IMG/VR virus record: IMGVR_UViG_3300010043_000003
Coordinates: 1-51,612 of that record
From: a virus
Taxonomy: Duplodnaviria; Caudoviricetes
Strand: one strand, 5' to 3'
DNA length: 51,612 nucleotides
The number at the start of each line of letters is the position of its first letter. Position 1 is the first letter of the stretch. A model generated the notes under the pieces. That model saw nothing but the letters and a program-made list of their open reading frames with translations, had not been told where the DNA came from and did not search any database. The translations under genes were made by a program, and so were the position numbers. Positions 1 through 51,612 of this stretch are shown here, piece after piece.

Positions 1-489
1 CGTAATCATCGATCTTATGATTGCGATGTAACGACCATTATTTTTCCAACTGCTGTTTTTGATGGTCGGCACCCGCGGCTCCCGTGGCTCTTTCTTTTTG
101 GGTTCGACACCACGCAGCTCGGCCACGTCCTTGCGGTGCATCTTGGAATTGATGGCACCGGATTTAATCCCCTCGGCAAACTGTTCGTCACTCAGTTTCG
201 TCAATTCGTAAAGTATAGTCCAATTAACGGGTAAATGTCTCCCCGGGGAGACATTTCGCAAATTTTCACACTCTCCAATTTTTATTAACTTGTCCGCAGT
301 TTGCCGATTAAACGGCAGATCTTCTTTGACCATCGGAATCCATTGGCCCTTACCAAGTTCCGCTTTGGCAGTCTCTAACCGCAGCCCCGTCTCGAAGATG
401 TTCGACAACTGCTCACCCCACGCCTTGGTGATCAGCTCCGCATGCTGCTGGCGGGTACGAACGTTGTGCAGGTTCACCACCTTGTTCAT
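1..489 (-). CDS. DUF3102-like phage protein, 3' end beyond the window
   Basis: Not in the ORF track. Manual translation from ATG 489 (SD GGGAGG): MNKVVNLHNVRTRQQHAELITKAWGEQLSNIFETGLRLETAKAELGKGQWIPMVKEDLPFNRQTADKLIKIG...LPVNWTILYELTKL, open to position 1. The G-x-W...LPF..RTA..LI pattern is typical of DUF3102. Confidence 0.7.
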   Translation of the reverse strand, partial: MNKVVNLHNVRTRQQHAELITKAWGEQLSNIFETGLRLETAKAELGKGQWIPMVKEDLPFNRQTADKLIKIGECENLRNVSPGRHLPVNWTILYELTKLSDEQFAEGIKSGAINSKMHRKDVAELRGVEPKKKEPREPRVPTIKNSSWKNNGRYIAIIRSMIT

Positions 490-587
490 GGTTCCCTCCC
501 GACAGAAAACGGCGCACCAGGTCCAAGGTCTGAGGTCATGAACCGGTGCGCCGCCCCTTCCCCGAATGCGGGCCGCCTCGAATCCGG

Positions 588-668
588 CAAAGAAAAAGAC
601 GGCACGCCCCCGGGGCTTGGGTGGGGGGTGTTCGGAGGCATGCCGCCAAGTGGCCCTTGGGAGGGACC
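588..668 (-). ncRNA. Candidate sRNA or leader RNA with C-rich loops and a U-tract
   Basis: On the minus strand: hairpin GGUCC-CUCCCAA-GGGCC, then a 15-bp stem GGCGGCAUGCCUCCG/CGGGGGCGUGCCGUC with a C-rich loop, followed by UUUUUCUUU. Confidence 0.35.
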
Positions 669-693
669 CCCGAATAAGTATTAAAAAACCGCT

Positions 694-707
694 GCAAAAT
701 ATTTTGC
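694..707. promoter_or_regulatory. 14-bp perfect palindrome, candidate operator
   Basis: GCAAAATATTTTGC in the AT-rich intergenic region upstream of the candidate RNA and the DUF3102-like gene. Confidence 0.4.
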
Positions 708-828
708 CAAAATATAATAATCATTTAGCGACCCTTTTTGCTAACCGTTACTGTAACCCAACCAACAATTGCGACATCGGGTAGTCAAACGTTCGTCACG
801 AATGTGGAAACGAGCTGCTAAAAATTTA

Positions 829-856
829 TTGACAGGTACATGCCAGAGCGAATAAT
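829..856 (+). promoter_or_regulatory. sigma70-type promoter
   Basis: TTGACA-N16-AATAAT preceded by an AT tract. The spacer contains CATGCCAGAGCG, which is shared with the late repeat motif. Confidence 0.5.
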
Positions 857-913
857 GCAACCGTCACTCGAAGACGCACGCACTGGGGGGATCACAAGCT
901 GGAGGGTTGGACT

Positions 914-1168
914 ATGATTGAACTTATTTCGAATTTTCGCTCTTCTCCACGCGCACCGAGACTTCTCTGCACCGAGCCGGCACGCATCTGCTGGCTGCGC
1001 GGCGGTCTGATCGAGGTCGTCATGGTCAAAGCACGACCCGGTCCGCGCGGTCTTTCCCTCTACGACGAGGTGGGGAGCTGCATATGGCCGGCCGAGGCGC
1101 TGGTCGACGCCCACCAGGAATTCCACATGGCGTTCGAAAGGCTGATGCAGCGTCAGCTGAACCATTAG
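914..1168 (+). CDS. hypothetical protein
   Basis: 84-aa ORF with SD GGAGG, downstream of the promoter; stop overlaps the stop of the cro-like gene. Confidence 0.6.
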   Translation: MIELISNFRSSPRAPRLLCTEPARICWLRGGLIEVVMVKARPGPRGLSLYDEVGSCIWPAEALVDAHQEFHMAFERLMQRQLNH

Positions 1169-1368
1169 GCCTCCCAAAACCAGCGGTCGTTCCAGCGGAC
1201 ACGCCGCCTCTTTGCTTCCCTACGGATATTTTCAAGCGCGGTCGCCAAAGGTATTTGGCGGCCGCTCTCCCATTTCGAGATCGTTGATTGAGTGACGCAG
1301 GCGATGCGGGCCATCTCCTGCTGAGAGACACCAAACACCTCGAGACGGATGCGCAGGAGCGTGTTCAT
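1165..1368 (-). CDS. Cro-like XRE helix-turn-helix regulator
   Basis: SQQEMARIACVTQSTISKWESG HTH motif; 67 aa; divergent from a second HTH gene. Confidence 0.85.
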   Translation of the reverse strand: MNTLLRIRLEVFGVSQQEMARIACVTQSTISKWESGRQIPLATALENIRREAKRRRVRWNDRWFWEA

Positions 1369-1432
1369 GGACGCGATGCTAATTCAAATACGGGTTGACG
1401 ATCAAGCGAAAAACCGATAACGATTACGGTAA

Positions 1433-1747
1433 ATGGATACGTTGCGGGGCATGGCTCGCATGCAAGTCGTCCCGGTTCTCGAAGAGGTGCTCGTCCTTTC
1501 GGGCGAAACGCAAGCACAGCTAGGCAAACGCATCGGCGTCTCGCAGACGACGATTTCGCGCTGGATGAGCGGCGAGACGGAACCCACCAAATCCCAATGG
1601 GACATCATCATTGACATGTATTTCTCGCTGAAAGGGTGGCGCAGCGTCGACGACCAGATCGCGCCCTTTGACCGCGATTTCCAGGACGGCGTGCGACGGA
1701 TCATCAACGAAATGATTAAGTTGCAGGGCCCGCCGAAACGCCGCTAG
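1433..1747 (+). CDS. CI-like XRE HTH repressor without an S24 peptidase domain
   Basis: TQAQLGKRIGVSQTTISRWMSGETEP HTH motif; 104 aa; divergent cro/cI arrangement. Confidence 0.8.
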   Translation: MDTLRGMARMQVVPVLEEVLVLSGETQAQLGKRIGVSQTTISRWMSGETEPTKSQWDIIIDMYFSLKGWRSVDDQIAPFDRDFQDGVRRIINEMIKLQGPPKRR

Positions 1748-1793
1748 ACCCATCGGGTCTGAGCGACACCTCAGCCGAAATCGTATTTACAAA

Positions 1794-1822
1794 TTGACGC
1801 ATATGCGTTTGCGCATTATGCT
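1794..1822 (+). promoter_or_regulatory. sigma70-type early promoter with overlapping palindromes
   Basis: TTGACG-N17-TATGCT, overlapped by ACGCATATGCGT and ATGCG-TTTG-CGCAT dyads (candidate operators). Confidence 0.65.
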
Positions 1823-1856
1823 TGCGGAAGCCGACATAACCCATGGAGGCTCCCCC

Positions 1857-2087
1857 ATGCCCGACATCATCACCATCGAAATCTGGCTCGCCGTCAACGA
1901 GGACGGCAATTTCCATCTCTGCACCGACAGCGCTAGCGACGCCCTTAACGAGCTGGTGAGTGAATATTCATCCGAGGCGGCGCGCGTAATCAAACTCACT
2001 GTCAACGTTCCGCGGCCGACGGTTCCTGACGTCAAAGTCGCTGTCCCCGAAATCGCTGGCGAGCCGGCGGTTGCGATCGAGGCCTGA
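1857..2087 (+). CDS. hypothetical protein (early operon)
   Basis: SD GGAGG before ATG 1857 (MPDIITIEIW); first gene of a tightly packed operon. Confidence 0.65.
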   Translation: MPDIITIEIWLAVNEDGNFHLCTDSASDALNELVSEYSSEAARVIKLTVNVPRPTVPDVKVAVPEIAGEPAVAIEA

Positions 2088-2091
2088 GCCC

Positions 2092-2292
2092 ATGCCCGAA
2101 CGCGTCCACACACTCCGCATCCAGTACGATACCGTCAACGATTGTGATCGATTCTGGAACGTGACGCTTGAGCCGTCCACGCTGCTCGCCATCGATGCGG
2201 CCAGCGCCAGGATACTGGCCGAGGGCATTGCGCGGCTGATCGACCAGCACACGATTAATTCCGCAACGATCAAATCGGGAGACGATAAGTGA
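2092..2292 (+). CDS. hypothetical protein
   Basis: MPERVHTLRI...; GTGA-coupled to the next ORF. Confidence 0.55.
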   Translation: MPERVHTLRIQYDTVNDCDRFWNVTLEPSTLLAIDAASARILAEGIARLIDQHTINSATIKSGDDK

Positions 2293-2654
2293 CCTACATG
2301 CCCTGCTACATGCTCGGCCGATTATCCAATGGATATGAGAGGGACAAAGGCAAGCTCGTGCATGCGGTGCCGGCACTTTACTGCGGCGCATGTAAAGGTA
2401 CCGGCGTAAAGCACGAATGGGTATTGCCCGAGGCCCTGCTCAAGCCAGTTGATCCGCCGCAGCGCTGCGATACCTGCTACGGCGCGCGGCGCATGCAATC
2501 ATTCCTCGGGCAGGCACTCTGTCGCAAACAACCGGGACCGCGATCGGTCGGCTGGCAGCTGGCCGACGGCAAAGAGATCAATTGTCCGCGCTGCCTCGCG
2601 AAGATCGCCAAGCTGGAGAGCAACGATGACCGGACTGCGCCTCTACCAGCATAA
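2289..2654 (+). CDS. Zn-finger protein (DnaJ-type CxxCxGxG plus CPRC)
   Basis: CGACKGTG, CDTCYG and CPRC motifs; translational coupling. Confidence 0.65.
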   Translation: MTYMPCYMLGRLSNGYERDKGKLVHAVPALYCGACKGTGVKHEWVLPEALLKPVDPPQRCDTCYGARRMQSFLGQALCRKQPGPRSVGWQLADGKEINCPRCLAKIAKLESNDDRTAPLPA

Positions 2655-2847
2655 ACTCGGCATCCTGCACTGTCGCCTCGACATGCTGCGCGCCGACATG
2701 GAGGACGACGGCCGCTACCTCGCCATCGTCGGTGAACTCGACGTCGCCTTGAAATGGGTAGACCGCGCCAAGGCCTCGATCGAGGAATACCACCGCGCCA
2801 GCGTCGAGGTGGCCGAGCTGCGCAGACAGCGACGAGGCACACGATGA
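2626..2847 (+). CDS. hypothetical coiled-coil protein
   Basis: SD GGAG before MTGLRLYQHK; ATGA-coupled to the next gene. Confidence 0.55.
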   Translation: MTGLRLYQHKLGILHCRLDMLRADMEDDGRYLAIVGELDVALKWVDRAKASIEEYHRASVEVAELRRQRRGTR

Positions 2848-3191
2848 GACTGCTGTTCGGCGGAGCAATCGTAATCCTGCTCATCGCCCTGCTCGGCAAA
2901 TGCGCCGGAGCCGCCTGTCTCGGCAGTGCCGGCGAGGTATGGGCCGAGCACGCGCACGCGCACGCGACCTGGAACTACGTCGGCGGGCAGCGCTGCTGGC
3001 ACGCCGGCCGGCCGGGAAGGGTCCCGCGCCAGGTGCGCCGCCCGGCCTATGGAATGGTGACCATGCCGCTGCCGAGGCCCCGGCCCGACTGGGAGATTCT
3101 CGATCCGCGCGCCTACCCGCACCTGAGTGCGAAAGACGGGCGCAGTCTCGCCGAGGAGCTGCTGCCGGATTTCGAGGCGAGGTGGCCGTGA
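2844..3191 (+). CDS. hypothetical exported or membrane protein
   Basis: MRLLFGGAIVILLIALL hydrophobic N-terminus; coupled start and stop. Confidence 0.55.
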   Translation: MRLLFGGAIVILLIALLGKCAGAACLGSAGEVWAEHAHAHATWNYVGGQRCWHAGRPGRVPRQVRRPAYGMVTMPLPRPRPDWEILDPRAYPHLSAKDGRSLAEELLPDFEARWP

Positions 3192-3415
3192 TGTTACGGC
3201 GCACGACCAACTTCACTACGCCTCACCACTACATCGTGCGGGTGCGGGTAAAAGGTTCGACCCGCACGGACGATCAATCATTCCCGACCAAGGAAATCGC
3301 GACACAGGTTTTCGAAGCCTACAAGCGGAGCGACGTCGAATATCTCGGCCTGTTCCGAATGTCGCCCCTCAGGGAGGAACGCGTGCTGCTGCAGAAATGG
3401 CCGGAGAAGGATTGA
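3191..3415 (+). CDS. hypothetical protein
   Basis: SD GAGGT; MLRRTTNFTT...WPEKD. Confidence 0.55.
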   Translation: MLRRTTNFTTPHHYIVRVRVKGSTRTDDQSFPTKEIATQVFEAYKRSDVEYLGLFRMSPLREERVLLQKWPEKD

Positions 3416-3483
3416 ATCATGAGCAAGATCGTCGAGACGGAAATCTACGGACTGCGCCAGGAGCTGACGAACCGGCCGTGAGC

Positions 3484-3762
3484 ATGGTCGTGGACAAGAT
3501 CATACGCGACATCATTCAGACGCAGGCCAAAGCGACGGAACGCGGCGCGCTTAGTATCTGGACCGTCTATGACAGGCCTAAAGACCATCCCGAAGGATTC
3601 ATAGCGCGGCAATTCGAAATCACCGCGGGGAGAGCAAAAGCGACCGACTCCCGACTCGTAGGACCGCTCGAGTCGATTCGCCACGCGCTCGGATCGGCGG
3701 GTCTCGTCTGTCTGCCGCGCCATCAGAACGACGAACCGCACGTCGTTGAGAGTTGGATATGA
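3484..3762 (+). CDS. hypothetical protein
   Basis: IWTVYDRPKDHPEGFIAR...GLVCLPRHQNDEPHVVESWI resembles a recurrent small phage family; exact start uncertain. Confidence 0.6.
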   Translation: MVVDKIIRDIIQTQAKATERGALSIWTVYDRPKDHPEGFIARQFEITAGRAKATDSRLVGPLESIRHALGSAGLVCLPRHQNDEPHVVESWI

Positions 3763-4022
3763 TGACCATGAAGATCGTTTTTCTCGACTCCGGCCGCGAG
3801 CCGAAATGCCCGGCTGACCCGGCCTTTCCGGACGGCATGGATGTCGACCTGTCGCACGGAGCGAGCGTATGCTGTCTCGTCAAGCTGCCCTACCCGGCAC
3901 CGCGCTGCGGCATTATGAGTGTCCGCTGCGAGAAATGCGGGCTCGTCAATATGGTCACCGTTGCCGGCCGCCGCGATGACCCGCGCTCGATCAAAATGGC
4001 TTGTGCGAGACTGGATGCATGA
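3759..4022 (+). CDS. Cys-rich hypothetical protein
   Basis: LPYPAPRCG...CEKCG; ATGA coupling on both sides. Confidence 0.6.
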   Translation: MMTMKIVFLDSGREPKCPADPAFPDGMDVDLSHGASVCCLVKLPYPAPRCGIMSVRCEKCGLVNMVTVAGRRDDPRSIKMACARLDA

Positions 4023-4471
4023 CGACCACCCTGCGCCGCTCCGACATCGCTCCCGATCAACCACTGCGCCTGCGCGTCGCCGCAGCCATTGCCTTTCCCG
4101 ATGGCTCGATGACCGAGCACGGCTTGAGGCACGAGGCAAAGAAGGGGCGCCTCGTCATCGAGCAGATCGCTAACAAAGACTACACCACCCTCGCTGCAAT
4201 CGAAAAAATGAGAGAATTATGCCGGCAAGATCAAAAGGGGCGCGTCTCTGGTTCCGTGAAGCACGACGTAACAAGCGAGGGCACATCACCCACCCCGCCG
4301 TCTACGTCATCCGCGACGGAGAATACCAGGAGAGCACTGAGTGCGGCGCGGATGACCTTGTCGGAGCTAACAAAAAACTTGAAGCCTACCTCAACAAAAA
4401 GCACACCGCCTCGATCGCGCAGAAAAAAAACGTCCGTGATCCCGCTGAAATTCCCATCGCCGACGTCCTGA
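4019..4471 (+). CDS. xis: excisionase / recombination directionality factor
   Basis: PLRLRVAAAIAFPDGSMTEHGLRHEAKKGRL...KDYTTLAAIEKMRELCR, a winged-helix Xis type, directly upstream of and overlapping the integrase. Confidence 0.7.
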   Translation: MTTTLRRSDIAPDQPLRLRVAAAIAFPDGSMTEHGLRHEAKKGRLVIEQIANKDYTTLAAIEKMRELCRQDQKGRVSGSVKHDVTSEGTSPTPPSTSSATENTRRALSAARMTLSELTKNLKPTSTKSTPPRSRRKKTSVIPLKFPSPTS

Positions 4472-5364
4472 ATCTCTACGCCCAAAAAGTGGTGCCGGAG
4501 ACTGGGCGGCCAAAGGAAAACGAACAGAAGATCACGCGCCTGCTCGATTACTTCGGCGACAAGCAGCTCTCTGACATCAACGGCGATTCGTGCCGAGCCT
4601 TCACGGCATCCCGCTCGACGCCTCTTGCAGCTCGTGAGGACCTGGTTGTGCTGCGAGCTGCGATCAATTTCCATCGCGAAGAAGGGCACTGCGAGAAGAT
4701 CGTCAGTGTCGTACTACCTGAAAAGGCGGTTGCCCGTGAGCGGTGGTGCGAGCCTGACGAGATCGCAAAATTGCTGCGAGCCGCGTGGCATTACCGGGAG
4801 GTCCAGAAGGGACAACCGACCGGCCGACGCTCTCGCAAGCACGTCGCCAAATTCATCCTGGTCGGCATCTACACCGGGACCCGCGCCGGTGCCATTTGTG
4901 CCGCCGCATTGCAGCCCACGATCGGCCACGGCTGGATCGATCTTAAGCGCGGCGTGTTCTATCGGCGCCCGGAGGGCGAGCGGGAGACCAAAAAGAAGAA
5001 GCCGCCGGTACCGCTACCCAAGCGGCTGCTGACGCATCTGCGACGCTGGCACGCCGCGGGGCAACGCTTTGTCGTCGAGTGGAACGGCGAACCCGTCAAG
5101 GACTGCGACAAAGCTTTCCGCAATGTCGCAATCGCAGCCGGGCTGCCCGACGTCACGCCCCACATTCTGCGCCACACGGCCGCGACCTGGATGATGCAGG
5201 CCGGCACCGACAAGTGGGAGGCGGCCGGCTACTTGGGTATGTCCGTCGAGACCCTCGAGCGCCACTACGGGCATCATCATCCGGATTTCCTCAAGAAGGC
5301 CGTCAATGCTTTCGATCGGCGCCCCCGCGCAACCGCCACAGCTTCGCCACTGAATAAACGGTGA
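4219..5364 (+). CDS. int: tyrosine integrase
   Basis: Catalytic motifs YTGTRAG (R), HILRHT (HxxR), LGMS and HYGH (Y); adjacent to attP. Confidence 0.95.
   Translation: MPARSKGARLWFREARRNKRGHITHPAVYVIRDGEYQESTECGADDLVGANKKLEAYLNKKHTASIAQKKNVRDPAEIPIADVLNLYAQKVVPETGRPKENEQKITRLLDYFGDKQLSDINGDSCRAFTASRSTPLAAREDLVVLRAAINFHREEGHCEKIVSVVLPEKAVARERWCEPDEIAKLLRAAWHYREVQKGQPTGRRSRKHVAKFILVGIYTGTRAGAICAAALQPTIGHGWIDLKRGVFYRRPEGERETKKKKPPVPLPKRLLTHLRRWHAAGQRFVVEWNGEPVKDCDKAFRNVAIAAGLPDVTPHILRHTAATWMMQAGTDKWEAAGYLGMSVETLERHYGHHHPDFLKKAVNAFDRRPRATATASPLNKR
5334..5352 (+). repeat. integrase arm-type sites (left arm)
   Basis: CGCCACAG and CGCCACTG in tandem inside the 3' end of int; same motif as the right arm. 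Confidence 0.65.
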
Positions 5365-5436
5365 AAACGGGGGCAAACGGCCCTATACGCAAAAAAAATA
5401 CGCAAATATATCAAGCCGTTAAGGCATGCCCCCTCT

Positions 5437-5481
5437 TTCGGGACGAGGGGGTCGCAGGTTCAAATCCTGCCACTCCGACCA
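5437..5481 (+). mobile_element. attP core: 3' half of tRNA-Pro(CGG)
   Basis: TTCGGGA anticodon loop, CGAGG stem, T-arm GCAGGTTCAAATCCTGC and acceptor CACTCCG-ACCA. The 5' half of the tRNA is absent. Confidence 0.9.
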
Positions 5482-5515
5482 GCAAAATCAGACACTTCTC
5501 GACATCCCATCAAAT

Positions 5516-5548
5516 CGCCACAGGTTCCCGCCACAGGTTCCGCCACAG
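5516..5548 (+). repeat. integrase arm-type sites (right arm)
   Basis: Three direct copies of CGCCACAG at 5516, 5529 and 5541. Confidence 0.7.
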
Positions 5549-5569
5549 CTTGGCGGAACAAAAGCAGGC

Positions 5570-5992
5570 CTACGGCAACCGCCACTTGGACCCACTGTCG
5601 TAATGTTGCTTTGTGCCGCGCACCGAGATGTGGACATGGGTGCGATGCGGATTCGATCCGGTGTACTTGCGCCACTGCCACGGCTTGGTGGTCGAGCTGC
5701 AGATCCGACCGTTCGATATGATGTACTTGATGCGCGGATCCTTCTCGCGCACCAGCCACTCGGCAATGGCGTGAGCGTCGCAGCCGCCGCGCGGATCATG
5801 CGTGATATCGAGCGCGCTGACGACGCCGTGAATGTCGTCCATGATGGACGGATTGTGATCGCTGGCCCGACGCGCATGCGCGGCATCGCCGATCGTGCCG
5901 TCGTTATGCTTCGAGCGCTTCGGCCAACGCTCGTCGATCTGCCGGCGCAGGACCGTCAGCGATTTTGCGAGGCGCCACGGGCGGGGGGCCAT
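5570..5992 (-). CDS. endolysin, Zn-peptidase (M15-like)
   Basis: DGTIGDAAH...SDHNP...ALDIT...NPHRTHVHIS gives H/D/H Zn ligands of the LAS/M15 fold; last gene of the late transcript. Confidence 0.75.
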   Translation of the reverse strand: MAPRPWRLAKSLTVLRRQIDERWPKRSKHNDGTIGDAAHARRASDHNPSIMDDIHGVVSALDITHDPRGGCDAHAIAEWLVREKDPRIKYIISNGRICSSTTKPWQWRKYTGSNPHRTHVHISVRGTKQHYDSGSKWRLP

Positions 5993-6031
5993 AACTGCGT
6001 TCCACCAAAGCGCGGGACCAGCCAGATCAGA
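5958..6031. repeat. 74-bp perfect direct repeat, copy 1
   Basis: Identical to 8215-8288; spans the holin 3' end / endolysin 5' end junction. Confidence 0.95.
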
Positions 6032-6356
6032 CCGCAGGTGCCGGCACCGCCTGCAGGGCGGCGATCGCGTCGACCGCGATTCCTGACGCTACCGCCGCAC
6101 CGGCCGCATCAACGTGAGCGGTGGTAACCGGGCTGTCCTCCGGCAAGTGCTGCATCAACGTGCTGGCGACCGTTGACACGGCGTCTCCGGTCCCCTGCCC
6201 GTTCATCTGCTCGACCGTATGGATGACATGCAACGCGAAGCCGATGAACGGCAGAAACCCGGCCATCTCCGGCACCACCTTGACGATATCGGGCGCTGCA
6301 TCCTTGAGCGCGCTTAAGGCCACGTCGGCATCGACAGCCCCTTCTTTGAGGTCCAT
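6027..6356 (-). CDS. hypothetical protein with a hydrophobic segment
   Basis: SD GGAGGAG; 109 aa; MAGFLPFIGFALHVI segment. Confidence 0.65.
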   Translation of the reverse strand: MDLKEGAVDADVALSALKDAAPDIVKVVPEMAGFLPFIGFALHVIHTVEQMNGQGTGDAVSTVASTLMQHLPEDSPVTTAHVDAAGAAVASGIAVDAIAALQAVPAPAV

Positions 6357-6368
6357 GTGCTCCTCCTC

Positions 6369-6797
6369 CTATCCTCTTCCAGGTCGCGCCTTCACGGAAT
6401 CGGTCGGCGCCATGCGGTTGATCTCATCGATGCGCAACGGCCGCCGGTAATGCACGGCGACAGCCAGCTCGCCGAGCACCTTCGTCATTTCCTCGACCAC
6501 CCACGGCTCGTCGGTGCCGACGTTGCGCATGATGCGGTCGCGTAACTCTTCCGCCTTTCGCCACTTGGTCGGGCTCCAACGGAGCACCGGTACCGGCATT
6601 CTCTTTCCGGGCTGATGGAACGAGAGGGAAAGCTGCCACAGCGGCCTCCCGCCGGCGTAGCGAAATCACTCCATACCTAGATTCACCGTAAGCCCGGCCG
6701 AGATCAGCCGCTCGGCCATCCAGAAAAACTTGGCGCCGACCTGCCGTTCGGGATCGAATACCGGATCGGCAAGCGCGATCTCAACTTGCCTGTTCAT
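6369..6797 (-). pseudogene. 142-codon gene with an in-frame TGA at codon 44 (pseudogene or recoded gene)
   Basis: AAGGAGG SD and ATG 6797; MNRQVEIAL...TVNLGME*FRYAGGRPLWQLSLSF continues in frame into the 6369..6599 ORF of the track. TGA is at 6666-6668. Confidence 0.65.
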
Positions 6798-6807
6798 TTG
6801 CCCTCCT

Positions 6808-7374
6808 TCAGCCGGTGAATCCGGCCGCAATGTCCTGGTCGAGTGACGCCAGCTGCTTGGCGACGATCACGAAACCCAGCTGGTGATCCCAGGTGCCCCG
6901 CGACCACACGCCGTCCGAGATGTATTTGCCGCCGCGGTAGATCGAGGTGCCCGCCCACAGATAGCCGGTCGGCCTGCCGTGCATCCGCGGCCCGAACCCG
7001 TTCCACTTCTCCGCCTCGAATAGCGCCATCGGCCAGGTCCAGTCGGTGCATTCGGTGATGTGATCGAGACGGAGCGCGTCGACGCAGCCGGCCTCCCAGG
7101 TGTCGAACGGCCCGCGCCCGCGCGGCACGTCCCTCGTGACGCGGTCGAGCGGATCGCCGTTGCCGAAATAGCTTAAGAACTGCGGCCCCTCCCGTTCCCA
7201 GATCGGCATCAGCCACAGCGCCGGCACGCCGCACGATTTCTGCACCGACATGAAGCGGTCCTTGTGCGTGAGCAGTCGCTTGGCGGTCGCCAGCGCCGCG
7301 GTCGCCTCGGTGAACTTCATGGCGGCCAGGTCGGCCGTGTACTCGTCCTTGAGCTCGTCGAATGTGAACGTCAT
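6808..7374 (-). CDS. lysozyme-family endolysin (COG5526-like)
   Basis: GVP...ERE...NGDPL..T..VPRGRGPF.TWE...EKWNGFG...YLWAGT..Y..GKYISDG..D.QLG. Confidence 0.85.
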   Translation of the reverse strand: MTFTFDELKDEYTADLAAMKFTEATAALATAKRLLTHKDRFMSVQKSCGVPALWLMPIWEREGPQFLSYFGNGDPLDRVTRDVPRGRGPFDTWEAGCVDALRLDHITECTDWTWPMALFEAEKWNGFGPRMHGRPTGYLWAGTSIYRGGKYISDGVWSRGTWDHQLGFVIVAKQLASLDQDIAAGFTG

Positions 7375-7384
7375 CTGGCACCCG

Positions 7385-8203
7385 TCAGTTTGCGTGGATG
7401 ATTGCCGGCCGCGCCCAGCGCCGCTGGAAGGCGCGCCATTCCGGTGCCGGCTTATGCTTCTCCTGACTCGGTGTTTCCGGCCGCCACAGCATCGCCATCG
7501 GCGTCATGCCGATCGAAAGCATCTGCCGCAGCCTGTGCTCCGCCAGCTCGAAGCTGTCCTTGGGAAAACCCACCAGGACGTAGACCCGCATGCGATGCGA
7601 CTGCCTGGTGAAGCCGGCAGCGAGCAGACGCCTGGCCGCCGACTCGAGCGTCTCGAACTCGTCGCCCGGATCGTAGGCCCAGAACATGTTCGGCCGCGGC
7701 TTGAGACCGGCGAGCAGCTCAACGTGCCAGTCCTCAAGCGACAACGCCTCGAGGCCACCAGTGAACTCGACGCGCCTGGTTTGCCGGCGCAACATCGCGA
7801 ACACCGCCTCGACATGCTCGCGCGGACAGGCCAGGAGATTGTCATCGAGGATGTTGTGGCCATCGACGATCGGCAGCAGCCGCGGCACCGGATCACGCTT
7901 CCACACGCTGCAGAACCAGCACCGACGCGGACAGCCCCGCGATGTGAAAATATATCCCGGCCGGACGTAGCGTCCCGCCACGAACTCCTCGCCACGATCG
8001 CCGTAGGCAACGCCACCGACCTTCACCGGGGCAACGTATTTCCAATCCTCTGCCAGCTGCTCGGCCTTGGCCCGGTCATAGGTGAACGTCACCGACACGT
8101 GAATCTCGTCAGCCTCGTCGAACAGATCGGGCGGTCCGAACCGGGCGAGCTCGTCGTCCGGCGTCGCTCTGGTCCGCCGGGGAAAAACACGGATCAGACG
8201 CAT
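7385..8203 (-). CDS. radical SAM protein
   Basis: TSRGCPRRCWFC (CxxxCxxC), ILDDNLLA, YVLVGF. Confidence 0.9.
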   Translation of the reverse strand: MRLIRVFPRRTRATPDDELARFGPPDLFDEADEIHVSVTFTYDRAKAEQLAEDWKYVAPVKVGGVAYGDRGEEFVAGRYVRPGYIFTSRGCPRRCWFCSVWKRDPVPRLLPIVDGHNILDDNLLACPREHVEAVFAMLRRQTRRVEFTGGLEALSLEDWHVELLAGLKPRPNMFWAYDPGDEFETLESAARRLLAAGFTRQSHRMRVYVLVGFPKDSFELAEHRLRQMLSIGMTPMAMLWRPETPSQEKHKPAPEWRAFQRRWARPAIIHAN

Positions 8204-8212
8204 CTCTGATGG

Positions 8213-8413
8213 TTAGCGATTTTGCGAGGCGCCACGGGCGGGGGGCCATAACTGCGTTCCACCAAAGCGCGGGACCAGCCAGATCAGAATCGGGGCCAGG
8301 ATCATCAGGGTCGTTTCGACCCACTGCGTGGTGATCCCTGCCGGCACCCATCCGGTCCACAGCTCGACCAACTCCAGAATCGACATGATCACAGCTACAA
8401 GGGCCGCGGTCAT
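8213..8413 (-). CDS. putative holin
   Basis: SD GGAGGAG; two hydrophobic segments (TAALVAVIMSIL; TLMILAPILIWLVP); overlaps the start of the endolysin-type sequence. Confidence 0.65.
   Translation of the reverse strand: MTAALVAVIMSILELVELWTGWVPAGITTQWVETTLMILAPILIWLVPRFGGTQLWPPARGASQNR
8215..8288. repeat. 74-bp perfect direct repeat, copy 2
   Basis: Identical to 5958-6031. Confidence 0.95.
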
Positions 8414-8441
8414 TTGCTCCTCCTCTCCTAATCTCACGCGA

Positions 8442-9854
8442 TCAGTAATATTCTTCGACGACGATCAGACCGGAGCCGCCCCACCCGCCATTGCCGGACG
8501 ATACGCCCGCGACTCCCACGGTGTAGGGGTACGAACCAGGGGGGCTGAAAAATTCGACGTACTCACCCGCCCCGCCGCCGCCGCTTGACCCGATGGTGAC
8601 ATAGATGTTGCCGCCGCCGCTGCCGCCTGCGCCGCTGGACGGCGGCCCGTCGCCGCCGTTCGCGCCACCGAAACCAGAGCCACCCCCCGTACCTGTTGGG
8701 GTGGACCCCATACTTCCGTCGCTGGTCGATCCGGTATTGCCGTCACCGCCCTTCAATCGGTACACCAACACCCCGACGCCGTTGGAGCCTCCATAGCCAC
8801 CTGCGCCTCTGGCACCTCCGGAGTTGCTGGGCGCGCTCTGGCCGCCGCCGCCGGCGACGCAGCCCCAGCCGCCGAAAATCGTATTGCCGCCGGAGGTGCC
8901 GCTCGCAGCGCCCGCACTGCCGCCGGTCCCACCACCGGCAACCATGCGCACTCTGAGGTACGCCACGCCGGCCGGTGAGCTGTAGGTACCCGAGCCGGTC
9001 GTGAATCGCTGAACGGTCGGCATACGGTGCGCCGGGCCCGGCGGCCCTTGCTCGCCCTGCGGCCCCTGCGGGCCCGGCACGCCCTGCGGTCCCTGCGGGC
9101 CCGGCAGGCCCTGCGGCCCCTGCTGGCCCGGAACGCCCTGCGGCCCCTGCTGACCCTGCTGGCCCGGCTGACCCTGCACGCCAGGCGAGCCCTGCTGGCC
9201 CGGCTGACCCTGCGGCCCGGCGGGACCGGCAGGACCGACGATAGTCCCGGCATCGCCCCACGCCGAACCGTCCGACACCCACGCGTGGCCGGTGTCCTCG
9301 GTGATCCAGGCATCCCCGACGGCGGTCGTGCCGATCGGCGGCAGGTCGGCTACGCTCGGCACCGTGCCCTTAAAATTGATGCCGACGCCAGGCTGACCCT
9401 GCGGCCCGGCCGGACCCTGCGCCCCTTGCTGGCCCGCCACGCCCTGCTGGCCCTGCTGGCCCGGCATCCCCTGCGGGCCTGGCGCGCCCTGCGGCCCCTG
9501 CTGACCCTGCTGGCCCGGCACGCCCTGCGGCCCGGGCGGCCCGGGCGGACCTGGAACACCACCGCTGTCGGCTGCCACCCACTGGCTGCCGTCCCACGCC
9601 ATGAGCACATCGTTGCCGCTGTCCCACCACAACCGGCCGACATCCGGATCGGGGGGCGGCGTATCGCCGACGGATACCCCGATGAATTCGCGCACCGTCT
9701 GCGCCGTCACCGAATGCCACAGCGATTCGTAGGCCTCGTTGCGATCGAAGGGACCGCTGCGCGGTCGTTGCGGGACGCAGATGAAAAGCTCCGAGCCGTC
9801 GAGAGTCGTCCGTGCCGGCGAAGCCGGCAGGTGAGCGAGCCGCGGCCACCACAT
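8442..9854 (-). CDS. collagen-like fibre protein with a glycine-rich C-terminal domain
   Basis: Two G-X-Y tracts (GPQG/GQQG), WDGSQW motifs and an [14 protein letters not shown]...GGG C-terminal domain; start MWWPRL after GGGAG. Confidence 0.85.
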
Positions 9855-9870
9855 CGAATGTATCTCCCGA

Positions 9871-11073
9871 TCAGAAGGAAAACGTGGTGATGCTGCACCA
9901 GCCCGAGCCGCCGTCGCCGCCCGACTGAATGACTCCGGTCGAATCGGCAGCCGTGCTCGCGCCCGAGCCGCCGCTGCCCGAATTAGCCGGCGCGGCAGCA
10001 CCCGGATTGGTGCCGCCGCCGGTCAGCGACAACACATAGGTGCCCTCGGCCGCCCCGCCGCCGCCGCCGAACACCAGCGTCTCAACGCCGATCCGCGTCA
10101 CCGAGGCAACAAATCCGTTGGAGCCGCGCCGCACGACGTCGCCGACCTCGCCGACCGTGGTACCGCCCTGACCCGGCGAACCGAAATTAGGAATATCGCT
10201 GCCGAAAAATTCGCCCGCCTGGCCACCGCTGGCGACCACCAGAGACCCGAAGCTCGTCGGGCTTCCGTCCTGCGATCCGGCGCCGATCCCACCGGCACCG
10301 ATGGTGACCAGCTGACCGGCGCCGCCGATCTGGGCCGCCGTCAAAAGCCGTTCGGCGTAACCGCCGGAGCCGCCGCCACCGCCGCCGCCGTAGTCGGTCG
10401 GGTTGCCGGCCGCGCCGCCGCCACAACCGCCGCCGCCGCGGCATCGCACGATCGCCCACTGCAATCCGGCCGGCGGGATCCATTGGCCGGTCTGAGTGAT
10501 GAACTCGAAGCCGATCCGCGGCACGAGACCCGCCTGCTGCTGGGGCGTGCAGGCGATCACGTTGTTTCCCGTTGAATCGAAACAGAGCCCCATCCCCTTG
10601 ACCAGGTTCGCCGGCGGCAGCGGATCGGGCGGGACGACGTTGGCCGGGTTGGCGACGATCGCGCGCGCGAGCACATCGGCATTTTGCTGCATCGCCAGCA
10701 CGGCCCGGTCGACCGCGGTCTCGGCGCCGATGGCGAGCGTCTCGAGGCTGCCCTCGTTCTGCAGGCTAACCGGCTGGATCAGCGGCAATGTCCGCATGAT
10801 CGTCAGTGTGGCGCCCGGCGGGATCGGCAGCCCATGCGGCGCAAAGGTAACCGTACCGCCGAGACCCCAGACCGCGCCCGGCACCGGCTGATTGAGCATG
10901 AGCTGGTACTCGGTCGGACCTGGCCCTTGCGTCAGCGTCGTCTGATTGCCGTTTGCATCGGTGTAGAGCACCGAGATATGGGTCGGCGCAACGCCGATGA
11001 ATCCGAAACCGAAGACGGTCTGAGCGCCGGTACCTCCGACGACGACTCGGCTTGTCTGGTCGTTGACGGTCAT
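9871..11073 (-). CDS. tail fibre protein (T7 gp17-like N-terminal anchor, glycine-rich C-terminal domain)
   Basis: [22 protein letters not shown]...[11 protein letters not shown]...[13 protein letters not shown] matches the podophage fibre attachment pattern. Confidence 0.8.
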
Positions 11074-11249
11074 GACTGATCCTCGGGCTCTTTGACCACG
11101 AGCGGCTGCAGACGGCACTTCGTGATGTAGGTCTGCTCGGCAGGCTTTGCGGCCGCGAGCTGGGCCTTGGTCGTTCGCGGCACGCGCTGGCGGAATTTTT
11201 CCGGCCGCACGGCCTGCACTCCGGGATGGGGCGGGGGAAAGACGGGCAT
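11070..11249 (-). CDS. small hypothetical protein
   Basis: Strong SD GGAGGT; ATGA-coupled to the tail fibre gene. Confidence 0.55.
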   Translation of the reverse strand: MPVFPPPHPGVQAVRPEKFRQRVPRTTKAQLAAAKPAEQTYITKCRLQPLVVKEPEDQS

Positions 11250-11270
11250 GGGGACCTCCTCCCCTATGCC

Positions 11271-11295
11271 AAAAAAAAAGCCGCCCGCAGGCGGC
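11271..11295 (-). terminator. rho-independent terminator
   Basis: GCCGCC-TGCG-GGCGGC followed by T9 on the minus strand. Confidence 0.8.
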
Positions 11296-11330
11296 CCAAG
11301 TCTCCAACACAATCTTCTCGCTTGCGGGGG

Positions 11331-11522
11331 TTATTTCTTTTTCGCGCCAAGCCCGATTCGCATGCAGGCCCTGATAGCCGCGCCGCGCCCGATCCTCAGA
11401 CCCGTCTCTTTCTCCTGTTTCGCAATCCACGCGTCAATACGGGCAAGATCGTCTGCTTCCAATCGCACGAGAACGGTAGCGGCAACTGTCGCTGGCCGGC
11501 CGGGACCTCGTATTTTCGACAT
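11331..11522 (-). CDS. ribbon-helix-helix (CopG/Arc-like) regulator
   Basis: GRPAT...VLVRLEADDLARIDAW...RGAAIRACMRIGL. Confidence 0.75.
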   Translation of the reverse strand: MSKIRGPGRPATVAATVLVRLEADDLARIDAWIAKQEKETGLRIGRGAAIRACMRIGLGAKKK

Positions 11523-11569
11523 TTTTCGACATCGTTTATTGACTTCGCCATAGTTAGACGATATCGAAA
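11513..11569. promoter_or_regulatory. operator repeats and divergent promoter region
   Basis: TTTTCGACAT twice in tandem (11513-11532), an inverted copy ATATCGAAA (11561-11569), and TTGACT at 11539. Confidence 0.5.
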
Positions 11570-11669
11570 TTACAGCGGCCGCGCAACGTAAGAAGTGCCC
11601 ACGGCCGCGGACCTGACAGGTGCTCACAACACCTGCCAGGCCCTAACCTGAAACATGGAGTAGGGTTCC

Positions 11670-11879
11670 ATGCCCCAAGCTGATTCCTCCAATACCACAG
11701 ATCTGTGCAAGCCGGTCGCCACCTCGACCGACCTTCAACTTTTCCAGCGCGATCTCCGCGACTGCTTCGAAGGCTGCATCCCCTTCCGCGAAGCCATCGA
11801 GATGATCGGCGCCCCTGCGCAGTACCGCGCGCAGCTGCGCGCCGACTATCGTCGCTGGACCCGGAAATTCGAGGGCTGA
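11670..11879 (+). CDS. hypothetical protein
   Basis: SD GGAG; first ORF of the plus-strand island. Confidence 0.55.
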   Translation: MPQADSSNTTDLCKPVATSTDLQLFQRDLRDCFEGCIPFREAIEMIGAPAQYRAQLRADYRRWTRKFEG

Positions 11880-11882
11880 GCG

Positions 11883-12104
11883 ATGCGCAGGCCCTCCACG
11901 TTCCCCTACCGGCCGACGGGCTTTAAGTGCCCGCACTGCGGCTGCACGCTGATGCGTTACCGCGGCAATTACGCGGGCAACCAGAAATACCGAAACGACG
12001 TCCAATGCGGCGGTTCCGGTTGCTATCGCTGGTCGGAACTCCCGTCCGACAGCCCGTTTTACATCCCCGAGCCAGCGGAGGCCGACGATGCCGCGTCCTC
12101 CTGA
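11883..12104 (+). CDS. Zn-ribbon protein
   Basis: CPHCG...CGGSGC. Confidence 0.55.
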   Translation: MRRPSTFPYRPTGFKCPHCGCTLMRYRGNYAGNQKYRNDVQCGGSGCYRWSELPSDSPFYIPEPAEADDAASS

Positions 12105-13068
12105 AGGCTACCGCAACCGCGCCGGGCAGCAGGTCCCCGGCGTTCACGACATTACCAACGCCTACATGCCCAAGCCCGCCCTCGTGGGCTGGGCCTATAA
12201 CCGCGGCAAGCAGGGCCTGCCGCTCTACGAGAAGGGCGCGCTCGACATCGGCACCGCCGTGCATGCGATGGCCGAGCTACACCTCAAAGGCGACAGCGAT
12301 CGCGAGATCGAAGCTAAGCTGAAGGAGCTTGGCCCTCTCGACCGCGCCAAGGCGCAAGCGGCCTATGGCGCGTTCTGCGAGTGGCGGGAACATTTCCGCT
12401 GCAAGTCGCTCGCCCACGAGGTTACGATCGTCTCGGAGACCTACCAGCTGGGCGGCACGCCCGACTGCATCGCCGAAATCTCAGGCGAGATCGGTCTCCT
12501 TGATTTCAAGACTTGCACCACGGTTCCGCGGGCACCCTACTACGAGCAACTGCTCGCGATGGCGGCGCACGCGACGTTATGGAACGAGCGGCATCCCGAG
12601 CGGAAGATTCACTCCTGCCACATCATCTACCTGCCCAAGGACGGCTCGACCCCCAAGCACCACGCCTATGCGAACTACGAGACGCAGTGGCGGGAGTTCG
12701 CGTGTCTGCTCGCGGCGTTCGCCGCCAAGAACGGCACGCCCAAGCCGGTCGAGGTCACTCGTGATCCCGAGCTAGTCGCCGAGCTCGCCCGCCTCAAGGC
12801 TGAGCTGCAGGCCTCCGCCGCCGCCGAGGCCGGCAAAACGTTGCGGGCGTTCGCACCGCCGCCGCCACCGCGCAAGCATGTGGGCAAGGGGACGCAGCTC
12901 ACGCTGGACATCGAGGCCGGCACGCGCCCGCCAGCCAACGTCGTCCCGCTGCGCCCGCCGGTCGACAGCATCCCTGAATTTCTGCAGCGCAAGAGGCCAG
13001 CGGCGCCGTCAGTCAAGCCCCGCGTGCGTCTGCGCGCGGACGGCTCGTGGTTCTACGTCAAGGGGTAG
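12088..13068 (+). CDS. PD-(D/E)XK exonuclease (Cas4/YqaJ/RecE-like) with a low-complexity C-terminal tail
   Basis: GTAVHAMAE, HEVTI, GGTPDCI, LLDFKT, QLLAMAAH. Confidence 0.85.
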   Translation: MPRPPEGYRNRAGQQVPGVHDITNAYMPKPALVGWAYNRGKQGLPLYEKGALDIGTAVHAMAELHLKGDSDREIEAKLKELGPLDRAKAQAAYGAFCEWREHFRCKSLAHEVTIVSETYQLGGTPDCIAEISGEIGLLDFKTCTTVPRAPYYEQLLAMAAHATLWNERHPERKIHSCHIIYLPKDGSTPKHHAYANYETQWREFACLLAAFAAKNGTPKPVEVTRDPELVAELARLKAELQASAAAEAGKTLRAFAPPPPPRKHVGKGTQLTLDIEAGTRPPANVVPLRPPVDSIPEFLQRKRPAAPSVKPRVRLRADGSWFYVKG

Positions 13069-13076
13069 GTGAACCC

Positions 13077-13271
13077 ATGCAAGTCGGTGACAAGATGCAA
13101 TGGCGCAAGGTCGTTAGCAATTACGGCCACGAGGATCTGATCCCCGTAGTCGTGCGAAAAATCGGCAAGCGCATCACCGTCGAGGCCCCGCTCAAGAACG
13201 GCGGCACGCGGCTCGTCGCGGTGTCGCCGGAACGTCTCCACCCCTACCACGCGGACGATAAACCATGCTGA
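13077..13271 (+). CDS. small SH3-like hypothetical protein
   Basis: MQVGDKMQW...V.KIGKRITVE...VAVSPERL. Confidence 0.55.
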   Translation: MQVGDKMQWRKVVSNYGHEDLIPVVVRKIGKRITVEAPLKNGGTRLVAVSPERLHPYHADDKPC

Positions 13272-13660
13272 TCGAGGTCACCGAGATTCATCCCCCCAAG
13301 ATCGGGGGGAAGGTCTCCCGCATCGTCGCCGCCGACGGCGAGCACTACCAGATCTGGCCCGAGAAACTTGCCGGCGTCGACGTCGGCAAGCGCTACGAGG
13401 TCGAGACCACGCAGCGCGAATACAACGGGCGCACCTTCAAGTCGATCAAGTCGATCGTCCCGGCCGCCGAGGAGAGCACTCCCGTTCAAAAAAACCGTGG
13501 GGTCGAAAACGACCCGACGGTTTGCGGCGAGGCCGAATACGTCGGCCGCGTCATCGCCGCCCTGATCGCCAGCGGCGGCATCGACAAAACCCAGATCGCT
13601 ACGGCAACCCGGTGGTTGCGCAACATTTGGAGGAACGAACATGCAAACAGCACGAACTGA
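13265..13660 (+). CDS. hypothetical protein, possible OB-fold ssDNA-binding or annealing protein
   Basis: Beta-rich N-terminal half, encoded next to the exonuclease; function is inference. Confidence 0.55.
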   Translation: MLIEVTEIHPPKIGGKVSRIVAADGEHYQIWPEKLAGVDVGKRYEVETTQREYNGRTFKSIKSIVPAAEESTPVQKNRGVENDPTVCGEAEYVGRVIAALIASGGIDKTQIATATRWLRNIWRNEHANSTN

Positions 13661-13961
13661 GGAAAGCTACGTAGCCCGCCACTGGCGCGGCGAGCTGAGC
13701 CTGCCGGTCAGCTACTGGATCAACGGCGGCCTCGTGACGGTCGGCATGAACATCATCGCCACTCTGGTCGAACTGTCCGGTTCCGCAGGCGCTGCGGTAT
13801 TGTACCTCGTCGCCGCGGCGCCGGTCTCGATCTGGCAGATCGTGGGCATCTGGCGGTCTGCCGACCGGCGCCACGACGGCTGGGCGACGGCCGCGAAGGT
13901 GATGACCGTCATCGGCGCGCTGTTCTGGATTCTCGCGCTCGTCAGAGTGGCCATGCTGTGA
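13641..13961 (+). CDS. membrane protein with three predicted helices
   Basis: HWRGELSLPVSYW...WQIVGIWRSA motif and hydrophobic segments. Confidence 0.7.
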   Translation: MQTARTEESYVARHWRGELSLPVSYWINGGLVTVGMNIIATLVELSGSAGAAVLYLVAAAPVSIWQIVGIWRSADRRHDGWATAAKVMTVIGALFWILALVRVAML

Positions 13962-14077
13962 ACGTCATGGGCGCGCTCATCGTCATCATCATCACGTTGT
14001 GGCTGTTCTTCTACCATCCCCTGCTCGCGATCTGCTTCCTCCTGCTGGCCATCCTGATCGCGATCGTTAACAAATAA
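13958..14077 (+). CDS. 39-aa hydrophobic membrane peptide
   Basis: GTGA-coupled; MNVMGALIVIIITLWLFFYHPLLAICFLLLAILIAIVNK; ends before a terminator; below the ORF-track cutoff. Confidence 0.5.
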   Translation: MNVMGALIVIIITLWLFFYHPLLAICFLLLAILIAIVNK

Positions 14078-14093
14078 GGGCTCACACCCGGAC

Positions 14094-14124
14094 AGACGGC
14101 GGCACCTGCCGCCGTCTTTTTTTT
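14094..14124 (+). terminator. rho-independent terminator
   Basis: AGACGGCGGC-ACCT-GCCGCCGTCT followed by a T-tract. Confidence 0.85.
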
Positions 14125-14211
14125 ATACCAACTTCCCGGAGGACGGGAGGACCCGACAAAACGCAGGATCGACGGGACCGTGGTCGACCGGATAACGCTA
14201 ACAGGCAATCC

Positions 14212-14415
14212 GTGGAGAACAAAAAGATGGACGTAGATAAGACAGTAATGCTTTGGATTGTCGCCTTCGCGTTAGTCGGCCTCGGCTTCGTGTTCGGCGG
14301 CTCGGCAGGAGGCTCGGCAACTCTTATTCTGCTGGCCGGATTGGTTGCACTTTACGCCGTGCTGTGGGGCGCTGAAAAGATTCTGCAAGCCCTTGGTTAC
14401 CGCGCCAAGCGGTAG
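14212..14415 (+). CDS. small two-helix membrane protein
   Basis: Two hydrophobic helices, lower GC, convergent with the giant gene. Confidence 0.55.
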   Translation: MENKKMDVDKTVMLWIVAFALVGLGFVFGGSAGGSATLILLAGLVALYAVLWGAEKILQALGYRAKR

Positions 14416-14416
14416 C

Positions 14417-17400
14417 TTATCTGATCGGCGCGGGCTCGCCGGTGATCTTCTCCCGGCGGGCCAGCGCCGCGTCGCGCGCGATCTGCGGATGGCGGGCAAA
14501 CATCGCCCCGATCGCCACCTCGCGCGACTGCCGCAAGGTCTCCTCCATCACATAGTGCTTCTGCCATGCCGGCCAGGTCCGCCAGTCCGGCGAGCGCACG
14601 AACATGTCGAGGCGCTGGTGCAGCAGGCGGCCGGCGAGCGTCGCGAACTCGGTGTACTGCTCGTCGGTGAGCTCGACGTTGCGGATCTTGCGCTCGGGCA
14701 TCGCCGGCTTGAAATTGTAGTCGAGCGCCGCCTGCCGCACCGGATCGCGGTTGACCTGCTGCTCGTAGATCGAGGTGCCCGGGACCGCGGTCGGCCCCGG
14801 CATCGGCTCGCCGTAGATATTGATGCGCGGCTGCAGGTACTGCGACTGGCCGGGTATGCGCTGCAGGATGGCGTCCATCACGGTGCGGGCCTGCCGCGTG
14901 TAGGGATCGGCGGCGCGGTTCATCTGGTACATGCCGACGGAAAACGGCATGAAGGCGCCGACCATGTTCTTTAAGTAGTTCTCGCCATAGCGGCCGGGGT
15001 CCTCGACGGCCTTGATGAGGTCGCTTGGCCCCTTCATGAAAGACTCGTCGAGGATGTTCTGAGTAATCGCGTGCTGCAGATGCGCGGCCGCGCTCAGGGC
15101 GTCGCCCTCGGAAATATCGCGCGCCACCTCGTAGAGGTCGGCGGCGATACCGAGGTGCATGCCGAGCGAGCCCAGCCGGTTCATCTGGTACCACATGTTG
15201 CCGATCTTGACGCTGTGCGGCTGGTAGACCTCGCGCCAGGCGCGGGCCTGGTTGGGGTCGCTCGGCCCCGAACCGGTGATGTAGCCCTCCATCGCCAGCG
15301 AGCCGAACGTGATCGCCAGCGCGGTGCCGGCCAGCATGCGCGCCGTCGTGGTGTCCTGGGCGATGTTGCCGTTGCGGCCCATCAGATCGTCGCGGATGGC
15401 CTGCGACAGGATGCCAACGGGCGTGCGCTGGATAACGGTTTTTGAAATGACATTGGCGCCAATATGCACAAATGGGTCGATGAACTTCATCGGCTTGGTG
15501 AGACCGAGCAACGGCAGGTTGAACTCGGCATTGAGGAGCGCGGACAGCCGTCTGACGAACTCGCCACCCGGCGCCATCAGCGAGGCAGCATAGGCCCTCT
15601 CGTGAACCGCCTTCATCCATTCCACCGGCGGATCATTGAGCCGGCGGGCGATATGCTCGGCGCGCTCGCTGCCCTCGAGGCCTCTGCCTTTCTGCGCGGG
15701 ATCGAACCGAAACCCATTCGGATCAGTCGCCTCCCGATAGGCGAGCGCCGCGGTCTCGGCCCGCTCGTTGGTCACCACGTCCATCGAATGGATTGCCGAG
15801 ACGACCCGGCCCGGAGCTCGCACCAGGCTGCCGACCGGCAGCACCGGCACGCCGCGCAGCGTGATGTCGGGGATCTGGCCGCCCGGCGTAAAGTGCGCGC
15901 CGACGAGCGGCGTGCCGGCACGGCCGCCCGCAGCAATCAGCGCGGCACCGCCGAGGATGCCGTCCTGCAGACCCTTCATCGCCCCGAACAGATCGCCGAA
16001 AAATTCCCCGTAGGTGACCGGGGCGGGCTGCATGGTGCGTCCGATATAGAGCTGGGTATCGCCGAGGAACGGCGTCGCCGGCACCGCCTCCTGGCCGGGC
16101 AATAGCACCGGCCGGCCGGTACGCAGACCCTCGAGGCCGGCCTGCCAGCGCTTGGGAAGGTTCTGCAGGATGGCCTGCTCGCGCGCCCCCAGCTCGCCGA
16201 GGTAGACCCGCTCGCCCACACGACCGAGCGCCTGGCGGGTCAGACCGATGCCGGCGGCGACCGGCACCTCGATCAGCGTCTGGAACTGCCGCTCGATCTT
16301 ATTGCCGATGTAGTAGGTGCCGTGGGTCAACGGTCCCGAAATCAGGTTGTTGACGAAATACTCAAGCAGCATTCCGCCGAACGAACGCTTGCGGGCGTCG
16401 CGCAAGTATTTCGCCACCTGCGCCTGGGTCTTGAGCTGGGCGCCGAGCACCGCCTCCATCTTGAGCTGGAACAGGTCGGAACCGGTGCGGTTCCTGACTA
16501 CCTGGGTAAGCCCCAGCCGGCGCACCTCGTCCCAGCCGTCCATGTTGCCGAAGGCACGACCGGTGCGGCCCCACTCGGTGCTGACCGAGGAGAGCACCGA
16601 CATGAACATGTCGAAGCGGTCGCGCTCCTTGGCATATTCGGCGACCAGGTCGGCCATCGGCCCCTCGACGGCACCGAACCGAGCAGTAGCGCCCTGCCCG
16701 GCGTCCATGTCGCGGATGCGCCGCATCAAGTCACCGACGCGCTCGGCCTGCTCGCGCACCGCCATCCGGAAGGCGAGCACCTTCTTGCCGAGGTCCTTGA
16801 TGCCGCCGAAAGCGCGCTCGAGCATCGAGAGGGTCAGGGTATCGGGATCAAACCCCATGGCCTCGGCGGCGTCGCGCATCTGTCCGCGGGTCAGCGGCTC
16901 GTCGGTGCCGGGAATGCGATCCTTCGATTCCTCGATCGCTTCCATGAACTGCGGAACCGAGGTGATGTTCTCGGTGCGGACGTTGTTCTTCTTGCCTACG
17001 TTGAAGGTTTCTCGTCCCTCGAGGGTGTCGGCAGGTCCTGGGGCGAGGGGCTGGTCGTCGAGGTGGGCCCGGCTCTCCTCTGCTGCAGCAGGTGCTGCAG
17101 GGGCTGTCCCGCGTCCCGCCACGCCTTCGCCTTCTCGAGCAGGCGGAACGAGGCGTTCACGCTCGTCACCAGGTCCCGGTAATACGCCGCCTGCTCCGGG
17201 GTGAGCTTCCCGCTGCGGAGCGCCCGCTGGTATCGCTCCAGCTCCTCCCGGCACTCCGCCTCCTTCTCCTCCAGGCTGAGTTGCGACCTCGGTCTCGGCG
17301 TCTGGTCGGGCATTGGGATTTACTTCATGAGCAGTTCTGCGTTCGGCAGCTACCCGATCAGCGGCCGGTTCGGCATGCTGCGGTTCGATGAGGGCGGCAT

Positions 17401-20400
17401 CCTCCCGATGGGTGCCAGCCATCGAAGGCGCATGCTCGCGCTCCGGCGTAATGACGGTCCATCGCAGTTCCTCCGGCGTCTCGTAGAGATGACCGTACAC
17501 CTCGCGCATACGGTCGGTCAGCTCGATTCTTTCGGGCCCTCCCGTCTCCGCCGATTCACGCTCGAGCCCCTGCAGGCCATCGTAGAGGTCGCGCAGGTAG
17601 GTGTAAAACATCTTAAAGATGCGGGCCAGGGCGGCCGACGGCGCCCGGCCTTCCATCCGCCAGGCCTCAAAGCCGCGGGCGAATTTCTCGTGGAACCCGC
17701 GCGCCCTGTCGGTCCACGCCCCGCGCGCCGTCCGCTCGAACAGCTCGGATTGGTTCTTCGCCCCCAGCCATTCGAGGGCGGCAGCCCAGTCGTCCTTGAG
17801 CCACTGCGGGGCACGTTCGTGGACCGCATCGCGGGCGAGCTCGAACAGAAACTGGTGGGCCTTTTCGTGGCCGGGCGTCGAGACGTTCTGCTCCGGTGAC
17901 AGGCGCTCGACCGGACGCTGGCCGGCGGCGATCTCCTCGGGCGTGCGGGGAGAGAATCTGCCGCGGACGATCTGGCCGCCGCGCTGCTCTAAGCCTTCGC
18001 CCTCAGATGGGCGAAGGCCTTTCGCGCGTAGTCGCTCGCCTCTTTCGCGTCTTGCCTTAGCGACGCTATTTCGGAGGGCGTCAGCATCTCGGATACCGAG
18101 GAGGTACTCGGTTTCCGAGGCGGTGAGGGCGCCGGGTTCGATGCCGAGTTCTTGTCTGACTGATTCACCGAGATTCTTCTCCAGCGACCGGGTCCGCGCG
18201 GGCCTGGCAACTATATCCTCCGTCCTGCCGGCATTTGCAAGGGTGACGATGCCGGCAACTTCGCCGCCCCCCTCCTGAATGTGGTGCGCAAGCTCGGCGA
18301 GCGTATTGCCCATGGTGGTGACGTCGTCGACCAGGACGTAGCGGCGGCCCGGTTCCACCGGCCCGTCGAAACCCGGACGGGCAACCAGACGCTCCAGCGG
18401 ACGCATGCCGGTATGGTAGGCCCGCGATGCCTGGACGATATCTTCGGCAACCTCGCCGCCGGTCGCAGCCGCATAATAGTGCGCCAGCGTCATCGGGATT
18501 TTGTTGCGTCCCGCAGCCTCTTCCGCGTGGACCGGAACAAAGACGGCGTCGGAACCGAACCTCCGACGCGCCGCCTCGAGCGTCGCCGGCCTGACGGTCT
18601 GCACGACGAACTGGCGCGCCGCTTCCGAATCTCCGGCCTTGGCCGCCTCATAATGGGGATTGGACGTCATCTCGCTGACGTCGCGATAGGACGAAACGAC
18701 AGGCTCGGCGGATGCCGGAATGCCTCTTGTTCTGGGTCTTTGCGGCGCGGCAGCGCGCTGCTCAAGTTCTATTTCTTGGGAAGGCCTTGCTCCTTCTCCT
18801 TGCGCTCCTTCCACTCGCGGAAGTGCCGCTCCAGGGCCTCCTCGTTGAGCGGCTTCGGATTCGGCGGGTCCGGGTCCTCTGCCCACGGCGCGTATTGCTG
18901 CCTCAATTCGTTCATCCGAAATGCCTCGCTTGCGCGCCAGATCACCAAAAGCACCGGCATAATCGACGTTCAGGAAGCCGGTACCCTCACCCCCCATCTT
19001 GGCATATAATTCTTTCTCGGGATACCACCATATCGCCTGAAGGTCGGCATTAGTGACATGGATGCCTTCCCCGGCGAGAAGCTCGCGGGCACGGTTGACG
19101 CGCTCGCGAATCCATTGGCGTTCGGCGCCGCCCCTCGGCTGCTCCCTGATGCCGTACCGCCCGTGCAGATAGCTTTCGGCGGCAAGCGTGAGTTCCGATT
19201 TGACGCTCTCGCCGCTGTCGTAGAGCGCGCGATTTTCAGCAAAGTCCCGTTCGTGCGTCTTGACGATGTCCCCCGCCGCGCGGTCCAGACCATCGGCGCG
19301 GGCCGGCATCTTGCGCCCCTCTTCGCGCAACGCTGTCACAAGACGCTCGCGCTGCTCCGCCAGCCCCTCCTCGGAGGCCGTATCCATCAGCGTACCGGTG
19401 AGGCGACCCCACGCGCGCATGAACCACAGGTCCACGGTCACCGGATCGTAGTTGTTGTTTAAGTTCTGATAAAAGCCGCCGCCGATCTTGGGACCGAGAA
19501 TCGTCGAGCCGCGGACGTTGGCGCTCTTCAGTTCGCCGGTGATCTTCTGGCCAAAGACCTTCTCGAGATCGCGCACGGTGAATTCCTGTGCGAGGAACTC
19601 GCGCGCATAATCGGGACCGCCCTTGCGAAGCAGCTGGTTGAGTTTCGCAAAATTCTTGTTCATCGCCGGGCCATTCTTGGCGTTGACCGCGGTCGGAAAC
19701 TCACCGTAATTCGTCCCCTTCTGGGTATGGTTCTTGTAATAGTCGTAAGCCCACTCGGCGAGGCGGACATTGTTCGGCACCCGCTCGCCCTGGCTGGTGA
19801 TGGCGAGTGCCGCCGTGAATGCAAAGCGCGCGTTGGGCTCGGTCGCGATCTCGGGATGAATGAGCGAGGCAATGGCGATCGCCTGCTCGATCTTTTGCGT
19901 ATACCAGGTCGAAGCGCCGCCGCCGCGATCGATCTCGGTTTTGATCTCGCCGGCGATCGTGCGCGAGAGGATTTCGTCGGTGACCGGATCAGGACCGGTA
20001 ACCTTGCCGCCGCGCACCCCCATGGCACGAAGCGCTGCAAGACCGCGATCGCGCAATTCGCGGGCGATCACATCGACCGTGCGTGACCGTGGCGGATGCG
20101 CCGGTTCTGCTTCAAAGATCGGCGTCGCACTCAGCGCGCGCTCAAGCGGATGTGACCCCAACGGCTGGCCGCGAGCTTCAGCGAGATAACTGCCGGTCGG
20201 CGCACCGCGCTGGGTGAACTCGGCTTCCTCCTCCGCCGTCAGCCTGGTGGCCTGCCGTGCGGCGAGCTCCTCCGCGGTAAGTTGCCTCGTCTCCTCGCCT
20301 CCCCGCTCCGCCGCGGTCAGCTCGCCCGGCACCTCGCGGGCCGGCGCCCTGCCGGGAGGATAGACGCCCTCGGCCTCGAAATTCTTGTCCCGCGCCTGCG

Positions 20401-22771
20401 CGATCGCCTCCTCGACCTCGCGCATGGTCGGCTTGCGCCCGCCAAAAAACGCGTTGAGCTGACCGTCCTGGATAATGAGATCGAGCGGCTTGCCCTCGCC
20501 CTCCCTGGCGAACAGCCAGCCGACGCCGCCGACCAAATGATTCCTGTCCTCGAACATCGCCTTGAGGTCGGGCGTCGGCCGCACCTTGATGTCGGCGAGA
20601 AACTGCAGGATCGACGGATTGGCGATCGGCGCCCGCGGCGCCCGCGGCGCGACTTCGCCTGTCGGCGGCTGCCGCGAGCGCTGGCCGGCCCGCAGTATCT
20701 CCGCCGATTCGGCGCGGTAGAGGCGGTCCGGATTGCCGGGATCGAGGTAGGTGGAGCGCAGCCGGTAGCGCGCCGCCATATCGACGCCCTCGATGTCGGC
20801 GAGGGCCTTGGGCGTGCCGGTGCGCACCAGCTGATAGGAATAGTGGGCGGCGATGTCCTTAAGCTGCAGATCGAGCGGCTTGACGGCCGGCGCCGGCGCC
20901 TCCGGCTCCGGGGCCCGCGCTTCGGCGCGGGCCTGTGCCTCGCGACGAGCCGCGGCCATCTCCGCGTCGTACTCGGTTTCGATCTTTCTACGTTGCGCCT
21001 CCCGTTCGGCTCTCTTTTCCGCGATCTGCTCCTCGCTCAGGCCTTGCCGACGATAGGCAGCCTCGAGCTGAGCCTCGTTTACTTCCTGGAACCTGCGCAG
21101 TCCGGGCAGCATCTCCGGCTCCTCGGCCGGCCGCGCCTCTGTGACGGGTGCCTCTGTGACCGGTGCCGCGGCGGCAGGCCTGAATCCAGGCTCGACCGGC
21201 GGGTGTTCGACGACTTCGGCCCCGTGCCGCTCGGCCGCCTCCCGCAACGCCAGGTTAACCCTGGGGCTCAGCCTGCCGATGTCGTTGTCGATGCGGGCGA
21301 GCTCCTGACGGGCCGCGACCAGATCGGCGGTCTGCTCCGCCCGGCCCTCCGTAAACGCCTGCCGGCGCTCATTAAGCCGCTGCAGCTCGCCCTCGGCGAT
21401 GCGCAGGTCGGCCCGCAGCTGTCGCCCGCGAAGACCGGGATAGGTAGGATTGGCCGCGAGGTGGGCGTCGAGCTGGCGCTGGATGTCGTCGCGGACGCCG
21501 GTGGCGGTAGCGATCGCCTCGTCGGGCGGGTTGTTGATGTCGTTGATGGTTCTCTGCAGCTCGCGATAGCGCTGCCGCAGGCCATCGAACTCTTCGAACA
21601 GGTCGGGATGGGCCGCCCGCGCCGCCGCATCGACCCGCGCCGCCTCCTCGGGCCCGCGACCGAGGACAGAGATCTCCAGCTGGCGCTGCTCGGTCGCCGC
21701 CTGCTGCGATTCGGGGCTGCGCTGCTGCGAGCCCTGGTGGGTGGCCTCGGTATTGCCCGGCCCCATCACGCCAACGTCGTTGGCCTCCGCCACCGTCACC
21801 GGCAGATTCTTGCCGAGGCGCTGGTGCTCGAGGATCACCCGATCCCATTCCGCCCGGGTCACGCCCGTCGGCGGCGGCCCGGCCTTCTCCAGCGCCTCCG
21901 CCTCGGCCGCCGTCAGCTGCTGCATCCCCTCACGGAACTGCGCTGTGCGGGCGGCCTCGGCCTTCTGAGCGGCCTCGGCAGCGGCACGCTCCGCCTCGGC
22001 CCTCCGGGCGGCCTCGGCGGCAGCACGCACCGCTTCCGGCTCCGGCCGGCCGAGCAGCTGCCGCACCGGCATTCCGCCCATTTTCTCGAGCGTCTGGCCG
22101 ATCGGATTGGTGCGGTTGAATACGACGCCGAACCCGGTCGAGATGGCAATCTTTGCCCAATCGGGCTGCTCGCCGGCGAGCTTCTCCTGGCCCAGCTCGA
22201 GGCCGCCCATGACGGCGCCGGAGAACACCCGTGACGTCAGCGGATTGGCCAACACCCGCTGCAGACCGGTGAGATTCTTGATCCCCTCGTCGGCGCGGAA
22301 GCCGCCCGGCTTCATGGTCAGCGCGAACGGCGCCAGGCCACCGAGGAACGACGCCGTGCCGTGATACTGCTCGTCGAGCTTCTGCTGGCGATCGTCCATG
22401 CCGATCTTCTCGGTCCAGGACGCCGGCAGGTGCGACAGCGCGAAATCCTGCGCCTTGCCGCCGAGGTAGCCGCCACCGAGCCCGCCGATGATGCCGCCGG
22501 CCAGCATGCCCGGCACGCCGGCAAAGGAAAGCGCCTCGGCGCCGGCCGCGGCCGTCGGCAGCGAGAATATCGTCGGCACGAGGCTGCGCTCGGCGCCGCG
22601 CGCAAAGGCGCCAACGGCGGAGGTCTGAGCCTGCTCCCAGGTGCGATCGAACCCGATCGCCTTCTGGTCCGGGAACGGATCGAGGTCCGAAAACGGATCA
22701 TTACGGCGTTCGTGCGCCGGCCGCGCCGGAGCGCCGAGCTGCGGATCAATATCGTCGAAGGGGTCGGCCAT
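14417..22771 (-). CDS. large polyvalent internal virion (ejection) protein, 2784 aa
   Basis: Last internal-virion gene. Contains a glycosylase-like domain (ITSQG...GPKIGGGFYQNL...VTVDLWFMR), a PRTase domain (YVLVDDVTTMGNTL), an HExxH metallopeptidase (GHEKAH...HEKFARGFE) and an LPD38-like C-terminus. Confidence 0.85.
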   Translation of the reverse strand: MADPFDDIDPQLGAPARPAHERRNDPFSDLDPFPDQKAIGFDRTWEQAQTSAVGAFARGAERSLVPTIFSLPTAAAGAEALSFAGVPGMLAGGIIGGLGGGYLGGKAQDFALSHLPASWTEKIGMDDRQQKLDEQYHGTASFLGGLAPFALTMKPGGFRADEGIKNLTGLQRVLANPLTSRVFSGAVMGGLELGQEKLAGEQPDWAKIAISTGFGVVFNRTNPIGQTLEKMGGMPVRQLLGRPEPEAVRAAAEAARRAEAERAAAEAAQKAEAARTAQFREGMQQLTAAEAEALEKAGPPPTGVTRAEWDRVILEHQRLGKNLPVTVAEANDVGVMGPGNTEATHQGSQQRSPESQQAATEQRQLEISVLGRGPEEAARVDAAARAAHPDLFEEFDGLRQRYRELQRTINDINNPPDEAIATATGVRDDIQRQLDAHLAANPTYPGLRGRQLRADLRIAEGELQRLNERRQAFTEGRAEQTADLVAARQELARIDNDIGRLSPRVNLALREAAERHGAEVVEHPPVEPGFRPAAAAPVTEAPVTEARPAEEPEMLPGLRRFQEVNEAQLEAAYRRQGLSEEQIAEKRAEREAQRRKIETEYDAEMAAARREAQARAEARAPEPEAPAPAVKPLDLQLKDIAAHYSYQLVRTGTPKALADIEGVDMAARYRLRSTYLDPGNPDRLYRAESAEILRAGQRSRQPPTGEVAPRAPRAPIANPSILQFLADIKVRPTPDLKAMFEDRNHLVGGVGWLFAREGEGKPLDLIIQDGQLNAFFGGRKPTMREVEEAIAQARDKNFEAEGVYPPGRAPAREVPGELTAAERGGEETRQLTAEELAARQATRLTAEEEAEFTQRGAPTGSYLAEARGQPLGSHPLERALSATPIFEAEPAHPPRSRTVDVIARELRDRGLAALRAMGVRGGKVTGPDPVTDEILSRTIAGEIKTEIDRGGGASTWYTQKIEQAIAIASLIHPEIATEPNARFAFTAALAITSQGERVPNNVRLAEWAYDYYKNHTQKGTNYGEFPTAVNAKNGPAMNKNFAKLNQLLRKGGPDYAREFLAQEFTVRDLEKVFGQKITGELKSANVRGSTILGPKIGGGFYQNLNNNYDPVTVDLWFMRAWGRLTGTLMDTASEEGLAEQRERLVTALREEGRKMPARADGLDRAAGDIVKTHERDFAENRALYDSGESVKSELTLAAESYLHGRYGIREQPRGGAERQWIRERVNRARELLAGEGIHVTNADLQAIWWYPEKELYAKMGGEGTGFLNVDYAGAFGDLARKRGISDERIEAAIRAVGRGPGPAESEAAQRGGPGAALPRVEGAQGEGARPSQEIELEQRAAAPQRPRTRGIPASAEPVVSSYRDVSEMTSNPHYEAAKAGDSEAARQFVVQTVRPATLEAARRRFGSDAVFVPVHAEEAAGRNKIPMTLAHYYAAATGGEVAEDIVQASRAYHTGMRPLERLVARPGFDGPVEPGRRYVLVDDVTTMGNTLAELAHHIQEGGGEVAGIVTLANAGRTEDIVARPARTRSLEKNLGESVRQELGIEPGALTASETEYLLGIRDADALRNSVAKARRERGERLRAKGLRPSEGEGLEQRGGQIVRGRFSPRTPEEIAAGQRPVERLSPEQNVSTPGHEKAHQFLFELARDAVHERAPQWLKDDWAAALEWLGAKNQSELFERTARGAWTDRARGFHEKFARGFEAWRMEGRAPSAALARIFKMFYTYLRDLYDGLQGLERESAETGGPERIELTDRMREVYGHLYETPEELRWTVITPEREHAPSMAGTHREDAALIEPQHAEPAADRVAAERRTAHEVNPNARPDAETEVATQPGGEGGGVPGGAGAIPAGAPQREAHPGAGGVLPGPGDERERLVPPAREGEGVAGRGTAPAAPAAAEESRAHLDDQPLAPGPADTLEGRETFNVGKKNNVRTENITSVPQFMEAIEESKDRIPGTDEPLTRGQMRDAAEAMGFDPDTLTLSMLERAFGGIKDLGKKVLAFRMAVREQAERVGDLMRRIRDMDAGQGATARFGAVEGPMADLVAEYAKERDRFDMFMSVLSSVSTEWGRTGRAFGNMDGWDEVRRLGLTQVVRNRTGSDLFQLKMEAVLGAQLKTQAQVAKYLRDARKRSFGGMLLEYFVNNLISGPLTHGTYYIGNKIERQFQTLIEVPVAAGIGLTRQALGRVGERVYLGELGAREQAILQNLPKRWQAGLEGLRTGRPVLLPGQEAVPATPFLGDTQLYIGRTMQPAPVTYGEFFGDLFGAMKGLQDGILGGAALIAAGGRAGTPLVGAHFTPGGQIPDITLRGVPVLPVGSLVRAPGRVVSAIHSMDVVTNERAETAALAYREATDPNGFRFDPAQKGRGLEGSERAEHIARRLNDPPVEWMKAVHERAYAASLMAPGGEFVRRLSALLNAEFNLPLLGLTKPMKFIDPFVHIGANVISKTVIQRTPVGILSQAIRDDLMGRNGNIAQDTTTARMLAGTALAITFGSLAMEGYITGSGPSDPNQARAWREVYQPHSVKIGNMWYQMNRLGSLGMHLGIAADLYEVARDISEGDALSAAAHLQHAITQNILDESFMKGPSDLIKAVEDPGRYGENYLKNMVGAFMPFSVGMYQMNRAADPYTRQARTVMDAILQRIPGQSQYLQPRINIYGEPMPGPTAVPGTSIYEQQVNRDPVRQAALDYNFKPAMPERKIRNVELTDEQYTEFATLAGRLLHQRLDMFVRSPDWRTWPAWQKHYVMEETLRQSREVAIGAMFARHPQIARDAALARREKITGEPAPIR
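16996..17313 (-). CDS. nested out-of-frame ORF after the metallopeptidase domain
   Basis: Helical-looking LSLEEKEAECREELERYQRAL...; third codon positions almost all G/C in this frame, while the host frame uses GGA/ATA/GCT. Confidence 0.6.
   Translation of the reverse strand: MPDQTPRPRSQLSLEEKEAECREELERYQRALRSGKLTPEQAAYYRDLVTSVNASFRLLEKAKAWRDAGQPLQHLLQQRRAGPTSTTSPSPQDLPTPSRDEKPST
17989..18168 (-). CDS. nested out-of-frame ORF after the PRTase domain
   Basis: GGAG-N10-GTG start (alternative ATG 18087); MLTPSEIASLRQDAKEASDYARKAFAHLRAKA; the host frame here uses AGA/CGA/CTA/TTA. Confidence 0.5.
   Translation of the reverse strand: MNQSDKNSASNPAPSPPRKPSTSSVSEMLTPSEIASLRQDAKEASDYARKAFAHLRAKA
18769..18915 (-). 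CDS. nested out-of-frame ORF after the glycosylase-like domain
   Basis: GAGG-N8-ATG; MNELRQQYAPWAEDPDPPNPKPLNEEALERHFREWKERKEKEQGLPKK; high GC3 in this frame. Confidence 0.55.
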   Translation of the reverse strand: MNELRQQYAPWAEDPDPPNPKPLNEEALERHFREWKERKEKEQGLPKK

Positions 22772-24507
22772 TATGGCTGTGGCGTGCGGGGCGCGGGTGG
22801 CTCCTGGACCTGCTCGGGATGCAGCCCCCTCTCAACGAAACCGCCCAGGCGGCCGAGCACATCCATCAACCGCGGCGGCGGTGTAATCGGCACGTGCGTC
22901 ACCCGCGGCGGCGGCGCGACGCGCGCCCGGTCGGCAGCAAGTTCGCCGTAGGTCGGCTGGTGATCCCACACGGTGCCGGTCACCGGGTCAACCAGCGAAC
23001 CGTCGGAGCGGCGCTGCAGATCGGTCGATGGAGCCGGCCGGCCGGCAGCCGGCGCCGCGCCGGCGGGCGCATTCATTCGCTCGATTGCCTGCTCGGCAGT
23101 CACACCGAGGTTTCCCCACCGTTCATTGAATGCATCGATGTGCTCTCTGTCGGGATTATCGTGCAGCCTTTGCAGCGCGACCCCCCACGCCTTAAACGAC
23201 CACGGCTTGCCATCAGGGCCATACGGCGGCGCGTGAACCAGAACATTCCATTCTCGCGCGTTGATGCCCGACGGGACGGCAGGGGTCTCCTGCTTGAGAA
23301 TTGCGTCGCGCGCCGCCTCGGGGGTGTCGGCAAACTGCGCGTCGATGTCCCGCTCCTTCTTCGGATAGGCCGCCTCCACCAGCTGCTGACGGAGCTTTTC
23401 GTCCATCAGGAACTCGTAAGGGCTCTTGCCCGGATTATCCTGCCTCCACTTGGAAAAGGCCTGAAGATAGACCGGCACGAAATCGCGCTCGTAGCGCAGC
23501 TCGCCCTTGTGGTCCTTGATCATGCCGCCCATCGCCTCGGGCCGCACCATCTCGTTATAGGAGGCCTTCAGCTTGGCAGTCTTGGTCTGCTCGATGCCGG
23601 CCTCATCGGGCTTCCTCATCTGGCCTAACAGCGCGATCAGGTCGTTCCTGCCCGCCCTGGTGAGCTGGTCGGTCGGTATCTCGAGGATCTGTTCGACACT
23701 GTTGATGTGATCCTCCGCCCCCGGCATCAGCCGCTGCCTGGCGTTATGGTAGCCGACCCCCATGCCGGCCTCCTGTTCCTCGCCGGAAATCTTGCCGACG
23801 TCCGTCAACAGCGTGTTCATCATCTGCCCGTACATGGAAAATGCCGGGTCGTTGATGATGCGTTTCGTCAGCTGCCCGTAGTCATAGCTGGGCAGGCGCT
23901 TTGCCTTCTCGATCTCGACCGAATAGTTGTGGAACGCGACCTCGGCCTGGTCCTTAAGAAATGCGTTTCTCCGACCGAGCGCGGCCTCCTCGGCGATCGA
24001 ATAGGCACGCTCGGTCTCGGCCCACTGCGTGATCTTCTCACGTATCCTGGCCTTCACGTCCGGCCGCAGGTTCTCAAACTCGGGACTGTTGAGCTTTTCG
24101 AGCATCAGGCCGCGGCCGACCTGCGGGATCTTGGACGCATCGAGGGTCGGCGACAGCACGCCGCCGCCGCCGCCGATCGGCTTGCCCTCCGCGTCCGTCA
24201 GGCCGCTGCGCATATCGATGTCGATCGAGTCGGGATTGACATAGATCGCACCGACACCCGGCAGCTTGCTGTAGCTATCGATCAGAAACTGCTTCTGTTC
24301 CTCGTTGAGGCCTTCGGTGCTTTGCCGCCCGGTAAAACCACGATAGGACGGCGTGACCGCGCCGGTCGCCCCCTCCTCGGGCGCTGTCGGCCCGCCGACC
24401 GCCGACACCGCAGGCGATGCGGTCGGCGAAACGGTCGGCGAAGCGGGCGGCGGGGGGTCCAGCACGAACCCTGGCGGCAGTGCCGGCAGACCAGGAGCGT
24501 CGGCCAT
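22771..24507 (-). CDS. internal virion (ejection) protein
   Basis: 578 aa, coupled to neighbours in the ejection cluster; LPPGFVLD N-terminal motif. Confidence 0.7.
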   Translation of the reverse strand: MADAPGLPALPPGFVLDPPPPASPTVSPTASPAVSAVGGPTAPEEGATGAVTPSYRGFTGRQSTEGLNEEQKQFLIDSYSKLPGVGAIYVNPDSIDIDMRSGLTDAEGKPIGGGGGVLSPTLDASKIPQVGRGLMLEKLNSPEFENLRPDVKARIREKITQWAETERAYSIAEEAALGRRNAFLKDQAEVAFHNYSVEIEKAKRLPSYDYGQLTKRIINDPAFSMYGQMMNTLLTDVGKISGEEQEAGMGVGYHNARQRLMPGAEDHINSVEQILEIPTDQLTRAGRNDLIALLGQMRKPDEAGIEQTKTAKLKASYNEMVRPEAMGGMIKDHKGELRYERDFVPVYLQAFSKWRQDNPGKSPYEFLMDEKLRQQLVEAAYPKKERDIDAQFADTPEAARDAILKQETPAVPSGINAREWNVLVHAPPYGPDGKPWSFKAWGVALQRLHDNPDREHIDAFNERWGNLGVTAEQAIERMNAPAGAAPAAGRPAPSTDLQRRSDGSLVDPVTGTVWDHQPTYGELAADRARVAPPPRVTHVPITPPPRLMDVLGRLGGFVERGLHPEQVQEPPAPRTPQP

Positions 24508-26162
24508 CAGCGGGCGGGCTCCCAGTCGGTGCCGGCGGCATTAAGCTGCATGCGTTCCCCGGTGGTCGGATTGGTAATTGTTGCGGTGCGCCTGGCGGCA
24601 AGCTCGCGATGCACCTCCGCCTGCTGGGCCTCGCGGAATCGCCGCGCAGCCTCATGGCCGCCGTGGCCGGCCCAGTCGTTGTAAACTTCGCGCTCACGGA
24701 TCACCCTGCCGCCGGAATGACCCGCGTTGGGATCGGTGGGCGAGCCCTGATCGGTGGCGCCGCCCAGCACATTGGAGCCGTGCCCCACTTCGGCGGTCAG
24801 GCGACGGTAGCGGGCAAATTCGGCGGGGTCGGCGCGCAGTTCCCGCAGCGCCTTTTGGAAACCGCCGTCGCGGATCGATCCGTAGAAATCCCGGGTGATC
24901 AGCGAAGCGAGCGACTGGCCGGTAAATTCGGCACGGTTGTAGAGACTCTCGATCGGGGCAATCGGATCGGCGGCGTTCTCCGACCTGCCGACCGCAGCGA
25001 CCCTCAATGCAAGCTCCGGGTCCCTGGCGACCTCGTCGGTCATCCGCGCCCGCTGCCTTTCGAGATAGGGGGAAAAGCCGACGGTCGGCGGTGTCGTGGT
25101 TCCGGCCAGCTCGGTCCGCCCGACGAAATCGCGGGACGTCACCGTCTCGTTGGCCGGGCTCGCTCCGCGAATCAATCCGCGCGTGCGCACACCGGGCGGG
25201 AGCGGCGTGATGTTCGGCGGGTCAAAACCGTACTTCTCGCGAAAACTCCGGCGCGCCGCAGCCCCCGCCGAGGCGGCACCGGCACCGAGATCGCGCACCT
25301 GAGGGGCAATAAGGCCCTTGATGTCCTTGAAAAACTGTTCGGCCTCCGCGTCGGAATGCGCGGCCTTGAGCCAGGTGTCGATCTCGGCCGTCGCCTTTTC
25401 ATCGATCCGCGGACGTATCTTCTGGAAATACTGATCGGCGGCATCGATCGCCGACTGACCGGGCGGCGGATGAAAGTAAGCCCCCTTCACCGCGTTGACG
25501 GCATAGAGCCCGGTCTTCGCCCTGGCGTAAGTCTCGGCCTGATCGCCGTAGATCCCTTGAGAAAACGCCTCGTTCACCGCCTCCTGAAACGAGCTGTCGA
25601 TGCTGTCGAGACTGGCCGGGATATTGCCGTTGATGATGTAGTTGATCGAATCATTGCCGTGCTTCGCCTGATTCAATTCGGCCGTGGTCTTCTGGTAGGT
25701 CTTCTCCTGATTGGCGAGGTGCCGGTAGGCCATCTCGTCGTTGGCGGCCATGGTACGCCGCAACTCGTTCGCGACCATCATCCGCTGCATCGGATTGGTG
25801 GTCTGCGACAGGATGCCGTTGTAGATGTCCTGATTGTTCTGGAAATACTGCTTCTTGCCATATTCGAGAGCTTCCGATCCCGACAGGCTCAGAAGCTTGG
25901 CATTATTCTGGCCAATCGCGTCGGCACCCCTCAGATAGAAATCGGCGGCGCGCGTCTTGTTCTCGATCTCGGCCTGCTTCTCCAGATAGCCGAACATCGC
26001 CTGCGAGCCGGCCTCGAGGCCTCGCCCCATCTGGCCGAATGCCCGTCCGATCGCCTCGCCGGCCTCCTTGATCGGCGCGGCCGAGATGCCCGGCATCGGG
26101 CCGAAGCCGCCGATCGGCGCCTCCCGCTGCGGGACGTTCAGTTCGATCGGAAAGCCGGCCAT
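24507..26162 (-). CDS. internal virion protein with a C-terminal cell-wall hydrolase (SleB-like) domain
   Basis: Helical N-terminal half; RSEN...ESLYNRA...GSNVLGGATD resembles the Hydrolase_2 pattern. Confidence 0.65.
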   Translation of the reverse strand: MAGFPIELNVPQREAPIGGFGPMPGISAAPIKEAGEAIGRAFGQMGRGLEAGSQAMFGYLEKQAEIENKTRAADFYLRGADAIGQNNAKLLSLSGSEALEYGKKQYFQNNQDIYNGILSQTTNPMQRMMVANELRRTMAANDEMAYRHLANQEKTYQKTTAELNQAKHGNDSINYIINGNIPASLDSIDSSFQEAVNEAFSQGIYGDQAETYARAKTGLYAVNAVKGAYFHPPPGQSAIDAADQYFQKIRPRIDEKATAEIDTWLKAAHSDAEAEQFFKDIKGLIAPQVRDLGAGAASAGAAARRSFREKYGFDPPNITPLPPGVRTRGLIRGASPANETVTSRDFVGRTELAGTTTPPTVGFSPYLERQRARMTDEVARDPELALRVAAVGRSENAADPIAPIESLYNRAEFTGQSLASLITRDFYGSIRDGGFQKALRELRADPAEFARYRRLTAEVGHGSNVLGGATDQGSPTDPNAGHSGGRVIREREVYNDWAGHGGHEAARRFREAQQAEVHRELAARRTATITNPTTGERMQLNAAGTDWEPAR

Positions 26163-26166
26163 CGGA

Positions 26167-26685
26167 CTAGGTCGCGAGACTCAGCGCGGCCGCCGAACCA
26201 AGCGTCGAGGCCGCGCCACTCAGTCCGGCCCCCAGGGCGGCGATCGGCGCCATCGACGAGTAGGCGCTCGACAGGTAGCTCTGCAGGCCCGCCTCTCCCT
26301 TCGCCGTCGTCTGGCGCTCCTTCTCGGCCATGACCTGCTGGGCTTCCTCCATCGCGATGGTCTGCCGGTCGATCCCCGCCATCATCTTGCCGCCGATCTT
26401 GACCTGCTGGGCCGAACCGGTGCCGGTCGTCACACCGTGCGAGGCGAGGCCTGCCTGCTCGCCGGCAATCAGGCTGCGGTATTTGAGATCGCTCGCAAAC
26501 GCCCGCTGCTGCGCACCGGCGCTGGTCTGCGTCATGTTCAGGCCTTCCATCTTGGCCTGGTTCTCGTAGACCTGCGCCTGATAAGCGGCCGCCTGCGACT
26601 GCATCTGATAGTTCGAATAGGTACCGAAGGCGTTGAGGCCCGCGCCTGCGAGTCCCGCTCCGACGGCAATGGCCGGCAGACCCAT
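26167..26685 (-). CDS. internal virion protein (T7 gp14-like)
   Basis: MGLPAIAVGAGLAGAG...QQAGLASHGV-type TGTGSA Ala/Gly/Gln-rich sequence in the canonical position. Confidence 0.7.
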   Translation of the reverse strand: MGLPAIAVGAGLAGAGLNAFGTYSNYQMQSQAAAYQAQVYENQAKMEGLNMTQTSAGAQQRAFASDLKYRSLIAGEQAGLASHGVTTGTGSAQQVKIGGKMMAGIDRQTIAMEEAQQVMAEKERQTTAKGEAGLQSYLSSAYSSMAPIAALGAGLSGAASTLGSAAALSLAT

Positions 26686-27290
26686 CAGGCGACCTCCGGT
26701 CCTGCCGGCACCGGCCCGCGTATGGACACCGGCGGAAACAGGTAGGGCTGCATGCGCTTGAGATTCGCATAGGCGAGCGTCACGCATTTCGCCTGATGAC
26801 GGGCATCCGCATAAGCCGAATGGGCAACGCCGTCGCGCGCGATGTTCCTCGGGTTGACCTTGCCGATATCCCAGACGGTGCGGGTGTCGCGGACGTTCCA
26901 GTATTTCCAGGGAACCGTGGAATGAACCTTTTCGGCCGCGACGCGCCAGATCGGCTCGTCGAAGGCAGCGCCGTTGCACCACAGATAGACGCCGCCGACG
27001 CGCCGCCACCAGGCGTGAAACTCGGTCGCCACCACGAACAGCGAATAGGGCTCGGTGAGGAGCCTCGCGCGGGCCTCCTCCGACTGACGCTCCCACCAGG
27101 CGAGCGTATCCGGCTCGGCGGTAAGGCCGTGGCCCTCGCACGAGGAGCGCTCGATGTTGAGGTTGAAGCTGCGACCGATCCACGGCGCCTGCGGATCGTC
27201 GTGCGGATCGAAGGTACAGGCGCCGACGCTCAGGACCACGCATCCCGGCATGGTACCGAGCGTCTCCAGGTCCAGCATGACGTGAGTCAT
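26685..27290 (-). CDS. DEDDh 3'-5' exonuclease (Rv2179c/DUF5051-like)
   Basis: HVMLDLETLG, WCNGAAFD, WNVRDTRT, HSAYADARHQA. Confidence 0.9.
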   Translation of the reverse strand: MTHVMLDLETLGTMPGCVVLSVGACTFDPHDDPQAPWIGRSFNLNIERSSCEGHGLTAEPDTLAWWERQSEEARARLLTEPYSLFVVATEFHAWWRRVGGVYLWCNGAAFDEPIWRVAAEKVHSTVPWKYWNVRDTRTVWDIGKVNPRNIARDGVAHSAYADARHQAKCVTLAYANLKRMQPYLFPPVSIRGPVPAGPEVA

Positions 27291-27292
27291 TG

Positions 27293-27784
27293 TTATTTTC
27301 TCCGCTCTGGCATGCGCCAACCGCGCATAGTGCGCTCCATCGAAAACGGATGAAATCTACCGGTCGGACAAGTGACGAATTCGGGTTCAACGGTGAAGCC
27401 GATCAGGCCGAGAAAGCGCTGCGCCGCCTGATAATTCACGTCGACCGTACCCTCGACGCGGTCGTGGTGGTCGAGCATCGAGCGTGCCTCGCGCCTTGCC
27501 TCGCGAATAAAGGCGAGCGGCAGCCGCTCGATTACCGGCGCCGTCATCAGCCACGCCTGGGCGGTATGGCCGATCGCAGTGCCGCAGATGCCCCACATGG
27601 CGGCGATGTTGCCGTCGATCAGGGCGGTGCGGCGCCAGGCCGAGGCGTAAAAGCTCCTGCGCAGGCCTTTGGCGGGAGTGATGCCGTAGGCCTCACACTC
27701 GCAGCGATCGGCGTCCCTGAGCGTTTGGGCAAGCCAGTAGACATCGGCAATCTCGGCGTCGCGGATCAGGTAGGAATGGTTCAC
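27293..27784 (-). CDS. T7 gp13-like / GNAT-fold virion assembly protein
   Basis: LRDADRCECEA...AMWG...AWLMT...VDVNYQAAQRFLGLIGF, located after tail tube B. Confidence 0.7.
   Translation of the reverse strand: MNHSYLIRDAEIADVYWLAQTLRDADRCECEAYGITPAKGLRRSFYASAWRRTALIDGNIAAMWGICGTAIGHTAQAWLMTAPVIERLPLAFIREARREARSMLDHHDRVEGTVDVNYQAAQRFLGLIGFTVEPEFVTCPTGRFHPFSMERTMRGWRMPERRK
27297..27324 (-). repeat. late repeat motif GCGGTTGGCGYATGCCAGAGCG(G)AGAAA, copy 1
   Basis: Directly upstream of the exonuclease ATG. Confidence 0.85.
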
Positions 27785-27921
27785 GACTTTTCCCGGCGGT
27801 CGAGGCGCTCGGCCGCGACCCGCAGGATCTCCGGCTCGCGGTGCTCGCCGATCAGCAACAGCTCGTAGCGCAGCTTATCGGCGATCTCGCGCAGCGCCGC
27901 CGCCAGCTGGGCATCGCTCAT
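27781..27921 (-). CDS. 46-aa hypothetical protein
   Basis: MSDAQLAAALREIADKLRYELLLIGEHREPEILRVAAERLDRREKS; GTGA-coupled to the next gene; fills the gap. Confidence 0.45.
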   Translation of the reverse strand: MSDAQLAAALREIADKLRYELLLIGEHREPEILRVAAERLDRREKS

Positions 27922-28000
27922 CCTGTGCTCGTCCGCCGTGATGGCTTTGACGCCGGCGAGCTCGCGCAGGACCTGCGCGAGCTCGCGGATCGAAGGGCGC

Positions 28001-28351
28001 TCACCCGCCGTGGTGAAGCCTTTCCTTGAGCGCGTACCCCATTAACGGCCAGCACTGCCGCACCGCGTCCTCGTAGGCGAATTTCTTACCGAGGTCGCTG
28101 GAGAAATTCCGCGGGCTGACCGGCGCCGATTTGCCGATGACGACGAAGCCGTTCTTCATCACCAGGATGCAGAGCGTCACCAGGTTGAGCGGATGCTCGG
28201 CCGGAACCGCAACCGAGGCGGTGGCGATCGCCTGCCCGGCAGTCACAAAATGCTGCTCGAGAATGTTGTCGCGGATGTCGTCGAGCGACACCCTCAGCGC
28301 CTTCGCGTTGGCAGCACCCGCCGCCTCGGTCTCTTCCAAATCCATATCCAT
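28001..28351 (-). CDS. N4 Gp49/Sf6 gp66 family protein (Acb4-type nucleotide sponge candidate)
   Basis: TLCILVMKNGFVVIGKSAPVSPRNF...GKKFAYEDAVRQCWPLMGYALKE, the signature of Phage_gp49_66. Confidence 0.85.
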   Translation of the reverse strand: MDMDLEETEAAGAANAKALRVSLDDIRDNILEQHFVTAGQAIATASVAVPAEHPLNLVTLCILVMKNGFVVIGKSAPVSPRNFSSDLGKKFAYEDAVRQCWPLMGYALKERLHHGG

Positions 28352-28360
28352 AGAGCCTCC

Positions 28361-31300
28361 TCATCCCGGCGTGTCGCCGGCTTCGAACGTCGGTATCAAT
28401 GCGGTGATGTTCATCGGCAAGGGCAGTCGCTGCTGCGCCGCCACCATGCCGGGGGACGCTTCCCAACCGTTCCAGTTCTGCCAGTCGTCATCGACCGGCT
28501 GGAACTTGTCGCCGGAGAAGAGCGGCAGCGCCGCGGCCGGAATATTGGCGTTGGGCACCTCCGGCACGTCGACCATGTGCGACCACGGGATTTCGGCCTG
28601 GAAATCGACCGACGACGGCACCGGCTGATTGGCGCCGATCTGGATGCCGCGGGTTTTCTCCATCCGCACCGTCATGCCGTTGATGCGCTTGCGCTTGCCC
28701 TGGATGGTGCCCTGTGACGGCTCCTCGAGGTGCAGGGCCTGCAGCTGCGCCGTGAAGCCCAATCCGACCTTGATGCTCGAGGCCGGCGCCGGGAGCGTGA
28801 TGCGACCGTTGACGACCGGCATCGGCGAGATCACTTCGCCGTCAGCAAGCCCCGTCACCGTGAAGCCTTCGAGGTGCTCGAGGCCGGTGATGACGGTGAC
28901 CGGCGTGGTCATCGTCCATTCGCCGGCAGCGGCCGGCACCGGCAGCCGGTTCGGATCGTTCGGCACGACCTTGACGATCGGCACCGTGATGGCAGCCTCG
29001 ACCCGAATGGTCGACTGCACGCTCGTCACCTTCGCCTGGCCGCCGCCGACGCGGATGATGTCGCCGACATTGGCGGCAGAGAAAATCTCGGCCGAGGCGG
29101 TGAACAAAACGTTTTGCGAGATGAACGGCACGAAGGTAGCACCGTCGCCGATGGCGTCCGAGATCACGATCCGGGTAGCCGGCGAGTAGCCGTGGCCGGT
29201 ATTGAAGATAGAAAAGCCGGTAATGACGCCGTCGGTGACGGTGAGCGTCATCACGAAGCCTGCGCCCTTGCCGGTCGGATCGACGGCATTCACGACGGGC
29301 CGCTTGTAGCCCTTGCCGCCGGTCGCCAGGTAGCCGCCGACAATGGTCCCTGGTCCTTCCGCGGCCGCGGCCGCGAGCGCCGCGACAGGTTCCCGCTGGG
29401 TCAGCTCGAGGCCGCAGTCGATACACCACGCCGCTTCCGGGTTGTCCCAGAAATGGTTGTCCATCCGCTCGATCATGTAGGCCCAGCGGTTGACGCCGGG
29501 CACGAAGCGCTGCACCACGAAATACGACACATCGACCGGCGGCTCGGTGGCGACCGCGGTACGCATGAACAAGCCGTTGGTGTCGTGACGCGCCCAGCCG
29601 GCGAGCTGCAATTCCTTGTCGTAGGTGAGCGACAGCAGCTTGCCGTCCGAGCGACAGGTCCACACGATCTGCCACGGCACCCGCGACCACGACCACGAAG
29701 TAATGGTGAAACCCTCGAATAAATGGTTTGACAAAATACTTAAATCCTGGCCGGCATAAATGTTGGTGAAGAAGTTATAGGCGATATCACGAACGGTATA
29801 ACCTAATTCCTGGACAAATAATAAATCGTAGTTTGCGCGGATCGGCGGCACGATCGGCGTGAAGCCGTTACTCTCCTGCGGGATGGCCGATTCGGAGGCC
29901 GGCGTCAGCGGCGAGTACTGGCCGCCCGCGCCCGATACCTGCCAGACGTCGAGGCCTGTCGCGACCAGCAGGCCGCCGGGACCGCCCTGCACCATCCACT
30001 GGATGGTATTAACCTGCTGTCCCCACGGCGTCATGATGATCGCGTCGGTATCGATCGGCGGCATCGACGCATCCATATTGAGAAATGCGCCGGTCTGACT
30101 GAACCACAGCGTGTCCGGATTGTTGAGCGTCGCGGCGTAAACTCTCCTCGACTGAAAATACCCGGGCACGCCCGGCCAGGTGCCGGTCTGCGGTCCGATC
30201 GTCAGGGTGGCAGTTGCGCCCGAACCTTGCCCGCTGATCGTGATCGTATCGCCCGCCTGATAGCCGCCCCCGGCGTCCTGAACGATATAGCCGACGACGC
30301 CGCCGGCGGGGCCGGTGGCGCCCGGCTGCACCACCGGCAGGATCACCGCGCCGGAGCCGGTCGGCGAATTGATGGTGACGGTGGTGGTCTGCTGCATATA
30401 GCCGTCGCCCTGCGCGGTCGGCGCGACGTACTGAATCTGACCGCGGGCAAACGGGTTGAGATGCAATGGCGGCGTCGTCGTCCAGTCGGGAAAGATATTC
30501 TGATCCATGAACTGGTTGCCGAACGCACTGCCGACATAGCCGAAGGCCGAGCCGATCGGCACCGACGCATTGGGCGGCAGGTTGGTCCCCGACGGGCCGG
30601 TATTCCAGATCGTCGCCGGCGCCCGGTAGATGTTGTAGGAGACCGCGCCGGTCACGGGCGACCACGCCACCAGCACGCCGCCCGCCGTCACCGACATGTC
30701 GACCGAGCCGGTCTGGTCGTCCATCGGTGTGTAGGCAATCGGCGAGGCAATCGACTCCTCGCCGTTGGCGTCGACCGCGGTCACGACATAGGCATACTGC
30801 GCCGCCGGCACGAAATGATCGCCGTTGTCGGCACCCGATATCGAGGTGGTCGGCGCCACGCCGAGGCTCGCGGGCGGCCCGATCGCCGAGGCGAAATCGG
30901 TGATCTGATAGACCCAGTTGTCGGGAGCATGCCGCGCCAGGTCGGCCGGCGGATACTCGGTGCCGTCGGCCTGATTGACGCAGCACAACGTCATCACGTC
31001 GGCCGACTGCACGTATTTTAAGAACGGCAAATCTTTCAATTGGTACGGCACCTGCCGGTTTTCATAGATATTCGCGACCGTCCCGCCGCCCGCATAGGCC
31101 GGCAGTCCGGTGGCATCGACCGGAATCCCCCACATGTTGCTCAGCGTAACGACATCGCCTGCGACCGCGGCGACGATAAAGGTGCGGCCGTCGAGCTCGG
31201 TCATGCCGGCCAAGCCGGAAACGAAAACGTTAGCCCCGACCGTGAAAGTGTTGCCCGGCACCGTGACGGTGAGCGGGTTGGTGTTGGTCGCGCCGGTCAC

Positions 31301-32218
31301 GGCGAGCGGCGCGTTGGTCACATAGCCGCCGTTGGCGATCACCCGCATGTAGGGACCGATCGCATCGACACCGAACTCCAAAACGTATGACTGGTAGATG
31401 TTGAACTGGAAGCGCACCAGGACCGGCGGCAGGGCGGCCTGCGGATGCGGGCCCGGCGCCGGCGGCGGAGGGCCAGGCGGAGGCGGAGGAGGAGGCGGAG
31501 GAGGCGGAGGCGGCGGAGTAGCGTCGAACACCACATCGATGCCGTACCAATCATCGCGGAGCACTCCGATCGGCGGCAGGAAAGCGGGCGCGGAGAAACT
31601 GCCTCGCAGGCCGGTCAGCGGCCCGTTGGTGGTCGGCAGCACGCCCGGCGAATGCATCAGGCTGCCGGTGGCCGGAAAAAAGCCGGCGATGTAGACGGTA
31701 CCGGCAGTGATTGCCACCGGAGTGATCGGCACCGTGATCCAGCCCGCGTCGCCGGGCGGATAGCCGGCCTGGGCCAGCTGAGCGCCGGTAGCATCCCACA
31801 GGCCGACTACCCCGCCAGCCCCGTTGGTGCCGGCCGGCCCCGCATAGACCATGATGGCGCTGACGTGACCGTCGACCGTGGAGTCGAACCACAGGCCGTA
31901 GGTCGAAGGCGCGGCGAAGATCGGCGCCAGCGGCACGGTGCCGGGCGGAAAGATGCCGCTCGAGGCGCGCGGCGCGGCGGCACGCGCACCGACCAGAGCA
32001 CCGACCGGCGCCGACGGCGCTCCGCCGGCGCCGACCGGCGTCGGTGACAGGCCAACGAACTTCGTGCCTGCGCGCGAGCTGGCAGGGCCGCGGCGGCTGA
32101 CGAAGCAGTTGCGCATCACCGAAGCGCCCTGCTGCACGGCCTGGGCGGTGACGCGGCCCCACACCGACGGCGCGAGCTCGCCCGACGAGAACGACGACTT
32201 GAGGAGGGTGACGGTCAC
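28361..32218 (-). CDS. tail tubular protein B (nozzle) with inserted domains
   Basis: SFSSGELAPSVWGR...RAGTKFV, YVQSADVM, WPGVPGYFQSR, GWARHDT, GLEHLEG; N-terminal DUF4082-like insert and a poly-Pro linker. Confidence 0.85.
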   Translation of the reverse strand: MTVTLLKSSFSSGELAPSVWGRVTAQAVQQGASVMRNCFVSRRGPASSRAGTKFVGLSPTPVGAGGAPSAPVGALVGARAAAPRASSGIFPPGTVPLAPIFAAPSTYGLWFDSTVDGHVSAIMVYAGPAGTNGAGGVVGLWDATGAQLAQAGYPPGDAGWITVPITPVAITAGTVYIAGFFPATGSLMHSPGVLPTTNGPLTGLRGSFSAPAFLPPIGVLRDDWYGIDVVFDATPPPPPPPPPPPPPPGPPPPAPGPHPQAALPPVLVRFQFNIYQSYVLEFGVDAIGPYMRVIANGGYVTNAPLAVTGATNTNPLTVTVPGNTFTVGANVFVSGLAGMTELDGRTFIVAAVAGDVVTLSNMWGIPVDATGLPAYAGGGTVANIYENRQVPYQLKDLPFLKYVQSADVMTLCCVNQADGTEYPPADLARHAPDNWVYQITDFASAIGPPASLGVAPTTSISGADNGDHFVPAAQYAYVVTAVDANGEESIASPIAYTPMDDQTGSVDMSVTAGGVLVAWSPVTGAVSYNIYRAPATIWNTGPSGTNLPPNASVPIGSAFGYVGSAFGNQFMDQNIFPDWTTTPPLHLNPFARGQIQYVAPTAQGDGYMQQTTTVTINSPTGSGAVILPVVQPGATGPAGGVVGYIVQDAGGGYQAGDTITISGQGSGATATLTIGPQTGTWPGVPGYFQSRRVYAATLNNPDTLWFSQTGAFLNMDASMPPIDTDAIIMTPWGQQVNTIQWMVQGGPGGLLVATGLDVWQVSGAGGQYSPLTPASESAIPQESNGFTPIVPPIRANYDLLFVQELGYTVRDIAYNFFTNIYAGQDLSILSNHLFEGFTITSWSWSRVPWQIVWTCRSDGKLLSLTYDKELQLAGWARHDTNGLFMRTAVATEPPVDVSYFVVQRFVPGVNRWAYMIERMDNHFWDNPEAAWCIDCGLELTQREPVAALAAAAAEGPGTIVGGYLATGGKGYKRPVVNAVDPTGKGAGFVMTLTVTDGVITGFSIFNTGHGYSPATRIVISDAIGDGATFVPFISQNVLFTASAEIFSAANVGDIIRVGGGQAKVTSVQSTIRVEAAITVPIVKVVPNDPNRLPVPAAAGEWTMTTPVTVITGLEHLEGFTVTGLADGEVISPMPVVNGRITLPAPASSIKVGLGFTAQLQALHLEEPSQGTIQGKRKRINGMTVRMEKTRGIQIGANQPVPSSVDFQAEIPWSHMVDVPEVPNANIPAAALPLFSGDKFQPVDDDWQNWNGWEASPGMVAAQQRLPLPMNITALIPTFEAGDTPG

Positions 32219-32221
32219 GGC

Positions 32222-33028
32222 CTAATAGGACATCCCGTTAGGCATGATGATCTGCTGCCACGACGCAATGAACGGCGCCGGCCCGCCGAAGCGATCGCCG
32301 AAGCCGCCGCCGACGCCGCGGATCAGCATCCAGTCAACCGGCAGGTCGCTCGAGGTAATGCCCTCATTGCCGTCGGAGACGCGGGCCGTCTGGATCAGCC
32401 CGACGGCGAGCTGCACGCGCGCCGCGAGCAAAGCCTTGTCCCCGGTGAGCGGCATCACGAACCACGCGGCGAGCGTGCCGATCACCGCATTACGCAGTGA
32501 GGTTCCCCACATATCGACGTTGCTCACCCAGCCGGTATAGACCGCCTCGGCGGCGCGGGCGTTGGTGAGGATGACGGAAATCTCGTTGCCGTCCCGATCC
32601 TCATCGACGGCCGGCACGAACGGCATCGCGGTGTTGACACGGGCGAACTGCCGCAAAGAAAGATTCGTCATCAGCGGCGGCTGGGTGGCCGAGACGTCCT
32701 CGGGGTTAAGCGGCATGACGAAACGGATGGTCAGGGCGTCAGCCGGATAGGCGTAGGAATAGGTCCACGGATAGGGCGGGATCGGCAGCTTCGATCCATC
32801 GGGATTCTCGGGCGTACCACGAGCGGCTTTGAGCAGCGCCAAAGGCTTCTGCTTGCGGGCCGCGTTCCAATGGGCGGCCTGGAACACCGACTCGGCCTGG
32901 ATCTGGTAATTGCGCGAGGCGACCTGAGCGGCGAGGTTGTTGGGCGGCGACGCCGGATCGATGCCGGTGATCGAGGTGCGGGCGCTGATCTGGTCGAGCG
33001 CGAGGTTGCAGATATCGACCGGTGTCAT
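32222..33028 (-). CDS. tail tubular protein A (adaptor)
   Basis: MTPVDICNLALDQI...HWNAARK...WTYSYAYPADAL. Confidence 0.85.
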   Translation of the reverse strand: MTPVDICNLALDQISARTSITGIDPASPPNNLAAQVASRNYQIQAESVFQAAHWNAARKQKPLALLKAARGTPENPDGSKLPIPPYPWTYSYAYPADALTIRFVMPLNPEDVSATQPPLMTNLSLRQFARVNTAMPFVPAVDEDRDGNEISVILTNARAAEAVYTGWVSNVDMWGTSLRNAVIGTLAAWFVMPLTGDKALLAARVQLAVGLIQTARVSDGNEGITSSDLPVDWMLIRGVGGGFGDRFGGPAPFIASWQQIIMPNGMSY

Positions 33029-33030
33029 CG

Positions 33031-33267
33031 TCAAGCCCCGCTGGGCGTCACCCACTTTTGCGAGGTCTCGTCCCACATCTCATAGAGCGGCACGTCAGTA
33101 TTCTGACCCAGGATGCGGTTCTGGTGATTGTTGACGTCGATCTTGTCGTGCTGGCGCAGCTGCGTGCAGTAGGGCCCACGCACACCCTCGGCAAGCGCGA
33201 ACTCCTCGCCGGCAGCGCACAGCCGCGCGCCGATATAGGCCGGGGCAGTCAGGCGGTATCTAGTCAT
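33031..33267 (-). CDS. hypothetical protein
   Basis: MTRYRLTAPAYI...; ATG follows motif copy 2. Confidence 0.55.
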   Translation of the reverse strand: MTRYRLTAPAYIGARLCAAGEEFALAEGVRGPYCTQLRQHDKIDVNNHQNRILGQNTDVPLYEMWDETSQKWVTPSGA

Positions 33268-33271
33268 GTGC

Positions 33272-33299
33272 TTTCTCGCTCTGGCATGCGCCAACCGCT
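33272..33299 (-). repeat. late repeat motif, copy 2
   Basis: AGCGGTTGGCGCATGCCAGAGCGAGAAA occupies the intergenic gap immediately after a TAG. Confidence 0.85.
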
Positions 33300-34328
33300 C
33301 TAGTCGGCGTCATAGCTTGGGAGTCCTTCGCCGTCGCCGCCGTAGAAACGCTGACGGCGGCCTCGGGAGCGGGCTTCCTCCTCCTCGGCCCGGTCGACCT
33401 CCTCCGGCTCTTCCTCGTGCGGCAGCATACCGACGATCTGCAATTCGATACGCGAGCATGACTTCGGTTGATTGGTCGCCGGGTCGATGTTCTCGGTCTT
33501 CGACGCACAGGTCACCTTGGCGGTGACGTAGACCTCGAGGATGTCGCCGACGTCGGGCAGATCGCCGGCGAGGCCGAGCTTCTCGAGCGAATCGTCATCG
33601 AGCGAAATGCACAGCCCGTAGGGATACTGCGGCACCTTGAGGGGCATCGGCGCCGTCATCTCCTCGGTTTTTTCCTTGATCTCCTCCGGCGTGCGCGCCA
33701 TGTCGATCATCTCGCCATGCGGCCACCCCTCGATATCGGGCTCGGTCTCGTAGAAGGGCTCTTCCCGCCCCATCGGGGCTATCTGGTTCTCGTAGGCCAC
33801 GGGCTGGTACTCCCTCGGTACTCCCTTCAATGGTCTCGGCCGCTCGCGCGGAATCGGCCGGCGCGCCGGCAAGTCCCGCGGAACGGTGGCTCTCGGGGCC
33901 GGCGGCGCCGTGCGCCGCACACTGGTTCCCTTCTCGCTCGGCGCCAGGATCTTCGGCGCGCTGCCGGGCACCGATCGCGGCACGCTGACCGGCGGCGCCG
34001 CGATCGAGGCCCGCGGCTGCTCGCCCCGATCGCTGCCGTAGGTCAGCACCTGCTGCCGCAACCGCTGCAGCCCGGTGCCGCGCCACCGCGGCGCCTCACG
34101 CGGGACGACTTCGCGCGACGGTCGCGACTGCGAGGACCCGTCGGTCCCCGGCGCGGTCGTTCTAGAGCCTTCACGCGGCGCCGGCAGCTCGCGGCGCCTG
34201 GCCGTCATGATCGTAGGCTGGCCCTGGCTCGCCGGCGCAGCGCCGCCGGTCGGCCGCGGCTGCTTGCCTCCGGGGTTCTCATACGAAAGCTTGCCGCCGC
34301 GCAGTCGCTCAATGCCGGTCGCCGCCAT
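33300..34328 (-). CDS. putative minor capsid (staple-like) protein with a long disordered N-terminus
   Basis: C-terminal MIDMART...YPYGLCISLDDDSLEKLGL..LPDVG..IELQI pattern seen in podophage capsid-associated proteins; Pro/Arg-rich N-terminal half. Confidence 0.55.
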   Translation of the reverse strand: MAATGIERLRGGKLSYENPGGKQPRPTGGAAPASQGQPTIMTARRRELPAPREGSRTTAPGTDGSSQSRPSREVVPREAPRWRGTGLQRLRQQVLTYGSDRGEQPRASIAAPPVSVPRSVPGSAPKILAPSEKGTSVRRTAPPAPRATVPRDLPARRPIPRERPRPLKGVPREYQPVAYENQIAPMGREEPFYETEPDIEGWPHGEMIDMARTPEEIKEKTEEMTAPMPLKVPQYPYGLCISLDDDSLEKLGLAGDLPDVGDILEVYVTAKVTCASKTENIDPATNQPKSCSRIELQIVGMLPHEEEPEEVDRAEEEEARSRGRRQRFYGGDGEGLPSYDAD

Positions 34329-34338
34329 CTAAAGCCTC

Positions 34339-34647
34339 CTACGCCGCTGCGCCGGGCGTGCCGGCCGGTGCCGCAACCGCAGCCGGCGCTCCCGGCGCTA
34401 CCGCGGGGGGCGTTGCCGCCGGGCCGGGCCCGCCCTCGCCGGGACCGGCGGCCATCTCGTCGTCGTGACGGGCGCTGAGCGCCGCGAGCTCGTCCTCGTG
34501 CTGCTTGTGAAGGGTATCGCGCGCCTTGGCATGACGCGCATGGGTATCGGCGCGCTCCTGGCTGTGACGTTCGCTGCGGCTCGGGGGCCGCCTCTCGTCG
34601 CTGTCCCTGCCGCCGCCCTTGCCTCGCCTGTACCAGTCTCTCGCCAT
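34339..34647 (-). CDS. small hypothetical protein
   Basis: SD AAGGAG; MARDWY..., His-periodic helix. Confidence 0.6.
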   Translation of the reverse strand: MARDWYRRGKGGGRDSDERRPPSRSERHSQERADTHARHAKARDTLHKQHEDELAALSARHDDEMAAGPGEGGPGPAATPPAVAPGAPAAVAAPAGTPGAAA

Positions 34648-34652
34648 GGGCC

Positions 34653-35225
34653 TTACTCCTTGTCCTCCGGCAGGCCGTACCAGCGACCGGCCGCATCATC
34701 GAAAATCACGTGCCCGCCGGGCGTCACATACTGGTCGGTGCCCGCCTTGCTCTCCCATTTCGGGGTCTTGCCGGGCACCGCGTGAACGCTCTCGTCCGAG
34801 AAGGTCGCCGCGTAGGGGGTCTTCCAGGCGTCCGGGAAATGGCGCTGATTATCGTAAGGGTTGATCGCGGTCTGGGCCCTCTCGTCGCCGGATTTCATGG
34901 CCTTCCAGAAGCCGCGCATGTCGTAGACGGCCTTGGGACCCTCGTAGTCGCCGGTATGGATCTTCTCGTCCTTCGCCCAGCTCTGAAATTCGCGCTCGTC
35001 CTTGGGCGAAAGCCTGGTCGTATACGGTCCCGGCTTGGCCCACTGCCTGTTGCGAGCGAAATTCTCTTCCGGCGTGAACATGTCCTCGGGATTGTCGCGC
35101 GGCCGCGGCCGCGGTAACGGCATGCTCCGCAGGCTGTCCACGTTCGCGGACGTGACCGCAGACGAGGGCAAGGGAGGCGGCGGCGAGGTTGCAGGCGCGG
35201 CGTTGGCAACAAGGCCCATTGCCAT
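34653..35225 (-). CDS. hypothetical protein
   Basis: YTTRLSPKDEREFQSW...YDMRGFWK...HFPDAWKTP..TFSDES conserved-looking domain. Confidence 0.7.
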   Translation of the reverse strand: MAMGLVANAAPATSPPPPLPSSAVTSANVDSLRSMPLPRPRPRDNPEDMFTPEENFARNRQWAKPGPYTTRLSPKDEREFQSWAKDEKIHTGDYEGPKAVYDMRGFWKAMKSGDERAQTAINPYDNQRHFPDAWKTPYAATFSDESVHAVPGKTPKWESKAGTDQYVTPGGHVIFDDAAGRWYGLPEDKE

Positions 35226-35236
35226 CTCTTCGCCTT

Positions 35237-35452
35237 CTAATCCTTCCCGTACCAGCGATCGCCGCGCTTGCGCTCACGGCTCATCCGTGACAGCCGCAGC
35301 CCGAGATTCGCGGCGGCACGCAGCGAGGGATTCGACGAACGCTTGTCGACCTCCATCTGGGCGTGGACCGAACGACCGGCGCGCCGTGCCCGCTCGGTCA
35401 TCCTTCCGGGTCGCTTGATGGCCTTGCCGATCCATTTCTTGGCCTCGGCCAT
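35237..35452 (-). CDS. small basic protein
   Basis: SD AGGAGG; KKWIGKAIKRPG...RAANLGLRL...RWYGKD. Confidence 0.65.
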   Translation of the reverse strand: MAEAKKWIGKAIKRPGRMTERARRAGRSVHAQMEVDKRSSNPSLRAAANLGLRLSRMSRERKRGDRWYGKD

Positions 35453-35453
35453 G

Positions 35454-35690
35454 TCAGTCCTCCTGCCGCTTCCTGCCAACGCGGGTGAGAACCTGGCCAG
35501 GCGCGGGATCGAGCTGCGGCAGCCGCGGGCCGACCAGCCGGCCGCCGGCACCGAGCTCGCGGGCCGGAATCCCGCCCTTGTGATCGCCGACCGTGGCGAT
35601 CTCCTCGTCCTTGTCTTTGTTGAACTCCTCGCCCTCATACCAGCGGTTGTTTTTGCCGCGCTTGGGCTTGGGCGGTGGATCGATGGCCAT
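35454..35690 (-). CDS. small hypothetical protein
   Basis: MAIDPPPKPKRGKNNRWYEG...; tight packing. Confidence 0.55.
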   Translation of the reverse strand: MAIDPPPKPKRGKNNRWYEGEEFNKDKDEEIATVGDHKGGIPARELGAGGRLVGPRLPQLDPAPGQVLTRVGRKRQED

Positions 35691-35695
35691 CACGA

Positions 35696-35878
35696 TCACT
35701 TTCTGTCGTACCAGTTGCGCGGCTTGCCGGACCTCACCGGCTTGCCCTCTTCCACCCGCTCGGGCAGCTTGCCGCCGGGATCGGCCTCGGCGAACTCGCG
35801 CGCCGCGGCGCCCTCCTTGGTCTTCTTGTTGCGGTTGGCGAACGCCCAGCGGCGCTGTGCCTGCGAGACCGGCGGCAT
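35696..35878 (-). CDS. small basic protein (DUF3008-like)
   Basis: MPPVSQAQRR...EFA..D..KLPERV. Confidence 0.65.
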   Translation of the reverse strand: MPPVSQAQRRWAFANRNKKTKEGAAAREFAEADPGGKLPERVEEGKPVRSGKPRNWYDRK

Positions 35879-36087
35879 CAGTCCGCACCGTTCAGCATTT
35901 CGACGAACCTGCGCCGCGTCGTCGCCTCGTCCTTCATGGCGCAGTCAAAACAGATACTCTCATTGTTGGGCCCGTAAGGGCGCAGTTCATCAACGTTGCC
36001 GCACAACTCGCATTTACCGTTGAAGGCATCGGGATCACGCCGGTCGGCAATGATCACATTGCCTTTGCGTTCGAACAGTTTCGGCAT
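35878..36087 (-). CDS. small Zn-finger protein
   Basis: CELCG...RPYGPNNESICFDC; TGATG coupling. Confidence 0.65.
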   Translation of the reverse strand: MPKLFERKGNVIIADRRDPDAFNGKCELCGNVDELRPYGPNNESICFDCAMKDEATTRRRFVEMLNGAD

Positions 36088-36554
36088 CAGATCCTCGTCC
36101 ACATCATGGTCGCCGCCGTATAGCGAAAGCGTGCGCTTCCCCCGGCCGGCAGGTTGGCGACGACGCCGTTGGTGGCAACGCCCGACGCCGTGATGGTCTG
36201 AGCGAAGGCTACGTTGGTGGCGTTGACGAGCACGAAGACCTGCCCGTCGACCGGCGTCGCCGGCAGGGTGACGGTGACGGCACCGGTCAGCGCCGCCGGA
36301 AAGATCAGGGTCGGCGTCGTCGCCGTGACGGCCCCGGTGGTGACGGTGGTGACGGTCGAGCTGCCCGCGAAGGCCGCGATCTGGCTCAGCGTCACCGAGG
36401 CCTCGACGCTGCCGAGCTGGCCATTCTGCTGGCGCGGAATGACGTGGAATATCTCAAGCCCGGTGAGCGGCGAAGGCAACGGCGGGCCGGCCTGCGCCAG
36501 CGCCAGGCCCGGCAAAGCCGCAACAGCAAGAACGCCCCAAAGCAACCTTCTCAT
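36087..36554 (-). CDS. fibre-family paralogue with a signal-peptide-like N-terminus
   Basis: MRRLLWGVLAVAALPGLALA-QAG, then PPLPSPLTGLE..IP.QQNG, shared with the upstream fibres. Confidence 0.65.
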   Translation of the reverse strand: MRRLLWGVLAVAALPGLALAQAGPPLPSPLTGLEIFHVIPRQQNGQLGSVEASVTLSQIAAFAGSSTVTTVTTGAVTATTPTLIFPAALTGAVTVTLPATPVDGQVFVLVNATNVAFAQTITASGVATNGVVANLPAGGSARFRYTAATMMWTRI

Positions 36555-36573
36555 GTCGACCTCATCGTTTGTT

Positions 36574-37845
36574 TCAAGAAAGGACCGCGGCGCAGAATTC
36601 GGTGATCACCACTGCCCCGGGACCGCCCTTGCCCTCTACGAGAACCGTTCCCGAACCGGTGGCCGGAACCGCAATCGAGCCCGAACCGCCGCAGCCGATA
36701 TCGCCGTCGAAACCGTTCGAAGATGCGTTCTGCACGCGGTTGCAGATCGGATATTTGCCGTAGTAGCCCATGCCGCCGCGGCCGATCAGCGCCCCGTTCT
36801 GCCCCACGGGCGGGCCGCCGCCGTAAGCCGGCCCGGCCTGATTGAGGAAGGACAGACCGGCAAACCCGGATTCGCCGCCGTGAAAGAACACCCCCGGCGG
36901 CGGCGCCGCATAGGTGACCGCCGGCGCTCCGATGGTTTTGAGGAGGGGCGCACTCCAGCCGATCGGCTGTCCTTCAAAGCTCCCGTCATATCCGCCGAAG
37001 CCGTCGGTGTCGTTGCCGTCCCTGCCGCCGTGAACCCAGGTGTTAGGTCCGAAAAACGTTTTCTTCTGTTCGTCGGTATATTGTCCCTGCATGCCGCCTG
37101 GGCAGACGACGATGTTGCGCGAGGAGCCGACCTGCGCTGCCGACATCACGAACCGGATATAGGCTCCGGCGCCGCCGCCACGGCCGACGAACCAGCTGGC
37201 GCCGTCGGCCGTCACCGGCTCGCCGGCGCCGCCGGCGCCGATCAGCTCGACGATCACGTACTGCATGCCGGGCGACGGCGTATAGGTGCCGGACGCCGTA
37301 AATACGGCGAGATCAACCTTGACGAAGGCGGTGACCGGCGCAGCCGCCAGCACCCACGCGGTGCCGTTCCACAGTTCCAGCAAGCCGGTATTGGGGTTGT
37401 ACCAGGGCTGTCCAGGCTGCGGGTTTGGCGGGGCAGCTGCCCCAAACGATATGGTGACGACGGGCTCGACCCACGCCGAGCCGCTCCAGAGCGTCAGGAG
37501 TCCGCTCACCGGATTCCACCAGAATTGTCCGGTCGTCGGATTTGCGGGAGCGGTCGGAGATACGCTTGCGGTCGAAGCCAGCTGCCAGCTTGAGCCGTTC
37601 CACACCATCAGCTGGCCGGTGGTGGTGTTGAACCACGGCTGGCCGAGGTTCGGGTTGTCGGGCGGGAGACCTCCCGCGATCACGCCGCCGTTGCCGAGCG
37701 AGGCAATCTGGGCCGTCGTCGCGCTCGCCAGGATCGAACCGGGATTGCCGTTGAGCTGCAGCGGCAGCACCAGGACGCGCTCGGTGCCGGCAAGCGACGG
37801 CAGCGGCGGAGCGCCCGGCCACAACGGGACAATGCCGTAACTCAT
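36574..37845 (-). CDS. head or tail fibre protein with three W-rich repeats and a glycine-rich C-terminal domain
   Basis: Three PxNPxxGQxWxNxxxGxLxxWxGxxW repeats; FTASGTYTPSPG. Confidence 0.75.
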   Translation of the reverse strand: MSYGIVPLWPGAPPLPSLAGTERVLVLPLQLNGNPGSILASATTAQIASLGNGGVIAGGLPPDNPNLGQPWFNTTTGQLMVWNGSSWQLASTASVSPTAPANPTTGQFWWNPVSGLLTLWSGSAWVEPVVTISFGAAAPPNPQPGQPWYNPNTGLLELWNGTAWVLAAAPVTAFVKVDLAVFTASGTYTPSPGMQYVIVELIGAGGAGEPVTADGASWFVGRGGGAGAYIRFVMSAAQVGSSRNIVVCPGGMQGQYTDEQKKTFFGPNTWVHGGRDGNDTDGFGGYDGSFEGQPIGWSAPLLKTIGAPAVTYAAPPPGVFFHGGESGFAGLSFLNQAGPAYGGGPPVGQNGALIGRGGMGYYGKYPICNRVQNASSNGFDGDIGCGGSGSIAVPATGSGTVLVEGKGGPGAVVITEFCAAVLS

Positions 37846-37868
37846 CGCATCCCTCCTCGAACCGCTCC

Positions 37869-39563
37869 TTAAAACCACTCGTAAATGATGACGTAGCCGG
37901 CCATGCCGTTGCCGCCGGCCATCGCCGCCGTCGCCGCATCGGCCCACGCAGCACCGGAGCCTCCACAACCCGGCGAGTTCGGGTTCCTGCCGTTTCTCTG
38001 CTGGCCAGCCCCGCCGGCAACCATGTCGCCTCTAGCACTGCCGCCGCCGCCGTCGCCGCCTTTGGCAAACGGAAAAGTCGTGCCGCCGGCGCCGATTCTT
38101 GCCCAAGCCATTCCGGCTTGTCCTGCCTGACCTTCCTGGAACCAGCTCGGCAGTCCTCCGGCTCCGCCTCCCGCGCCGCCCTCCGGGTTCTGATAGATAT
38201 TACTGGCATCACCGCCGATGCCTCCATTTCCCCCGGTAACCCAGGTTCCCTGCGAGCCTGAATTAAGCACAAAATAACTCTGGCCTCCGGCCACTCCGGT
38301 ATCTGCACCAACGCTGCCGGTGCCACCGCCACCGACGACGACCGGCACCTGGGCGGTCGGCAAATCCACGCCCCGGATATACATCCGTTCCGAATATCCG
38401 CCTTCGCCGCCGCCACCCCCGGAAGCCGCGACGTTGGGAACACCATTGACGCCGCCGCCACCACCGCCGCCGCCTTTTACTCTCGCCAGCAACATCTGAG
38501 TATTCGGACTTGCAGTGAACTGATAGGTGCCGGTCACATTGAATATCGTAACTCTGCCGGCCGGGCTTGGTTGAGGAGCCACGGCGACCCATTGCCCATC
38601 CCCACGGAGAAAGTTGGCGATGTTCGCGCCGGGCGGTGGCACTGCGCCCTGAAGAGCGGATGTAAACAGCGGGAGCTGCGCGGGGAGAGCGGTGCCAGAA
38701 ATCTGCGTGAAGCTATAATCATTCGCGACCGCGACCACCGCACCGGTCCGGCCGAACACGCTTGCAACAGGCACCGTCGGCGTGGGCGGCGCTGCCCATG
38801 TCCCATCGGCCCGCAAAAAATTCGCCGTGCCTCCTCCGCTCGCCGGTACGTCTCCATTCCAAGTTCCGGTGAACTGTGAGCTTTTCACGACCACCCACGA
38901 TCCACTCAGCACGAACTCGAGATAGCCGCTCGGCGCAGGCGTGACGATTGAGTTGCGCACGACTAGGATCTGCGCTGCGCCATCCACCGTCAAAATATTT
39001 TCGCCGGCCGGTGGCACGATAGTGACCTGGGCATTGGACCATATGACGCGCAGTCTTATTCCATTCGTCGCAATCGCCGGCAGTGTGTAGGTCCGCATCG
39101 CGGACGTCTGCGTGATGAAAACCAGCCGGTCGCTCGGCTGCATCACATAGTCGGCGTCCGGCCCTGCCGTAAAGGAAGCTTCCGGATCGATCCAGATCCC
39201 GTCTGCCCGCAGAAAATGCGTATCGTCGACGGGCTCGCCGGTCGCCGGCACCAGACCGTTCTCGGTCGCGGTGAATACGTTGGTGATACCGACCGGATGC
39301 CACTGCGACCCATCCCACACGTTCACGAGGCCGGTGGTAGTGTCGAACCAGAAGGTGCCCGGCCCCGGATTGACCGGCGGCGTATCGGAGATCACCGCTC
39401 CACCGGACGCGCCTTTTAAAATCTGCTCGACCGTCGCGGTCGCCAGGTTGGGACACGGCCGGCCGTTCTCGAACGGCAGCAGAAACACCTGCTCGTTACC
39501 GTTGAGGTCACCGCGCAGCGGCGGCACGCCGATCCCGAAAAACCTGTCCCCGAGCAGGCTCAT
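37869..39563 (-). CDS. head or tail fibre protein with three FLRxDG repeats and a glycine-rich C-terminal domain
   Basis: FT..NG.VP...FLRADG.W three times; VASVFGRTGAV; Gly-rich C-terminus. Confidence 0.8.
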   Translation of the reverse strand: MSLLGDRFFGIGVPPLRGDLNGNEQVFLLPFENGRPCPNLATATVEQILKGASGGAVISDTPPVNPGPGTFWFDTTTGLVNVWDGSQWHPVGITNVFTATENGLVPATGEPVDDTHFLRADGIWIDPEASFTAGPDADYVMQPSDRLVFITQTSAMRTYTLPAIATNGIRLRVIWSNAQVTIVPPAGENILTVDGAAQILVVRNSIVTPAPSGYLEFVLSGSWVVVKSSQFTGTWNGDVPASGGGTANFLRADGTWAAPPTPTVPVASVFGRTGAVVAVANDYSFTQISGTALPAQLPLFTSALQGAVPPPGANIANFLRGDGQWVAVAPQPSPAGRVTIFNVTGTYQFTASPNTQMLLARVKGGGGGGGGVNGVPNVAASGGGGGEGGYSERMYIRGVDLPTAQVPVVVGGGGTGSVGADTGVAGGQSYFVLNSGSQGTWVTGGNGGIGGDASNIYQNPEGGAGGGAGGLPSWFQEGQAGQAGMAWARIGAGGTTFPFAKGGDGGGGSARGDMVAGGAGQQRNGRNPNSPGCGGSGAAWADAATAAMAGGNGMAGYVIIYEWF

Positions 39564-39566
39564 GTC

Positions 39567-40253
39567 TTATCGGCCCGTCATCGGCGCCGGCCCCGCGCGC
39601 CTGGTCTGCGCACCGGGCCCGAACGCCGGCATGGCGGCCGCAAACCGCGTCTCGCCCGGCAGCCGCTGGCTCATCTCGGCGAGCTTGGCATTGAGCAGCG
39701 GCGGCGCAGCGGTGCGCGGCCCGCGCGTGAAATTGTGCCCGATCGGCGGGATCTCGCGCGCTTCGCGGCCCTCACGCCGCAGCTTGAGCTCGCTCGCCAT
39801 CCGCACCACCGCGCGCTGCCACTCGATGCGATTGAGCTTGAGCACTTCGGGGTCGCTGCCGAGCAGCTGGGCGGCCTCCGCCATGTCGCCGATATCGATC
39901 GGCGCCGCCGACGCCGGCAGGCGCTCGAGCATACGCACGACGGCGATCGCCGCCGCCCGGTTCAAGGGCTGCATGTGCTCGTTGGGCACCACGCTGGTGA
40001 CGACGATTGCGGACTCCTCGTAGAGCGTCGCCTCACGCCCGATGCCGAGGAAGCAATCGCTCGCGATGTAGTAGGTCGGCTCGCGCTCCTGCACGATCGA
40101 GCGGTCGTCCTGCTGCATGGCGAAGCATTCCGGCAGGTTCTCGTAGCCGGAGCCGGCGAGCGGATCAGCGTCGCCGTTGTTGCGCTTGCGGTTGTTCCCC
40201 TTGGGAGCCTCTTCCGACAGCTTGAACTGCTCGGGTTGGGTATTCGGTTCCAT
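39567..40253 (-). CDS. hypothetical virion-region protein
   Basis: SD AAGGA; MEPNTQ...PNEHMQPLNRAA. Confidence 0.65.
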   Translation of the reverse strand: MEPNTQPEQFKLSEEAPKGNNRKRNNGDADPLAGSGYENLPECFAMQQDDRSIVQEREPTYYIASDCFLGIGREATLYEESAIVVTSVVPNEHMQPLNRAAAIAVVRMLERLPASAAPIDIGDMAEAAQLLGSDPEVLKLNRIEWQRAVVRMASELKLRREGREAREIPPIGHNFTRGPRTAAPPLLNAKLAEMSQRLPGETRFAAAMPAFGPGAQTRRAGPAPMTGR

Positions 40254-40264
40254 GTTTGATTTCC

Positions 40265-40477
40265 TTATCCGCGGCGTGCGAACTCGACGCCCGCGCTCGG
40301 CGCACCCTCCTCGTCGACCCACTCGGCTTCGCCCTTCGCAATCATCGCTTCCGCCTGATCGCGATAGACGGCGCCGGAATGGGTCTCGGCCGGATTGTCG
40401 GTGACGGCGAGCACCGTGCCGTGGTGATGGCTGGCGTGGTGCTCGCCGAGAATGCGCAGGCGTCCGATCACGCTCAT
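40265..40477 (-). CDS. hypothetical protein
   Basis: 70 aa; ATG follows motif copy 3. Confidence 0.6.
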   Translation of the reverse strand: MSVIGRLRILGEHHASHHHGTVLAVTDNPAETHSGAVYRDQAEAMIAKGEAEWVDEEGAPSAGVEFARRG

Positions 40478-40482
40478 TTATT

Positions 40483-40510
40483 TTTCTCGCTCTGGCATAC
40501 GCCAACCGCT
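40483..40510 (-). repeat. late repeat motif, copy 3
   Basis: AGCGGTTGGCGTATGCCAGAGCGAGAAA in the gap after the cement gene. Confidence 0.85.
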
Positions 40511-40522
40511 TACGCGACTGCC

Positions 40523-41116
40523 CTAGAAGTTGGCCGGGTACTGGCCGAGCGTGTCCTGGGCCGAGGTATCGCCGAGGCCGATGTAGCTCTTGAGGTTCAG
40601 CCCGGTGGCGGCGCCAACGACCGTGAAGCCGATCTGCAGGAACCGCGGCAGCGGCGCACCAATCGGCCGGCGCGGCAGATCGAAGTCCGCAATCATGTAG
40701 AGCCCCTCCGCGAAATTCGCGGTGATGTCGGCGAGGGTGAGCACGTCGCTCGTGATGTACGGCACGAACGTCAGGCCCGCGATCGTGCCGCCGCCGTTGT
40801 CGACCGCGCCGAGCAGCTGCACCTGCAGCGAGGTCAGCCCGGCCGGCGTGGTAGCGGGGTCGGCGTAGACGTTGATCGAGGGATCGCCCATGCCGCGCCC
40901 GGCGCCGAGGTCCTGGCCCCAGAAGCGCGTCGGCGGCGTGGTGTCGGGCCGGATACGGCCGATGATGGCGTTAGGCGGCACCACATAGGTGCCGGTCAGC
41001 GTATCGAGCGCGAGGCCCTGCAACAGGTCATAGGTGAGTTCCGACACCGCGGTGGCGGTGACGGCCTGGCCGGGCTGCGCCTTGAAGAAAGTAAGATTCT
41101 GGTCGTAGAGAGCCAT
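40523..41116 (-). CDS. capsid cement protein (Bbp16-like)
   Basis: YDQNLTF...QAVTATAVS...DLGAG...PRFLQI; directly after the major capsid gene. Confidence 0.7.
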   Translation of the reverse strand: MALYDQNLTFFKAQPGQAVTATAVSELTYDLLQGLALDTLTGTYVVPPNAIIGRIRPDTTPPTRFWGQDLGAGRGMGDPSINVYADPATTPAGLTSLQVQLLGAVDNGGGTIAGLTFVPYITSDVLTLADITANFAEGLYMIADFDLPRRPIGAPLPRFLQIGFTVVGAATGLNLKSYIGLGDTSAQDTLGQYPANF

Positions 41117-41128
41117 TGTTTCCTCCTC

Positions 41129-42166
41129 TCAGACCACGCGGGCCTCGGTGTCGAGGATCGAGTCCTGGACTCCGATCGGCACGTTGCGCCAGTTGACGAT
41201 CGGGCGGCCGGCGTAGTCGGTCGGCGACAGCAGCACGTTGCGATCGCGGATGGCCTGCACGTCGAGCGCGGCGCGCACGGTACGATCGCAATACATTTTC
41301 AGGCGGACGGCAGGCGCCATGCGGTCGGGCGCGTCGGTCTTGGTTATGCCCGACACCGTGCGGCCGGCGGTCGGGAGCCTGACGATCGCCCTCGCCATGA
41401 TGGCGAACAGGTCCGGCGGGGTGGCTCCCAGAAGCCCCGCCGTGGTGGTATCGATGTTGCACATCCTAATGATATACCTCCAGTCCTCGACGACGAGGCC
41501 GAGCTGCCACTGGAACAGCGAGGTATAAGCCTCGAAGCGCAGCATGTTGGCGTCGAAGCCGGGCACGACATCGCCCTTGTCCTGGAAATCAAGGCCGGCC
41601 CGCGAGCCGCGCGGAAACACGCCGTAAGCGGTATCCTCGCCCCAGCCGATAATCCAGAGACTGGAATTGCTCGAGCCGGTGCCGCCGCAGTCAAATATAT
41701 TGACGGCATTTTGCGCGATAACCGGATTAACCGTATTGAAATACGGCGAGAAACCCGTGAACTGCTCGGGCACCGTCCAGCTGTTGCCGTAGGTGAGCGT
41801 CGAGGACTGCTGCTGCGACATGCCCTGCATGTGCGCGATGTCCTCCTTCATCCTCATAGTCGCCTCTTGTCCGCCGAGGCGGCAGAGCTCCTTGTCGATC
41901 TGCGAATAGGTGCGCAGAAGTGACATGCCGAACTCCATCTGAGCCCGGTTGCTCTTCGTGTAGGGCGAACCCTGGTAGTAGCGGATGTACGTGCCCTTGG
42001 GCAGCGAGGTCCGCACCGTGGTGACATGCGTGGTAAGCGCGTTCGCTTCCACCATCGGCATGTCTTCGATCAGTTCGTTGCTCTGGCTGAGCAGCTCCGC
42101 CATGTCGGCGATCTTGCCGTCGGGATCGAGCGATCTCCCCAGGTCGGCGAGTGTAATAAATGCCAT
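41129..42166 (-). CDS. major capsid protein (BPP-1 Bbp17-like)
   Basis: TLADL...ELLSQSNEL.EDMP..EAN...RTSLP...FTGFSPYFN...DWRYIIRMCNID...DSILDTEARVV. Confidence 0.92.
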   Translation of the reverse strand: MAFITLADLGRSLDPDGKIADMAELLSQSNELIEDMPMVEANALTTHVTTVRTSLPKGTYIRYYQGSPYTKSNRAQMEFGMSLLRTYSQIDKELCRLGGQEATMRMKEDIAHMQGMSQQQSSTLTYGNSWTVPEQFTGFSPYFNTVNPVIAQNAVNIFDCGGTGSSNSSLWIIGWGEDTAYGVFPRGSRAGLDFQDKGDVVPGFDANMLRFEAYTSLFQWQLGLVVEDWRYIIRMCNIDTTTAGLLGATPPDLFAIMARAIVRLPTAGRTVSGITKTDAPDRMAPAVRLKMYCDRTVRAALDVQAIRDRNVLLSPTDYAGRPIVNWRNVPIGVQDSILDTEARVV

Positions 42167-42239
42167 CGTTGCGACTCCGGCGTCCAAGACGCGCGCAGAG
42201 CCAGATCGTTTAAAACCCCATGCCAGCGGGGCGGTTCAG

Positions 42240-43190
42240 CTATTCGACGCGGTCGATCGACTTGTCGTACCAGCCTCGCGAACCGGAAGCGCGTTGCGGT
42301 CTTACCGGCGCCGGGTTGGAAACCAACATGCCGTCTTCGAACACATTCAGCTGATCGGCCAGGCGCACCAGGAGACGGATGAAGGGCGGATAATTGCCCA
42401 TGCCGTTGTTGTCCACGTGCCTCAGCAACGCCGCGGCGTCCTCCGGGGAGCTGAACTCCTCGATCATGCCCTTGGCCTTGCTCAGGTTCGTATGCAACCT
42501 GTTGCCGCCGATCTCCCGGTCATTGCGAAGATCATCGCGCCACCCGGCGTTGAGGTCGTCCCAAACCTTGCGCTGGTGCGCGGTGAGCTCCCGGTGGACC
42601 CGTTCGATCTCCTTTTTGTGGAGGTCGAGCAGTCCCTGGCCGCGATCCTTGGCGGAGAGCTCGCCGTTGTTGATCAGGTCAACGAACGTCTTTGCTTCTT
42701 CCGCTTCGGCGTTGGCGCCGTCCGGCAATGACAGGTCGGTGATACTCAGCGGAGCCGGGGCCTCGGCCTTTGGGGCCTCTTTAGGCGTGGCATCCTTCGG
42801 TGCCGGGTCGGTCTCGGCCTTGGCGTCCTTGGCGGCGGAATCCTTGGGAAGACTTTGCGCCTCGGCCGGCTTTGCGTCCTGCCCTGCAGGTGCCGCGGTA
42901 TCGGCCTTTGCCTCGGTTGCCTCGGCGGCCGGAGCCGGCGTGGCGGGGGGCTTCCCCTCTGCCGAGCTGAGCAGGCTCGGCGGAGATTCAGGACTAACGG
43001 ATTCGGCGGGCGGTGTCGAGTCGACCGGGGCCGCCTGTCCACCGGCAGGCGCCTCCGCAGGCGCAGCGGCGGCCGCTGGTGCAGCTGGCGGCGGCGGCGC
43101 TGCGCCGCCGCCAGGCGCGTCGCCAGACGCGCCGGCATTGTCGTCCGGGGCCATAAACCGCGCGCGCAAAAGCCATCGGTCAATCAGCAT
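42240..43190 (-). CDS. scaffolding protein
   Basis: Pro/Ala-rich N-terminus, D.EIGG and GMGNYPPFIR motifs, directly upstream of the capsid gene. Confidence 0.8.
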   Translation of the reverse strand: MLIDRWLLRARFMAPDDNAGASGDAPGGGAAPPPPAAPAAAAAPAEAPAGGQAAPVDSTPPAESVSPESPPSLLSSAEGKPPATPAPAAEATEAKADTAAPAGQDAKPAEAQSLPKDSAAKDAKAETDPAPKDATPKEAPKAEAPAPLSITDLSLPDGANAEAEEAKTFVDLINNGELSAKDRGQGLLDLHKKEIERVHRELTAHQRKVWDDLNAGWRDDLRNDREIGGNRLHTNLSKAKGMIEEFSSPEDAAALLRHVDNNGMGNYPPFIRLLVRLADQLNVFEDGMLVSNPAPVRPQRASGSRGWYDKSIDRVE

Positions 43191-43193
43191 CGG

Positions 43194-43658
43194 TCACCCC
43201 TTCGGCGCCTCTCCGCCGGGCGGCGGCAGGTCATAGCCCTGCATCTGCATCGCGATATTCTCCTCGCCCTGACGCTTGCGCTCCTCGTCCATACGCAGGC
43301 CGACGATCCGCTCGTCTTCCTTGCGGGCCTCTACCAGCATCATCGTCATCAGGTCAGGGAAAGCCTGAATCGAACTGTAAAGCCGCAGCCCGACATTCTG
43401 CTCGCCGAGCGCAAAGGCGGTGGTGTCGGGCTGACCGGGAGCAAACGGCGAATTCCAGATGTGACAGGCCTCGAGCAGACGAAACATCCACGCGCGACCG
43501 TTGCGATGCGACAGCAGCCTTCGCAGGGTCTCGGCGTCGTCGAGCTGACGGCGCGCGTCGTCGCGCTGGGCATTGTTCTCGGCGACCGGATCGCCGGCAT
43601 CGAATGCATAGGCAGCTGCAGCTCCCCCGGTTCCGCCATTTGCCCACGTGTCGGTCAT
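43194..43658 (-). CDS. Bbp19-like protein
   Basis: LRRLLSHRNGRAWMFRLLEAC...TAFALGEQNVGL. Confidence 0.75.
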   Translation of the reverse strand: MTDTWANGGTGGAAAAYAFDAGDPVAENNAQRDDARRQLDDAETLRRLLSHRNGRAWMFRLLEACHIWNSPFAPGQPDTTAFALGEQNVGLRLYSSIQAFPDLMTMMLVEARKEDERIVGLRMDEERKRQGEENIAMQMQGYDLPPPGGEAPKG

Positions 43659-43665
43659 TCAACGC

Positions 43666-43757
43666 TCCATCGCTCTCCGGCCTGACACGCCCCCGGACCT
43701 GGCGATCAGAGGGGAATCCGCCCGAGGGGACAGGACAGATTCGCCGGGAGCGATGGA
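43666..43757 (-). ncRNA. candidate cis-regulatory three-way-junction RNA
   Basis: 14-bp closing stem plus two internal hairpins; the 3' arm overlaps the GGAG SD of the Bbp19-like gene. Confidence 0.5.
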
Positions 43758-43768
43758 TTCCGGGAAAC

Positions 43769-44281
43769 TCAATGCCTCACGTAACCGCCCGGCCCCAGCA
43801 ACGGGTGGACGGTCCGCACCGACTTCGGCGAGCGCACATTGCGCTCCAGCCGCTCGAGCTCGCGGGCGACGTTCGACCACATCAGGTCCATGCGGTGGCA
43901 CGTAGCAAGCTGGCGGGCGCCGCCCGTCGCCTGCACGAGACCCTCGCGCAGCCGGCGGTACGCGACCCGCCATGCCAGTGGCGCGCCGCGTACCTCGGCT
44001 GTCGGCGATGCGCGTCCCACATCGTCGAGGCCTGCGCGCTGGATACAGATGCGCCGGCACGCATCGAGGTTGTGGGCAAGGCGCTTGCGATTGTCGACGC
44101 CCGCCGCGGTCGTCTCCCAGCCGGCGAGGTGCATGCAGGCCTCCGCGGCGATGCGCAGGCCGTCGATCACGCGCTCGTAGCTCTGCCGCTCGATCATCAG
44201 CGAACCCTGACGCACGGGATCGCCGTTGGCATCGAGCAGGATGCCAGGGCCCTCGTCGTCGTCGGGGCGGTCGGTGGTCAC
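43769..44281 (-). CDS. hypothetical protein with an internal duplication
   Basis: RVIDGLRIAAEACMHLA / RLREGLVQATGGARQLA. Confidence 0.6.
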   Translation of the reverse strand: MTTDRPDDDEGPGILLDANGDPVRQGSLMIERQSYERVIDGLRIAAEACMHLAGWETTAAGVDNRKRLAHNLDACRRICIQRAGLDDVGRASPTAEVRGAPLAWRVAYRRLREGLVQATGGARQLATCHRMDLMWSNVARELERLERNVRSPKSVRTVHPLLGPGGYVRH

Positions 44282-44730
44282 GGGAGTGTGCCCACGACAC
44301 CGAGGGCCTGAATAAGGATGCGGCGCTCCAAGGCGGTTGAGAAAGGATAATGCTCGATCAGATCGGCAAGCGCCCTGGCGGCCGCAGAACGCATTTCGAC
44401 AAGCTTAGTCGGCGGCGAGGTGACGATCGTCAGCGGCCGGGCGGCGGAGGCTTCAGTCAGCATCGACTCCATGTCATGCAACGCCGCGAGGTTAGGCGCG
44501 TCAGCCGGGCTGCCGACGATCGGAGATCCGCTAAGGGCGTGGGCCTTCGCGGCCAGCGCCTCGAGGTAGCGCTTGCTCGCCTCCGGCACCGGCTCGCCGA
44601 CGTCCTTCGGCCCGACCCAGGTGCCCTTGTCGGGCAGCTTGCGCTTGATCGGCTGCACCGTCTGGCCTCCTTGGCCGTGCCGGCGATCGATGTGGCTGAC
44701 AGTCTCGCCTTCAGGTCCTACCAGTGCCAT
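44278..44730 (-). CDS. hypothetical protein
   Basis: SD AAGGAGG before MALVGPEG. Confidence 0.55.
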   Translation of the reverse strand: MALVGPEGETVSHIDRRHGQGGQTVQPIKRKLPDKGTWVGPKDVGEPVPEASKRYLEALAAKAHALSGSPIVGSPADAPNLAALHDMESMLTEASAARPLTIVTSPPTKLVEMRSAAARALADLIEHYPFSTALERRILIQALGVVGTLP

Positions 44731-45043
44731 CTGTCCTCCTTGAGGAATATGAGGGATCTTGGGAGTTGCGGCGGAAGCGCTCATCCCAATTGCTACGCAG
44801 TTGCTCGTTCTCGTCGCAGAGACGGTTTGCGTCTTTGGCTTGCGCCTCCACCAGCTCACGCAGCCGCTCGATTTCATCAGCGGACTCCGCCATCAGCTCG
44901 GTCGACGAATGTAGATCGCCGCGCACCGCGCCCCGCAGCCGGTCAACAATGTCACTCACTGCCGGTTCTTTCACCTGCATCGGCGGCACATAACGCCGTT
45001 CCACTTCGCGCAGCCGCTCAATCTCGTCGGCGGCGTCGCGCAT
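44711..45043 (-). CDS. AADEIERLR-motif coiled-coil protein
   Basis: DAADEIERLR and DIVDRLR...SADEIERLR; start uncertain. Confidence 0.55.
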   Translation of the reverse strand: MRDAADEIERLREVERRYVPPMQVKEPAVSDIVDRLRGAVRGDLHSSTELMAESADEIERLRELVEAQAKDANRLCDENEQLRSNWDERFRRNSQDPSYSSRRTDGTGRT

Positions 45044-45115
45044 AGCTATTTGCTCGGCTGACGCCGGCCTCGGCCGAGGTCGAAAAACACACAAGGCCGA
45101 CGAGGAGAAGAGACC

Positions 45116-46987
45116 TCACTGCGGCAGCCCGGTCTGGCCCGGCGCCTGGCCGCCGAATCCCGACATCAGATTGATGGCGTTCTGCATGCCGCCCGGATCG
45201 ATCTCGCTTGCGTCCTTGGCGGCCTTGGCGACGCCCGGCGCCTGGGCTGCCGCCTGCATCGCCTGCTGCTGCTGGATCGCCTTGGTCTGGGCCGCGAGCC
45301 GCGCCTTGCGCAGCTGCGCCACGTCCTGCTCGGAGCGCAGGCAGTCCTTCGGGAAGTTGCTGATGTCAAGATAGCGCCGCGCCGTCTTGTCGATGTCGAT
45401 ATTGTCGTCGGGATGCGCCTCGGGATAGGCGGCCTTGAGCTGGGTCACGACCGAGAGCGCCTTTTCCATCACCGCGGTCTCGGCGGCCCGCTGCGCCACC
45501 CGGATCATCGAATCGAATTCGATCTCGAGCGGCACGCCGAGCAGCGACGGCGGCTTGGGCAGCAGCAGCCGGCGCCGCGCCATGATCTCGCATACTCGGC
45601 GGATGTCGTCGGCGAGCTCACGCTCGACGTTTTCAACGACAGGGCCGAGCCGCTGCAGCTTCTCGCCGCGGCGCTCGGCGATTTCGAGTTCGTTGCGCGG
45701 CTGAATACCCTCCAGATTATCCAACATCATAAACGCATCGTTGAAAAACCATTTCTGGATGCGCCCCTGAATCTGGCCGATCAGCGCCGTCATGTGCTCG
45801 ACGTCGAAGCGCAGGTCGTAGATCGACTTCATGCCCTTCGAGATGTCGTTCACGTAGGTGACCTTGCCGGGCAGGATCGATGACGGCTGGTTCTTCATGC
45901 CGACGTCCGCCAGGAGCGGAGGCCTGACCATCTTCTCGATCGCCTCGGCCTGGCGCAGCGTCATCATGTGCAGCTGCATGATGTCGGGCAGCGCGTCCAT
46001 GCCGACGCTGCGGCCGTAGGCGTCGTTCGACAGCACCGTCCACCGCGGCACGATGAACGGTTTAGACCGAAAGCCGCGCACCGACAGCGGCCGCGGCGAG
46101 AATTTCGCCCACTCCCAGAAATATTCGCGGTAGGTAAAGCCTCCCGGCACCACGCCGAGGTTAGCGTCGCCCATGCCGGGCATCTGCAGCGAGAAATTAG
46201 GCTCGATCGCGTGGGCGACGACCACCTCGGTCTCAAGCGAGGCGCCCTTGTTCTCCCACAAGGTCTGAACCTGTTCGCTGCAGTTCTCCAGGCCGAACCG
46301 GTCAACGGTCTGATGCGCGGTCTGCACGAAGGTCCGGTAAAACGAGTTCACTCTGCCGTCGCCGCCGGCGCCGAGGTAATACTCACCGGCACACGGGTTG
46401 TAGCAGCGGATGACGTCCTTGCGGTCCTCGTACATGATCTTCGGCGCGGTACCGAACACCACAAGGTCCTCAAACATCTGCGTGCCGGAATTGTAATAGT
46501 TGGAGCCCGACAGCACCTGATAGACGCGCCGCACCGTGTCCTGAAACCACAACTCGGCGGCCCGGTCGGGCCGGAACACTTCGAGCGACGGCTTGATGGT
46601 GAACCACGGCCGCGAGCTCGACATCAAACCCGACCGCATGCCGGCGACGCATACACTGACGGCCTGGGCTCCCGTCGGGTCCTTGATCGACTGGTTGATC
46701 GCCAGGCCGCGGTTCATCGTGTTGGGCGTAATCAGCCAATGATAGCGGCGCGGAAGGATCGCCTCGGCCAGCCTCGACCAGTGCTGCCACCACGAAAGCC
46801 GCCAGTTGCGCAGACCGTAGAGGCGGGCCTCAAGCTGCAGGCGCACCTCCTGCCAGTCGGGCTTGTCCTCATACCACTTGCTGCGCGGCAGCGGCTGCGC
46901 GGTGGCGAGGAGGGCGTCGTCGGCATACTCGTAATGCGCCAGCAGCTGCTGGTCGAACTTCCGAGAGAAATCAGCCGGGCGATACAT
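45116..46987 (-). CDS. portal (head-tail connector) protein
   Basis: SSRPWF, DLVVFGTA, PRW...YGRS.GMDALPD, RRGEKLQRLGPV. Confidence 0.95.
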   Translation of the reverse strand: MYRPADFSRKFDQQLLAHYEYADDALLATAQPLPRSKWYEDKPDWQEVRLQLEARLYGLRNWRLSWWQHWSRLAEAILPRRYHWLITPNTMNRGLAINQSIKDPTGAQAVSVCVAGMRSGLMSSSRPWFTIKPSLEVFRPDRAAELWFQDTVRRVYQVLSGSNYYNSGTQMFEDLVVFGTAPKIMYEDRKDVIRCYNPCAGEYYLGAGGDGRVNSFYRTFVQTAHQTVDRFGLENCSEQVQTLWENKGASLETEVVVAHAIEPNFSLQMPGMGDANLGVVPGGFTYREYFWEWAKFSPRPLSVRGFRSKPFIVPRWTVLSNDAYGRSVGMDALPDIMQLHMMTLRQAEAIEKMVRPPLLADVGMKNQPSSILPGKVTYVNDISKGMKSIYDLRFDVEHMTALIGQIQGRIQKWFFNDAFMMLDNLEGIQPRNELEIAERRGEKLQRLGPVVENVERELADDIRRVCEIMARRRLLLPKPPSLLGVPLEIEFDSMIRVAQRAAETAVMEKALSVVTQLKAAYPEAHPDDNIDIDKTARRYLDISNFPKDCLRSEQDVAQLRKARLAAQTKAIQQQQAMQAAAQAPGVAKAAKDASEIDPGGMQNAINLMSGFGGQAPGQTGLPQ

Positions 46988-46988
46988 G

Positions 46989-47219
46989 TCAGGTAAGCCC
47001 GATACCGGCACCGCCGGCACCGGCGAGGGCCGGATTCGCGGTCGCCACCTGCTGGCGGATCTGGTTGGGGCCCGTGGTCAGGTTCGTGCCGCCCTTCGCG
47101 GTGCCGGGCCGCTGCGCCTGCATCTGCATCATGCCGGCCGACGCGAAGGTCGGCGGATTGGCGCCGGGCGGCGGAGGCGGCGGAGGCGGCGGAGCGGGAG
47201 GAGCGGAGAACAAACCCAT
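46989..47219 (-). CDS. small Pro-rich pre-portal protein
   Basis: MGLFSAPPAPPPPPPPPPG...TNLTTG, in the typical position before the portal in T7/BPP-1-like phages. Confidence 0.65.
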   Translation of the reverse strand: MGLFSAPPAPPPPPPPPPGANPPTFASAGMMQMQAQRPGTAKGGTNLTTGPNQIRQQVATANPALAGAGGAGIGLT

Positions 47220-47224
47220 CGGGA

Positions 47225-47524
47225 TCACCACACGAGGAGGAGGCCTGCGGCTGCTCCGCAGACGATCGAGAGGCAGTTGAAGGCGACGCCGACCACGTTG
47301 AACCGCAACGTGTAAGCGGCGCAGCTGAGATAGACGACGCCGACGCTGGCCGCGGCGAGTTCCGCCGCGGCCAGGCGCTCGAGGCGGAGGGCGGCCACGA
47401 ACACCAGAACCAGATAGAGCGCGCCGTGGGTCAGGCAGCCGATCGCGGCAAGCTGCAGAAATTTCCTGGGCGGCAGGCCGTCCTCGATCGCGGCTTTAAG
47501 GAATCGCTCGGGGTCCATCAGCAC
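47225..47524 (-). CDS. membrane protein
   Basis: Three hydrophobic segments; SD GAGAGG region. Confidence 0.55.
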   Translation of the reverse strand: MLMDPERFLKAAIEDGLPPRKFLQLAAIGCLTHGALYLVLVFVAALRLERLAAAELAAASVGVVYLSCAAYTLRFNVVGVAFNCLSIVCGAAAGLLLVW

Positions 47525-47527
47525 CTC

Positions 47528-47812
47528 TCAGTACTTCAGCGGATCGTAATCGACCTCGTGCATGGTCTTGCGGCGCTCGATGATCCGCAGCTCGACGTCG
47601 ATGCGCTCCGCGAGCGTCAGTGTGCGCATGCGCTCGGCGATCAGCGCGTCGTATTCGGGCTCGTTCGTCCACAGCGGCTTGGGCGTGTCGGCGACCAGCT
47701 GGTCATGCACGAGCTCGCGCTGCTCGCGATCGGCCTCGCCCTGGCCGGCCGGCAGAGCGTTACCGTCGGGCAACCGATCGCGGCCGGGCTGGTAGAGGGC
47801 GCGCGTAGTCAT
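47528..47812 (-). CDS. hypothetical protein ending in a TerL-like DYDPL motif
   Basis: ...HEVDYDPLKY. Confidence 0.6.
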   Translation of the reverse strand: MTTRALYQPGRDRLPDGNALPAGQGEADREQRELVHDQLVADTPKPLWTNEPEYDALIAERMRTLTLAERIDVELRIIERRKTMHEVDYDPLKY

Positions 47813-47825
47813 TAGGGGAGTCCGC

Positions 47826-48581
47826 TCAACGCCCCCACCCCAGCGGATCGTAGTCGCTCTCGTGACCGGGCGTCGCCCCGCGATGCGACCACATCGACGC
47901 CGGCCGCACCGCGGCGCGCTTGAGACCGGACAGCACGATATAGCGCATGGTGTCCATCAGGTGATCGGCCTGACCGTCCTTGACCCGGCCCTTGTCGTCC
48001 CTATGGTAGAAACGGTATTCTTGCAGCCAGTTTTGCAGCGTGCGGAACGCCTTCATCCGGCCGGTCGACAGGCGAATCCAGCACTCGTGAATGCCGGCCT
48101 CGAGGTCGTTGCGGGCCGGTGCCAGGTGCTCGAGGCCGAGCCGCTTGTAGATCTCGATCAGCTGCTCGCCGTCCTTCTGGCCGCGGCCGCGCGCGGCAGG
48201 ATCGATCACGCCGGGAATCCACTTGCCCCGCGCCAGGATCGCGTTCGCGTGGATCGGCGGCTCGGCGTCGCCGCGGTAGTGCTCCGAGTAGAGGTAGACA
48301 ATATCGGTATTAGCATCGCAGGCGGCCCACAGCGCCGCGGTGCGGTTCCAGCCGACGTCGAGCGCGTAGCACTGCGGCATCCAGTCCGGGATCTCGAACG
48401 GATCGCAAAGGACGTAGTCCTCCGCCACCGGATAGATCGCCCCGGCACCGAGCAGCGGCAGGCCCTTCGAGCGCGCCTCGCGCTGGTAGGGCTGGTACGC
48501 AGCGAGCTGGCTCGCCTTCTCCTCCTCGGAGAGGTGCGGGACGTGGTCCCAGCCGGCGTTGACGGTGTACTTGCCGCTCAT
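47826..48581 (-). CDS. terminase large subunit, C-terminal nuclease part
   Basis: AGWDHVPHL...REARSKG.P.LGAGAIYP, ALDVGWN, IDPAARGR, DHLMDTMRY. Confidence 0.9.
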   Translation of the reverse strand: MSGKYTVNAGWDHVPHLSEEEKASQLAAYQPYQREARSKGLPLLGAGAIYPVAEDYVLCDPFEIPDWMPQCYALDVGWNRTAALWAACDANTDIVYLYSEHYRGDAEPPIHANAILARGKWIPGVIDPAARGRGQKDGEQLIEIYKRLGLEHLAPARNDLEAGIHECWIRLSTGRMKAFRTLQNWLQEYRFYHRDDKGRVKDGQADHLMDTMRYIVLSGLKRAAVRPASMWSHRGATPGHESDYDPLGWGR

Positions 48582-48593
48582 ATACTCGCACCC

Positions 48594-48839
48594 ATGATAA
48601 AACCCGATACCGTCGATCTCGAAGACATCGTCACCCGGCTGCGCACTGACCGTAATGGTCGCGTGTACTGCGATGAACTTGTGAATGCTGCCGCCGACGA
48701 AATCGAGCGGCTGCGCGCCTCACAGCTGCGCGGTTACAGGGAGTGCAGCGAGGAAATAAAAAAGCTGCAAGACGAGATCGAGCAGCTGCGCCGGGTTATC
48801 GACAAGACGGAGCCCGATCCGCCTCCACCTCCGGCTTGA
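48594..48839 (+). CDS. antisense-oriented AADEIERLR-motif protein
   Basis: DIVTRLR...AAADEIERLR, a paralogous motif to 44711..45043. Confidence 0.6.
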   Translation: MIKPDTVDLEDIVTRLRTDRNGRVYCDELVNAAADEIERLRASQLRGYRECSEEIKKLQDEIEQLRRVIDKTEPDPPPPPA

Positions 48840-49215
48840 ACCGGCAGAACGGGTCGGCATCGCCGATCCGATAGTCGCAGGTCAGCTCTTCCCCCTCCGC
48901 GATGTCGCGCAGTGCATGGTGTGTTTGGCGCGGGTCCCACGCCGGCGCCACCGCCGCCACGTTGGGGTCGTCTGAATGGTTCATGAATCGCGCATTGTCA
49001 GAACACAAAACCAGGCAGCCGGTCTCGGGGTCGAGCTGCGAGTAGGTGTCGAGAAAATCGGGATCGTACATCTTGTGCGCAAAGCTCACCGGCAGCACCA
49101 GGTCGAAGTTCGGCACGAAGCGCCACACCGGCTTGCCCTCGGCAATGAACTGCCGCGCGAAGCAGCCGATACCAGCGATCTTACTTGGCGCCAGATAGGT
49201 GCGCACAAGCAGCAT
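48796..49215 (-). CDS. SET-domain protein-lysine methyltransferase
   Basis: SKIAGIGCFA...I.EG, ARFMNHSDDPN, ALRDIAEGEELTCDY. Confidence 0.9.
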   Translation of the reverse strand: MLLVRTYLAPSKIAGIGCFARQFIAEGKPVWRFVPNFDLVLPVSFAHKMYDPDFLDTYSQLDPETGCLVLCSDNARFMNHSDDPNVAAVAPAWDPRQTHHALRDIAEGEELTCDYRIGDADPFCRFKPEVEADRAPSCR

Positions 49216-49420
49216 CGGCTATTTCGTCTTTGCGGGCCGCAAGCAGGCTCCAATTCGGTTGCAGCCGCACCTGCGGATTAGGAACGCTCCAGCATTCGCC
49301 GGTCGCATTGAGGAACACGACCCATAACAGATCGTGCTCCTGGCCGTAGTCGATGACGAAATGCGCCCAGCCATCGCCCCTCGGCGTGTTTAACGGCAAC
49401 GGCGGATCGAGCTGCAGCAA
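49181..49420 (-). CDS. hypothetical protein
   Basis: LQLDPPLPLNTPRG.G.AHFVIDYGQEHDLLWVVF...GECW; TTG start assumed. Confidence 0.6.
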   Translation of the reverse strand: MLQLDPPLPLNTPRGDGWAHFVIDYGQEHDLLWVVFLNATGECWSVPNPQVRLQPNWSLLAARKDEIADAACAHLSGAK

Positions 49421-49424
49421 CCGA

Positions 49425-49796
49425 TCAGCTCGAGCCAAGCACCGGCGAACCGGGGTCATTTGGCGACGGCATCGACACCGAGCCGTCGGACGGTACCGGG
49501 GCCGAACCGTTGGCGCTAGGCGGCGGGCTCGCCGTGATCGAGATGTCGGTTTCTGGCTGGTGATACAGGATGTCGATCGCGTCATCCCACAGGCTGTGCC
49601 AGCTGATACGATCGTCGTCATCCCAGTGCGACCCGATCGGCGGCATCAACGCAAGAATTGCCGCAAACAACGGATGCGACAGCGCGGGCGCGCCGGCCGG
49701 CACGGCCGAGGCGGCCGAGATCGTGTTAGCGGCCTGAGTAACAACGGCCGCAGTCGAGGCCGGCGCCGGCGCGCCGGGACTTGCAGGCATGCTCAT
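49425..49796 (-). CDS. hypothetical protein
   Basis: SD AGGAGG; HPLFAAIL.LMPPIG..W...R..W...ILY core. Confidence 0.6.
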   Translation of the reverse strand: MSMPASPGAPAPASTAAVVTQAANTISAASAVPAGAPALSHPLFAAILALMPPIGSHWDDDDRISWHSLWDDAIDILYHQPETDISITASPPPSANGSAPVPSDGSVSMPSPNDPGSPVLGSS

Positions 49797-49916
49797 AACA
49801 AAACCCTCCTGTTTTGAAGTTTACCAATGCAAGTAAATCATCTTTCGATGACAGATCGGCATCAGGTCCGCATACAACCCGCCGGTCCTGCACGCCGCGC
49901 TTGCTCGTCAGCACCG

Positions 49917-50780
49917 TCATCGGCGCGGCTCAACCATTTTGAGCACGTCGGCAACCCGCTCCTCATCGCGCGGCGGCAGCGCGCCACCCGGCAGAAACAT
50001 CAGCACCACTTCGCTCATCCCCTCCAGCGGCGTGAACGTCAGCAGCACGTGGCCCTGTGTCGTCATCGTGCGCACCAGCGCCTCGACGTAGACGTCCGAA
50101 GGCGGTTCCTCATCGAACCAGATCAGGTCCTTCTCGGTGCCTTCGAACGCGCCGCGGCCCTGCTCGTAGCTCTTCAGGCCGATCGTCGACCAACCGCCCG
50201 AGCGGTGACGCACCCTGACGGTATCGACGAGGTCCTGCACGCCGCGCTTCCAGGTCACCTGACCGATGTCCTCGGCGACCACCAGGCCGGTGCCTTCAAC
50301 CGTCTTGGTGCGGCCGCGCACCACCACCGGACCGAACAGCTTGCGCTGCACGACGTCGCGCGTCGACTCGTTCTTCTTGCCGGCGGCCCACACCTCGACG
50401 GGACGGGCGAAGCGCCGGCCGGGCCACCACACCGGATAGCGGCCGCTCGCGTGCAGCGCGACCTCGTAGGCGCCGACCGATTCGGTCTTGCCAACCCGGT
50501 TGGCGGCGAGCATCAGCCGCTCGCGGTGCGGACTGCCATCGCAATCCGGCGGGCACGCCGGCAACGGCTCGTGATCGCCGCCGGCGGCGAAGAATTCCAT
50601 GTGCCGCGGATAGAGCTCCCGGCGCAGCGGACCATCATCGGGAAAATACGCGTAGAGCCTACGCCTCTTCAGGCTCTCGTCGCTGCGACGACGCAGCTCC
50701 CTCGATAAGTGCCGGCGCCCCTCCTTCGAGAGCCTCGAGAGCTTCGGCAAGAGTGCGCTGATCTTCTGCGGATAGGACAT
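49917..50780 (-). CDS. terminase large subunit, N-terminal ATPase part (P22-like)
   Basis: Walker A AANRVGKT, Walker B IWFDEEP, coupling motif TFTPLEG; ends shortly after. Confidence 0.9.
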   Translation of the reverse strand: MSYPQKISALLPKLSRLSKEGRRHLSRELRRRSDESLKRRRLYAYFPDDGPLRRELYPRHMEFFAAGGDHEPLPACPPDCDGSPHRERLMLAANRVGKTESVGAYEVALHASGRYPVWWPGRRFARPVEVWAAGKKNESTRDVVQRKLFGPVVVRGRTKTVEGTGLVVAEDIGQVTWKRGVQDLVDTVRVRHRSGGWSTIGLKSYEQGRGAFEGTEKDLIWFDEEPPSDVYVEALVRTMTTQGHVLLTFTPLEGMSEVVLMFLPGGALPPRDEERVADVLKMVEPRR

Positions 50781-51276
50781 TGAAGATTGATACCTCGGTC
50801 GGCGCCACCTCCGCCGGCAGCCCCCCGAAATGTCTGAGCAACAGCGTGTTGGCGCCGAGCTTGTCGTGCAGCCGCAGGCGCGTCGGCTTGCCGTGCTCGT
50901 CGAACTCGACGTCCGCGATCGCCTCGGCCAGGCGCGGCGGCAGCTGCGTGATGTCGCGCAGCCGGTAGCGCAGCTGGCCGGCAACTTCGACGCGCTCGTA
51001 ATACTGCGGCAGCACCGCCGCGGCAATCCGATCGATGCGCACCAACGCCAGCCGCGGCCGGATGTCGAGCCACTCGGCCGCCTCGGCCATCAGCTCGTCG
51101 ATCCGCCGCTTGACGTCGGGGCGCCGCTTGAGCCGGTAGCAGTTGCCGCGGTGCGGGGCGTAGCCGGCGAGCCGGTAGGCCTCGAGCTCGGGCTGGGCGA
51201 CGGCCGGCACCCGCAACCACTGCTCGACGTACTCGCGGCAAAATTTCTCGTGCTGCGGATCGCGACAGGCAGGCAT
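50659..51276 (-). CDS. terminase small subunit
   Basis: HEKFCREY...AYRLAGY...RL...PDVKRRIDEL...LHDKLGA..LL.RHFG. Confidence 0.85.
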   Translation of the reverse strand: MPACRDPQHEKFCREYVEQWLRVPAVAQPELEAYRLAGYAPHRGNCYRLKRRPDVKRRIDELMAEAAEWLDIRPRLALVRIDRIAAAVLPQYYERVEVAGQLRYRLRDITQLPPRLAEAIADVEFDEHGKPTRLRLHDKLGANTLLLRHFGGLPAEVAPTEVSIFNVLSAEDQRTLAEALEALEGGAPALIEGAASSQRREPEEA

Positions 51277-51612
51277 GGGCTCAGCTCAGCAACTCAACGT
51301 GACGCGCGTGCGACGTCCGACTCACATGATGTCACGAAAGACTCAATCAAGCCTCAATCGAAAATCTAGAGCGCCCGCAGGTGCGCCGGCTGGCTGCCCG
51401 CCGAGTAGCGCGGCGGCGGCGCCCGCAGTGCCCGCGTCGAGCCTGCGCCCGGCGTCGGCGGCCGCGAGGCAAACATCTCGACCGGCTCCCATTAATTTGA
51501 CTTTTATACCGCCAGCCGCCACGTTCCGGTTTGCAAAGTCGCCCCGTCTGCCCGAACTGTCGCCGGATGGCGCGCGTGCCGTAGGCTCCTACGGCTAGGG
51601 CAGACGGGCCGC

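Follow-up and report, generated by a model that had tools for sequence, protein, structure and literature searches.

Candidate effector-plus-immunity cassettes with out-of-frame partner genes in a phage polyvalent virion protein

Large virion-associated proteins that join unrelated enzymatic domains have been described as polyvalent proteins (Iyer et al. 2017, PMC5512222). The main text of that work includes mobile-element PRTase and HExxH MPTase domains, with the role of the PRTase considered enigmatic. In the MuF polymorphic toxins, as presented in the available text of Jamet et al. 2017 (PMC5576092), an effector is loaded into the virion and a small cognate ORF follows the toxin domain. The Rpn intragenic antitoxins are small inhibitors made from within the toxin gene (Zhong et al. 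2023, PMC10327210, available text).

The locus considered here has something in common with each of these. It lies in a window of 51,612 nucleotides (positions 1 to 51,612 of IMG/VR virus record IMGVR_UViG_3300010043_000003), where a single ORF for a polyvalent virion protein is accompanied by three small ORFs in its +1 frame. The protein probably carries two interchangeable enzyme cassettes, each with a +1 mini-gene likely to encode a binding inhibitor of its domain. Comparison of homologous loci has shown independent conservation of two of the small frames, N1 and N2, which also travel with their domains.

The virion-protein gene and its +1 frames

The host ORF (14417..22771, minus strand) encodes a polyvalent internal virion protein of 2784 aa and belongs to a podophage-type structural module, its neighbors being capsid, portal and tail genes. 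Its C-terminus matches the internal virion protein family phrog_6651 (E 4e-23), and this C-terminal scaffold core (14420..16996, minus strand) is conserved at 29-57% identity across 19 relatives. In the context of its virion-protein PHROG and structural module, the protein may be packaged and delivered with the genome. No MuF domain was matched in Pfam, PHROGs or NCBIfam, a remote form still being possible. As in polyvalent proteins, glycosylase-fold, PRTase and HExxH domains occur on one chain. The first two can be considered cargo: both are missing from all 19 scaffold relatives, and GNAT or ART-PolyVal matches are found in their place. The relatives without this cargo, together with a swap between two other loci (MuF_C in L304 instead of the PRTase in L322), indicate exchangeable effector domains on a conserved scaffold.

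An earlier note on this DNA had reported three same-strand ORFs in one shifted frame, and all three are indeed +1 relative to the host ORF. On the minus strand these are N1 (18769..18915, 48 aa, alternative ATG at 18960), N2 (17989..18168, 59 aa, alternative ATG at 18087) and N3 (16996..17313, 105 aa). Their reported position, in linkers directly after the enzymatic domains, holds for N1; N2 overlaps the end of the PRTase domain, and a conserved scaffold segment separates N3 from the HExxH domain, which ends about 47 codons before it. The described movement of GC3 bias from the host frame into the nested frame was recovered at all three, from 0.34 to 0.86 (N1), 0.57 to 0.73 (N2, where the codon shift is modest) and 0.53 to 0.90 (N3). 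Counts also bear out the change in the host text. GGA, AGA, CTA, TTA and ATA make up 10/50, 5/61 and 14/107 host codons at N1, N2 and N3, against 32/2566 elsewhere, and the G/R/A/P content is 0.60, 0.43 and 0.60, against a comparison level of 0.38. When 80-codon windows are scored for host codon usage, the 14 lowest all lie at or adjoining one of the three.

Given the host residues, an open +1 frame arises by chance with P of 0.34-0.94 and is not unusual within the window alone, so codon bias and conservation carry the case. Similar +1 ORFs are present in many related polyproteins, and the comparative evidence says that the three ORFs are real genes. The mini-proteins belong to no family in Pfam, PHROG, NCBIfam, PADLOC or PDB. 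Antisense ORFs also cover the region; these were treated as shadow frames that arise in a GC-rich gene and disregarded.

N1 and N2 with their domains

The PRTase cargo domain (17999..18733, minus strand; host aa 1347-1591) has a DDVTT motif at host residue 1482. It matches PF00156 below the cut-off (E 3.6e-5) and phrog_22413 with E 1e-56. Its homologs include KfrC/TraN of the IncP-1 and IncU plasmid groups (about 34-37% identity), and matches spanning at least 80% of the PRTase query occur in 141 plasmid records. The PRPP-binding DD motif and domain-wide KfrC homology thus identify it, by sequence, as a type I PRTase of the KfrC-like clade.

N2, an S/P/T-rich arm followed by an LTPSEIxSLRQ helix, overlaps the last ~60 codons of this conserved domain and starts in the window with GTG behind GGAGA. 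Of 156 non-redundant homologous loci, 154 have no stop in this frame, against 16.4 ± 3.6 expected from synonymous resampling; the 156 loci are related to one another and not independent trials. The interruption by stops in homologs that would have told against a nested gene is therefore not what is seen for N2. The start and an LTxSEIxxLR motif are conserved across the homologous loci, with an ATG at most 36 codons upstream in 149/156. The +1 residues L (153/156), E (152/156) and L (152/156) fall on host third positions whose GC3 is 0.01-0.02, and third-position identity is 0.70 in the N2 motif versus 0.39 in the PRPP motif. When IMG/VR was scanned in reverse, 32 of 40 N2-motif matches were in the +1 frame of a PRTase; the other 8 lacked one, two of them chance-like and one ambiguous. 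Orphan N2 is kept, for example, where MuF_C (L304) or LPD3 (L331, L340) holds the PRTase position. A free N2 (AKI27356) follows a MuF-type PRTase gene in Moraxella phage Mcat8, and in one locus (L068) the host frame itself continues into N2.

The other cargo domain (18962..20074, minus strand; host aa ~900-1270), with GPKIG and VTVDLW motifs, was classified from an AF2 model (pLDDT 82). In a VIA comparison the top 23 rows were HhH-fold enzymes, the best being 3n0u (Z 10.8, moderate for a helical protein; rmsd 4.6; 197 residues aligned); Foldseek against PDB gave no match. The model places the domain in the HhH-GPD fold, although a shared fold does not fix base-excision chemistry. A caution against assuming toxicity of this domain is that one structural neighbor (8z2m) modifies phage DNA rather than attacking it.

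N1 combines an APWxxDPD motif with an amphipathic helix; the SD before it is weak or absent in the window. Members of this family, nested, overlapping, free or fused, follow glycosylase-like domains in 45/61 loci. N1 is free or tail-overlapping in 21/61 and fused in frame in 5/61, with an ATG just before the motif in three of these five. Over 14 nested loci the motif identity is 0.49 in +1 versus 0.31 in the host frame. All 13 N1-motif matches in the reverse IMG/VR scan sit after a glycosylase-like domain, and one such domain with intact motifs (L268) has no mini-ORF. For a naturally occurring fusion of a glycosylase-like domain with N1 (L247), the predicted fold gives pLDDT 86-97 for the N1 helix and ~41 for the motif, and shows no contacts. 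Co-occurrence with the upstream domain, free downstream genes included, had been proposed as a check on the idea and was seen in both search directions for N1 and N2. For both, a small cognate gene occurs right after an effector domain, with orphans.

Modeling of domain and mini-protein together had also been proposed. The PRTase-N2 complex scored 0.86 against 0.02 for the best of three controls, a mark reached by 116/157 solved complexes and 2/215 mismatched pairs. At least 80% of contacts are shared between runs, and the partner pLDDT is at least 78. N2 is thus predicted to bind the PRTase, its helix lying beside the PVHAEE, GRNKIP and IVQ segments. Only one confident PRTase contact (residue 235) falls inside the DNA-overlapped stretch. 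The PRPP-binding loop (residues 135-144) is outside the confident interface, so inhibition is not evident from this model. No resembling complex was found by sequence.

The N2 frame is also hidden within kfrC of plasmids RP4 and RA3, and its start has a strong SD in RP4 (kfrC codon 208), pEIB202 and RA3 (position 4311). In R751 the PRTase and N2 are both gone: resemblance to RP4 KfrC begins at residue 263, and N2 ends at codon 264. No nested gene appears in the plasmid record annotations or in the available text of PMC8124265. According to that text, RA3 KfrC retards growth and a DDT-to-AAA change abolishes the effect; cloning of kfrC1-249 failed under tacp but succeeded in pBGS18 and as CyaA fusions, and overexpressed full-length kfrC, with N2 intact, still slows growth. 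The kfrC1-249 cut drops the last 11 N2 codons, including residues matching predicted contacts 52-56. Loss of the C-terminal dimerization domain would explain the cloning failure as well as N2 truncation would.

N3 and the competing readings

The HExxH (HEKAH) zincin-like domain (17453..17914, minus strand), with its motif at host residue 1635, is part of the scaffold, occurring in 18/19 scaffold relatives and in 48 phage records including BPP-1 Bbp10. N3, likely a helical hairpin with an S/P/T tail, has codon log-odds of -0.55 in the host frame and +0.35 in +1 (first 80 codons). It has one homolog, P0140 (49% identity, E 5e-11), and an ATG-compatible column in 12/16 relatives; the best Atlas score, 0.77, was uninformative. 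Back-inferred +1 compatibility scores partly reflect host-frame homology and were set aside as evidence. Several searches for N3 homologs were empty, including a class-level genome search (0/401); two others gave 1/401 and 1/151, the same genome both times. Comparison with the L358 mini-ORF was not significant (E 4.5), and among 7030 alternative-frame segments N3 matched only itself, which does not establish a common hairpin family. The one promoter-like site upstream is at chance level. An HExxH-N3 cognate pair was considered and rejected, since 0 of 11 other non-redundant HExxH matches (10 loci, some with little sequence past the domain) show a GC3 dip or N3 match. In the one DNA relative the mini-ORF adjoins the core, about 200 codons from HExxH. 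By these comparisons N3 is a third nested gene that is linked to scaffold position and follows the core, not the peptidase. The earlier claim of a mini-gene after each enzymatic domain was thus overstated; as domain-plus-inhibitor cassettes, the PRTase and glycosylase-like pairs are well supported (conserved, co-occurring, N2 predicted to bind) and the HExxH pair is not supported.

Other explanations can account for part of these observations. The mini-proteins could be true binding partners acting as chaperones, activators or packaging and unfolding aids rather than inhibitors. This is unlikely, though in its favor the predicted N2 interface is beside, not on, the PRPP loop, some N1 copies are fused to their domain, and N3 follows a scaffold position without an obvious toxin. 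Survival of orphan N2 genes without PRTase speaks against it, as do the ATG codons right before the motif in most N1 fusions and the RA3 truncation of N2, which went with more, not less, apparent toxicity.

It is quite improbable that ribosomes reach the +1 frames by frameshifting, so that these encode alternative C-terminal tails of truncated polyproteins, or that the frames serve translational coupling only. The common +1 frame, with all three ending in stops that would truncate the polyprotein, fits such a role, as do the in-frame N1 fusions and the host frame that runs into N2; however, the frames have conserved starts of their own, often with strong SD, free downstream forms exist in either frame, and a slippery site common to them was not noticed in passing. 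Slighter still is the chance that they are silent relics of captured downstream genes, left open because the linker tolerates them. Chance openness of the +1 frame and the weak or absent SD before N1 and N3, with ATG-AAG-TAA just upstream of N3, would suit relics. Relics would not be expected to have a +1 motif better conserved than the host frame in the nested polyprotein loci, nor the +1 third position as the least conserved base across domains only about 35-60% identical.

Proposed mechanism and known systems

For the effector-plus-inhibitor cassettes, we infer translation of the mini-genes, inhibition by their products and injection of the effectors. A domain and its partner would have been inserted into the virion-protein gene with the domain's stop codon missing. 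Frame 0 of the partner DNA would then encode a linker rich in G/E/A/R/P, and an internal ribosome-binding site would still start the partner in +1. In a producing cell or a lysogen, the mini-proteins would keep the enzymes inactive; polyprotein packaged in virions would arrive in the next cell ahead of newly made inhibitor, and orphan copies may guard against related elements.

If true, this would explain how one virion protein holds several internal effectors without poisoning its producer and how cassettes swap without a stop codon. It also makes the role of the 'enigmatic' mobile-element PRTase directly testable and provides a search rule in which a nested partner flags the upstream domain as an effector, the partner itself being a candidate peptide inhibitor (of a PRTase and a glycosylase-fold enzyme here). 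An overlooked gene within kfrC of RP4/RK2 and RA3 would have published kfrC truncations read differently. A wider reading, given slightly less than even chances, is that polyvalent proteins are cryptic toxin-immunity arrays, their G/E/A/R/P-rich 'disordered linkers' being generally out-of-frame immunity genes, and that kfrC of RP4/RK2 and RA3 is a hidden single-locus toxin-antitoxin. Phages, prophages and broad-host-range plasmids would then share a class of genes that has escaped annotation.

Natural same-strand nested genes this conserved seem to be rare in bacteria and phages. ShosT is a PRTase-like defense toxin whose antitoxin is a separate DprA-like gene; its match here is weak and confined to the PRPP motif (PADLOC E 0.003). 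No description of nested partner genes in polyvalent proteins was found in the literature searched. The main text of PMC5512222 lacks the word 'overlap', and in the text available neither nested partners nor 'glycosylase' appear. According to the available text of Mitura et al. 2021 (PMC8124265), KfrC/TraN of IncP-1 and IncU plasmids is a switch for stability and conjugation. It shares the homologous PRTase and the motif-dependent growth inhibition, and its gene also hides the N2 frame. RpnS is in frame and is the toxin's own C-terminus (PMC10327210), whereas all three ORFs here are +1, and N1 and N2 are unrelated in sequence to their domains; the N1 copies fused in frame may resemble Rpn. The Mcat8 PRTase-N2 pair has the layout of the MuF toxins (PMC5576092), and a C-terminal effector with a separate downstream immunity gene is found in such homologs and not in the window. 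In contrast to MuF toxins, with their C-terminal toxin and separate small ORF, the cassettes here are internal, several to a gene, and the partner is overprinted in +1.

Host polyprotein and nested frames

The 51.6-kb window carries genes for terminase, portal, capsid, tail and internal virion proteins plus an integrase, and its source is probably a temperate podophage. The tyrosine integrase lies at 4219-5364(+); other features are a collagen-repeat ORF (8442-10001(-)) and a weak PD-(D/E)XK nuclease match (12088-13068(+)). The host ORF of the mini-genes, 14417-22771(-), encodes a 2784-aa product whose terminal region is phrog_6651 internal virion. Its conserved C-terminal scaffold core is common to 19 relatives, 18 of which have the zincin-like HExxH domain. 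Profiles of the glycosylase-like and PRTase domains matched none of the 19, and several show GNAT or ART-PolyVal matches in place of these domains. Since the relatives keep HExxH and not the other two, PRTase and glycosylase-like domains are regarded as exchangeable cargo and HExxH as scaffold.

Three mini-ORFs, N1 (18769..18915), N2 (17989..18168) and N3 (16996..17313), all on the (-) strand, do share one shifted frame as the earlier note had claimed, the +1 frame of the host ORF; the rare codons it listed are enriched there. An open +1 frame is by itself uninformative in the window (P 0.34-0.94). Codon-usage log-odds in the host and +1 frames are -0.87 and +0.22 for N1, -0.20 and -0.08 for N2, and -0.55 and +0.35 for the first 80 codons of N3; for comparison, the scaffold core gives +0.39 and -0.26.

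N2 and the PRTase

The window PRTase is homologous to plasmid KfrC/TraN. Profile matches (208) were reduced to 194 of sufficient length, 158 non-redundant and 156 with the anchor column. Around the N2 motif (up to 46 codons) the +1 frame lacks stops in 154 of the 156 loci, where 16.4 ± 3.6 are expected from resampled synonymous codons, a test that overstates independence because the loci are mutually related. Stops in homologs, part of what the earlier note would have taken as refutation, are nearly absent for N2. In other PRTase regions, windows of 48 codons are free of stops in only 7-61 of about 155 loci. The L, E and L residues of LTxSEIxxL are present in 153, 152 and 152 of the 156 loci, with GC3 of 0.01-0.02 at the matching host third positions. 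ATG is found within 36 codons upstream of the motif in 149, and an SD-like word, loosely defined and with no null, precedes an N2 start in 131.

In 54 loci the host frame ends inside N2, and in 33 it ends within 30 residues past it; it runs on for 31-300 residues in 23 and for more than 300 in 45, and one locus is truncated. N2 has long overlapped the PRTase tail, and full nesting arises where the domain is internal. L067 and L068, both retained in the count, have a PRTase frame that shifts close to its end and, in L068, enters N2; assembly error or natural fusion could be the cause.

When the N2 motif was scanned for without regard to host frame, 32 of 40 matches were in +1 of a PRTase. The other eight comprise three in polyproteins with MuF_C or LPD3 at the PRTase position, two free orphans, two chance-like matches and one of uncertain kind. 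The orphans behind MuF_C or LPD3, PRTase being absent, are in L304 (~1750-1905(+)), L331 and L340 (both at the motif); the free ones are in prophage-like contigs L306 and L316. R751 has lost both PRTase and N2 (the search had a positive control). In Moraxella phage Mcat8 an N2-type peptide of 39 aa has its own annotated gene, so that the proposed co-occurrence of N2 with PRTase extends to free genes.

An unannotated +1 gene with an SD lies within kfrC/traN of RP4-derived pUZ8002, RA3, pEIB202 and further IncP plasmids (L025:3093-3263; the RA3 locus L356:4311-4472; also L023, L024, L026). Mitura et al. (PMC8124265) report that RA3 KfrC slows growth, that a DDT-to-AAA change abolishes this retardation, and that cloning of kfrC1-249 under tacp failed; the same fragment was obtained in pBGS18 and as CyaA fusions. 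Because RA3 N2 (start ATG 4311) extends to its stop at 4470-4472, the 3692-4438 fragment lacks the last 11 N2 codons. The cloning failure fits a clipped inhibitor, but may instead stem from loss of the dimerisation domain.

A predicted complex of N2 residues 20-59 and the PRTase received a score of 0.86, the highest of three controls 0.02. Among solved complexes 116 of 157 attained that mark, among mismatched pairs 2 of 215; with alignments built here these counts are approximate. Model runs share at least 80% of contacts, with partner pLDDT of at least 78. Confident contacts fall on PRTase residues 34-40, 67-71, 76-104, 118-124 and 235, almost all outside the DNA-overlapped stretch, so a shared-nucleotide artefact is unfavoured. 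They miss the PRPP loop, and sequence search gave no similar solved complex. The model supports binding of N2 to the PRTase.

N1, N3 and further +1 mini-ORFs

The domain upstream of N1 has an HhH-glycosylase fold by structure comparison. Foldseek with it gave no match. Among its structural relatives in viruses are proteins whose names refer to polyvalent domains. Of 100 matches, 96 contained the anchor, and removal of redundancy left 61. The N1 profile, seeded by 34 of the 61 and circular for these, reached the 12-bit cut-off in 45 (19 nested, 14 tail overlaps, 7 free, 5 in-frame fusions) and in none of the other 16. The fusions are L247, L250, L257, L011 and L228; in three an ATG directly precedes the motif and may be an internal start of the Rpn type. 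Where the host continues for at least 300 residues (32 loci), the +1 N1 motif occurs in 16, against 0.39 expected by resampling those 16. The remainder are three fusions, 11 with two other +1 families, one possible further ORF, and L268, with no mini-ORF after its glycosylase-like domain. The two other families, grouped by eye (L274, L277-L280, L285-L287; L295, L297, L298), suggest partner replacement or deep divergence. Over 14 nested loci, N1 motif identity is higher in +1 (0.49) than in the host frame (0.31); of the bases, the +1 third position is conserved least. In the reverse scan 13 of 13 matches follow a glycosylase-like domain (10 are known contigs, 2 are cut near the contig start), and co-occurrence is borne out in both directions, free forms included.

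N3 matches one called 77-aa protein (49% identity, E 5e-11); a match of better E-value, a 16-stretch repeat protein, was disregarded. The N3-position linker, compared as protein sequence across 16 scaffold relatives after exclusion of two carrying an insertion and one without HExxH, is 20-35% glycine. In 12 of the 16, H/N/D/Y and then a G-starting residue, a +1 ATG pattern, stand at one column (background 5%). Near this column, directly ahead of the N3 start, the window has a +1 ATG-AAG-TAA (17320-17328(-)); the start of N3 may be displaced, or coupled to this mini-ORF. One sigma-70-like site, some 270 bases ahead of N3 (17579-17607(-)), is at chance level (0.3 expected). The sole DNA relative, L358, has a +1 ORF with the same end point before the core, about 200 codons past HExxH, whose similarity to N3 is not significant. 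N3 is probably a genuine gene linked to the scaffold. A mini-gene after each domain, as originally proposed, is supported for PRTase/N2 and glycosylase-like/N1 and not supported for HExxH/N3, since N3 follows the scaffold. Self-processing roles are proposed for these peptidases by Iyer et al. (PMC5512222), a role for which no antidote would be needed.

The retrieved loci contain 182 non-redundant ORFs of 700 codons or more. In their +1 frame 36 candidates passed the codon-shift threshold; the +2 frame, an imperfect control where genes are GC-rich, gave none. Six, within the first 70 codons, were rejected as tails of upstream genes. The remaining 30 all fall within the 125 ORFs carrying these domains, and none in the 57 other long ORFs, in a sample recruited via these domains. 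Upstream domains have the Pfam names InPase and GNAT, the majority having no name. The strongest scores belong to a conserved 71-aa +1 ORF directly downstream of an InPase domain (just past L108:1776-2600 and L208:2481-3305). An unnamed domain that recurs in L052, L185, L196, L205, L211 and L358 and has a GG(L/I)RD-like motif (by eye) precedes several helical-hairpin +1 ORFs. Others lie past methyltransferase-like (L082, L213), ParB-associated-like (L060, L073, L088) and GNAT-like regions (L002, L219), labelled by eye except in L219. L299 (PQ492659.1), labelled Inoviridae, is 39 kb with a 3125-aa polyvalent virion-type gene.

Function and known systems

The nested frames are conserved, co-occurrence is domain-specific, and co-loss and orphans are present. 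It is improbable that the +1 frames are frameshift tails, and slightly more so that they are relics. Binding partners of a kind other than inhibitors are a more serious alternative, if still an unlikely one. N1 and N2 are probably inhibitors of their domains; the homologous PRTase, RA3 KfrC, is reported to have motif-dependent toxicity (PMC8124265). As inhibitors, they would be started internally on the host mRNA, would inhibit the enzymes in the producing cell and would be kept out of the virion, while the polyprotein enzymes would be delivered; orphan copies may give protection.

Neither the out-of-frame multi-cassette layout nor the hidden kfrC gene was found in full-text searches of mostly non-subscription literature or in passages of PMC5512222 and PMC7414963. 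As far as the accessible texts go, polymorphic toxin-immunity pairs (PMC5576092) and intragenic antitoxins (PMC10327210) follow the same logic; out-of-frame partners and multiple cassettes are features of the present system beyond both.
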